Shown one piece after another: positions 1-64,000 of a stretch of DNA of 64,000 nucleotides; position 1 is the stretch's first letter; the number at the start of each line of letters is the position of its first letter. The notes beneath the pieces were generated by a model, which had not been told where the DNA came from, ran no database searches, and worked only from the letters and a program-made list of their open reading frames with translations. The stretch spans positions 9,238,001 through 9,302,000 of the forward strand of contig JBHGNT010000004.1 in the NCBI GenBank assembly GCA_043228905.1, written 5' to 3'. This DNA is from Azolla caroliniana (Eukaryota; Plantae; Polypodiophyta). The position numbers and the translations under genes are program-made.

Positions 1-1259
1 ATATGATCTGCAACGAACTTTCTACAACCTTCCTTATCTTTTGATTCATCTTTCTCCTCATCCAAACATCCTTTTATCAGAATATCATCCAAGAATGGCA
101 TCGTGATGTCCGAGATGCAATCCTTCAAGACTTTATTCATGGCATTCACCATATGAGCTACCGAGTTTGTTGCGCCTTGGGGTAAGGTACACATCCGCAT
201 AAGCCCGATAGGAGTCCTCATGGTTGTAATGTTCCGACTGTCGATCGCCAATTGGAATTGGCCATATCCGGAGTAGAGATCGCCAATGGAGTAGATGGAC
301 CGGCCTTCAAACGCTTCGGCAAATTCGTCCATGCTCGGACCAATTCCGGCATTTTGAATTGTCACCTTGTTGACGGGTTGAAGATCTTGGATGAATCACA
401 ATGATCCATTCTTCTTCGGCACCGTGAACCACCTATTGGAATAAGGAGAATTTGACGGTTCTAGAATTCCCATACTCACCTTCTCCTTTAAGAGCTCCAT
501 CAGCTTCGGAAGGTGTGCTCTCGGAACCGGTATCGGTTTCAAATTCCAAGGCACATGAGGCACCGTGAAGATCACCATCGGCTCTATAACCTTTGGGTCG
601 GCACATCCGATTTCTCGTGGGAAGAATGCGAAAGCCTTCCCATGTCCCCCAAGCATATCACGAAACATTCGCTCCTCTTCAAGGGGAAGGAAATCCTGCT
701 TTCCAACTCGTAGCTTCCCCTTCGTCTCTTTGGTGAAGACATGACCTACCCTCTTCGGATCTCTTAAGCTTGGATCGTTAGCGACTTCCTTCATCTTTTG
801 CCAACTATCTTCTGGTAGTAGAACCACCACTGGATTGATCTTCTTATCCACCATTTTATATTTCGTGTTGATGTCAGCTTCCTTCGTCGAGATGCCACGA
901 CGGTATTCATCAATGATAACATACATGTTGACAGAGTTAACTGAAATCACGTAATCATCGTGAAGATAGCTCAAGTCCACGAGTTCCTCGATTTCGCCGA
1001 TGGTGTCGTTAAATGAGGCTTCTTCCATAATATGAGTCACAAAGTCTCCTTCTTCTATTATGTTTTCTTCATTCAGCATCTTCTCGAATTCTTGTATTCG
1101 ACGCTTGTCCTTCTTGTCGGGTAGTACTAGTTTACATGCACCACTAGGTGTGACACATGTTGCTTCTCCTCGCAATCCACGCACTCTTCTTTCTTGTGGG
1201 GTCTTGTGATTTCTCGGACTATTTGTGCCCCATGCTTCAATAGTCCGCTCTAAAAATCC
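1..1259 (-). pseudogene. pol (pre-RT linker and RT) of element A, disrupted
   Basis: ORF 396..1184 (IFTVPHVPWNLKPIPVP, WFTVPKKNGSL) ends at a TGA. RT motifs continue in frame to base 1. Confidence 0.88.
1196..1259 (-). promoter_or_regulatory. Putative -1 ribosomal frameshift signal (GGATTTTTAG plus H-type pseudoknot) between gag-PR and pol of A
   Basis: The 0-frame ends GAT TTT TAG; the -1 frame FLERTIEAWG... is open into ORF 396..1184. Stem CGGACTATT/AATAGTCCG; loop TGGGG can pair with downstream CCCCA. Confidence 0.72.
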
Positions 1260-3449
1260 GAGGATTCGCCTCCGAGACTATCTCGATTCCTTTCATGATT
1301 GGCTCACACCGTTAGGAATTGGACCGATCTTTGGTTGTCAAGACTCTTTATTCATGCTAAGGCTGCTCCATTATCGAACACTTTGATCTCCATCCGAGAT
1401 GATGTGATATACGGTTGTCCTAGGATGACAAGATGCGACGCCGATTCTTGCACGAAGAAGTGTTGATCCATCTCCACATCCCCAATCATGACTTTGACAT
1501 TGGGACAAGCTCCGTACAAGTCCTCCGTAGACTTTGTTGCTGTGCGAATCTTCCATCCATGGTTTGTATTGATTGGCCATCTTCCTTTTTTGTAGAAGTC
1601 GGTTGACATGAGTTGATCTCTGAGCCGTGGTCGATCAAGGCTACCACAGTCTCTTTCTTCTCCCCGATCTTCACCGGCGTCTCCATTGTCGTTGGTGCCC
1701 AATGAGGTCGAGTATAGTGGTTGTCCACCATATCTTCATCGACTTCGTCTCTTGCCATCGTTATGGCATTCGTTTTTGCTTTTTGTGGCTTCTCTTCTTC
1801 CTCGTCTGATTGTTGTCTTTTTCTCTTTACAAAGTCCACAATAGTGTCATGGAACTCCTTCGTAATGCCGAGTAATTCCCTCAAGGACAAAGTCACGTGG
1901 CTATCAAGAACTCGTTCTTCGAGAATCTTCTTTAGGTCCGTCGTCTGCTCTATGTCCGACTTTAGCTTATACGTAGGTATAGTCCTTGTCCTCTGAGCGG
2001 GGTCTTCGACACAACCTTCACGGGCCGAACCGTTTCTTCAACTTTTATGCTCAGCTCCCCTTTCCGGCTTGATTCTCGTTCCTCCATTTGTAAAGGTCAA
2101 CTCGTCTCCGCATCGTCCTTCTTTTTCGCATTCCTCGTTTCATGTCTTTTTTATGGGCCTTGCTCTTCTATTCTTTTTCTCTTTTCTTTGACAAACACCT
2201 CGTGGTTGTCACACATCACTTCCGTGAGTATGGTGTTGTCGTCCACCAGATCTAACCATCCAGTTATACTTTGTACACTTCGATCCGCAAGCTCTACTTC
2301 GCTCAAAGTGACTTTTCCCTTCTTCTCATATTCGAGAACGGAAGTCCAAAACTTTGCTCCCGCTCTAGCAACTTCAGTCCTTTCTTTCCCGACTCTTATT
2401 CCAGCTGACGCAGCATAGTGCATTGCATCCACATGAGTTTCATCGGCATTCTCCATAGATTTCTTCATTCCTCCTCTTCTGAAATTCACCCGTAGGGGTC
2501 TTCTAGTCTCGCTCGAGCAGATCATGTTGTCATCTATGTACACGATATTTTGTTAGATCGCCTCTCGAAGGTTCGCGCAATCCCTTCTCATGTGGTCCAT
2601 GCTATCACACCACACGCATCTAAAGGGTTCTTTCCCTTTAGGGCCCCGACGATTCATGTTGGCTAGCGTAACCATCTCAAACTTCTTCGCCGGTTCTTCG
2701 ATGATGTTGTCATCAATCTTCTTTTCGTCCGGGCTACTTTGTTTGGGCAACTCAGCTACTTTCGGTTGTCTAGTTTTCTCCGCAACAGTTGATCCCGCCA
2801 AGTCGGTGTCATCAACCCACTCACGACGCTTGTCGAGCCTATTGCATGCTCGCTTTACCGCAACCTAGTCCGCCACAAGCCCATTTGCTTGGGTATCCTC
2901 TTCGAGAAGAGTCCCCAATTCTCGTCTATCCTGCATGTCCACAACTTTCAAGAAGTACAAAGTCTTGTCTTCTTCAAGCAACACTTGGTCCGTGTTGGGG
3001 AGACGACGAAACATCTGGTCGAATTTGTCGTACACCCTCGAGGCACTCATCTTCTTATTCTTCTTCTCTATCCACTTCATCAGGGCATGTCGAGTCATCC
3101 TCGTTGAGTCTTCAATCGCGAGCTCCGCTAGTATCGTTTTCTCGAACTCAGACCATGTTGTCTTACCTTCTTGAAGTTCAACGACACGTCTTTGGACGTT
3201 GTTGGCGACACCTCTCTTGAAGCTTGTGATTTGACGTGCTTCGGACACGTCCCTCTAATTCATCTCCCTTCTATATGTATAAAGGAACTTTGTAACGTTC
3301 CTTCCATCAAATTGACCCTCGTGCTCTACAACACGGTCGACGGCCTTCTCCACGTTCGCATCGTTGTCTCGAGATCTCATCATTTGTTCGACGATTACCA
3401 TCATCCTTTCAAGCTCTCCCGCTTGGTTGCTTGAGGACGCCATCTCCAA
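1250..3449 (-). pseudogene. gag-protease of element A, disrupted
   Basis: Chain of ORF pieces 3255..3449, 2865..3248, 2553..2801 (Zn-knuckle-like), 2151..2543, 1486..1896 (DHG protease) and 1352..1702. Confidence 0.87.
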
Positions 3450-3484
3450 GTATTAATCTCGGCTTGATCCTTCCTACCATCTCT

Positions 3485-3502
3485 TTCACGTCAGGTTCAC
3501 CA
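3485..3502 (-). promoter_or_regulatory. Primer binding site, tRNA-Trp
   Basis: Minus strand TGGTGAACCTGACGTGAA, 8 nt from the LTR end; complementary to the 3' end of plant tRNA-Trp (TTCACGTCGGGTTCACCA) with one mismatch. Confidence 0.85.
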
Positions 3503-3510
3503 CTTAATTA

Positions 3511-4626
3511 TGTCGTGAAGATCCGTCACTACGCGCGGATCGTGAGGCAGAACCGCCAGGGTTCTGGACCGGAAGGATTCGACGTTGGCACAAGCTTTAG
3601 CGAGAAAGGAATTAAGATAGATTGAAAGAGAGAGAGATTGAGAAAAGATAGAACGCTTGATTTTAGATTGAGAGAGAGATTAAGAACTCTTGACTTTAGA
3701 TTTCAGAAACAAGTTACACGATCAATTCGATAACGAATTTTCTTCTTCTTAATTTCATAACTAAAAGAGCCTAACCCTTCTTCTTTTTCATCCCCCTCTT
3801 TTATAGATGCTCTCATGCATATGATGCATGTGAGGGTACAAGACATGCATAAAATGCATGTTTTCCATTTGGCGCTCATGTATTACATGTGGTGCATAAT
3901 AACCATATCACTCATTTTAGCTCACATGTATAAGAATTTACATGTAAAAAAGTACAATTATAGAAATAAAAATTCAACTAAATGTTATGGCTTAGTGGTA
4001 AGCCTACTAACTCTTAACTAGAAGGTTTGAATCCATACTTGCACTCCTTGTGTATATATATATATGTATACATATATTTATTTATTTATATATATATCTA
4101 TCCGGTCGCCGGATGCCGGATGACGCCGGTTCGCCAGATGCCGGTTGCCGCCGATTATCGTCAATTGCCAGATGTCGTCGGTTACCGTCGGTTACCGGCA
4201 TCCAGTTCCGTTACCGTTCGTCCGGTTTTGGTTGGGCAAAACCTTTGCAAGTAGCTAGGCCACACCCATTCATCCAATAGCTTAGTTCAAGTCACCTTGA
4301 ACTCTCTATGCTCCACACATAGACACAAAGATAATAGCTTTTGCTCTACCTTATATATGGTGAGATCCTTATTTCCTGTCTATGTGGGATATCTCACAGT
4401 TTTATTTTTCTCTTCTTCCTTCTCATACTTCACTCCCACATAACTTGTCACTTAGATGTCCGTTTCTTATGTAGTAAAGTGCATCTCTTCAAGATCTTCG
4501 TCTTTTGTACTAAGATATTAAACTTACTTAGAATCAGTATATTCACTATTATTGTTTTATATGATTGACACTTGATTTCGTATGTCTTATGTAATTTTCA
4601 CACCATTGCCGAAAATCTTCACGACA
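3511..4626 (-). repeat. LTR of element A
   Basis: TG...CA ends with an 11-bp terminal inverted repeat; near-identical to the LTR at 32755-34271 in opposite orientation. Confidence 0.92.
3982..4044 (+). promoter_or_regulatory. tRNA-derived Pol III-type module (A box and B box) in the LTR of A, antisense to the element
   Basis: A box TGGCTTAGTGG 3988-3998; ACTCTTAAC anticodon-loop-like segment; B box GGTTTGAATCC 4024-4034. Confidence 0.62.
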
Positions 4627-4758
4627 TCCACCACCACCAAACCGCACGTCCTCCGATACGTGCCAAGAAGAGAGAAAGTGAGATTTTGGCTACGATGATC
4701 AAGGTGATTTCGTACGTCTTATGTAATTTTCACACCATTGCTGAAAATCTTCACGACA
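4627..4758 (-). repeat. Collapsed upstream monomer: 54-bp LTR start (4705-4758) plus pre-PPT/PPT segment (4627-4704)
   Basis: 4705-4758 duplicates 4573-4626. 4627-4665 resembles the PPT-proximal region of element B at 11455 onward (TCCACC...GCAC.TCCTC....GTGCCA). Confidence 0.75.
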
Positions 4759-7700
4759 ACGCATCTCGGGTGCTTGATCGAGGAGGAAGGCCAAGTTATT
4801 GCGCAAGGGCGTAGAGATGGGAGGATGTTTATCCTCGACACCAATGACGTTGCCACCACAATGTTTGCAAAAGGACAAAAAGTTGAGTCAGATATCGACT
4901 TGTGGCAGAAGCGGATAGGCCACGTCAACTTTCAAAGCCTTGAGGACTGGCAATCGAAACAAGTTGTGTTCGGATTGCCCAAATTCAGTGGCCTGAAGTC
5001 CCAAATTTGTGAAGCCTGCGAGCTAGGGAAGCAAAACCAACTTCTTTTCCCCAACTAGCGTAACCGGAGCTGGAACAAGCCTGACTTGATAGAATCAGAT
5101 GTATGGGGGCCGACACAAAACGTTAGTCTTGGCGGGAGTCGATATTTTGTCTCCTTCATCGACGACTACACGTGGCACACGTGGATCTATCTCATTCAAA
5201 AGAAGAGTGAAGTCTTTCACATTTTCCGGAACCTCAAAAGCTTCGTAGGAAGGGAAATAGGGAGAAAGATTCAGTGCCTGTGGTCGAATAGCGGAAAAGA
5301 GTACTTTTCCGGCCAATTCAACAATTATCTGCAATAAATGGGAATTCGGTGCGAATTCAGTTGCAAGTATACCCCAGAGCAAACCGGTGTAGCCGAAAGG
5401 AAAAATCGATTGGTTGTGGAAGCGGTGCGGGCAATGCTGGAAGAAAAGAGCTTGCCCAAGTTCTATTGGGCCGAAGCGGTACGAACCGCGGTCTACACCC
5501 AGAATCGGATCGGAGACAAACTGTCGGCGCATGAGCTGTATTTCGAAAGGAGGCTGAATCTACGACACTTGAGATTTTTTAGTAGCATTGCGTATGTGCA
5601 TGTGCCGAAGGAAAATTGGAGGAAGTTGGACGCAAAAGCCGAGAAGTGTATCTTGGTCGGCTATTCGGACGAATAGAAGGGTTATAAGTGTTATAATCCC
5701 CGAACCAAACAAGCTCGCGTGAGCCGCGATGTTGTGTTTGATGAGTCTGTGTCCTGGTACTTGCCTCCGACTCCAGACCTCAACTCCAACTCCGGATCTC
5801 CGGACCCGAGTTCTGACGATGAGGTCAACGAGGCTAAAATGCCTCCGGATGACCGCGCAATCAAGACCCTTGATGAGAGTCCAATTTCATTTCGGCTAAG
5901 TGGACTGAACGAGTGACTGGGTTGGCTTGACCAGTCTGAAGAAGAGACTGCGACTGGTGGAGACTCGATCGTGCATTCCCCACGTAGGAAGCCGAGGAGA
6001 CGGTTTACCCGCAAGGAAAAAGGGAAGAAGAAAATGCCAGAGTATGACACGGATAAGGGCGAGTCGGATAGATGCGAATCCGACTCTGAGAAGAGCGATG
6101 ACGGGCCTTCGAGAGCAAAGTCCGTGTCAGCCAAAAAAGCCTCAACATCGGCTAATGAGCAGTTACGACAATCTACCCACCAGAAGAACCTTGTTGTGTG
6201 GTTCGGATACAACGAGTACATGGCGCATCACTATGCATACATGACACTTGTAGCGGATGTGCGTGAGCTGGAGAGCTACGTAGAAGTGGAGAAGGACGCA
6301 AATTGGTGTGCCACAATGAAGGAAGAGATGTGCGCATTAGCGAAGAATGAGACTTGGGACCTGGTTGACGCACCGAAGGGTGTAAAGCCGATCGGATGCA
6401 GATGGGTGTATAAAGTGAAATACAACACCGACGGCTCTGTCAATTGCTACAAGGCCCAGTTAGTAGCGAAAGGCTACTCGTAGAAGTACGGCATGGATTA
6501 TGATGAGACCTTCACGCCAGTCACGAAGATGACTACCATGCGAGTCTTGCTAGCCGTAACAGCGGCGAAAGGGTGGCACTTACATCAAATGGATGTAAAG
6601 AACGCGTTCCTACAAGGTGATCTCAAGGAACAGGTGTACATGGTACAACCCCCTGGATTTCTATCCGAACAAAACACTTCGGTATTTTGCCGACTGAGGA
6701 ATTCCATCTACGGACTTAAGCAAGCACCACGAGCCTGGAACGCGAAGAGTACGCAACAGTTTCATAAGATGGGTTGCGTTGTCGAAGTCGGCCTCTTCAC
6801 TATTTGTTCGACAAGGTCAACAAGGACCCGTTAGCCTTCTTTTGTATGTTGATGATTTGGTCATTGCCGGTGCCGACCTAAACGAAATTCGCCGCGTGAA
6901 GTGTCAACTTGCGGCATCTTTTGAAATGAAGGATCTTGGAGACCTTCATTACTTCCTCGGGATCGAAGTGATCTGTACCCCCGAAGGCATATTAATTAGC
7001 CAACGCCACTATGTGCTGAATATGCTCTTCAAGTTGTAAGCACATCTCGCCCCTTTAGACAGAAACATAAAACTTCGCCGATATTGGGGAAAGGTGTGCC
7101 ACCCGACACGGTTCCGAAAAATTGTTGGAAACCTCATATATTTGACGATTACTCGGCCGGACCTCAGCTACCCGGTCGGACTGATCAGTCAATTCATGTC
7201 GCAGCTTAAAACCGAACATTTTTAGTGTGCACAAAGGATATTGCGATATGCCAGCGGCACGAAAGACATGGCGTTCCTATATCGGGCAAGCGTAGCCGAA
7301 CAGTTAGTCGGCTACACGGATGTCGATTGGGTCGGAAACGCTCACGATCGTAGATCCACATCCGGATACGCATACTTTCTAGGCAGTGCGGCGATTGTGT
7401 GGAGCAGTAAGAAGCAGCCGATAGTAGCACTGTCGAGCATGGAGGCCGAGTATCGAGGGGCGACTGTCGCTACGTGCAAAGTCATTTGGCTAAAACGGCT
7501 ATTACGGGATCTGTATGTAGACGTGTCTAATCCGACGACGATCTATTGCGACAACCTTAGCAATATCCACCTTGCGAAGAACGTCGTATTCCATGCCCGG
7601 ACCAAGAACATTGAGGTGCATTACCATTTTGTCCACGAGCAGGTCCTTTTTGGTGAAGTCGACTTGGTGTATGTTTCGACTGATCGGCAGATTTCCGACA

Positions 7701-8777
7701 TCTTCACCAAGCCTCTTGGTCTCGACAAGTTGCGGCATTTCTCGGGTGAGCTAGGTTTGCGTCACCTCGACACGCCGTACTTGAGGGGGAGAAAGGAAGA
7801 ACAGGAACAGGCACAAGAGCGTGAAAGGAGTAGAGGTGGTCATTGCGGCGGAAGTGACCATGACGCGGAATCGGATGAAAAATTCGATTTCGGGCTAGCT
7901 GAAGAAGCCAAAGAAAAGAGCAAGGGCCATAACCGGAGGGAAGACCCGAGGATAGCCAAATCAAGGGGAGATACAGCCAAGAAGGGCGTAAAGTCCAAGA
8001 CCAAGACGTGGTCTGATGGAGTCAAAGGCCTAAAAACAAGAGACGAATTGGAGATAACCAATTCGGATGAGAGCAGAATTGAATCGGAAGTGTTTGATTC
8101 AATCGGAATGTTCCATTCGGATACGCCGAATCAATTGAATGCCGTGCAAAAAAAGGGCAGGGAAGGGCGCGCCGATACCGTGATAACAAGGGAGCTGAGA
8201 AGGGTCGGATGAGCAGACAAGCCGACCGGCAGGGTCAAAGTGTGCGGAATCGAATGGGTCGAGGAGCGTGAGCGAGGCGTGAAGCTAGAAGAAACCGGAG
8301 CGGTGATCCGGAAGTACCAAAAGCGCCTCATGTTGAGCTTGAGGGGGAGTGTTGAGATTTAAGCTCAACATTGGCCGGATTGGCTGCGCAAGCCGAGAAC
8401 CAAATCAATTGGGACTGATCGGTTAGGCCAGACCGGTGCGTAAACCGGTGCGCAAAAAAGAAGTCGTAGCGGTGCGTAAACCGCGAGGCCGTTGGAAATA
8501 TATTCCACGTAGGAATATATTTTGGGAGATAGTGTAGAGCTCATTTATGAGCATTGACGTACGTGTCAGTTATTCTGTCAGTCTATATGGACTTGTATAA
8601 AAGTGCTCACTGAGCACATTCTATGTATATACTGAGTATTATTTTTTGAATAGAGTAGTGTGTATTCTCTCTCTCTCAGTCTTTCTCTCCCGCATACTGT
8701 GTTTGTCCAAGCTCTCCTTTAAACCTGTGTTTTCCTACATTCTGCCTTCTATTGCTTCCGCACATTGTTTTTCTACA
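4759..8777 (+). mobile_element. Ty1/Copia element G (GAG-pre-integrase, integrase, RT, RNase H, 3' LTR); 5' part separated by insertion of A
   Basis: SDVWGP, GVAERKNR, HQMDVKNAFL, LLYVDDL and DIFTKPL motifs with stops. PPT TTGAGGGGGAG about 8339-8349; LTR 8350-8777. Confidence 0.93.
8350..8777 (+). repeat. 3' LTR of Copia G
   Basis: Begins TGTTGAG right after the PPT and ends TTTTCTACA; homologous to 48872-49325. Confidence 0.82.
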
Positions 8778-10197
8778 AAGGCATTACAAAACATGTTACA
8801 ACCTATTCGGTTCAAGTTGTGGCGGAAGGGAGAAATGATGGGAGTTACATGGATTTCATGGGACCATTGGGATACTCCTAAAAGGTTAGGTGGTGCAACA
8901 ATATTGGATTTGGAAAGGCATTTGATGGCTTGTAGATTTGTATTATTACAAGATATATGTCAACAAGATCAAGCATAAATATCTATGATGCAATATTTTA
9001 TTGAGCATGAAGGATTGGTGCATGGGAAAACAAAGATTCAAGTGTCATGGTGGTCACTACGTAATGGCAGTATTCCTCTAAAGATTCGTCATTCTGTATG
9101 TGGTCAACATTTGGTACGATCGTGGCAAGATGATTGAGAATATTGTAATTCATTACAAAATGAATTGCTTGTTTCTTCTCTAGCGTTGTTTTGCCATGGG
9201 AAAGAGAAGTTGAGATCTCAATTCAATCATTTAGTTCGATTGGGGATTGTACATTTGGAAGATGTGGTTGATAATGAATCTCAAAGGTTGTTAGATTTTG
9301 AAGATGCCAAGAGATGGTTATGTATTCACCCAAATTATGGATTTATTAGGGAGAAATTACAAGAGATACCATTGTTGCAAGGATCTTTGCCATTGAAAAC
9401 AAAATTTGCACCTTGGGTCGATTGGCGGTTACAAGATGGTGCACGCTTGTTACAGGTCACTAGAAATATATTGTATCATCATGCCATGGCATCATTATCT
9501 TGGCTATCTCCTGAAGCAACGAAGTTGTGGAATGTATATAAGTCAGAGGCAAGGTGGTGGAAAATATTACGTGGTTGGCATTCCCATCTACCATTTCGTG
9601 CAATAGTATTCATATGGAGAGTCATGATTGGTGGGCTCCCATTAGGTTCAGCCTTAAAGAGACCAGGACTAGGGTCTAACACTTGTTTCTTTTGCATTGT
9701 TCCATTGGAGGATAGTACACATAGGTTCATTAAATGTCCTATAACGTGTACCATTTGGAAGTTCTTATCCGCCATTTGGCAAGTTTTAGCCCGTTGTTGT
9801 TTGAGACCTCAACGATGGGTTTTTTCTCAATATGCTCAAAATGGATCAAATGATGAGATTGAGATATTGTTCTAATTTTTACGTTATTGGGGTCTACAAC
9901 ACAATTGGAATATGCATAATGCTTTCATGTTTGATAATAGACACGGGGTGGAAGCCTATATAAAGAAGCTGAAAGGTATATTATCATGTGGATTTTTTGG
10001 ATGTTAGCGCATGGGGGGATCATTTCCTCAAATGCTTATTCAAGTTTTTTAATAGCATTACACAACGTTCCTCTCCCTACATAGGCATATGATAGGTAGA
10101 GGAGACTAAGAAATGTTGTAACTAAGTGGATTTTACATAAACTTAATATAATTATGTGCTTTTACCCAAAAAGAAGAAGAGAAACAAACAAACAAAG
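8778..10197 (+). mobile_element. L1-clade LINE, 3' part of ORF2 (post-RT region and zf-RVT), degenerate
   Basis: WISWDHWDTPKRLGGATILDL and CFFC...EDSTHRFIKC motifs; A/AAG-rich tail 10168-10197. Confidence 0.85.
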
Positions 10198-10348
10198 CTA
10201 TATTAACGTCTTCGAAGGTCAAAATTGGCCCATGAGACAGTTGGTTTACAACAAAATGGGTATTTATCCAATTATCAAAACTAAAATAAAATAAAGTGAA
10301 AATAGAACTTAAGCTAAAAGAGTTCTAGTTACAAAACGTGGTATACGT

Positions 10349-11454
10349 TGTCGTGACGTGGCTCGTCCAAAAGCGTAGCATTGTGTGGACAAAAGATATC
10401 ATGAAGGTGAGGAAGGAATCACTAGGATTATGGACGGAAGGGATGAAAGAGTAGAGGTAGAGTAAATAGAGATCAACAAGATATGACAAGATAGGATATA
10501 GAATGATATTTGACAGAATAAAAGAAATTTATAATTATTTCGTGAAAGAGTTACAAAATGGTTACGAGCGTCGTTGAACCTTCGATCTTTGTTTCATAAG
10601 GTAATCGCTCTTCTCTTTCTTGATAGTAAGCCACATCAATCTTCACTTCAATATTTCGATGAAGATAAGAATCAAGATAAGAATCTAACCCCCGCCCTTT
10701 CGTTGTGAGTTGAGCACCACAAACATCAAGCTAGCTCTTCTCTTGTCATTTCTTCTTCTGTTGCTCTTTCTATCTTATGATATCTCTTATGTAATATAAC
10801 TCTATTTGATTCTCTTGATATATCATCCAATATAGTTCTTCGAGTTCAATTCCTTCGATATCCCTTGTGGCCCTACTCCCTTCTCCTTTTATAGGGGAGA
10901 GATGGTTGTACATGTGGGCCATGTGGCGCACATGCAGAGAGAACTTTGCATGTGTGCTATATGGTGCACATGTAGTACATTCCATGGTTTAAACCATACA
11001 ATACTACTTCAAATAAAACAACACATATATTTTATATGCATTACAAGTAAATGCTAAATGGTAAGGTTTAAATGTCATATTAAGGTTGGGGTTGTTGGTT
11101 CAAGTCCTCTTTTGCCCATGCAATATGCTATATGGTGTGCATGTAGTATATTACATGGTTTAGACTATAGAATAGTACTTCAAATAAAACAATGCATATA
11201 ATGTAAATTATCAGTATATGCTAAATGGTAAGGTTTGAGTGTCATAAGGTGGGGTTATTGGCTCAATTCTTCTCTCGTCCATGTAACATAACATATACAT
11301 TATTTTATTTGCCTCTACATATAATGTTTAATATTATCATAGTGTGTTCTTAATATTATCTTTATGTATAAAATATTATCAAGATTTATTTTATTTTAGT
11401 TACGTATTTATCTTATTGTAGACTTTTAATGTGAAGCTTTTGTACTTCACGACA
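10349..11454 (-). repeat. 3' LTR of element B
   Basis: TGTCGTGA...TCACGACA ends; adjacent PPT (minus strand AGAGGGGGTGGA); contains a diverged tandem duplication of about 170 bp at 10955-11284. Confidence 0.88.
11051..11270 (+). promoter_or_regulatory. Two degenerate tRNA-like A/B-box modules in the LTR of B, antisense to the element
   Basis: ATGCTAAATGGTAAGG at 11051 with GGTTCAAGTCC 11097-11107; second copy at 11218 with GGCTCAATTCT 11260-11270. Confidence 0.5.
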
Positions 11455-12215
11455 TCCACCCCCTCTAGACCTGCACATCCTCTGGCATGTGCCACTATCT
11501 TTCATCTTCATCTTGATCTATTGGAGGTTCACGCTCGAACCTTTTCTTAAATACTTTTATCCTTTTTCCAACTACCACGTTTAGGATTGGTGTCTCATCC
11601 AATTCACTAAGCTTAGAAGTAAAGTTATCATATACTTTTCTTACTAACTTTCAACGAACTTGCAGACGGTCCTATGTTGATTATCTAAACTGCTATCATA
11701 CACAAGCACCCAATCCCCTTGTTCTATCTTTTTATGTCTAATTCTATGAGTTTTATCAAAACGAATTTTATTCTTCAGTCGGGCCTCCTTCAATCATTGG
11801 GCTACAAATTCTATATCTCCAGGTCGACACTCTAATTGTTGAATTTGCAAAGCAAACAATTCTTCTTTACTCACCTCTTCTCTCCATGGAATAGATATCC
11901 CTAATATAATTGATTCTTCTACCGGCATGATGGGTTTTGGCCAAGTATCAATTCAACTGGCATAAATCCTATTATTGAACTATGCGTTGTTCGATCGGGC
12001 AATAGTGCGTAAGGTAGCATGCATGGCCAATCTCTTATTTTAGTTTTGTAGCTTTTCACAATTGCCTTAACTATTGGGATATGTCCTCTTTCAATCTTTC
12101 CATTGGCTTCTAGATTATACCTAGTTGTAATTGATAACTTGACCCCTGTCTAATTGAAGAATTCTTGAGCTTCATGAGAATCAAATTCTCCTCTATCTGC
12201 AATTATTTTACCAAT

Positions 12216-15200
12216 AGTAAAAACAAATAGCGTGTGGAAGCAATAAAAAAACAGAAAACAGAGAACAGGTTTAATGGAGAGCTTAACAGTATGCGGGAGA
12301 GATAGAGAGAGAACAAGAATCTCTATTCAAAAATTATATCAACACTCTGTACATCGTATGTGTTCAGCGAACACTTTTATACAGGTCCATACGAACTGAC
12401 AGAAGTATAGTGTACTTCAATGCTCACTCGAGCGTCTGACACTAACTACGAGAGTAATAACTCCCTAGTAGTCTAGCTGCTACTAGGCTTCCGGTTACTG
12501 ATGGATCCGGCTAACCGGCTCCCTAGCTCACCGGCTCTTTTGCTCACCGAGTGCTCACCGGCTCACCAATCCGTCTCGCTCACCGGCTCATGCTTATCTA
12601 GCCGATCCGGCTCCAATTGAGCTTGCCGCTCAACACTCCCCCTCAAGCTCAACTTGGGGTCCGGTCGTAGTGTCAACGTCTGTGGCAACCGGTCCTTCTG
12701 CCCGGCTCCTTCTGGCGTCACTCCGCCTTGCTCGCGATCCTCGTCCGGTCCGGTTCTGTTTGCCGCGAACCCTCTTGTTCTACGCACCTCGACCTCCTTG
12801 GACCTACTTGTCTGCTCAACAGGCCCAATTGAGCTCCCTCGCTGCTGTGACTTCGGTGCGTGCCGGTTCGCCGATTCCTTCGTGTTGGCGTCGACTTTCG
12901 CTGCCTTCTTGTCCTCTTGGCCTTGAATTGATCTGGTTCTTCCGAATTTGTCTGTTGAACCGAATCGATTGTCTCCGATTCGTTGCAGCTCTTGTCTGAA
13001 TCGGTTGCTCCCGATTCGTCTTCTGGTTCCAGGCCCTTCACCATATCGGACCATGTCCGAGTCTTGGCCTTCTTCTTCCGGTCGGCTCTGTCCTTCTTGA
13101 CTCTGCCGTTGCTGCCGCTTGTTCCGACTTGTTCGGATGTGTCAACTTCCTTTGTCAACTCGGCTCCTTTCTTCTTCTTGACTCTCCCTTCGTCCGTTCT
13201 TCCCTCACCGGCGCAATCGGCAATCTCTTTGCCTTTGCTCGTTCCGGTGTCTTTCCCGAGATGCTGAACACCAAGCATTTCGGTGAAGTGTTGCAACTTG
13301 TCCGATCTGAGTGGTTTCGTGAAGATGTCGGCAACTTGCCGATACGTGTGAACATACCGAAGTTCGACCTTACCGCTCAGGACACGCTCACGCACGAAGT
13401 GATAGTGCACTTCTATGTGCTTTGTGCGAGCATGGAATACAGGGTTCTTGGCGAGCTGCATGCTACTTATGTTGTCACAGTAGATCAGAATTGGGGTCGG
13501 TACCTCGATCCGTAGGTCTTGCATTAGTCGCCGAAGCCAAATGGCTTCACAGGTGGCAATGGTAACGCCCCGATACTCAGCCTCAGTGCTCGACAGAGCA
13601 ACTGTTGGCTGCTTTTTGCTGCTCCACGCAACAACTGCGCTACCTAGGGAAAACATGTAACTGGAGGTTGATCGGCGATCTGATGCATCACCGGCCCAGT
13701 CGGCATTTGTGTAACCGACCAGCTCTTCGGTTATACCGTGCCGGTATAACAGTCCCCGGTCCTTTGTGCCGCTAACATACTGCAGTATTCGGTGCGCGCA
13801 GTGAAGATGCTCCACGGTCGGCTTCTGCATGAATTGGCTAATCACACCAACCTGATAGCTGATGTCCGGTCGGGTGATGGTCAAATATATAAGGCTTCTA
13901 ACAATTTGTCGAAACTGTTTCTCATCGCAGGCCGGTCCAAAGTCGAGACGGAGCTTCTGGTTGTGGTCCAGGGGAGTAAAGATAGGTCGGCATTCCGTCA
14001 TGCCGAACTTGTACAACATATTCAACACATAGTGCCTTTGTGAGAGCAATATGCCGTCGGGGGTTCGGATCACCTCGATCCCAAGAAAATAATGAAGGTC
14101 CCCCAGGTTCTTCATCTCAAACGCATACGACAACTTGGACTTGACTCAGCTAATTTCATCGAGTCCGGGTCCGGTGATGACCAGATCATCAACGTACAAC
14201 AAGATGCAAACCGGACCGTCCGGACCTTGGCGGATGAACAACGAAGAGTCGGACTTGGAGGCCGCAAACCCCATCTTACACAACCGGTGCGTGATCTTCG
14301 CATTCCAAGCTCGGGGGGCTTGCTTAAGGCCATAAAGGGACTTCTTCAGCCGGCATACCGCCGACTTGTTCATCTCTGTCTGGAAACCGGGGGGTTGTAT
14401 CATAAAGACCTCTTCTTCAAGATCTCCTTGAAGAAATGCATTCTTCACATCCATCTGGTGAAGATGCCACCCCCTTGCTGCTGCAACCGCCAGCACCACA
14501 CGAACCATCGTCATCTTCGCTACCGGAGCGAAGGTCTCATCGTAGTCGATTCCGTGGGTCTATGCGTATCCCTTCGCCACTAACCGGGCCTTGTACTAGT
14601 TAACTGAACCGTCAACATTGTACTTTACCTTGTACACCCACTTGCATTCGATCGGTTTACTGTGACGGGGAGGGTCAACTAGGTCCCATGTATCGTTGGC
14701 ATCAAGTGCCCGCATCTCTTCTTCCATAGCGGCATGCCAATGTGCGTCCTTTCCCGCTTCTGCGTAGTTCTCTGGCTCACGCACATTCGCCCCCTTGGTC
14801 ATGTATGCATAGTGATGCACCATGTACTCATTGTATCCGTACCGCTTAACAGGTTCCTTCTGGCGGGTTGACCGGCGTAACCTACCGTTACCCGGTTTGA
14901 TGCCCTTCTTGGCCGGTTCGGTCTTTGATGCCGAAGAACCGTCATTTTCCTTTCTGGAGTTGGATCCGCTTCGATCCGACTCATCAATACCAGTTCCGTA
15001 ATCCAGCATCTTCTTCTTCCCCTTCTCTTTGCTCGTGAACCGTCTCCTCGGTTCCTTGCACGGGGAGAGCACGACAGAGTCTTCACTACTCGCTGGTTCT
15101 TCTTATGACTGGTCGGATTGACCTAGTCTCTCCTTCGGCCCACTCAACCGAAACGATTCCGGACTCTCTTCTTGAGTCTCAGATTCATCATCTTCTAACT

Positions 15201-16441
15201 GGACCGGTTAAGGCTCACTAGCCTCATCCTCCGATATCAGGTCGGGGTCAGAAGTCGGAGCTGGTAAGGCATACCATGATGCGGCTAACTCGGACCTGCT
15301 TCGTCCGGGGGTTATAACACTTATACGCCTTTTGCTCATGTGAGTAGCCGACGAGGATGCACTTCTCCGATTTTGCATCCAGCTTCCTCCGCTTCTCATC
15401 CGGCACATGCACATATGCTATGTTGGTGAAAAATGACAGCGTATTCTCCCTCGTACATACTGCTGTCCGGAAAGCTCGGAACTTAGACGCTAGGCCCCCA
15501 AGACAGACCTATACCATCTCCTCTTCCTCTACAGTGACGTTGATAGAGGCAAGCGAGTCACAGATCTCTTTGATTCGGGTCGTGTAATCAGCCACCGACA
15601 TGTTCTTCTGTCGGACATTGCTCAACTCCTGTCGGAGTTGCAGCTTTCGGGTTGTGGTGCTTGTGGCGAACACCTTCTTTAGGTTTCCCCAAGCCTCTTT
15701 CGGCATCCCGGCATCTTGGACCTGGCTCAGTAGCTGGTCTGTCACACTGGATGCAAAGTAGTACATCACTCTACTTGCCGATTGTTCCCACACCGGGAAG
15801 TCCTTGTGTGCCGCATCAGGTGCTGTGTCGTTAGCTCTGTCGACATAGCTCTAGTAACCATGCCCAAGTAGGTACTGGTGTATCTTGTATGACCAAGATG
15901 TGTAGTTGGATCTATCACGCTTCTCCACCGGAAGCGAGCTAGCCATTCCTCTATCCATTGTTTTTTTTTTTCTTTTGTTCTTTACAAAGGTTAGGTTTTC
16001 TTCTTGCGAAAGAGAATGTTGGTTGTAGAGGTTCTCAACCCTTGCGCTCTGATACCATGTAAAAACAAATAGCCTGCGGAAGCAATGAAAAAACAGAAAA
16101 CAGAGAACAGGTTTAATGGAGAGCTTAACAGTACGCGGGAGCGACAAAGAGAGAGAACAAGAATCTCTATTCAAAAATTATATCAACACTCTGTACATCG
16201 TATGTGTTCAGCGAGCACTTTTATACAGGTCCATACGGATTGACAGAAGTACGATGTACTTCAATGCTCCCTAGTAGTCTAGCTACTACTAGGCTTCCGG
16301 TTACTGATGGATCCGGCTAACCGACTCCCCAACTCACTGGCTCTTTTGCTCACTGGGTGCTCACCGACTCACTGATCCGTCTCGCTCACCGGCTCAGGCT
16401 TATCCAGTCGATCTGGCTCCAATTGAGCTTTCCGCTCAACA
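12216..16441 (-). mobile_element. Ty1/Copia element D, internally deleted (gag C-terminus, protease and integrase core missing at about 15425)
   Basis: LTRs 12216-12635 and 16058-16441; TSD CCAAT/CCAAC; iMet PBS TGGTATCAGAGC 16046-16057; PPT 12636-12647; RT/RNase H ORFs 14146..14514 and 12718..14133. Confidence 0.93.
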
Positions 16442-19411
16442 CCAACACACCTAGAACGACATATTACATCTTCTAACAAAACTTTACATACAACTCTAGT
16501 TGTTTTTTGTCGTAGTGGTCTTCCTTCTACTTGGTTTGTAAGGTGTTCTCTTGCTAGTACAAAATATTGCATTTAACCTTCCCCAAGTGGCATTGTCACT
16601 AGCTCGACCATCCATTTATAATGCATTGATGATGAATATGTTGCTTTTAGCTCATCTCGATACCAAATAGTTGAATACCTCTGGCAGACCTCACAGGTTT
16701 CCACAAATTTCGTTACATCTTTATACATATGTGGCCACCAATACTCTTCTTTCAACTTCTTAGATGTCGCCCATATGTTACTATGTCCTGCCCACAAATA
16801 TCATGGAATTCAATAATTAATTTTGTCTTAATGTCATCCTTAAAAATGTCTCGAAGAGGATTTTTGGTTGGTCTTTTTAGACTCCTCCATAAATGCCCTT
16901 CATGTAAAAAAAAACTCGAATGCCCATCTTCGAAATTCATTTAATTGGTTATTCGACCATGATGGGTTGGCTTCTTCTGTCTTTAGAAAATTTCCTATTT
17001 CTAACCATTGACGTTCACACTCCGTGTCTTTGAACATTATGCTTACATTAAACTCATCATGAGGCTTAATAGATACTTGATCAGCAACTTGATGGCTTGT
17101 AGTTGCCCAATTATTATCTTCAGCTTGCATCACCTTTTCATTTATGAACCTTGCTCTTGACAGCATATCTGCGATTGGGTTCGCTTTGCCCTTTATTAAT
17201 GTATGCAATCCACCGAAGCATTGCAATATCTAGTGTCGTGCAACTTGCTATCATTCTAATGTTTCAACCACTACATCTGCTCCGATCAAGTAATCTCTAT
17301 CTGTTTTTAATGCATCAAGCAAGCCCCACAATTCTTGTTTCACTTGTGCATAATTTCTTTGTCTTTCATTTAATATCTTAGGTCCAAACCATATAGCATA
17401 TCGATGTTGGTATTCATCTTCTTGGTTGATAACCCAACCGATCCCAATTGGGCTAGTATCAACTGGAGCTTTTTATAATGCTTCTTTCGATTGTTGAACA
17501 ATGTGTGTATGTTCATTAGTCCAAATAAACTTCCTCCCTTTTCTTAAAAGTTGGTAGAGAGGATCTGATACATATGCAAAGTGTGGTAACCAAATATGAT
17601 AAAACACACATGCACCTAAAAATCTTCTCACCTCTGTTACCGATTCACAAACCTCCTTCATATTTTGTATTGCGTTAATTTTGATCGGTGAAGGCTTCCT
17701 GCCATACCAGCCACACATATGACCAACTATCAGAACTTCGTTCTTCACAAAGCTTAACTTTGTTCCTAATAGTGTTAAATGTACCTGCTCAAGCTTATTT
17801 AAAATACTTTCACAATCATTAATGTGATACATCACAAACTTTCTACAACCATTTCCAACCATAGTCTCATCTTTCTCTCTTTCTAAGCATCCCTTAAAAG
17901 GAATATCGTCTAAAAATGGCATAGTTACCTTTGGGATTGTAAAGAATTGGATATGATTCTTGTGAACTGGAAGAGATATGAGTTATGTGTGTGTATGAGA
18001 GAGAGAGACAAGGAATAAGACACAGAGAATACGCAAGGTAAAAGTATATTAACAAAGGAGAAGATTGAACCTCATACAAGGTGGGAGGAGGGTGCTTTAT
18101 ATAGTCACCCTCTCTAACTACAAGACTCATGGAGCATGGGGAATGTGAAAGCTCATAAGTTATGTGTCATAGAATATGATTCTATGACTCGTACTAAATG
18201 CTAGAATACAAAGTGGTGACTTAATGGTGACTCTTGACCGTTGGAGTGTCTATTCACTCTCAAGGTGAGTTCACACACTAAACCAAGTTGAGCTTGATTC
18301 TCAACACGCCCCCTCAAGCTCAAGTCGGGTCGGTTTTAGACGGTATCCGAAATCCGCTTCAACTCACGTTCTGGAGTCCGCGTCGACTCGCATTTATGCG
18401 GAGCTGCGGAATCCGTGCTCCAGCTTGCGTTGTGCATAGTTGTGAAGGTTATGCTTCGGCTTGCGTCTTTCTTCACGGCTTTGCGTGGTAGATCGACTCT
18501 TCGCGGCTTCGTTGCGTGGTTGCGTAATCCACGCGTTATTGTGTAATATCTTCAGTACTCCCCCTCAAGATTGGCAGGTCAGGGATCGTCAATCTGAGAT
18601 CGGTCATGAATTGCCACAGCTTGTCGGCTCCTAAGGCTTTAGTGAAGATGTCGGCCGTTTGAAGATTTGTGCTAATGTGTTGTAGGTCGACATCGCCAGC
18701 AAGAACGCGCTCTCGGATGAAGTGATACTGCACTTCGATGTGCTTTGTCCGCACGTGGAACACCGGGTTCCGAGCCAGATAGATACTGCTCATGTTGTCA
18801 CAGTAAAGGGAGGTCGGATCCTTGATGGGTATGCACAGATCCTTCAAAATCCTCTTGAGCCATACGGCTTCACACGCAGCTACAGTTGTGCCCCTGTATT
18901 CTGCCTCCGTACTAGAAAGAGGGACAGTCGGCTGCTTTTTGCTACTCCAGGATATTGCTCCGATGCCGAGGGAGGAAACAAATCCGGAGGTTGACCTTCT
19001 ATCGCCTTTGTAGCCGGCCCAATCGGCGTCTGTGTACCCCTTGAGTTGTATTGGCATTGCGGTCTTGTAGAGGATGCCGTAATCCATTGTGCCGCTCACG
19101 TATCGTAGAACTCGCTTAGCGCAATCCAAGTGAGCATCACGCGGTCTTTGCATGAATTGGCTAAGGAGACCGACCGGATAACTGAGATTGGGTCGAGTGA
19201 TCGTGAGGTAGATGAGACTCCCGATGAGTTGCCGATACTGAGTCGACTCACACACTTTAGTGCCGGAGTTCGCATCTAGTTTGAGATTGCGATCGAGCGG
19301 GGTTGCCGTGGATTTGCACTCAGCCATACCGAACTTGTATAACAAGTTGAGGATGTAGTGTCATTGAGAGATCAGGATTCCGGCCGGAGTCCAAATTACC
19401 TCGATGTTGAG

Positions 19412-20157
19412 TGTGAAAGTGTTTTTAGAATCTAAGCCATTGAACATTAGGAGAATATAAAGTATAGATAATTCACCTTTTGAGGATAAGAACACGAACT
19501 AAGACCTTAGGGAAGAAGTCAAAAGTAAAAGTACGAGACCAAGAGAAAAGTAAAAAGAGAAAACGCAGACTATAAAAAACAGTAAAAATAGAATGGTCAT
19601 AACTCCCTCGTTGTTTATCCAAATATCACGTTTAAATATGGATTAGAAAGCTTGTAAAAAGAGCTTTCTATAGCTTTTTAAATCGCTTAATTTGGATTTC
19701 GGATGAGGGAGATATGACGATTAGAAGGTTGATGTGTCATAGCTAAAAATAGGGAGATAAAAAGCTTCTAAAAATAGCATGAACGTGGATAAGAAGAGGA
19801 AGGTTATAAAAGAAGAAGTAATATGAGTGAGAGGGGGAAAGAGTGAAGGCCAAAGAGTGGATGAGGAGTGTTAGGAAGAAGTGTCTTTGTGGAAGAGGAA
19901 GTGTCTTAGAAGAGGAAGGTCTTTGGTTTTAGTTCAATGTGGAGTTTGTCTCCTTTGTATTCTCTTGATGTTGGAATATCAGAACATTCTTATTTCTTGC
20001 TCGCTTTCTCTATCTTTTTTCTTAGTTTCTTGAGTTATACTCTCTAATCATAATTACCTAGAGCTATATAATATATTATGATTTTCAACTCCATCTAATC
20101 GGTTTGGTCAAGCCCTCATATAGTGTATAACTATCTATTATCTTATACACCCTATCA
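19412..20157 (+). repeat. LTR1 of element P
   Basis: TGTGAAAG...CCTATCA; by eye differs from LTR2 and LTR3 at one base (19623, A vs C). Confidence 0.95.
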
Positions 20158-20160
20158 TTT

Positions 20161-20177
20161 TGGCGCTCCAGGGAGGG
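20161..20177 (+). promoter_or_regulatory. Primer binding site of P, probably tRNA-Asn type (second copy 23357-23373)
   Basis: TGGCGCTCCAGGGAGGG 3 nt after the LTR; resembles the Asn-type PBS TGGCGCTAGAAGGAGGG. Confidence 0.6.
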
Positions 20178-20244
20178 CCGATCCTTTCCGTATAGGAAGA
20201 GAAGTTATCATTTAATTGTGTTACTATATTACATTAACTTAGCT

Positions 20245-22329
20245 ATGCAATTTGCATTTTCGGGTGAAAGAACACAAGATGCTGGTGCCTTTTTGGCATG
20301 CTTTGAGCATCATGCCATATCTATTGGACGCATCACCGACAACGAAAAGTTGCCCTTGTTGGTAGCTACATTCTATGGTCGTGCTCGAGATTGGTATGAC
20401 TCTCTTCCGCAAAATGAACAAGGAGAATATCAATTATTGGTGCATCAATTTCGTACAAGATATATTCAATGGAAAAGTGCAACTGAGGTAAGGGAGGAGC
20501 TTTTTCAACTAAAGATGGAATCACCTTTTGGTTTTTTAGAGTATGAACGAAATTTCCAAGAATTGTGGACGACGTGGATTCGTCTTCGTGGTGGCACCGA
20601 AGACGAGTGGTTTAAGATAGAACAATTTAAGGTGGGCCTTGATATGCATTTCCGTTTGGAGGCAAGCTTGAAGGATCCAACGACTTTTCAAGCTCTTCTC
20701 CAAGTTTGTCAAGATTATGATCGACAAGTGAAGATGATGAGTTCCATGGGGGATCCCCAAATGACGGCTTTGGGTGCAAATTTGATGCCTCGTGCCAACT
20801 TTCAAGCCTCATCTTCAATTGTGCATGGGGGACAAGTGTTTCCAAATGTGTATACCACCACAACAATAAACCCAACAAGTATATCCCAAGAAGTTGAACA
20901 AGTGAAGAGTGAACAAGATACAATGGCGTTGGTGAATCGGCGCTTTGATGAAGTGATGGCCCACTTGCAACAATCCCAAGCAATTCGCAACACTATTCCC
21001 GATGGTGGTGGCTCTAGAGGGCATCAAGGTGTAATTTGTTATTCTTGTCAAGAGGAGAGACACATCTCAACAAGATGTCCTCATCGACAACAAAGAGGTA
21101 TGGAAAGAGACATGTATGAAGTGCAACGGAATGGACAACGACCTATCAACAATGGAGTCGAAGGAGGCGAATCCATAACACTTCCAATGACTCAGGTTCC
21201 TACAATTCCTCATAATGTGAATCTTCTTAATTTTATTGATGATAGTGATAGTGCTTGTGAAGTAGCTCTTGTGAAAAGGACAAGAGCCTCGCAAAAGGAG
21301 AAAGAAGTTGAAGGAGAATCTAGTGACTCAAGACAAAAGAAGAAGTCTAAGGAGAATGAGAAAGAGGACAAATTGAGAAGGAGACACTCTAGAAGGAAGA
21401 TAAAGATGGAGGATATTCCTATGGGAGAAGGTGTAGAATCTTTCAATCGGAAGCATGAATTGATATCGAGTGGACCAAGGATAACATGGCCGCAACTTCT
21501 CCAATTATCATCCACATTACAAAATGAGTGGGGGAGGCTTGTGAGTATTTGCCAAAGTCAAAAGACCGTGCATTACGTGGGGATCATGCGAGTAGAAGAT
21601 CGAAAGGACATACGTCCAATCATCCCTGTCTCCATCAAAGGGGTTCACATCAAAGATGCCTTGGGTGATAGTGGTGCTAGGGTAAGCTTGATTTCTGAAT
21701 TTGTAGTAAACAAAGTAGGAATTCCTATTAGTAGGTCATCTTCAACAAGGGTGGTTGTAGTAGATAGTGGAGTGGTGCATTGCACAAGCATAGTGGAGGA
21801 TGTGTTCATCAAGTGTTTTGGAATAAGAGGAGAAGCTTGCAACAAATACCACATCAACTTGAAGGAAAGTGTATCAATTTCCCCAAAGCTTCGGCAATTG
21901 AGTGTTGAACAAAAGGAAGAATTTATGCAAGAGTTCAACGCATGGTTACAAGAAAGTTCCAATTATAAGATGGAAGATTTGAGGTGTGTGTCACCTATAG
22001 TTTTGGTTCCAAAGAAGAATGAGATCAATTTCAAAGCCTTGAATGATTCGACCAAACGAGATGAATTTTCACTTCCTTCTCGAGATGAGATTGTCGATAA
22101 AATGGTTGTTTATACAAAACAAGGTAGTGTGGACAATATGTTGTGCCAAAAAGGATTTCATGTGGATGATTCAAAGATTAACATAATTACAAAGATGACA
22201 ATTCCGACAAGTCTTGAAGCTTTGAAAGTATTTGTGCAAAAGGTGCGCTCGCTCGAAAGATTCATTTATATGTTGACATGCTTACTGCTATCAAGAGTGA
22301 TGTATCCCATGGCCCTACTAGTCTTTTGA
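20245..22329 (+). CDS. Intact Gag - CCHC zinc knuckle - aspartic protease - truncated RT fusion (694 aa from the first ATG)
   Basis: Capsid-like FSGERTQDAGAFL and RARDWYDSLP; CYSCQEERHISTRC; ALGDSGARVSLI; RT N-terminus SPIVLVPKKN...ALNDSTKRDEFSLP joined to thumb-like GFHVDDSKI...RFI. No YxDD, RNase H or integrase. Confidence 0.85.
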   Translation: MQFAFSGERTQDAGAFLACFEHHAISIGRITDNEKLPLLVATFYGRARDWYDSLPQNEQGEYQLLVHQFRTRYIQWKSATEVREELFQLKMESPFGFLEYERNFQELWTTWIRLRGGTEDEWFKIEQFKVGLDMHFRLEASLKDPTTFQALLQVCQDYDRQVKMMSSMGDPQMTALGANLMPRANFQASSSIVHGGQVFPNVYTTTTINPTSISQEVEQVKSEQDTMALVNRRFDEVMAHLQQSQAIRNTIPDGGGSRGHQGVICYSCQEERHISTRCPHRQQRGMERDMYEVQRNGQRPINNGVEGGESITLPMTQVPTIPHNVNLLNFIDDSDSACEVALVKRTRASQKEKEVEGESSDSRQKKKSKENEKEDKLRRRHSRRKIKMEDIPMGEGVESFNRKHELISSGPRITWPQLLQLSSTLQNEWGRLVSICQSQKTVHYVGIMRVEDRKDIRPIIPVSIKGVHIKDALGDSGARVSLISEFVVNKVGIPISRSSSTRVVVVDSGVVHCTSIVEDVFIKCFGIRGEACNKYHINLKESVSISPKLRQLSVEQKEEFMQEFNAWLQESSNYKMEDLRCVSPIVLVPKKNEINFKALNDSTKRDEFSLPSRDEIVDKMVVYTKQGSVDNMLCQKGFHVDDSKINIITKMTIPTSLEALKVFVQKVRSLERFIYMLTCLLLSRVMYPMALLVF

Positions 22330-22591
22330 GCGTTAACGAAGACATAATGATTGTGGTAACCTCTTTCTTTGTGTTGACAAGGAGAAAGATGATGATGGAA
22401 TTGTCAATGTGTGTGTGGGTGTGTCTAGGAGTGTGAGGTTTTTCCTACCGACTAGCGGGGGTTTTACTCACATAGTTTGTTTCTTTTTATTATATCTCTC
22501 TCATTGTCTATAGCCAAGAGATTGGCGAGAGAGCTTTTGTTTGTTAAGTACTGCCAATAAGTGCTTCGCCATAAATGGCTTAGCCTCTAAC

Positions 22592-22607
22592 AAGGGGGAG
22601 GGCTAAA
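22592..22607 (+). promoter_or_regulatory. Polypurine tract of P (second copy 25788-25803)
   Basis: AAGGGGGAGGGCTAAA immediately before the LTR TG. Confidence 0.85.
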
Positions 22608-23353
22608 TGTGAAAGTGTTTTTAGAATCTAAGCCATTGAACATTAGGAGAATATAAAGTATAGATAATTCACCTTTTGAGGATAAGAACACGAACTAAGA
22701 CCTTAGGGAAGAAGTCAAAAGTAAAAGTACGAGACCAAGAGAAAAGTAAAAAGAGAAAACGCAGACTATAAAAAACAGTAAAAATAGAATGGTCATAACT
22801 CCCTCGTTGTTTATCCAACTATCACGTTTAAATATGGATTAGAAAGCTTGTAAAAAGAGCTTTCTATAGCTTTTTAAATCGCTTAATTTGGATTTCGGAT
22901 GAGGGAGATATGACGATTAGAAGGTTGATGTGTCATAGCTAAAAATAGGGAGATAAAAAGCTTCTAAAAATAGCATGAACGTGGATAAGAAGAGGAAGGT
23001 TATAAAAGAAGAAGTAATATGAGTGAGAGGGGGAAAGAGTGAAGGCCAAAGAGTGGATGAGGAGTGTTAGGAAGAAGTGTCTTTGTGGAAGAGGAAGTGT
23101 CTTAGAAGAGGAAGGTCTTTGGTTTTAGTTCAATGTGGAGTTTGTCTCCTTTGTATTCTCTTGATGTTGGAATATCAGAACATTCTTATTTCTTGCTCGC
23201 TTTCTCTATCTTTTTTCTTAGTTTCTTGAGTTATACTCTCTAATCATAATTACCTAGAGCTATATAATATATTATGATTTTCAACTCCATCTAATCGGTT
23301 TGGTCAAGCCCTCATATAGTGTATAACTATCTATTATCTTATACACCCTATCA
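22608..23353 (+). repeat. LTR2 (shared, central) of element P
   Basis: Preceded by a PPT and followed by a PBS. Confidence 0.95.
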
Positions 23354-23440
23354 TTTTGGCGCTCCAGGGAGGGCCGATCCTTTCCGTATAGGAAGAGAAG
23401 TTATCATTTAATTGTGTTACTATATTACATTAACTTAGCT

Positions 23441-25525
23441 ATGCAATTTGCATTTTCGGGTGAAAGAACACAAGATGCTGGTGCCTTTTTGGCATGCTTT
23501 GAGCATCATGCCATATCTATTGGACGCATCACCGACAACGAAAAGTTGCCCTTGTTGGTAGCTACATTCTATGGTCGTGCTCGAGATTGGTATGACTCTC
23601 TTCCGCAAAATGAACAAGGAGAATATCAATTATTGGTGCATCAATTTCGTACAAGATATATTCAATGGAAAAGTGCAACTGAGGTAAGGGAGGAGCTTTT
23701 TCAACTAAAGATGGAATCACCTTTTGGTTTTTTAGAGTATGAACGAAATTTCCAAGAATTGTGGACGACGTGGATTCGTCTTCGTGGTGGCACCGAAGAC
23801 GAGTGGTTTAAGATAGAACAATTTAAGGTGGGCCTTGATATGCATTTCCGTTTGGAGGCAAGCTTGAAGGATCCAACGACTTTTCAAGCTCTTCTCCAAG
23901 TTTGTCAAGATTATGATCGACAAGTGAAGATGATGAGTTCCATGGGGGATCCCCAAATGACGGCTTTGGGTGCAAATTTGATGCCTCGTGCCAACTTTCA
24001 AGCCTCATCTTCAATTGTGCATGGGGGACAAGTGTTTCCAAATGTGTATACCACCACAACAATAAACCCAACAAGTATATCCCAAGAAGTTGAACAAGTG
24101 AAGAGTGAACAAGATACAATGGCGTTGGTGAATCGGCGCTTTGATGAAGTGATGGCCCACTTGCAACAATCCCAAGCAATTCGCAACACTATTCCCGATG
24201 GTGGTGGCTCTAGAGGGCATCAAGGTGTAATTTGTTATTCTTGTCAAGAGGAGAGACACATCTCAACAAGATGTCCTCATCGACAACAAAGAGGTATGGA
24301 AAGAGACATGTATGAAGTGCAACGGAATGGACAACGACCTATCAACAATGGAGTCGAAGGAGGCGAATCCATAACACTTCCAATGACTCAGGTTCCTACA
24401 ATTCCTCATAATGTGAATCTTCTTAATTTTATTGATGATAGTGATAGTGCTTGTGAAGTAGCTCTTGTGAAAAGGACAAGAGCCTCGCAAAAGGAGAAAG
24501 AAGTTGAAGGAGAATCTAGTGACTCAAGACAAAAGAAGAAGTCTAAGGAGAATGAGAAAGAGGACAAATTGAGAAGGAGACACTCTAGAAGGAAGATAAA
24601 GATGGAGGATATTCCTATGGGAGAAGGTGTAGAATCTTTCAATCGGAAGCATGAATTGATATCGAGTGGACCAAGGATAACATGGCCGCAACTTCTCCAA
24701 TTATCATCCACATTACAAAATGAGTGGGGGAGGCTTGTGAGTATTTGCCAAAGTCAAAAGACCGTGCATTACGTGGGGATCATGCGAGTAGAAGATCGAA
24801 AGGACATACGTCCAATCATCCCTGTCTCCATCAAAGGGGTTCACATCAAAGATGCCTTGGGTGATAGTGGTGCTAGGGTAAGCTTGATTTCTGAATTTGT
24901 AGTAAACAAAGTAGGAATTCCTATTAGTAGGTCATCTTCAACAAGGGTGGTTGTAGTAGATAGTGGAGTGGTGCATTGCACAAGCATAGTGGAGGATGTG
25001 TTCATCAAGTGTTTTGGAATAAGAGGAGAAGCTTGCAACAAATACCACATCAACTTGAAGGAAAGTGTATCAATTTCCCCAAAGCTTCGGCAATTGAGTG
25101 TTGAACAAAAGGAAGAATTTATGCAAGAGTTCAACGCATGGTTACAAGAAAGTTCCAATTATAAGATGGAAGATTTGAGGTGTGTGTCACCTATAGTTTT
25201 GGTTCCAAAGAAGAATGAGATCAATTTCAAAGCCTTGAATGATTCGACCAAACGAGATGAATTTTCACTTCCTTCTCGAGATGAGATTGTCGATAAAATG
25301 GTTGTTTATACAAAACAAGGTAGTGTGGACAATATGTTGTGCCAAAAAGGATTTCATGTGGATGATTCAAAGATTAACATAATTACAAAGATGACAATTC
25401 CGACAAGTCTTGAAGCTTTGAAAGTATTTGTGCAAAAGGTGCGCTCGCTCGAAAGATTCATTTATATGTTGACATGCTTACTGCTATCAAGAGTGATGTA
25501 TCCCATGGCCCTACTAGTCTTTTGA
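23441..25525 (+). CDS. Second identical copy of the Gag-PR-truncated RT ORF
   Basis: Translation identical to 20245..22329 in the ORF track. Confidence 0.85.
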   Translation: MQFAFSGERTQDAGAFLACFEHHAISIGRITDNEKLPLLVATFYGRARDWYDSLPQNEQGEYQLLVHQFRTRYIQWKSATEVREELFQLKMESPFGFLEYERNFQELWTTWIRLRGGTEDEWFKIEQFKVGLDMHFRLEASLKDPTTFQALLQVCQDYDRQVKMMSSMGDPQMTALGANLMPRANFQASSSIVHGGQVFPNVYTTTTINPTSISQEVEQVKSEQDTMALVNRRFDEVMAHLQQSQAIRNTIPDGGGSRGHQGVICYSCQEERHISTRCPHRQQRGMERDMYEVQRNGQRPINNGVEGGESITLPMTQVPTIPHNVNLLNFIDDSDSACEVALVKRTRASQKEKEVEGESSDSRQKKKSKENEKEDKLRRRHSRRKIKMEDIPMGEGVESFNRKHELISSGPRITWPQLLQLSSTLQNEWGRLVSICQSQKTVHYVGIMRVEDRKDIRPIIPVSIKGVHIKDALGDSGARVSLISEFVVNKVGIPISRSSSTRVVVVDSGVVHCTSIVEDVFIKCFGIRGEACNKYHINLKESVSISPKLRQLSVEQKEEFMQEFNAWLQESSNYKMEDLRCVSPIVLVPKKNEINFKALNDSTKRDEFSLPSRDEIVDKMVVYTKQGSVDNMLCQKGFHVDDSKINIITKMTIPTSLEALKVFVQKVRSLERFIYMLTCLLLSRVMYPMALLVF

Positions 25526-25803
25526 GCGTTAACGAAGACATAATGATTGTGGTAACCTCTTTCTTTGTGTTGACAAGGAGAAAGATGATGATGGAATTGT
25601 CAATGTGTGTGTGGGTGTGTCTAGGAGTGTGAGGTTTTTCCTACCGACTAGCGGGGGTTTTACTCACATAGTTTGTTTCTTTTTATTATATCTCTCTCAT
25701 TGTCTATAGCCAAGAGATTGGCGAGAGAGCTTTTGTTTGTTAAGTACTGCCAATAAGTGCTTCGCCATAAATGGCTTAGCCTCTAACAAGGGGGAGGGCT
25801 AAA

Positions 25804-26549
25804 TGTGAAAGTGTTTTTAGAATCTAAGCCATTGAACATTAGGAGAATATAAAGTATAGATAATTCACCTTTTGAGGATAAGAACACGAACTAAGACCTT
25901 AGGGAAGAAGTCAAAAGTAAAAGTACGAGACCAAGAGAAAAGTAAAAAGAGAAAACGCAGACTATAAAAAACAGTAAAAATAGAATGGTCATAACTCCCT
26001 CGTTGTTTATCCAACTATCACGTTTAAATATGGATTAGAAAGCTTGTAAAAAGAGCTTTCTATAGCTTTTTAAATCGCTTAATTTGGATTTCGGATGAGG
26101 GAGATATGACGATTAGAAGGTTGATGTGTCATAGCTAAAAATAGGGAGATAAAAAGCTTCTAAAAATAGCATGAACGTGGATAAGAAGAGGAAGGTTATA
26201 AAAGAAGAAGTAATATGAGTGAGAGGGGGAAAGAGTGAAGGCCAAAGAGTGGATGAGGAGTGTTAGGAAGAAGTGTCTTTGTGGAAGAGGAAGTGTCTTA
26301 GAAGAGGAAGGTCTTTGGTTTTAGTTCAATGTGGAGTTTGTCTCCTTTGTATTCTCTTGATGTTGGAATATCAGAACATTCTTATTTCTTGCTCGCTTTC
26401 TCTATCTTTTTTCTTAGTTTCTTGAGTTATACTCTCTAATCATAATTACCTAGAGCTATATAATATATTATGATTTTCAACTCCATCTAATCGGTTTGGT
26501 CAAGCCCTCATATAGTGTATAACTATCTATTATCTTATACACCCTATCA
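25804..26549 (+). repeat. LTR3 of element P
   Basis: Followed by TSD TTGAG and resumption of the Copia E RT. Confidence 0.95.
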
Positions 26550-27752
26550 TTGAGGAAGTAGTGGAGCTCCTTCATGTCCATCATCTCGAATTTGTCGGAA
26601 AGGAGGGATTTGACCTTATTGATTTCGACGAGATGCTCACCTCCAATGACTAGGTCATCCATATATATGATGATGACAATTGGACTTGCGGAATCGCTTC
26701 GTATGTAAAGGGAGTTGTCTGATTTTGACATACGGAAGTCGATTTGATGAAGATATTGCGTTATCTTCGAATGCCAAGCACGCGGTGCTTGCTTGAGGCC
26801 GTAGAGTGGCTTCTTGAGTTGGCATATAACTTTTGGATGGGTGCTCGAGTTGAAGCCAGGTGGTTGTATCATGTACACCTCCTCTTCTAATTCACCTTGT
26901 AGAAAGGCATTCTTCATGTCCATTTGATGGAGGTGCCACCCTCTCGCCGCGGCAAGCACAATTATGGTCCGAAGAGGTCTACGAGGATACATTTCTCCGA
27001 CTTCGGGTCAAGCTTTTGATGCTTCTCATCGGGAATGTGCACGTATGCTATTGCGCCAAAATATCTGGGTGTGTGATAAGTCCGGCTTCTTTCCGAAGTA
27101 TTTTTCGCCAGATGTTGTGCACCGGTTCATTAGGTAGACGACCGTATTTGCAGCTTCGACCCAATATGACTTGGGCATATGCTTCTCGTTCATCATGGCC
27201 CGTGCTACTTCGAGGATGTGCCGATTTTTGCGCTCGGCTACTCCGTTTTGTTGCGGAGTGTGTCGGCAAGTGAATTCTCGCCGAATTCCTTCCTTTCGGA
27301 GATACGCCGTGAAATCGTCTAAGAAGTACTCCTTGCCGCCATTCGATCGAAGGCATCGTAATGTCGGCCCGTGGCTTTCTCGACTTCATTCTTGAAATTT
27401 TAGAAGTGTCCGAACACTTCGCTCTTTTGCCGCCTCGGGTAGATCCAAGTGTGCCTAGAAAAGTCGTCGATGAAGAGCACGTAATATCGGCATCCGCCGA
27501 ATGTAGCCGTCTGCGCCGGTCCCCATACGACGAAATGGACTATGTTGAGTAGACCTTTGCTCACGTTCCTCTCTTTCGGGAATGGGTGTCGGTGTTGCTT
27601 GCCGAATTGGCACGCTTCGCATACACCTTCAATCTCCTTCTCTTTGAATGTTGGGAGTCCGATGACGAATCCTTTCGATTTCATTGCTTTGAGCTTTAGG
27701 AGATTTATATGTCCAATCCGCTTGTGCCATAACTCTATGTCAGAGTCAGCTT

Positions 27753-29220
27753 TCATGCCCTTTGCGAACATGGCCGATTCATCTCGTGTGAGTCGAGAAT
27801 GAACATTCGCCCCTCTCTTCGTCCGCGTGCGAAGAGTCGGCCCTCTTTTTCAATGAAGCAACAGCCTTGATTAAATCGAACTTGCATCCCTTGCTCTACA
27901 ATTTGGCCGACGGAGACCAAATTCTTTGTAATGGTTGGTACATGCAAAACATTTTTAATGTAATTTTGCTTACCTTCTTTTCCGAACGGAACATTGCCGA
28001 TGTGCCAAATCGGGTGTGTACTGTCGTCTCCGGTTTCGACATAGCCGGGTCGGTCCAACTCTCGAAGTTCTCGGAACCATTCTTGATGCAATGTCATATG
28101 GTTCGAGGCACCGGAAACGACGAACCATACGTCTTCTAGACCGGAGGCACTAGTTGAGGTAGAGGCCGACATAGAGTTTGCTCTATGTTTCATCATGAAC
28201 ATTCCGCCACGGTCGGAGTTGTGTGCATACATTCCGCCATGATCTTCGTAGTTGGAGTTGTGCCCGTACATTCCGCCACGGTCGGAGTTGTGTGCATACA
28301 TTCCGCCACGATCTTCGTAGTTGGAGTTGTGCACGTAATTCGTGAGTTGTCGGCTTGTGGAAGCCGATTCACGCATCTTCTTTTGGCACTCTTCTTCATG
28401 GTGGCCAAGCTTTCCGCAATATCCACATTCGGTTGCGTTTTGACGGTTCGGGCCCGAGTGAAAGCTCCCCCTTCTTGCGAAGGTTCCTCGTTGGCTTCCA
28501 TTTTGCGGCCAAAATTGGGAGTTGTTATCGTAGGTCGGACCTCGTCCACCTTGTCCTTGGCCGAATCGGCCTCTCGACCATCCGCGTCCTCTTCCTCCAT
28601 TCGAGTGCGTGTAGAGCATGTGGCCTTCCGACTCATTGCTCCTTGTACGCACGTGGTTTTCTTCGACCAATAGCATTGATTGGAGCTCAAAGAAGGAGGG
28701 AGATTTCTCCCATGCCAGAACGGCGGTTCGCATTGCGCCGAACCGTGGTGCGAAGCCGCCGAGGCATATTTGAACCATCTCATCATCATCGATATTTATG
28801 GTTATTGAGCCGAGCCAATCGCAAAGCTCCTTGATCTTCGAGGTGTATGTCGTAATGGACATGTCCCTTTGTTGAATGTTGTTCAACTCTTGGCGGAGTT
28901 GAAGCTTCCTCGCGGTCGTGTTGGCGGCGAAAATCTTTCGTAGATTTTCCCATGCCTCCTTTGGCGTCTTGGCTTCGCGAATGTAGCCGAGCATGTGATC
29001 GTGAACACATGTCGCCAAGCAATCCATCACGCGGCTTGCGGCTTGCTCCCATGTCACGTATCCAGGAGCCGCTTCCGCGGGTCGGTCTTCATGTGCTGCT
29101 TTGATGTAGCTTCAATAGCCTTGTCCGACAAGGTATTGGTGCATCTTGTACTCCCAAGATGCGAAGTTGTTTCGATCCAACTTCTCGGTATGGAGAGCAC
29201 TCCCCATTTGAGTATTCATT
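27753..29220 (-). pseudogene. Copia E gag-protease
   Basis: ORF 27753..29057 has a UBN2-like gag, CGYCGKLGHHEEEC knuckle and degenerate protease WFVVSGASNHM; 69-bp tandem repeat (2 copies) at 28199-28335. Confidence 0.85.
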
Positions 29221-32200
29221 ATGTCGATTCTTCTTCTTCTTCTTCTTCTCTCTTCGAATGCAAGCTATGTAGCGAAGCTACGATAGCGATGAGCCGGTTA
29301 TTGGTCGTCGGCGTGGAGCACAACACACGATCACGATGAGGTGAATGGGCTAGATCGAGCTACCAAATTGCTCTGATACCAATGTAAAGAATCGGATATG
29401 ATTCTTGTGAAGCGGAAGAGATATGAGTTATGTGCGTGTATGAGAGAGAGAGACAAGGAATAAGACACAGAGAATACGCAAGGTAAAAGTATATTAACAA
29501 AGGAGAAGACTGAACCTCATACAAGGTGGGAGGAGGGTGCTTTATATAGTCACCCTCTCTCTTCATTAACTACAAGACTCGTGGAGCATGGGGAATGTGA
29601 AAGCTGATAAGTTATGTGTCATAGAATATGATTCTATGACTCATACTAAATGCTAGAATACAAAATGGTGACTTAATGGTGACTCTTGACCGTTGGAGTG
29701 TCTATTCACTCTCAAGGTGAGTTCACACACTAGACCAAGTTGAGCTTGATTCTCAATAGGGATGTACTCATGTAGAACTTTGTTCATTGCATTCATCATA
29801 TGAGCAACTGAATCTGTCGCACCTTGAGGTAGAGTGCACATTCGAACCAATCCAATTGTTGTTTTCATTGTTGTGATATTGCGACTATCAATTGCTAGCT
29901 GAAATTGGTCATATCTTGAATATAGGTCTCCCATAGAGTAAATAGCTCTCCCAACAAAAGCTTCTAAAAATTCATCAACGATCAGTCCAATTCCTTCATT
30001 TGAGATTGTGACTTTGTTGATTGGTTGTAGATCTTGAATAAATCTTAGAGAGCCATCTTTCTTTGGAACAGTGAACCAACAGTTGGAATGTTGTGCGTTG
30101 GAAGGCTCTAAAATCTTTATCTTGACTTAATCCTTTAGCAGCTCCAACAACTGAAGCAATCGAGCTCTCCGTACTGCAATAGGTTTAAAATTCCAAGGAA
30201 TATGAGGGATAGTAAATATTACCATTGGCATCACCACGTTTGGATCTACACAACCAATCTCCTCATATTTGAATGCAAACGTTTTTGCATGCCTAAAGAT
30301 CATTTCTTTGAAAGTCGAGATATCTGATTGTAGAAGAAATTCATCCCCTCCAATTCTCAAGTTATTTATTGTCTCCGAAGTGAAGTGATGTCCGATCTTA
30401 TGTATTAGTCGAAGCATAGGCTCGGTTATTGTTGCCTTCATCTTCTCTTCGTTACCAATAGGTAATGGTACTGCAACAGGTTTGACCTTTTTATCTAATG
30501 TTTTGTATTTTTTATTACATAAACTTTCTACTTCTTCATATTTACAATTATACCTATCAATCTCGTATTACATATCAATTGAGTTTACATGTATCTTTTT
30601 AACACTCTCATCATCCTCTTTCAAATACATTTCTAACTCTTCTATAGTATTTGCAAAAGAAATTTCTTCCATAACACTTTGAATCTGCTCTTCCATTTCA
30701 AGTACTCCATTACCTTTCAATGCTTGTTGAAACAAATTAGCATTCTTTTTCAAGTTCCTCTTGTAGTCCTACATCATAGTCACACATATAGCACCACTTT
30801 CAGAAACATGAAATGACTTATTCATATGTTGTAATGCCCCACATCAAGGTCTTTTAATAATGGGACTATTGCAACCCTCATTTGCAACAGTCCTAGTCAA
30901 AAACCTAATTATTAAAATTGTCAGAGTCTTTCGGTATCGAATGATCACGAAGCTCTTGCTTGTTCCTCTCATGATTTGGGTGAAATGTCATAAACTATTC
31001 CGTTCGTCATCCATCTTGGTTGCGGATCTTTGCATAGGCAGAACCATTGTCGAGGACTTTGGTCTCCATCCGTACCATTGCGATGTATGGTTGCCCCAAG
31101 ATTATTGGATAGGTAGATCCTTCTTGCACAAAGAAATGTTGATCTACCTCTATATCACCAATAATAACCTTTACATTTGGGCATGCACCAAATAAATCTT
31201 CACTGACTGATGTGGCTGCTTTTACTCACCAACCATGCTGAGTATACATTAGCCATCTACCTTTCTTGTAAAAATTAGCACTCATTATAATTATTTCAAA
31301 ACCATGATCAATAAGTGCCATCATCGGGTCTGGAACATTTCCAATCTTCACATGATGCTAAGTAGTGGCTCTTGCGCAACATTTGTGAGAGTAGTGCCTT
31401 CTTGTATATGTTGAACTTATCATTGAGGTTGATGCATGCTGAGAGTCAACAATGATATTGTTTGACTCGTTGCTCACCATTTCATATCCACCCTTGGATT
31501 TGTCTCTTTAACCTGCTCATTTACTTGCTTTTGTCTTCGCACAAATATCAATTATTTCATTATGAAATTCCTTTTTTGCAATACCTAATACTTCTCTTAG
31601 TGTAAATTCTACTCGACTATCTAGTATTCTTGTTTCTAAAATTTTCTTTAATCTGTATCCTTTTCAATATGAAACATTAATTTGAATGAAGGACCAGATT
31701 TACCTTTATCGACTTTTGCGTCCATCTCTTTTTTCTTTTGCTTTCTCTTGTTTAATGCTTCTTTGTAAGGCCAATCTCATCATTCGGCTTTTCCTTTTTT
31801 CTTCCATTATCACTTCATGGTCTCGGTGTTTTGCCATTTGAGCATAGATTGTCATAGCATCTATCGGAACATCCCATCCAGTATTTTTCCTTACAAAATC
31901 TCTCGCAACACGAAGGTCTTCCATCTTCAGCTTTTGCTTTAGTGTGAAACTTATAACCTTCTCCCAAAGTGATGATCGACATGGCCTGTCATCAAGACAC
32001 ATTCCTGTTGTTGCCGAGTAGTACATTGCAGAAGCCTTTTTTGCTTCAACTTCTTCAAACTTAACCTTAACACCACCATCACCAAAGTTCATTGTAAGTG
32101 GACTTCTATTTTCAGTTAAGAAAATGTTACCATTTTTCCAATTGACCAAGTCTCGATTTTCAATGTCTTTATCTTCCGCACAATCACGGAATCAAAGTTC

Positions 32201-33103
32201 GAGACCATCACACCACATGCATCGAAGTCTAAATGGTTCCCTTGACCTTGAAGTCTAACCATTCTCAAGCTTTGCCACTTTAATTGTTTAATCTTTCATA
32301 CTTTGTACTAAATCATCAAGCAAAGACTCACTCTTAGTTTCGATCATTTCTCGTGGTTGATGGACCATTTTGTGTGATGGTTTTCGACCAAGTCTTTGAA
32401 CTTCAATGTTTTGCTCAAGTCGATTTGTGATTCCCACATGTCGTATTTGTAGCATTGCACCATTCCTTTGCATTCTTTTCATAAATTTATTAAAAGCATT
32501 TGTTACCCCATTCCAATTTGCAGTTATACCATCCTCGGTATTTGGTACTTCAAGCATAAATTCCAATTCTTTTCTATATCTCTTGTCAACTGCCTACAAA
32601 AATAAAGCCATATTTTACCAAGACAAAGAATTTCTTTCTTTTGGCTTTAATTGTCCATACAATCTATCAAACTCTTTTTTCATGTCAACTACAGCTAATG
32701 CTTTATTTTCTTTTATGTCAACTACAGATAGTAACGCGAGAGAAATCTTCACGGTGTCGTGAAGATTTTCGGCTATGGTGTGAAAATTACATAAGACGTA
32801 CGAAATCAAGTGTCAATCATATAAAACAATAATATTGAATATACTGATTCTAAGTAAGTTTAATATCTTAGTACAAAAGACGAAGATCTTGAAGAGATGC
32901 ACTTTACTACATAAGAAACAGACATCTAAGTGACAAGTTATGTGGTAGTGAAGTATGAGAAGGAAGAAGAGAAAAATAAAACTGTGAGATATCCCACAAC
33001 TAAGCTATTGGATGAATGGGTGTGGCCTAGCTACTTGCAAAGGTTTTGCCCAACCAAAACCGGACCGACAACGTAACCGGGACCCGGTGACCGAACAGTA
33101 ACC

Positions 33104-33972
33104 AACATCCGGCAATGGAACCGGCATCCAACGACCAAATGGTAACCGGCATCCGGCATCTAGGGACGGAACCGGGATCCGGCGACCGACGGTAACTGGA
33201 GGCATCCGGCAATCGATGATAACCGGCGGCAACCGGCATCCGACAACCGGATAGATATATAAATAAATATATATATATATGTATACACAAAGAGTGCAAG
33301 TGTGGATTCGAACCTTGCACCTCCTAGTTAAGAGTTAATAGGCTTACCACTAAGCCATAACATTTAGTTGAATTTTTATTTCTATCATTGTACTTTTACA
33401 TGTAAATTCTCATACATGAGAGCTAAAATGAGTGACATGGTTATCATGCACCACATGTAATACATGAGCGCCAAATGGCAAACATGCATTTTATGCATGT
33501 CTTGTACCCTCACATGCATCATATGCATGAGAGGGTACAACGAACATCCGGCAATGGAACCGGCATCCAACGAGCAAATGGTAACCGGCATCCGGCATCT
33601 AGCGACGGAACCGGGATCCGGCGACCGACGGTAACTGGAGGCATCCGGCAATCGATGATAACCGGCGGCAACCGGCATCCGACAACCGGATAGATATATA
33701 AATAAATATATATATATATGTATACACAAAGAGTGCAAGTGTGGATTCGAACCTTGCACCTCCTAGTTAAGAGTTAATAGGCTTACCACTAAGCCATAAC
33801 ATTTAGTTGAATTTTTATTTCTATCATTGTACTTTTACATGTAAATTCTCATACATGAGAGCTAAAATGAGTGACATGGTTATCATGCACCACATGTAAT
33901 ACATGAGCGCCAAATGGCAAACATGCATTTTATGCATGTCTTGTACCCTCACATGCATCATATGCATGAGAG
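33104..33972. repeat. Tandem duplication (period 439 bp) inside the LTR of F
   Basis: 33104-33533 repeated at 33543-33972 with a 9-nt junction GGTACAACG. Confidence 0.92.
33294..33363 (-). promoter_or_regulatory. tRNA-derived module with consensus A and B boxes in the LTR of F (second copy 33733-33802)
   Basis: Minus strand TGGCTTAGTGG TAAGCC TATTAACTCTTAACTAGGAGGTGCAA GGTTCGAATCC. Confidence 0.72.
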
Positions 33973-36352
33973 CATCTATAAAAGAGGGGGATGAAAAAGA
34001 AGAATGGTTAGGCTCTTTTGGTTATGAAATTAAGAAGAAGAAAATTCGTTATCGAATTGATTGTGTAACTTGTTTCTGAAATCTAAAGTCAAGAGTTCTT
34101 AATCTCTCTCTCAATCTAAAATCAAGCGTTCTATCTTTTCTCAATCTCTCTCTCTTTCAATCTATCTTAATTCCTTTCTCGCTAAAGCTTGTGCCAACGT
34201 CGAATCCTTCCGGTCCAGAACCGCGGCGGTTCTGCCTCACGATCCGCGCGTAGTGACGGATCTTCACGACATAATTAAGTGGTGAACCTGACGTGAAAGA
34301 GACGGTAGGAAGGATCAAGCCGAGATTAATACTTGGAGATGGCGTCCTCAAGGAACCAAGCAGGAGAGCTTGAAAGGATGATGGTAATTGTCGAAGAGTT
34401 CTTAATCTCTCTCTCAATCTAAAATCAAGAGTTCTATCTTTTCTCAATCTATCTTAATTCCTTTCTCGCTAAAGCTTGTGCCAATGTTGAATCCTTCCGG
34501 TTCAGAACCCCGGCGGTTCCGCCTCACGATCCGTGCGTAGTGACGGATCTTCATGACAACAAGAATATTCAAACACAAGTGCTTCTTTGAATGCATTCCA
34601 ATCCAAACTATGCAATGCTTGTATTTAACGAATTCCATCTCCACTAATTTATAAAAGTTTGCTATCATATTGACATCATTCAGACAAGACATTTCCATTT
34701 CATCATAATATATAGTGACATACTTTGAAATATTTGTGCCATCAAACACACCAATCTTCTTTTGGACTTCTCGTAAGGCATGAAATAATTGATCTTGATT
34801 CAATTTTTCAATAAATAACCTTACCGGTTCCATTGTACTCATACTTTCCATGTTGATGCGGATCTTTACTTTAGATGTCTCTTCTACTTCCTCGTTTCAC
34901 GTCGGGTTCACCAAATTGTGTCGTGATGTGGCTCGCCCAGAAGCGTAGCATTGCATACACAAAAGATATCGTGGAAGTGAGGGGAATCACTAGGATTATG
35001 GACGGAAAGGACGAAAGAGTAGAGATAGAGTAGGGAGTCGACGCAACCACAGTGGAGCAATTGTTGAAGGAGATGGAGAATCTGAAAATCGCAATGGTGA
35101 AGAAGATAGAAGACCGTCCCACAAGTTCCAAGTACATGGACCGTCGATGCATATGGTGCGATAGCACCGAACATGATCGGAGAGATTGCGACGAGCACAA
35201 GGAGGCGTTACAACGTGATCTTATCTACTACGAGGGAAATCGGATCCATTCGATGGACTCTCGGAAGCCACTCCGACCGAACTTCCGAAAAGGCGGCATG
35301 AAGAAGGTCCTAGAGGAGGAGATCGCGGCGAAAAACAACTATGCGACAACCACGGGAATACGTGTGGGGGAGTCATCTAGAGCAAATGCGTCTTTTTGGC
35401 CGGAAGTGCTAGAAATTTCGAAGAAAGCCGACCATGATGAAATCCGAAGCACTGCGGAATGTATCCGGGAAGCTATGGGATGAGAGTGCCCCATAGATAA
35501 GAATAGCGTACATGCGCTATGTCAATTGCATGAAGTGTATGTGGATGAAAAACGAAGGCGCACGGATGATGCGGTCGGACCATCAAAGGTGTCGGAGAGC
35601 TAGAACTCTGAAGGGAAGGGGAAAGGAAAAACAATTCCGGCATTCAAACTCACCTCGGACATCGAACAACAGACGGACCTAAAGAAGGTGTTTGAAGAGA
35701 GAATCCTTGATAGCCAGGTGGAATTTTCGCTTCGGGAATTACTCAGAATAGCGAAGAAGGAGTTCCGCGACCTTCTTGTGGATCTCGTGAAGAGAAAAAG
35801 ACAAACTACGGAGGAGAACGCTCCAAGGGTAAATCTGAACACGATTTTAATGAATGACACCGAAGTGGAGGACGAAATTCTGAACTCCCACTACACAAGG
35901 CCACATTGGGCACGTGCAACTACGAAGACTCTGGTCCGAATCGACACCATCAAAGAGCCCGTGCTAGCATTGATTGATCACGGATCGCAAATCAATTTGA
36001 TATCCAAGGAGTAATACCGGAAGGGGAAGTGGCCTATAAATACTAACCATGGATGGAAGATCCAGGCAGCCACTAAAGCAATGGAAGATCTATTTGCAGC
36101 TTGTCCGAATGTGACAGTGAAGATCGGGGATGTCGAGATTGAGCAAATTTTCTTCGTACAAGATGAGGTCTCACATTCCGTGATCCTCAGGCAACCCTTT
36201 ATCACGGCTTCACGGATGGAGACAAAGATGCTTGATAGCGGTACGGCTTTTGCACGAATTCGGAGCCAAAATGGAGGGAAATCCGTCCAATTCCTAACTG
36301 TGCCGGCAAATCATGAAAGGAACAAGAGAGAGCTCTTGTCCCAAACAAGGAT

Positions 36353-36416
36353 GAATTTTTAGAGCGGACTATTGCGGAGTGGGGAAGTGATAGTCCGAGA
36401 AGCCCTGGTACCCCAC
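36353..36416 (+). promoter_or_regulatory. Putative -1 frameshift signal plus pseudoknot in C
   Basis: AAT TTT TAG ends gag-PR; the -1 frame FLERTIAEWG... runs open into ORF 36479. Stem CGGACTAT/ATAGTCCG; loop GTGGGG pairs with CCCCAC. Confidence 0.72.
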
Positions 36417-39400
36417 ACAGGAAGAAAACTCTCAGAGCAAAACAAGTACGAATCGTTCTAGATGGGATATCTACGTACATGGCCGTAACCGGAGAAAAGA
36501 AGAAAGAATACCAGAAACTAGAGGATAAGTTGAGGTCGGCATTAATAATAAAAGAAGACGAAGAAATCGTGGGGGTAGTCGAAGAAGTGTTCTATGGGAG
36601 CATGCTACAACAGCTTGAAGAGCTTGTGGAGGATAGAAGCCAAGGAGACCGGGTAGTCTCGATGGAATCAGTCGAGATGTACAAGATCATTGCGAAATTG
36701 GGGCCGGATGTGCTCCACAAAGAAGAAGCAATGGTAAGTACGAAATACAAGACCGTGGAGAAGAAAGTGAAACCAGTCGCGGGACCGTTACCCGCTGATA
36801 GCGAGCAAAAGAGGAAAGAAGTCTCGGGAGATCCGACACTTCGGAAGTCCGTGGATATCGGACATGCCTTCACGGATGAGACCCGGAAGAAACTTTGGAT
36901 CGGTGGAGGTGGTTTCCTTTTACAAAATGAAGAAGAACGATTCCGTGGGATGTTGGAACAACATGGGAAAGCATTTGCATTCACATCGATGGAGACAGGG
37001 TGCGTTGATCCGAAGATAGTGGAGCCGATGGTGATCTTAACGATTGACCATGTGTTGTGGAACCTGAAGCCGATTCCGGTGCCGCGGGTGCATATTCCAA
37101 AAGTCATCGACTTGCTCAAGGAGAAGGTGGCGATGGGGATTCTAGAGCCATCAAATGCTTCGTACTCAAATCTATGGTTTACGGTTCCGAAGAAGAATGG
37201 GTCACTCCGATTTATCCAAGACTTGCAACCCGTGAACAAAGTCACAATCCGGAACTCCAGAGTCAGTCCGATAGTGGACGAATTTGCGGAAGCATTTGCT
37301 GGTCATGCGATATACTCCATCAGAGACCTATACTCGGGTATGACCAATTCCAACTATCCGTGTAGAGCCGAGACATCACTACCATGTGGACACCGATAGG
37401 ATTAGTTTGAATGTGCACACTACCACAAGGAGCGACAAACTCGGTTGCACATATGATGAACGCAATGAACAAGGTGCTTCGAGACTGCATTCCGGAGATA
37501 ACAATGTCGTTCCTAGATGACATTCCGGTGAAAGGATGCGCGGTGGAAGAAAAAGATGAGATTATGGATGATCGGGGATGCCGACAGTTTGTAGTCGACC
37601 ATATTCGCGATTGCAAGAAAGTGTTATGAAAGTTAGAAGATGTGCACCTAACACTTTCTAGTGAGAAATCGGCATTCGGACAAGAAGAAATATTGGTAGT
37701 TAGACATCTATGTGGGCCCTACGGCCGAAGACCGTCACCAACCAAGATCGATGCGATTCAAGCTATGAAAGAAGTATGTGAGTCACAATCCGAAGTCCGA
37801 AGGGTTCTTGGAGCTTGTGCATTTTATCACATATGGATTCCACACTATGCACATATTGCGGACCCACTCTATCACTTGTTGCGGAAGGGTAAGAAGTTCA
37901 AATGGAGACCGGAACATACTAAAGCCATGAAGAAGCTTAAGAAAATACTATGGAGGGCGGAATCACTTAAGAAGCCGAGCTATGACCGACCGATCATAGT
38001 AACGGTTGACACGAGTCAAACCGGAATCGGATGGGTCATCAATCAAGCTGACTCGGATGGTTCACGATATCCGATCCGATTCAGAGCAAAGGTTCTCAAC
38101 GAAAGGCAACACGGGTATGCACAAGTCAAAAGAGAGTTATGGGGAGTCGTGCCGGCAATCAAATTGGATCGAGATTATTTGATCGGAGCCGAAGTAGTGA
38201 TCAAAACGGATTGTCTTCCGATACTTGGGATGTGTGATGTTGCACGATACCAGATGTGGCTATGCTAAGATGGATTGCATATGTTAAGTCGCTTAACCCG
38301 GACGTACGACACATCTCCGGAAAAGATAACGTGGTAGTGGATATGCTATCAAGGGCTTAGTTCTGAGACGACATATCTGAATCCGATAATGAAGAAGTTT
38401 CGGAAGACTACTTTGCTTCGAAGCACATATGCCGATTAAACGTAATCCGAGAATTCCGAGAAGAAGAGTACAAGGGAGAAAGCTTGATGATCAGGAAGGT
38501 GCTACAAGAGATTGAGGAATCACCGTATGATAAAGAGAAGAGAGCCGAGATCGGAAGGAAGAAGAGGCAAGTCCAAAAGTTCTTCTTGAAAAATGGATTA
38601 ATATGGAGGGAGCCAAAAAGACCGGATGGCATACCACTTTGGGTAGTCGGGATGAAAGAGCAACGAAACTGGATAATGTCCGAGTTTCACGAATCCGATT
38701 GGGCGGGACATCGAGGAACATGGGCAACTTTTGTGAAAATCAAACAAAAATATTGGTGGAAGAATATGTACAAAGATATAGCGGAGTTCACGGAGAGCTG
38801 CGAGAAGTGTCAAATCTACTTCGGAGTTCGACACCGAGACGAGTTACATCCAACATTGTCACCAACAATCAACTTCAAATGGATTGTCGACATTGTAGCC
38901 ATGCCAACTAGGATCGGACAAAAGAAGTACTTGGTGTTAGCTCGGGAAGATCTCATAAACCAAGTAGAAGGTCGAGCGCTATGGAGGAAAACGTGTTCTG
39001 CGGTATGCCAATTCCTTTTGGAAGAAGTGTTTTGCAAGTACGGGTGCGTAGGAAAAATGATTGCGGATCGGGGAGAACTCGACTCTGATAAAGCTAGGGA
39101 AGTTTTCACCAAACATGGAGTTCGATTAACACTAACAACGGCATACAATCTAGAGGCCAACGGAAAAATCGAACGAGGACATAGTCCAATCGTCAAAGCA
39201 CTTGCCAAAGCATGCGACGGAAGGGTGAAGGATTGGCCGCAGATGCTCCCGTATGCACTATGGGCGCATCGGACAACGCATAGCTCCGTAACCGGTTATA
39301 TGCCGACTGAACTTATGACTGGACAAGCACCAGTAATGCCGACGGAAACCGCGATCGCAACATGGACAATGCTACCATGGAAGGAAGAGATGAGCTGGGA

Positions 39401-39935
39401 AGAACTACTAGCGGTCCGGATACGACAACTAGAGGGAAGACTTGAAGACATAGCGGAAGCAACACGCCAACAACAAGAAGCGTGATTCAGGAACAAAAGC
39501 CTATTCAACACAAAACATCGACTATGACCGCGGAAGATTGAAGAAGGAGATTGGGTGATTGTCTATGACAGTAATCTGGATCATCAACATACAACGATAC
39601 GAAAGTTTGCGAAAAGGTGGTTCGGGCCATACGAGGTTTGAAAAGTTTTCGACAACGGAACTTACCGACTATGCGAGTTGGATGGGACGATACTACGAGT
39701 GCCTATAGCGGGGAAATGGGTAAAGATCTTCAAGAAGCGGACTGACAACGAACCCTATGTAACCCTAGACAAGACCGACAACGAGGAGCAACCAGACAAA
39801 GATCGTGGTGATGCGGAAAGCGAAGAAAGTGGTCTACAATTGATGGTTGATATAAGGGAGGAATTGGGTAGTGCTATGCATGAAGACGAACAACAGGCAT
39901 CGGGAACTTCGGCACCCGGGTTTGGAGGGGGCGAG

Positions 39936-40751
39936 TGTCGTAGTGTCATTCGCACACTACGTGAAAATTGCATTTTTGTCCCTCTGGATGGAATCGGTAA
40001 GGAGGAACCGGTGAGAACCGGATGAAGGATGGAATCGGTAAGGAGGAACCGGTGAGAACCGGATGAAGGATGGAATCGGCAAGGAGGAACCGGTAAGGAG
40101 ACCCGGTAAGAACGGGATCAAGCAAAACTGGCAAGAGCCGGATAAAGAAGGCCGGTGAGAGTCTCTCACCGGATGAAGACACAAATTTGTAAATAAAAGA
40201 AAAGATTGTTACATGCATAGGGCAAGATTCGAACCCTATACCTCCTTGTTAACGATTTTTAAGCCTTACCACTATACTAGCATATTATAAATTGTAAAGT
40301 TATACTAAACTTTATCCCATGTAAATATTCTAGATATGCATGGTACAAAAAGTTATTCATGCATACATACTCGAGTTAAAAGATGGCATACGTACTAAAG
40401 TTAGGAAAAGCATGATGTTTGCATGTGATAAACTTAGACTCTTCGAACACTATATAAGGAAGAGAGAAAGATGTATAGGGGTTGTTGATTTTTATAAGGT
40501 TTGAATAATATAAAATAATCGTGGGATTCACGATTTTACCATCTATTTCTCTCTTACAATCTAAGTATCAATTAATACACTATACTCGTGGGATTCACGA
40601 GTTTCATATCTTCTTCTTGCAATCTCTTCCTAACTAACATTATCTCATATTCTTCTTTCTCCTAGCCCAAAACCCCAACGGTTCCCACCCAACTCATGCA
40701 AACGATCCAGCGCCGAAAGGCACGAAAACATTGTCGTGAAGGATTACGACC
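39936..40751 (+). repeat. 3' LTR of C, with a 41-bp tandem repeat (39986 to about 40095) and an antisense tRNA-like module (40213-40285)
   Basis: TGTCGTAG...TTACGAC ends; minus strand TAGTATAGTGG...ATCGTTAAC...GGTTCGAATCT; TATA box at about 40451. Confidence 0.82.
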
Positions 40752-41001
40752 ATAAAGAGAAATGGACCCAAGTGCACGCCAACGGGTGTGTGCACCAATG
40801 CACATGAACCAAGTACTAGGTAGTAGGATGTAATGAGGTACGTAAAAGTCACACACCTAGAGAAAGAGATCAAGGAGTGGGGGGATCTCTGATACCAATC
40901 ACAATGTAACGGTCTCCCCTTGTGCTATAAAAGGGAAGACTTAAGCCTGTTTTAGGCATCCGGTTTTGGGAGGACGAAGTGTTGTCGGTTTGTGGGCTGA
41001 A
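40752..41001 (-). mobile_element. Fragment of an iMet-primed LTR element (leader, PBS, LTR end)
   Basis: Minus strand TGGTATCAGAG at 40887-40897, next to a probable LTR terminus at 40905. Confidence 0.5.
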
Positions 41002-42188
41002 CTCTCTCTTCTTCTTCTTTTTTGTAAATCAATGTTTGTTATTAAAACAAGATGATAATACAACCCTCGCTATCTTCACTACTTCATAAATAGTGATAGT
41101 GCAAGGGAAACCCTCTCAACTGCTGTAAAACTAGATGACATAAGTCTATCTCCTCTTGGGACAAGATCCCCATACAACATAGTTTTGAAAATTGCCAAAT
41201 CAATTTCCCTTTCATCCTACGGAGTTGTTGTGTTATCCCATGAAGTCCATCAAACAAGAACTCATTTCTCATGGTCCAATTAAACCATATCCCCCAATAT
41301 CTAAGGTAATCAAAAACCACCTTATGTGATGGTGTGGGCATAACTTTATCCTCATCCATATAAACCCATTTATAAAGTGACAAAATATTTTCTATTATCG
41401 ATGCCCAAATTTGTGACATAATCACCCAAATGGCCTATGTCTGGCATCTTCTTCAACCACCGTACAAGGAAAAACATGTCCCATTCGAAATATGTCTTCG
41501 TTTTAAGGTCATCGCCAAAGGCAACCCACCAACTATGGCACGCCAAAGAAACACCATTGCACGGAATGGAAGATGAGGTTGCCACCCTACATCTAAAACT
41601 CTACGCCACCACTTTACATTTCTAGTAATGCTCCATGTATCCAACACCTTATTTGCTAACCAAGCTCTATCTTCAACCAACTTATGGTGTGAGGGAAATA
41701 GCGCGGAATATTGCTCAGCCACAACCGAGTCTTGAATCACTTGTCGATGAGAATCAAACACAGAAATGGGAAGTAGGGAGATTGGTACGCATACGCACAT
41801 GCACACAAAAAACGATAGAGGATACACAGGATGTTTATGTGGGAAAACCCTAACAGGGAAAAAACCACGGGAGCCCACAGACTCCAAAATATCACTAAAT
41901 GAGAAAGGTACATTCAGAGACTCGGAGGCAACGACCTTGAGCTCTATTTCTTCGTCGAGCGGCGGTTATGACAGAGTATCACTCCGTATCTCTCTCTCTA
42001 TATATACAACAGTTATGCACATACAAGAATATGACAATAACCTTACAAAGTGATTGCCCTAAGTCATATTTATACTTATATAAACTTAGGGATATTCACA
42101 AATATAGCCTCAATAGGCTTACTCAAAACATATTTACAAATATGTCTTCTCTTTCAGTTCTCACCGGGTCCATCTGATCCATAACTGG

Positions 42189-45100
42189 GATGGAAGTCTG
42201 GTTCACGCATCTCAGGTGCTTCATCAAGGAAGAAGGCCAAGTTATTGCACGAGGGTGTAGAGATGGGAAGATGTTCATCCTCGACACCAATGACGTAGGC
42301 ACTGCCATGTTCGCAAAAGTGCGAAAAGTCGAGTTGGATATCGACTTGTGGCATAAACGGATAGGCCACGTCAACTATCAAAGGCTTCAGGACCTACAAT
42401 CAAAACAAGTTCTGTTTGGATTGCCGAAATTCAGTGGTCGAAAGGCCCAAATTTGTGAAGCCTGCCAGTTAGGGAAGCAACACCGAATTCCTTTCCCCAA
42501 CGAGCGTAATCGGAGCCGAAATAAGCTCGACTTGATACACTCAGATGTATGGGGACCCGCACAGAACGTGAGTCTTGGCAGGAGGCGATATTTCTTCTGC
42601 TTCATCGACGACTACACCCGGCACACATGGATCTACCTCATCAAAAAGAAGAGTGAAGTCTTCTACTGTTTCCGGAACCTCAAAAATCTTGTCGAAAAGG
42701 AAATAGGGAGGAAGATCAAGTGCTTGCGGTGTGATGGAGGAAAAGAGTACTTTTTTGGCCAATTCAACAGTTATCTACAACAAATGGGAATTCGGCGTGA
42801 ATTCAGTTGCAGGTATATGCCGGAGCAAAACGGCGTAGCTGAAAGGAAGAATCGGTCGGTTGTGGAAGCGGCGCGGGCAATCCTGGAAGAAAAGAGCATG
42901 CCCAAGTTCTATTGGGCCGAAGCAGTCCGAACTGTGGTCTACATCCAAAATCGGATTGGCAAAAAAGTGTCAACACATGAGCTGTATTTCGGAAGGAAGC
43001 CGAATCTACGTCATTTGAGGGTTTTCGGTAGCATCGCGTATGTGCATGTGCCAAAGGAGAAGTGGAGGAAACTAGACGCGAAAGCCAAGTAGTGTATCTT
43101 GGTCGGCTATTCGGATGAAAAAAAGGGTTAGAAGTGTTATAACCCCCGAACCAAACAAGCTCACGTAAGTCGCGATGTCGTATTCGATGAGTCTGCGTCT
43201 AGGTACTTGTCTCCAACTCTAGACCTCAACTACAATCCGAGTTCTGAAGATGAGGTCAGCAAGGCGAAGATGCCTCCTGATGAACGCGAAGTCAGAACTC
43301 TTGAAGAGAGTCCGATCTCCTTTTGGCTAAATGGATCGAATAAGTGACTAAGTCGGCGAGTAGTGGAGACTCGGCCGTGCATTTCCTGCACAGGAAGCCG
43401 TAGAGACGACTTACACACAAAGAAAAGGGAAAGAAGAAGATGTCGGAGTACGACACGGATAGGGACGAGTCGGATCGACGTGAATCCGACTCCGAGAAGA
43501 GCGATGACGTGCCTTCAAGATTGACGCCCGCGTCGACCAATATGGCCTCAACATCGTCTAATGAACAATTACGCTGATCTATCTAATAGAAGAACCCTGG
43601 TGTGCGGTTCGGATACAACGAGTACATGGTGCATCACTATGCGTACATGACACGTGTAGCGGATGTGCCTGAGCCGGAGAGCTACGCAAAAGCGGCAAAG
43701 AACGCTAATTGGCGTGCCGCCATGGAGGAAGAGATGAATGCAATTGCCGAGAATGAAACTTGGAACCTGGTGGACACCCCCAAGGGTGTAAATTCGATGG
43801 GATGCAGGTGGGTGTACAAGATCATGTACAACACCGACAGTTTGGTCAACCGATACAAGGCCCGGTTAGTAGCAAAAGGCTATGCGCAACAACATGGCAT
43901 CGATTACGATGAGACGTTGGTGTTGTTCGTGCAGATGACGATTGTCCGTGTTTTGCTAGCAGTAGTTGCGGCGAAGGGGTGGCACATACATCTAATGGAT
44001 GTAAAATGAGTTCCTGCAAGGCGAGCTTGAGGAACAAGTGTACGTGGTACAGCCCCCTAGATTTCACTCTGGAACAAACACTTCGGCGGTATGCCGGTTG
44101 AAGAAGTCCCTTTACGGACTAAAGCAAGCCCTGCATGCCTGGAATGTAAACATCACGCAACAATTGCGTCGGATGGGATTTGCGATGTCCAAATCGGACT
44201 CTTCATTGTTTGTCTGGTAAAGTTGACTTGGGCCGGTTAGTATTTTACTTTATGTTGATGACTTGGTCATCGCCGGCGTTGACCTAGGTGAAATTGATCG
44301 CGTAAAGCTCCAGCTTGTGGCATCATTTGATATGAAGGACCGGGGGGACCTTCATTACTTTCTCGGGATCAAAGTGATCCGAACCCCCGAAGACATATTG
44401 ATCAGCCAACGGCATTACGTGCTGAGTATGCTCTTCAAGTTCGGGATGGTGGCATGTAAGTCTGTCTCAACTCCTCTGGACAGAACCGTGAAGCTTCGCC
44501 CTGACTCCGTAAAGGTCTGCAACCCGAAAAGGTTCCGACAGATTGTCGGAAGCCTCATATACTTGACTAGCACCTGGCCGGACCTCAGTTACCCAGTCGG
44601 CTTGATTAGTCGGTTCATGGCACGGCCAACCAAGGAGCACCTCAAGTATGCGCAACGCGTACTCAGGTACTTCAGTGGCACTAAGGACCGGGGGCTACTA
44701 TATCGGACCGCTACTACCGTTCAACTAGTCGGCTATATAGATGTCGACTGGGCCGGAAACGTCGGTGATCGCCGATCCACATACGGATTCACGTTCTCCC
44801 TTGGGAGTGCCGCGATCGCGTGGAGTAGCAAGAAGCAGCTGACAGTTGCATTGTCGAGCATAGAGGCTGAGTATCGAGGAGCAGTTGTCACAACATGCGA
44901 AGCCATATGGCTGAAGCGGCTACTTAAGGATCTATAGGTGGACGTGTCTGATCCGACGACGATCTACTGCGACAACCGCAACAACATCCAACTTGCGAAG
45001 AACCCCGTCTTCCACGCCCAGACTATGCATGTTGAGGTGCACTACCACTTTTTCCGTGAGCGGTTCTCTCTGGTGAAGTTGAACTTCAATATGTTTCGAT

Positions 45101-48100
45101 GGATCGGCAAACCGCTGACATTTTCACCAAGCCCGTTGGTCTGGACAAGTTGCGGCAATTCTTGGGTGCGCTTGAGTTGCGGCACCTTGATGTGCCGAAC
45201 TTGAGGGGGAGAAAAGTCCCGCAAGACCAAGGAAAGAACAAGAAAGAAGCAGGAGTGACCGCGACATCAAACCGGATGACGAATTCGATTTAGTGTTGAC
45301 TGAAGAAGCCGAAGGCGGATCCACAGAAGAGTCTGGAAGCGGACGAGAGGGCAGCAGCCGAAAGAAAGAGCCGGAGCCAAACAAACATGTGGGAGATGAA
45401 GCCAACAAGGCCGAGAAGGCCAAGATTGAGGACGAATTGGAGACAGCCAATTCGGACAAAAGCGGAGACGAATCGAAGGCCAAGCGGAATAAAGGGCAGT
45501 AGAAAAGGCGCCAACACCGTGATAGCAAGGGAGCTGGAAAAGGCCGCACGAGCAAACAAGCCAACCGAAAGGGTCAAGGCGTAGGGAATTGAACAGGTCG
45601 AGGAGTACGAGCGAGGCATGAAGCCAAGAAAAACTGGAGGGAAGTGTTGGGGACAAGGTCGTCAGTGCGGAAGAACAAACAACATCTGTGATGTTGAAGG
45701 ACCTATGTATGAGAATGAACAAGATATACACAAATAGAGACAGAGAGAGATAGGCACAAAGAAATGTTTTATTTCTTAATAGCAACAGTTACAAATGACA
45801 ACCGACCTTCACTAAAGGTTACAAAGTCACTTTATATAGTGACTATCCTAGGGCAACTGCCCTTTATGCTATTTACAGAAATAGCCCAAACTTGGGTTGT
45901 CCATAGGGACAGTGTGAATACGGTCATTATACACTCGTATTCGACACTCCCTCGTAATGGGCGTATACATGGCTTATTTGGAATTACAAGTATATACAAA
46001 GTATATTGGACAGATCGGTTTTGTTCAAGTCGGCAAGATCTGAAGACAAAAAACTGAACCAGTCGGGTCGGAAGAGCTAAAGTCGATCCTCAAAGGACCG
46101 ATGTCGGTTGTCCGAAACCATCCTGTGTTGTGTGTCCGACTTTAACCGAACCGATTTTTCATTACCCCCATCTGGGGCCGGAGGGACCGGAAGCGATCCG
46201 CCGAAAGACACTTGGGCATTCCATCTACGACATTACCGGTTATGGAAATCTTCGAGACCGATTTTCCGTGAAATGACACAGTCCCGAACAAAGTGATATC
46301 AAACGTCGATATGCTTGGAGAACTGAGTGGTGAACCGGATTTTTTGACAAAGCAACAGCACCCTAACTATCGTTGTAGACAACTGGAGCCGAGTGTAGGT
46401 CGACTTGTCGAAACGTGTGCGCCAACCAACCGAGCCATAAAGCTTCTTTTGCCGCGTCGGACGTAGCTACATATTCCGCTTCGGTCGTTGAGGTGGTTGT
46501 GCACTCCTGAAGTTTCAACTTCCACAAGATTGCTCCATTGTCGAATTTGTAACAATATCCGGTCATTGATTTCCGACTGTCCACGCAGTCGGCGAAGTCC
46601 GAGTCGATGTAACCGACTACGCTTGAGGTTGAGTTCGGGCCAAAAAGAATATTGTGGTCTTTTGTGCCAACTAGATATTTGAACGCATGCACACTATCGG
46701 AAACTTATGAAAAGAAGGTCGCCGCGATGAAGATGTATCTAATCCGGTGCCTCTACAACTTGTGGATTAAAGAATGTCGTGGTCTTTTGTGACAGCTAGA
46801 TATCTGAACACATGCTTGACTGCGTTCCAATACAATCAGCCTAGGTTGTGCATGAATCTGCTGACGACTCCTACGACGTGAGAAATATCAGGCCGTGTCA
46901 CGACCATCGCGTACATAAAGGAGCCGATTTCCGGTCCATACGATACGGACTTCATATCTTCCCCCTCCGGACCAGTTGTCAGGTCTCGCTGAGATAACCG
47001 AAGGTTAATGGGGAGCGGGGTCGAAGCAGAGTTGGCCGACTGCATGTTGAAGCGTTCCAAGACACATCTGATGTAGTCGGTTTGAGACAAGAAAAGTTGT
47101 CGTTTATCGCGATGCCGACTAATCTTCATACCAAGTATGTGTCTTGCCGAACAGAGCTCCTTCATGGAAAACTTCAACCGCAATTTCCGAACGAGTTCAG
47201 TGAGCTCTCTGGCATGTTGGCCGAAGAGTAGCACGTCGTCCACGTAAATGATGAGGAAGACGGGAGACCCATCTTGAGTTGTTTTGGTGAAGAGACAGTA
47301 GTCCTCATCGCTCTTCGAGAAGCCGACCGACTGGATGAAGTCATCGAACTTCCTGTACCACTGTCGGGGTGCCTATTTCAGGCCGTATAAAGTCTTCCTG
47401 AGTTGGCAGACTAGATGTTCCTGGTCGGATGCCACAAACCCTTTCAGCTACTCCATATAGATTTCCTCCTATAGGTCACCGTGGAGGAATGTCGTTTTTA
47501 CATCTACCTGAATCAACTCCAAGTTGTCGGTGGCCACGACGTCGAGCATGAAACGAAGGGTTGTTATTTTCACCACTGGTGAAAAGATTTCGTCGAAGTT
47601 GACACCATATTCTTGTCTAAATCCCTTCGCAACTAATCTGGCCTTGTACTTTGGGTTGGTCTAGTCAGACATCTCATTTAGTCGATAGACCCACTTACAC
47701 GGAAGAGCACGTCGATACTTTGGCAATTCGACCAGGTCCCAAGTCTTGTTTGCGCGAATGGAGTGCATTTCCGACTCCATCGCCAGATGCCAGGTGGTTG
47801 AGTCGTCAGATGCTGATGCTTCTTCGTAAGACATCAGTTCGCCGGCGTCGGTAAAGAAAATTCCGGGAGAGTACCTTTCTGGAGGTTGTGACAGTCTCTC
47901 GGATCTTCGAGGTATGACTGGACTGGTCCCACCAGGTATAGGTGTCAGATGGTCGGAAGCCGAACCATTCAGTTATGCTCAATCAGTGGATTCAGGACGA
48001 GAGGTGTCGGTTACCCGTGAAACTGATCTCGTGTTGTGGGTTGGGCTTTCATGAAGGGTTGGCACTTCGGAAACTATTACCCTTCCGACTTCAATAGGCC

Positions 48101-48597
48101 TTTCGGCCGTTTTATGCATAGCCGACTCGTTGAACACGACGTTGTCCAAATTTCAGACAATTTGTCTGCGCTCGAGGTCCCACAGTCGGTATCCGAACTC
48201 GCCGTCGAGTCCATATCCAAAGAAAACACATTTCCTTGATCTTGGTTCAAGTTTCCGGCGGTCTTCTTTCGGTATGAAGGCATACGCCTCGCAACCGAAG
48301 ATCCTCAGCTTGTCATAATTCAGCTTACTACCGGTCCATGTTTCCTGAGGTATTTTAAGTCCTAGAGGTCTACTTGGCGACATATTTATTATGTGTACTA
48401 CTGTAAGTAGAGCCTCCGCCCAGAAGCCATCTGACAGTCCGGAGTGTTGGAGCATGGATACTATCCGTTCTTGAATCGTCTGATTCATGCGTTTAGCAAT
48501 TCCGTTCTGCTCCGAACTATAGGGTGCCGTATATTCACGTGGTCTTCTGTGATGTTGAAGGACCTGTGTATGAGAATGAACAAGATACACACAGATA

Positions 48598-48638
<41 letters not shown>

Positions 48639-49325
48639 GCACAAAGAAACGTTTTATTTCTGAATAGCAACAGTTTCAAATGACAACCGACCTTCACTAA
48701 AGGTTACAAAGTCACTTGATATAGTGACTATCCTAAGGCAACTGCCCTTTTTGCTATTTACAAAAATAACCCAAACTTGGGCTATCCAAAGGGACAGTGT
48801 GAATACGGACATTATACACTCGTATTCGACACGAAGGATTGGAAGAGCCTCAGGTTGAGCTTGAGGGGGAGTGTTGAAATACAAGCTCAACATTGACCGG
48901 ATCGGTTGTGCAAGTGAAGAACTGGATCAGTTTGGACCGATCGGTTAGGCCGGATCGGTGTGTAAACCCGTTCGTAAATTGGTGCGCAAACCGGTGTGCA
49001 ACAAGAAGCCGGATCGGTGCGGAAATCGGGAGGTTGTTGAATAGATATTCTACGACGGAATATATTTGGGAGTTAGTGTAGGAGCTCAGTTATGAGCATT
49101 GAAGTACGTGTCAATACTTCTGCCAGTCCGTATGGACTTGTATAAAAGTGTTCTTTGAGCACATCCTATGTACAGAGTTTACACATTATTCGAATTCAGT
49201 TTTTCTGTGTGTGTTTTCCTCTCACTCTCTCCCGTGTACATTGTGTCTTAAGCTCTCCATTAAACCTATTTTTTTCTCTATGGGTATTATGTGTTTTGTA
49301 TAGCTTCCGCACGTAACATTTCACA
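42189..49325 (+). mobile_element. Ty1/Copia element H (same family as G), 5'-truncated, interrupted by K
   Basis: Integrase ORF 42190..43092; RT and RNase H pieces 43602-45204; PPT about 48861-48871; 3' LTR 48872-49325. Confidence 0.9.
45645..48831 (-). mobile_element. Ty1/Copia element K; gag, protease, PBS and the U5 end of the 5' LTR deleted
   Basis: LTRs 45645-45946 and about 48546-48831; TSD GGAAG/CGAAG; integrase C-terminus, RT and RNase H remnants; (GA)n expanded in one LTR (48596-48636). Confidence 0.87.
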
Positions 49326-52300
49326 CTCTACCTCGAGGTCCATGCTTGCCGCTATGCCCAAAACCGTCCGTATGGATGTCATCTTTACTACCAGGGCAAA
49401 GATCTCATCGAAGTCTACTCCTTTCTTTTGTTGGAAGCCCTTCACTATGATTCGGGCCTTATACCTTGGTGGATTTCCAGCATCTCCCGGTTTCAGCTTG
49501 TACACCCACTTGTTCCGGAGTGCTCTCTTCCCTTTTAGCAAATCCATCAGTTCATATGTGTGGTTCTCATGCAGGGAAACCATCTCATCCTGCATGGCAC
49601 TCAACCACTTGCCACTGTGGGTGTCTCTCTTTGCTTCTTCGAATCTTTCCGGCTCCCCCTCATCGGTTAGCAACACATGCTCTGCATGAGGAAATCTCCG
49701 GGGGGCTCTTCTCTCTCGGAGAGGATATCTCCGTCCCTGGTTTCTAACTATCAATTCCTTCGTTTGTTCCTTATCCGAATCCGATTCAGGATCTTGTGTT
49801 GTTACGGTGTGTCCTTCTTCTTCTTCTTCTTCTTCTTCTTCTTCGGTCAGTTCAGTTTCTTGTCCGTATCTAGACGGTTTGTCGAGTGTCATCCGGTTAC
49901 CTCTCCGGTTTGCCTCTCCGGTCCGAACCGTTTCGGTTCAAACTCTTCTTAGAATCGGTAGTGCTGGTTTCTTTCTCTTTCCGGAAATGCTGGAAGTTCT
50001 TCTGGAAGTGCCCTGGCTTCCCACAATAGAAGCAAGTAGGCCTCCCGCTTGACTTCGACCTCGTCCCTGATTTGTCTCGATTTTGGGGACTCCGATACCG
50101 GCCTCTTCCCTAGTTGTGGTCATCTTCCGCAACCAAGGCCTTCGGATTGGTTCCGGACTCCCGGTCCTTCCAACGAGCTTCTTCATCTTACAAGCTTGAC
50201 TTGACTCTTGCGAGGGACAACTGTTTTCCTTCCGCCCCGGCGTTGCCCAATGTGACAACTAACGTCTCCCAGCTATCCGGGAGGGAACCGAGCAAGAGCA
50301 ATGCGAGTACCTCATCGGTGAGAGGTACTTCCAGCAAGGTTGCTTTGTGTATTAGCCCCTGGAAGGCATTCATGTGCTCCGCCATACTAGAGTCGTCCTG
50401 GTACCGGAGCCTCACTAGCTTCCAGAATACCGAAACCCAATTAACGGCATTCTTGTTCTGGAACATGATGTCGATCTTCTCCCAGAGTTCATGAGCCTTA
50501 GTCTCTTCATTGAAGTTGTTGTGCAGGCTCATGACAATGAAGCACTGGATGTATGCCGTCATCTTAATGTGCATCACCTCCCACACTTTGGCGTCGATCT
50601 TATCCGGTCTCTTATCCCCGAAGTGAACCGGCAACCAAAGATCTTTAACCACCAGCATATCCCTCATCTTCAACTTCCACACTGAGTAGTTGGAGGGGTG
50701 AGCTTGAACATGTTGCTGAACGATTCTTCCATTTCCTGTGTTGTTCGCTCTGATACCAGATTGAGGGAAATAGCGTGGAATTTTTCTTGGCCACAACCGA
50801 GTCTTGAATCACTTGTCGATGAGAATCAAACACAAAAATGGGAAGTAGGGAGATTGATACGCATACGCACACAAACAACGATAGAGGATACACAAGTTGT
50901 TTACGTGGAAAAACCCTAATAGGGAAAAAACCATGGGAGCCCATAGACTCCAAATTATCACTATTTGAGAAAGGTACAATCAGAGACTCGGAGGCAACGA
51001 CCTCGAGCTCTGTTTCTTCATCGAGTGGCGGTTACAACAGAGTATCGCTCTATATCTCTCTATATATATATACAACAATTATGCACATACAAGAATAGGA
51101 CAACAACCTTACAAAGTGATTGCCCTAAGTCATATTTATACTTATATGAACTTAGGGCTATTTAAAAATATAGCCTCAATAGGCTTACTCAAAACATATT
51201 TACAAATATGTCTTCTCTTCCGGTTCTCACCGGGTCCATCCGATCCATAACCGGATACCATCCGGAGGGACCGATTTCCCAACATGGTACACATCATTAG
51301 TGTGCACCACATAAATCGATTTCCCATTACCAAATGACCAATCTTTCTATGGTTCCTCGACTACCAACTCTGGAATTGGGAAAACTAATATAGGCAATGC
51401 CAATATTGATTGCCAAATATACTCATATCAATGTGGTATATGAAACTTATTTCTGATTGTCCGAAAGACTATCATTTTCCTACGTGACTCTAGAATACCA
51501 TTTTCTACAATTACCAAACCTAGCCTTGCCATTCGATTAAGCTATGAATTTAGACTTTCTTTTCCCTCCCAGTGTAATATCCTTGAAGCTACCAACACCT
51601 CGAATGCCAATGAATTTATATCTTTTCTGCACTTAGGAGGCCTCCAATTAATCAATTTCAAACACTGCTACCAAGAAAACACCAATTGTTGAACCATACT
51701 AGATTCTAAACACTTAAATTGCTGGGTACTATTAACAACATGCCACCACGAAGCTGTATTTCTCGTTTTCCCATGGTAAATACCAACCTTTTCCACAAAA
51801 TAAGTAATTATTTCTGCCCAAGGTTGGGTACCTAAGCACATACCTTTCAAAAGATTGAATCTTTGAGCCACCATATGATCTTCTAAATTGAGTAAAGCAG
51901 CACCCCCTAACTGTTTTTGAGTACAAATATTGTTCCATGATACCCAAATCCTACCAAGGTTTGTGTCTTTCTTCCATAGTGTATATTTAAGTGAACGAGC
52001 TAAATGATCAAAAGACATAGGAGATGCAACTTTTGGTATAAGTTTAACCAAACCAACTTTCCATGAATCGGGCATTTTACCAAAACTCCACATTTCTTGG
52101 AATATCAGTGTTATAGGGGCTTTGAGTTCTTATAAAAAGGCTTTAAAAAACTCGTTTGTAATGCCATCCCAACCCGGGCTTTTATCAATTGCAAGATGTG
52201 ATAATACATATTCCACCTCCTCCTCCTTTATATCCTCCTCCAATGCGATCATGTCATGTTGTCCATCACTCACCTTGACTGAGTTAAATAGCATCGATTG

Positions 52301-53098
52301 CGTTTGTGTTATGTCATCATTCATAATACAGTCTTGCCCAAAAAGATTTGTGCAGTATTTAACACAATTATCAATAATCCCTTGTGGGTTTGTATTCAAA
52401 GTTCCATCAATCTCTACACTTACCACATTCATTCTAGCATGAGATGCCTGCAACCCATGGTAAAACTTATGTGAATTACAGTTGTGATCATGTACTTCAT
52501 TTTTCAAGCATGCTATGGGACTTGTCTTATAAACTCTCCCACCAATTGTCCCGTAGCATGCTTAGATTTATCATGTCCAAGAAAAGATGAATTAAATCTC
52601 AATGGTTGTCTCCCCAATAAAGATCTAAAACCATCCACAGTTTGATGTGTGCATTCCAAAACAACTAGGAAATGATCTGATGATCCAATCCCCCTAACCA
52701 CTTGCATAGTCAAAAACTCTAGCAAGAATGTATCATCATGCATAATATAAATGTGATCCAGTCTACTCCAAGTTTATCTATATTGTGCCGATTGAAAGGT
52801 ATAACCAACACCATTTCCATTGATCCAAGTCCATGCATCATACCTTATGACATCCATCATAAGCAAATCCCATACCTCTCTCATTCAAGAGCATCCATCA
52901 AGCCATGCATCGAAGTAGATTGGCGCATCTCAAAACACATATTAAAATCCCCTAACAAAAAACCGGATCTCCGATGAAGCAAAACTTGATTTAAGCATCT
53001 CCAAAGTTCCGTACAATGTCTTGCAACATTCGATCCATAAATACCAACCACCCAAATTTGTTACCCTTCATAATTAACTTCAATCACCAAAAACCGAC

Positions 53099-56000
53099 TG
53101 TGTACATCACTTTGAACGACTACGGGTTTCAAGCTACCGTACGGCTTTGCTACCGGCCGAGCCCAGTTGTATTCTGTTTACCTTAATCAATTCTTTCCAT
53201 AGTTCGGGTCGATCTCTTCTTGTTTCAAGTTTCATCTCTATTTCTTCCCTTTGTATCTGTTTCCTCGCTCTACCTGTGAGCTGCATGACACGGTTCCGTT
53301 CGCAAACATACACACTCGATGTCCCGCTTCCGGTAACCATCTAGGCACACCGTCACGGTTGCTCTTCCTAGTCCCTATGACTCCTTGGTCTGGGACTCCC
53401 GTGGTCCTGCCCGTTTCAACACTTACTGGCTACATCATTGGTGAACCCGACGTGAAAGGGGTAGCAGAGGAGTCCGGAGATGAGAGGAAGTGAACTTGCC
53501 GAAGCAATGGTGGTGGCTGTAACCGCCTAATTAACGCTCACTAGGGCACAAGCACCCTTGATAGGGCCATAGAAACGATGCTCGACAAGATAGGTCAGTT
53601 TAATGGGAAAGACGTAACAAGCTACCTGGAGACCTACAGGGCCGAGATGTTGATGAGGAATATTCCAGAGGACAGACAGCTGTCCGGATTCCCTCGGGTC
53701 GTAACACCGAGCACCCATGCAGAGGTGCTCGAAGTGCAAGCGGACTGCCATAATTGGGCAGACTTCGAGGCGCGGTTGCTCGAGAAGTACGGCTTCGATG
53801 ATTCTCTACAATTGTCGAAGAAGGACTTTATGGATTGGGTCGAGAGCCCCGACAAGGGACGAAATACATCAACTTTGCTTCAAGAGTTCGAAAAGCGGCT
53901 CGCGTGACTCTCGATGCTAGAACGGACCGTGTTCCATACGAGCAAGGTCCTACTGTATGTGAAGTCGATCGATGTGCTTGACCGCGAAAAGGTTGGTTTC
54001 TTCTTGGAGACGGATGAAGGGCTCACGGTCTACTAGGCCATGGTTAAAAGATTTTGTAGCCGTTTCGATAAACCGTAGGATTGTAACGACGCGAGGTCGT
54101 CGACAACCGGTGCGGGTGCCGGGAGGAAGCCAGAGGAATCGATTCTGACGAGAGCGGACAAAAGGAGACAGTGACTTGAATCAGGCACGGCGCCAACCAA
54201 TGTGGTCGCAAGACCGTCGGGGGGAGCGGATCTAGAGGAGCTAATGAAGATGGTGCGTGATCTCCAGATCGCTTAGGCTTGAAGGGTCGGTGGAGGCCAA
54301 TCGCGAGACCAACGGCCACTAATTGACTAACGGTGTAAATGGTGTGATGTCGTTGGCCATGCCTGAAGGGAGTGGGCCGACTTCGGCAAAGCGCTTAGAA
54401 GTAACGTGGTGTACCTTTGGAATGGTCGAGTGCATGCGAGTGACACATGAAGGCCGCACGAATTAAACACCAGATGAGGCGGCATGAAGAGGATAATGGA
54501 GGAGGCAGCAACACATCATGTCGAGGCCATTCACTACTCGATCCTGGCTGGCATCTGTGTGAGCGGAGAGAAAGCTACCGGCTCCGGGGCCGAATCAGGA
54601 TTTTGGCTGCTACTACTAGAGGGCTTCCACGGAAAGAAATTGAAGAAGGAGGAAGTCAACCGCGCGGAGAGGCGGGTTCGTGAAGTTACCGGATGGAGCG
54701 ATCCGGTTGAGGACAAGATCGGCTTCGTAGAAGCCGCGTTGCAGAACTGCAAGATTCTGGTCAAGGACAAGCGGGCCGGAAAGGCCGGAGGGGTAGGCCC
54801 TTCGGGGAGTTATGACACCCGGAGCGGACCCAACTGACGTGATTCACAAGAGAAAGAAAAGGGGAAGTTCTCGAGCTTCTAGTTAAGCTCAGAGATAGAG
54901 CAAACTGTGGACCTACGGAAGGTCCTCGAGGAGCGAATCCTCGATAGTCGCGTGTAACTCACGGTGCGGGAAGTGCTAGGAATAACAAAGAAAGAGTTTC
55001 ACAATGGCATCATGGACCTGGTAAAGAGGAAGCGACTCTCGACAGAGCTAGAGCCAAAGAAGCCGATCGAAGTAAAGGTGTCCTACATCAAAGAGGTTGT
55101 GATGGAAGAGAAGTTCCCGGACAGCCACTATATGAACCCACACTAGGCCAGAGCGACAACGGAAACCCCCTGTCCGAATCCGGAACGTGAAAGAGCTGGT
55201 GGTGCCGCTAATCGACCACAGGTCAAAGATTAACTTAATTTCCATGGACTTCTACGAGAAGGGTAAATGGTCGATCAACACGAAGCATGGGTGGAAGATA
55301 TGCACGGCGACCCACGCTACGGAGGAGGTTCATGGAGCGTGCCCAAACGTCCGGGTGAAGGTCAGGGATGTGGAGATCGATAAACACTTCTTCGTACAGG
55401 AGACATCCTCCCATCCAGTGATTCTTGGTGAACCATACATTACGGCGGCTCGTGTGGAGACCAAAGTGTTGGACAGCAGATCGGCATACGCAAGGGTAAA
55501 GAGCTAGGATGGTAAGCACTACTTCCAATTCCTGGCGGTGAGGCCAAATCATGAACAAAACCATGATTCTCTCGATGGCGAGGGCCGAGGGGATTTTTAG
55601 AGAGGACTATCAAGGCATGGGGCCGCGATAATCTAGACAACCGGAAGAATTCCCACACCTGTACCATAGGTAGGAAGTTTTGGCCCTCCGCTAGTGGAGG
55701 TTGTACCATAACCGACATCGATGGCCGAGAGAAGAAGCGGGTAGAAGGACCCTTGAAGGCTTGTGGCACCTTAGGCTCTGATGACGAGATTAGTGGCACC
55801 ATGGAGGCGGTTTCATTCGATGACACTCTCAGAGAGATCGAGAGGATGGCTAAAGAGGACCTATGTGAAATGTACGAAGTCATTGCGGACTTTGGAAGGA
55901 TGGTCGGGTCAGATCAAATAGCCCAGTGAGCACGAAGTACAAGACTGTGGACTGGAAGGTGAGGCCAATCGTGGCTCCCTTGCCAGAGGATAGCTGGGAA

Positions 56001-57259
56001 CGGATAAAAGGGGTTGCGGCCGACCCAAGTTTACGAAATCTGGCTGGCATAGGATATCGGTTCACCGACAAGATGCTACGAGAGCTCAAGATCGGTAGGG
56101 GTGGCTTCTTACTGCCTGCGGAGGAAGACCGGTTTCGAAGGATGCTGGAAAGGCATGGGAAAGGCTTCACACTCTCGCCAGGGGAGATCGGGTGCGTCGA
56201 CCTGATGATCGTGGATCCAATGGTGATCTTCACGGTACCGCACGTACCGTGGAATCTCAGGCTGGTTTCTATGCCGAGAGCTCACATACCGAAGTTGACA
56301 GAGCTACTCAAACAAAAGATCGAGATGGGGGTCCTCGAGCCATCGAGCGCCCCAACTCGAATCGGTGATTTACCGTGCCAAAGAAGAACGGCACGCTACA
56401 CTTCATTCAAGACCTGGAGCCGGTCAACAAAGTAACCATTCGAAACGTAGGGATTGGGCCGACAATTGACGAGTTTGCGGAAGCCTTCATGGGAAGTTCG
56501 ACCTACTTGGTCGGCGACTTATACTCTGGATATAACCAATTCCAGCTAGCCATAGAGAGTGGGGACATCATGACGATGCGAACTCCTCTCAGCTTGGTTC
56601 AGATGTGTACCTTGCCGCAAGGAGGGACCAACTCGGTGGCACACATGGTGAATGCAATGATCAAGGTCTTGTAGGACTACATCTCGGACATCACCATGCC
56701 TTTCTTGGATGACATCCCGATCAAGGGATGTCCGGAGGAAGTGAAAGATGAATTGATCGGGCCGAACAGATGCCAGAGTTTTGTCGCGGCCCACATCTCC
56801 GACTGCAAGAAGATATTGCAGAGGCGTGAGAGCGCTCAGCTTACCTTCTCTGGGAAGAAGTCAGCTTTCGGACAATCCGAGATCCTCGTAGTGGGGCACC
56901 TGTGTGAACCATACTGCCGGAAACCGTCTTCGGCGAAAGTAGAGGCCATCTCCGCGATGAAGGAGGAATGGGGGTCGGTCTCGGAAGTCCGGAGATTCTT
57001 GGGAGCGTGCACCATCTACCACATTTGGATCCCACACTACCCACACCTTGCCGAACCGCTCTACCGGTTGCTAAAGAAAGGTCAGAAGTTCAAATGGGGC
57101 ACAAAGCACATAGGGGTTGTTCGGAAACTAAAGGACAAGTTGACAGTAGCACCAGCTCTCCGAAAATCGATATACAAGGCGGAAACTCCGGCTTACGTAA
57201 CAATGGATACGATTCCAACCAGAATCGGGTGGGTGGTTAATCAGGAAGACAAGGACGGG
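53099..57259 (+). mobile_element. Ty3/Gypsy element L (Trp-primed), truncated at the start of RNase H
   Basis: PBS TGGTGAACCCGACGTGAA 53439-53456; gag FNGKDVTSYL; protease LIDHRS; GGATTTTTAG frameshift site at 55591; RT MPFLDDIPIKG. Confidence 0.88.
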
Positions 57260-60110
57260 ATATATTCATGATAATCTTGCAAATGGCTTTATTCAACATT
57301 CTCAATCTCCTACTGGCACTCCTATTTTTTTCGTTAAGAAGAAAGAAGGATGTTTACTTTTGGTCCTAGATTATCGAGGCTTGAACAAGGTTATGATCCG
57401 AAATCGATATGCTCTACCATTGATTCCAAATCTCTTGGAATATCTCAGTGGGTCCAAATACTTCACAGGGCTAGACTTACAAGGTGCTTATAACCTTGTT
57501 CGTATTCGACCTTGTGATGAATGGAAAATTGCTTTTTGCACGCGATATGGTCACTTCGAGTACACAATAATGCCATTCGATTGTACAAATGCTCCAACAA
57601 TTTTCCAACATATGGAAAATGATATCTTTCAAGATTTCCTTGATATCTTCACACTAATTTACTTGGATGACATACTAATATACTTATAGACACAAGAGGA
57701 GCACGATAACCATGTTCGACAAGTTCTGCAACGATTACGAGAATTTGGTCTTTTTGCCAAACTCTGAGAAATGTTGGTTTGACCGCAATCAAGTGGAATT
57801 TCTAGGGTATATGATCTCTCTGGAAGGTATTTCTATAGATCCAAAGAAAGTACAAATGGTTCTAGATTGGAAGACACCAGGCTTAGTTCGCGACCTGCAA
57901 TGTTTCTTGGGATTTGCAAATTTCTACCACAATTTCATCAGGAGTTACTCAAAAGTTGCTTTGCCCCTCACAAAACTATCACAAAAGAACCAAACATTTG
58001 TATGCATGACAAGCGCATCCGATGCATTTGATAGGTTGAAGCAAGCATTTACATCTGCTCCGATTTTGGTCCACGTTGACCTTGAAAAGCCGTTTATCAT
58101 AGAAGTAGATACATTTGATTTTGCACTAGGAAGTGTTGTATCGCAAATAGCGCATGATGAGAAATTGCATCCAATTGCATTTCATTCAAGAAAGTTTGAA
58201 CCTGTAGAAATCAATTATGAAAACCATGACAAATAATTGTTGGCAATTGCTGATTCTTTCGAACAATGGTTTCACTTCTTGGAAGGTTCTCCCCACCAAA
58301 TTGTTGTTTACAGTGTGATGGGAACTCAATGCTCGTTATACGCAACGCTCGGCCACAACCGAGCTTAGAATCATACATAGAAAACGGGAAATAATGAACG
58401 ACATGAAGAAGAGACGAGTACGCAGGATGTTTACGTGGAAAACCCAAACTAAGGGAAAAACCACGGCAGCCCACAGGCTGCAAACTATCACTATGCTAGA
58501 ATGTACAATAGTGAGTTCACGGAGGTAACGACCTCGTGCTCACGATCCTCGCCACAGGCGGCGGTTACAACAGAGGCAATGACCTCTTCCTCTCTCTCTC
58601 GCTCTCTGTACACTGTTACACACACTCTCTCTTCTTACACCAACAAGAAAATGAAAACTGCTACTAAAAGTTTGCCCTAAGTCATATTTATACTAATATG
58701 ACTTTTCGGCTATTTACAAATATAGCCATGATGGACTCTCAGAAACATATTTACGAATATGTCTCTTCATCCGGTCTTGACCGGGTCTGCACCATCCGGC
58801 TCTCCGTAGCCGGGTACTCCTCATTCGGTTCTCACCGGGTCTGCACCATCCGGCTCTCCGTAGCCGAGTACTCCTCATCCGGTTCTCACCGGGTCTGCAC
58901 CATCCGGTTCTCACCGGGTCTGCACCATCCGGCTCTCCATAGCCGGGGACTCCTCATACGGTTTCGGCCTCGGCCGAGTTTGTTCATCAGCATTGTTCTT
59001 CTCCCTTCCCATCCGGAGGGACCTGTCTCCCAACACAGTGATCATAAAAACCTCACATACTTTCAGAATGCTCAAGTTCTAAATCGACGACAAGCTCGGT
59101 GGACACAATTTTTGTCACGGTTCAACTTTATGATAACATATCGACTAGGAATACAACAAGGTAAAGTTGATGCCTTATCAAGACGCTCTTATTTTGCACC
59201 AAAACCGGGGGACCCAACTTATGACCATCAAGAACAAGTCCTTTTGAGCCCTAGTCGTCTGCAATTAATGGTGACAAATGTTGCTGAGACAACTTTGGAT
59301 TCAAAATTTCTTGATTCTATTCGCTCAAGCATTGGTTCAAATGATTTTGCACAATACATTTTAGACCACATTGTTCCAACTTTTTGTACACGCTCCAACT
59401 TTTCTCGTATGGATTATGGGAACTTCAGTTGGCATGATGGGATTTTTTATCAAAACAACTGTACTTATATTCCCAATGGACCTTCTCGACTTGAAGTCTT
59501 GCATCACTGCCATGATTCACCATTAGCTGGACATTTTGGAGTTTTGAAAACATTGGAGCTAGTTACCTAAAACTATTGGTGGCCTCAGGTTCGTCAATTT
59601 GTCATAGACTATTTTTCTACATGTGATGTATGTTGTCAATCAAAGATGCCTCGACATCGGCCATATGGTTAGTTGCACCCATTGCCCATTCCAGATGGTT
59701 CGTGAAAATCCATTTCTATCGATTTCATCACAGATCTCCCATCTTCCCAAGGCTATGATGCTATTCTTACAATCCCACGGTCAAGGATCATCTAGAACAA
59801 CTCAAAGAAATTCAAGCCAACCTTTCCCATAATTTGCGTCATGCTCTCATTATCTTCTTTTCTTGGATGTCTATATCTTCTTTGAAGCTTGGGCCGCGAC
59901 AGAATTCATCAAGACATGCAATACTTGTGCTTGATCCAAAGTAGCATATCATCATTCATACAATCTGCTCTAACAACTCCCATTCCAAGCAGGTTGTGGG
60001 CATCTATGTCACTTAACTTCATCACCAACTTAGCTCAAGTTGATAGAGTCGACTCGGTGATAGTAACGGTCGACCATTTTACCAATTTGGTTCACTTTGT
60101 CCCCTAGGGA
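57260..60110 (+). mobile_element. Chromovirus-type (Tcn1/Tf1-like) Ty3 pol fragments M (RT, RNase H, partial integrase)
   Basis: DYRGLNK...NRYALPLI, LDLQGAYNLVRI, YLDDILIY, HPIAFHSRKF, DHKNL...[15 protein letters not shown]; second integrase fragment about 59890-60107. Confidence 0.88.
58316..59035 (-). mobile_element. Solo LTR related to the Copia J LTR, with an internal 54-bp tandem repeat (about 58766-58962)
   Basis: TG...CA ends; perfect TSD CAGTG; shared blocks with 50762-51284 (GGCCACAACCGAG, TTGCCCTAAGTCATATTTATACT). Confidence 0.9.
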
Positions 60111-60339
60111 GTTCACTGTCAAAACTTGTATGATACCACATGAGTTCATCAAAAGGGGTTTAAATTAGTCACAAAGATACAGAATGTATATATATAAGGG
60201 TATTAATAAATATTTGGAAATATATTTACATAAGGGTATTATCGATTATGCTAGTGAAAGCAATTTCATAACCCCATGAAATATTACATATTTCAATGAG
60301 ATAGTAAAGAATATATTATGCAAACAATACTCAAATTTG

Positions 60340-60552
60340 GAGTAGCATATATACATACATTATTTTATACATACATACATATACATGCATGCATGCATAT
60401 ATACCTACATTCAAACATTACATCCATGAATATGTATATACATACATTACACCCATTTATACATGCATACTCACTAAACATAAATATATGTACAAATTAT
60501 ATATATTAGCATATGTAAATATGTACATACACATACATAAATACATTACATA
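60340..60552. repeat. Degenerate (ATAC)n/(AT)n low-complexity tract
   Basis: Visible ATACATAC and ATAT repeats. Confidence 0.75.
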
Positions 60553-60619
60553 CTACGATCTAACATTTCATTGACGTATGTGATAAGAAAAAACAGGAGA
60601 AAAAACAGAGAATACTGAA

Positions 60620-61110
60620 GAAGATGAAGTAGAAGATAGTTGACACGTTATGTCAGGGGAACTCTGATGCAACGCCCCAACCACTCCTCCACATTTTGCT
60701 ATCATTGTCGTCTTTACGCGGGAAGAAGAGGTCATGCTGAGAAGAGAGGTAAGTCATCTACACTCCTATTCAATAGTGTGCAGGGTAATAGGTTTACAGC
60801 AAAATAGAGGGGATTTGCGAGATCTCCTTCAGGTGGCGTTTCAACATTGGATAGGAAAAATAATTGATGTTTAGTTCATTCGGCATGGTTTTTATTACTT
60901 AGAATTGGATACAACTGAGTCCATAGAGGTAATGTTGAATGGTAATATGATTAATATTCGGAATGTGATTGCATGTTTTGTGCCATGGAAATTGGGCTTT
61001 GATCCCATCAAAATTATGAATTTTCCATTTTTTTCCAAAGAATGCCTAAGGATACATGGTTGTACTTCCATCAATCGCAATGAAAATCTTCACAATTCCT
61101 TCTCCTCGTA
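60620..61110 (+). pseudogene. L1 LINE ORF1 (DUF4283-like) fragment
   Basis: Manual translation from 60761: SIVCRVIG...GKIIDV*FIRHGFYYLEL...ACFVPWKLGFDP, typical of the plant L1 ORF1 N-terminal domain. Confidence 0.55.
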
Positions 61111-61134
61111 AGTGTCATGAATACATAAACATCA

Positions 61135-61203
61135 TGGCTTCACCTGGGCTTGAACCCAAGACCTTGAAATACATAATCAAGAACCTAACCATTAAGATAA
61201 CCT
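61135..61203 (-). promoter_or_regulatory. Antisense tRNA-derived module at the 5' edge of LTR N
   Basis: Minus strand TATCTTAATGG...CTTGA-loop-TCAAG...GGTCTTGGGTTCAAGCCCAGGTGAAGCCA. Confidence 0.62.
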
Positions 61204-61263
61204 ATGATCATATAAGATGATAAAAGCTACTTCTTATAATACACTGATTATGGTAAATACTCT

Positions 61264-61283
61264 GGAACATTCTAGAACATTCT
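61264..61283 (+). promoter_or_regulatory. Heat-shock element (4 alternating nGAAn units) upstream of the TATA box in LTR N
   Basis: GAA CA TTC TA GAA CA TTC; TATAAATA at 61293-61300. Confidence 0.75.
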
Positions 61284-62029
61284 ATAGGAACCTATAAATA
61301 TAGACATGTACAATTCTTCTCAAACCAATTCGAATCAACACTAGTCTTAAGCTCTCATCAGCTATCTCGTATCCATTCTCATTCTATCTAATACATTCAT
61401 TCTTCTCTTATCATTTCATTCCTCTCTTCTTGTGATCTCTTTATATCTTTCTTCTGTCACTCTATCTTTCTCTTGGTTCTGACAGTTTGATTCGAATTCA
61501 TCTCTCTCTCCTTTATCCTCGTCTATAAACATCATGAAACCATGGTTGCCATCAACTTAGAAGAATATCTCACCCTTGTTGCAAAAGTGGAGAATCTTAA
61601 ATCCAAATTTGCATCTCTTGCATTAGAGAATCAACGTCTTCTTGGATATCCACAAAAGGTTACTATGGAGAAACAACAACAACAAGAGGAGTTTACGTGA
61701 CGGGTGCAACAATTAGAATCGACAATCGTAGTTTTACAACAACATAGGGTCGAACGTCAAGGAATTATCAAGGAGCCGAAAATCAGCCTCCCAACTAAAT
61801 TTGAAGGTTTGAGGGGGAATTTCCGAGGTTTCTTGAATCAAGTGAGGTTGGTAATTCAAATGCATCCCACACGTTATGCGACAGATGCATCACGAGTCGG
61901 GTTAGTGGGCACCTTATTGATTGGCATAGCGTTGTCATGGTTTTCTCCATTACTAGAGACAAACTCTCCTCTACTGCATAGTTTCGAGGAGTTTAAAGCT
62001 TGCTTTCGAGATACAAATTGTCATGATAT

Positions 62030-62092
62030 GGCAATACTCGAACCCATGACCTTATGTTACATGGGTCGAGCTCTTGACCATTAGACTATTTG
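62030..62092 (-). promoter_or_regulatory. Antisense tRNA-derived module at the 5' edge of LTR O
   Basis: Minus strand A box TAGTCTAATGG (62078-62088) and B-box-like GGTTCGAGTAT (62034-62044). Confidence 0.58.
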
Positions 62093-62163
62093 CTGTAATA
62101 CAAAGGATATTATTTTCATTTAAGTTTTACTATAGAAAATTGACATATATTCCAGATTTCTCT

Positions 62164-62183
62164 GGAACATTCTAGAAACTTCA
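62164..62183 (+). promoter_or_regulatory. Heat-shock element (4 units) in LTR O
   Basis: GAA CA TTC TA GAA AC TTC; TATAAG at about 62203. Confidence 0.75.
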
Positions 62184-62579
62184 GGAGTACTCCTGAGAAA
62201 ACTATAAGAGGTACAAGGAATTATTTCGAGCCAAATTGGTTCAACGCCAGTCTTAAGCCTCCTCTAACTACTATTGTATATTCTCTTAACATAATATATA
62301 TCTTTTGTTATCATCATTCTCTCTCTCGATCTCTCGATCTCACTCACTCTTTCCTTCTCTCGAGAGTTCTACACCTCCCTTAGTACTAATCCTCATCTTT
62401 TAGTACTAATTCTTTATGTGTCTTAGTATTGTTCTCTATCTTAGTACTGCTCCTGACAGTACTTCTCTTAGTACTGCTCTTGACAATTTGAACCGATTTT
62501 GCTCTCCTTCCTTCTCTTCCTTTATCTTCTTACTTCCCTCCCTTCATACTAATCTCTTATTAATCTTTTCTCTCATACT

Positions 62580-63731
62580 ATGGCCATTGTTAGCGCTCAA
62601 GAATATCAATCCGTTTTTTAGGAGTTGCAATGCTTAAAAGAGAAGTTTCTGGCATTGGAACAAGAAAATCAACGACTATTGGGGGAGCTTCAACAAATCT
62701 CCTTAGAGAAGCAGCAGATGCAACAACAACACGGGGAACTAGCATTACACATGCAACAACTCGAAGCAACCATAGTAGCAATGCAACAACAAGGACCCAG
62801 TACGCAAGGGGTTCATAAAGAACCCAAGATCGGTCTTCCCATGAAATTCGATGGAATGCGATCACAGTTTAGAAGATTCCTTAATCAAGTACGATTAGTC
62901 ATTCAAATGCATCCTTCCCGAGATCCCACCAATGCATCACGAGGGGGTTTAATAGGCACGTTGTTAAGTGGCTCAGCTTTGGTATGGTTCGCTCCATTGT
63001 TAGAAAAGGAATCTCCTTTACTAAACAATTTTGAAGAGTTTTTAAGTGAGTTTAAAGCTTGTTTTGGAGACACTGACAGCATAAGGACAACAATCAACAA
63101 AATCCAACGATTACGTCAAGGTGATCGTCCAGCCTCCGCATACACTGCAGATTTTCACCTACTCGCCTCCAATATCCCCTGGGATGACCAAGCACTTATG
63201 GAGCAATTTCGTTATGGTCTACATAACGATGTCAAGGATTTACTCTTGACCTTCCCCGAAGAAACAAATTCATGGACAGAAGCAATCAGTCACGCGGTGA
63301 GATGCGACAATCGTCTTTTCGAACGACGTTCGGACCGTCAGTTCCAGATGCCAAGGGCAAGATCAGAGCTCACCTATGCCTCAGTGGTAGAAAAACCTTT
63401 TCCAAGGGAGTCACATAATGCGTCTCCAGTTAATACTCCAACTCCGATGGAAATTGACACTACACGTCGTCGTGGACCATTATCGGAAGAAGAAAAACAA
63501 CAACGTCGAGCAAATCGACTACGTCTTTATTGCAGTGGACTAGGGCATATTGCAGTGAACTGTCCCCATAGGCCAAGAAGACAGGTGAACCAAATAGTTG
63601 CTAGTCCTAATTGTACTAAACCCAAGTCTATTTCAGTAGGAATATCTGATAGTCCTAATAGGACTAATAGTCCAAATCTATCAAACAAATTTGATGTCCT
63701 TAGTCAAATAGATGAAGAGTTAAACGATTAA
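62580..63731 (+). pseudogene. gag of element O (coiled-coil N-terminus, capsid, degenerate knuckle); one early TAG
   Basis: ATG at 62580 with an in-frame TAG at codon 14, then a 368-aa open stretch with LRQG...ASAYTADF, PTPMEID and RLYCSGLGHIAVNC. Confidence 0.85.
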
Positions 63732-64000
63732 GTCCAGCCAAAATAGGAGTCGTTTGGTTAGACAGCCCTAGATCTGTGCAGCTCATTAGTGGTTTCATTC
63801 CCTCTAAGCAAGTTAACAATGTGTTCTTAGCCCAAGTAACCGTTAGTACTAAAAGTACCTCTCCAGTACATGTCTCAACACTCCTAGATTTCGGAGCTAA
63901 TTCTTGCTTCATGGATAAGAATTTTGCCCAAGCTCATTAGATATCCCTAAGAAAACTCCCGTGTCCAGCCTCTATAGTAGTCATTGATGATCGTCCTATT

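Follow-up and report, generated by a model that had tools for sequence, protein, structure and literature searches.

Outward-facing tRNA-type A-box/B-box modules in the U3 of Ty3-type LTRs of Azolla caroliniana, with a possible role in keeping the Pol II promoter of the element open

Several retroelements are known to carry RNA polymerase III (Pol III) promoters in their long terminal repeats (LTRs), among them three short elements without coding capacity, Helenus, Ajax, and Cassandra (PMC10886601). The initial annotation of the locus described here had named Cassandra as precedent, but Helenus is the nearer one: Helenus TRIMs/TRIMp3 have a tRNA-derived LTR part in which boxes A and B are conserved without a tRNA function, as against the 5S-type promoter of Cassandra (Kojima 2024, PMC10886601). 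A SINE insertion into the LTR has been proposed as the origin of this part, and the sole plant Helenus reported in the accessible text of that paper comes from Selaginella (PMC10886601). Foamy viruses, in turn, are autonomous retroelements with A/B-box Pol III units in the U3, which are dispensable for replication in culture (PMC3993851). Outside of LTRs, tRNA genes and TFIIIC sites of yeast act as chromatin barriers, and an active tRNA gene can also silence an adjacent Pol II promoter (PMC1635290). Whereas Pol III promoters in LTRs are thus already known, their outward arrangement in coding plant elements was not found described in the literature searched, which left subscription journals and Repbase annotations outside its scope; nor did it include a plant demonstration of barrier activity by a Pol III unit. 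The accessible text of a Tcn1 survey makes no mention of such modules (PMC2864245), and the word 'tRNA' is absent from that of a paper on the transposable elements of P. patens (PMC7466625).

The window analysed here, the whole stretch of 64,000 bases, lies on contig C4 of an assembly of 523 Mb and forms a nest of LTR retrotransposons. Modules were searched for with an A-box/B-box position-weight scanner whose training set consisted of 23 genuine tRNA genes of this assembly and nothing else. The scanner recovers seven of the eight segments listed in the initial annotation at 19-34 bits, plus one 15-bit match, and ten shuffles of the window gave 0.5 matches at or above 18 bits and 0.1 at or above 20 bits. 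All listed segments were confirmed at their places, antisense to the element and 5' of the TATA box (Table 1), with the qualification that, of the two copies proposed for LTR B, the second is weak. The statement that the modules are antisense in every case has to be restricted to the U3, because sense modules occur 3' of the TATA box in F and in B. Other Phygy-type LTRs combine two antisense U3 modules with one sense module past the TATA box, all of them facing away from it.

Table 1. Coordinates of the LTRs, tRNA-like modules, and associated signals in the window
Feature	Position	Strand	Remarks
LTR of element F (Phygy-type)	32755..34271	+	10-base terminal inverted repeat; internal 439-base tandem duplication
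tRNA-like A-box/B-box module in F, copy 1	33294..33363	-	U3 antisense; 34.1 bits
tRNA-like A-box/B-box module in F, copy 2	33733..33802	-	From the tandem duplication; U3 antisense; 34.1 bits
TATA box of F LTR	33977..33983	+	Predicted core promoter for Pol II; no variation among 28 LTRs of the family
Decayed sense tRNA-like module, 3' of F TATA box	34041..34105	+	Both boxes broken
F primer binding site, complementary to tRNA-Trp 3' end	34280..34296	+	One mismatch to this genome's own tRNA-Trp
Element A LTR, of one family with F	3511..4626	-	Trp primer binding site and gag/pol remnants after it
Module in A	3982..4044	+	Antisense to element; 27.3 bits
Pair of degenerate modules within LTR B (minus strand, 10349-11454)	11051..11270	+	11051-11107: 19.2 bits; 11217-11270: 13.5 bits
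Weak sense module 3' of LTR B TATA box	10680..10733	-	15.1 bits, reachable by shuffles
Module in the 3' LTR (39936 to about 40727) of element C	40213..40285	-	31.1 bits; T4 run after it
Module near 5' end of LTR N (61113-61484)	61135..61203	-	Tcn1-type, self-priming; 28.5 bits
Module at 5' end of LTR O (62019-62485)	62030..62092	-	Tcn1-type; 26.3 bits

These modules have the layout of a type 2 Pol III promoter, with A and B boxes at tRNA spacing: the distance between the boxes is 34-36 in 46 of 52 matches, where the scanner permits 27-42. The A module has lost 7 bases between its boxes (28 versus 35). The A box lies 181 bases from the TATA box in F (copy 2), 174 in C, 116 in O, and 94 in N. 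A function as tRNA is ruled out, since ARAGORN finds no tRNA at the window modules, Rfam gives no tRNA match there at E values up to 10, and the cloverleaf stems are not kept; with relaxed settings, ARAGORN returned noise and missed the modules. An origin from tRNA-Lys(CUU), as the loop of the F module would suggest, was also rejected: the family copies mostly read otherwise, and tRNA-Arg(UCU) scores best (62-66 versus 58) in a comparison with 22 tRNA types, an incomplete set.

In element F, the left flank of the LTR is ACGG, of the NCGN type, and both antisense modules go back to a single 439-base tandem duplication within one LTR; in copy 1, the A box starts at 33357 and the B box extends to 33304. 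The module region is also duplicated nearby on contig C4. The sense module reaches an alignment score of 74 (versus 41 +/- 4.4 in 300 shuffles) and is homologous to a higher-scoring sense module at the genomic locus L202. The gag of F ends about 100 bases past the primer binding site (PBS), followed by a 3' piece of an LTR (34394-34558). The U3 spacer of Phygy-type LTRs contains CATGCA repeats, which we take to be an RY-like motif, with five at 33802-33975 and three at 40285-40452. In P. patens, RLG2 is ABA-induced (PMC7466625).

Elsewhere in the window, O sits inserted in the gag of N, and some 15 bases separate its B box from the end of the LTR. The module-to-TATA stretches of these two LTRs hold three GAA/TTC units each (61260-61292 and 62160-62190), arrays that are presumably heat-shock-element-like. 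Element C has no 5' LTR of its own, and at 34880-35032 an inverted B-type LTR end with a Trp PBS is fused directly to the C gag; at 40732 there is a putative module-less Phygy LTR, based on a 20-base match only. A gag-only Ty3 tandem array (19412-26551) has three 748-base LTRs, 99.9% identical, with a period of 3196 bases, and no module was found in these LTRs. The window elements recur three to four times on contig C4 at about 9.2-9.9 Mb with 97-100% identity, which reflects either recent duplication of the segment or an artefact of the assembly.

The carriers belong to two types of Ty3 elements. To the Phygy type, non-chromovirus Ty3, we assign A, B, C, and F by their traits. Phygy elements are characterized by a tRNA-Trp PBS in 81%, a 4-base NCGN target duplication, the lack of a chromodomain, and a length of 7.7-10 kb (PMC6317226). 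In A and F, the Trp PBS is present and pairs with the genome's own tRNA-Trp; NCGN stands to the left of 19 of 21 LTRs of the A type and 22 of 25 of the C type, and ACGG flanks both sides of locus L199. A tblastn search for a chromodomain with a single query, a weak test, gave no match in the 3' ends of B, of C, or in the window. N and O are chromoviruses of the Tcn1 type, assigned by traits (self-priming and a chromodomain-like end). Both are cut off in the window, so the chromodomain was read from relatives: a chromodomain-like stretch was recognized by eye in locus L214 and matched in six O-type elements. The self-primer of N (61487-61498) has a 12-base complement inside the LTR at 61327-61338, while self-priming in O and L214 was judged by eye, a scripted search giving no exact 9-mer for O. 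Tcn1-type LTRs have their B box 5-52 bases from the LTR end. Between the two types, pol identity is 27-28% (L191 versus L135 and L173), and together with the Trp PBS and the self-priming features this matches the two distant lineages, Trp-primed and Tcn1-like, that had been proposed. Along a part of its length, the C integrase is up to 85-90% identical to metagenome relatives, its closest named relatives being proteins of the liverwort Riccia (47%) and the fern Ceratopteris. Coding carriers exist, such as the 5.3 kb gag-pol element L214, whose LTRs are 98% identical, as well as L191 and L135. Short C-type Phygy derivatives were also observed (L199:493-3608 and L191:163-3805), of 3.1-3.6 kb and with one ORF without Pfam match; judging from their 99% identical LTRs, they are recent non-autonomous elements.

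The abundance of the modules was estimated in a genome sample of 1 Mb, made of one hundred 10-kb stretches at fixed positions on 21 contigs, which yielded 88 matches at or above 20 bits versus 3-4 in reversed or shuffled controls. At or above 18 bits there are 100 matches, of which 21 are tRNA genes. The other 79, classed by homology and by eye, comprise 44 antisense in the U3 of LTRs, none in sense in the U3, and four in sense after the TATA box; to these are added seven matches that lie within a SINE, 14 that are decayed genes of tRNA clusters, and 10 without class (6-8 in the controls). The orientation in the U3 is thus non-random, and extrapolation from about 44 modules per Mb, in a sample that may lean repeat-rich, gives around 20,000 copies genome-wide.

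Within families, the module is a fixed part of the LTR and not a chance SINE insertion, as seen in LTRs picked without regard to it: it is present in 25 of 30 A-type LTRs (the first 30 of 404 exact LTR-PBS junctions), in 26 of 30 C-type LTRs (the first 30 of 988), and in 24 of 30 O-type LTRs taken from the best 30 gag matches, where several of the misses are truncated or marginally below threshold. Chromodomain-anchored 3' ends carry it in nine of 11 cases, six of them family O, and the Trp-primed junctions of the 1 Mb sample in nine of 21. In metagenome data, among the matches listed (80 of 122 stretches), an antisense module occurs in 10 of the 60 junctions with 700 bases upstream and a sense match in three of these same 60; the best matches of the module-bearing LTRs to host LTRs are 69-83% alike over long alignments. 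No module was found in 10 distant chromovirus-like contigs (35-44% pol identity), and a search for modules in a prokaryote collection returned nothing. Contigs of three runs, of which X1 is probably DNA, cover the B box of the C module and the modules of N and O.

Selection on the boxes was addressed by comparing divergence between subfamilies at 13 box positions fixed beforehand from the tRNA consensus, leaving out of the analysis the family search that had been queried with the module. In family C (25 of 30 LTRs, after removal of one near-duplicate and four that lack a whole module), box divergence is 0.072, whereas the other module positions reach 0.254, the spacer 0.273, and R/U5 0.286 (P <=0.0006, where this and the following P values assume independent columns and ignore shared descent). 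In family A (25 of 30 LTRs, excluding five truncated or rearranged copies, plus three metagenome LTRs), it is 0.088, as compared with 0.235 at the other module positions (P 0.0003), 0.165 between module and TATA box (P 0.07), and 0.215 for R/U5 (P 0.02); relative to the spacer, better preservation of the A boxes and B boxes is not clear in this family. Locus L356, in which a rearrangement interrupts the module, was dropped; with it kept in, the test gave 0.213 for the boxes versus 0.374 (P 0.00025). The boxes therefore diverge about 3-4 times slower than the rest of the module in the Phygy families A/F and C. Family O (31 LTRs) has a box divergence of 0.21, not significantly different from the 0.15-0.23 elsewhere, and its A box drifts in the 5' half. 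The initial description of boxes kept while flanks are not is consequently borne out in A/F and C, but not measurably in O.

As to where the modules come from, their interiors vary between families, with scores mostly of 35-65, the level of unrelated tRNA-like pairs, and somewhat higher for A/F with C and for N with L135. One Tcn1-type family has a module that matches the head of a free SINE (107-124 versus 40 +/- 5), an element roughly 200 bases long that has an A-rich tail and sits in (GA)n. Divergent interiors and this SINE-head match would fit more than one capture from SINEs, and we consider it likely that the modules were captured from the heads of SINEs or tRNA genes. The free SINE (L226:6355-6580; L409-L428) shows a target duplication in L415 and has a second, inverted tRNA-like module that faces the first, with 1759 first-look candidates. 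The genome also contains tandem arrays of tRNA-Trp-like genes (C8:17.80-17.82 Mb and C16:4.99-5.11 Mb) and similar single-isotype tRNA clusters for Lys, Ile, Arg, Phe, and Glu.

Our main reading, to which we give a probability of roughly one half, is that of an accessory tRNA-type cassette in the U3 which faces away from the TATA box, likely binds TFIIIC, and helps keep the Pol II promoter open. The module would recruit TFIIIC, as a candidate binding site, TFIIIB would sit between the module and the TATA box, and the Pol II promoter of the element would be kept open at the edge of silent chromatin. On this reading the module acts as DNA, and it is neither a tRNA nor needed for retrotransposition; it is dispensable, since a Phygy family of 579 copies lacks it. 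More tentative is the broader view that two distant Ty3 lineages repeatedly recruited SINE or tRNA heads as outward Pol III units bounding their own Pol II promoter, which would make these LTRs self-insulating and, at roughly 20,000 copies, a principal source of TFIIIC sites in the genome.

Other explanations have to be weighed against this proposal. The selected product might instead be a short outward Pol III RNA, acting as decoy, small-RNA source, or antisense regulator, comparable to the U3 cassettes of foamy viruses, which we hold to be unlikely. Such an RNA would agree with both boxes being kept at tRNA spacing, with the T4 run that lies 20-36 bases past the B box in 26 of 26 family C copies, with the mean folding z of -3.5 in A modules, and with a shifted hairpin around the B box, common to A and C and partly kept where the tRNA stems are not, in which two varying pairs of C change on both sides. 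However, the first T4 run is 10-341 bases away in A and falls outside the LTR in O, the B box of L214 abuts the LTR end, interiors diverge, the C modules fold with a z of -0.8, and the strand of the C hairpin is ambiguous (15% G-U versus 14% A-C). The classical T and D stems are not kept in C and there is no fixed terminator in A and O, which indicates selection at the DNA level. Pairing of the antisense tRNA sequence in the element RNA with the primer or another packaged tRNA, aiding strand transfer, has precedents in the bipartite PBS of Ty3 and the tRNA-Lys3-like sequence in the U3-R of HIV-1. The module in the element RNA is indeed complementary to tRNAs, tRNA-Trp ranking second of 14 for F and one A copy, but for two C modules it ranks 13th and eighth of 14, the best match of A/F is tRNA-Arg(UCU), modules are also present in self-priming elements without a tRNA primer, and sense modules are unable to pair in this way, all of which makes this explanation very improbable.

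Equally to be considered are neutral relics of SINE or tRNA insertions, spread by LTR copying, with the inward ones lost for disturbing the Pol II promoter. This account draws on the fact that module-less families amplify too, the Phygy family with complete module-less LTRs having 579 exact LTR-PBS junctions versus 404 for A and 988 for C. It also draws on the patchy distribution of the module over the gag tree (57 of 116 rows, the other 59 having a short or no gag match), where it needs at least eight changes and LTR types form mosaics with gag types, on the missing box signal in O, on the existence of a free SINE donor, and on the 'not a few' Repbase LTRs that contain tRNA pieces, mentioned without analysis by Kojima (PMC10886601). 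We regard it as doubtful, since conservation in A and C is specific to the boxes. In single copies the CpG of the B box decays, and the box-breaking C56T change (4/25, 6/26, and 3/25 copies) is nowhere the majority form among the multi-copy subfamilies of these two families, whereas the sense module of family A, F included, has lost its boxes throughout in the same LTRs. Moreover, Met-primed LTRs have no module of their own: among the 59 Met-PBS matches of the sample, a module lies within 1.3 kb of two, both times in adjoining C- or O-type LTRs.

If the proposed role of the U3 module as a boundary of the Pol II promoter is true, it would give autonomous retrotransposons a novel means of remaining expressed in silent chromatin via the tRNA transcription machinery of the host, reached repeatedly. 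About 44 modules per Mb in the sample could shape TFIIIC occupancy genome-wide, and the module-bearing and module-less sister families in one genome offer a natural test of TFIIIC barriers in plants.

Among the known systems, the tRNA-gene and TFIIIC barriers of yeast have the same activity as proposed here, although these are host loci assayed in yeast and not borne by LTRs (PMC1635290), whereas in Azolla the barrier role is a proposal. Cassandra TRIMs share a Pol III promoter fixed in the LTR and their occurrence in land plants, but this promoter is of the 5S type, and the elements are non-autonomous and have the element itself transcribed from it (PMC10886601). The cassettes of foamy viruses differ in that they have been shown to yield microRNAs and have terminators (PMC3993851), while the modules described here are known from sequence. 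Helenus, the closest of these systems, is non-coding and 311-1263 bases long, in contrast to the carriers found here, some of which are coding and have a TATA box, and its tRNA part lies in sense near the LTR 3' end in the supplement consensuses, as opposed to the antisense module in the U3 (PMC10886601). Finally, the Helenus promoter is proposed to drive the transcript of its own element (PMC10886601), whereas here the modules of the U3 point out of it, 44 in antisense and none in sense.
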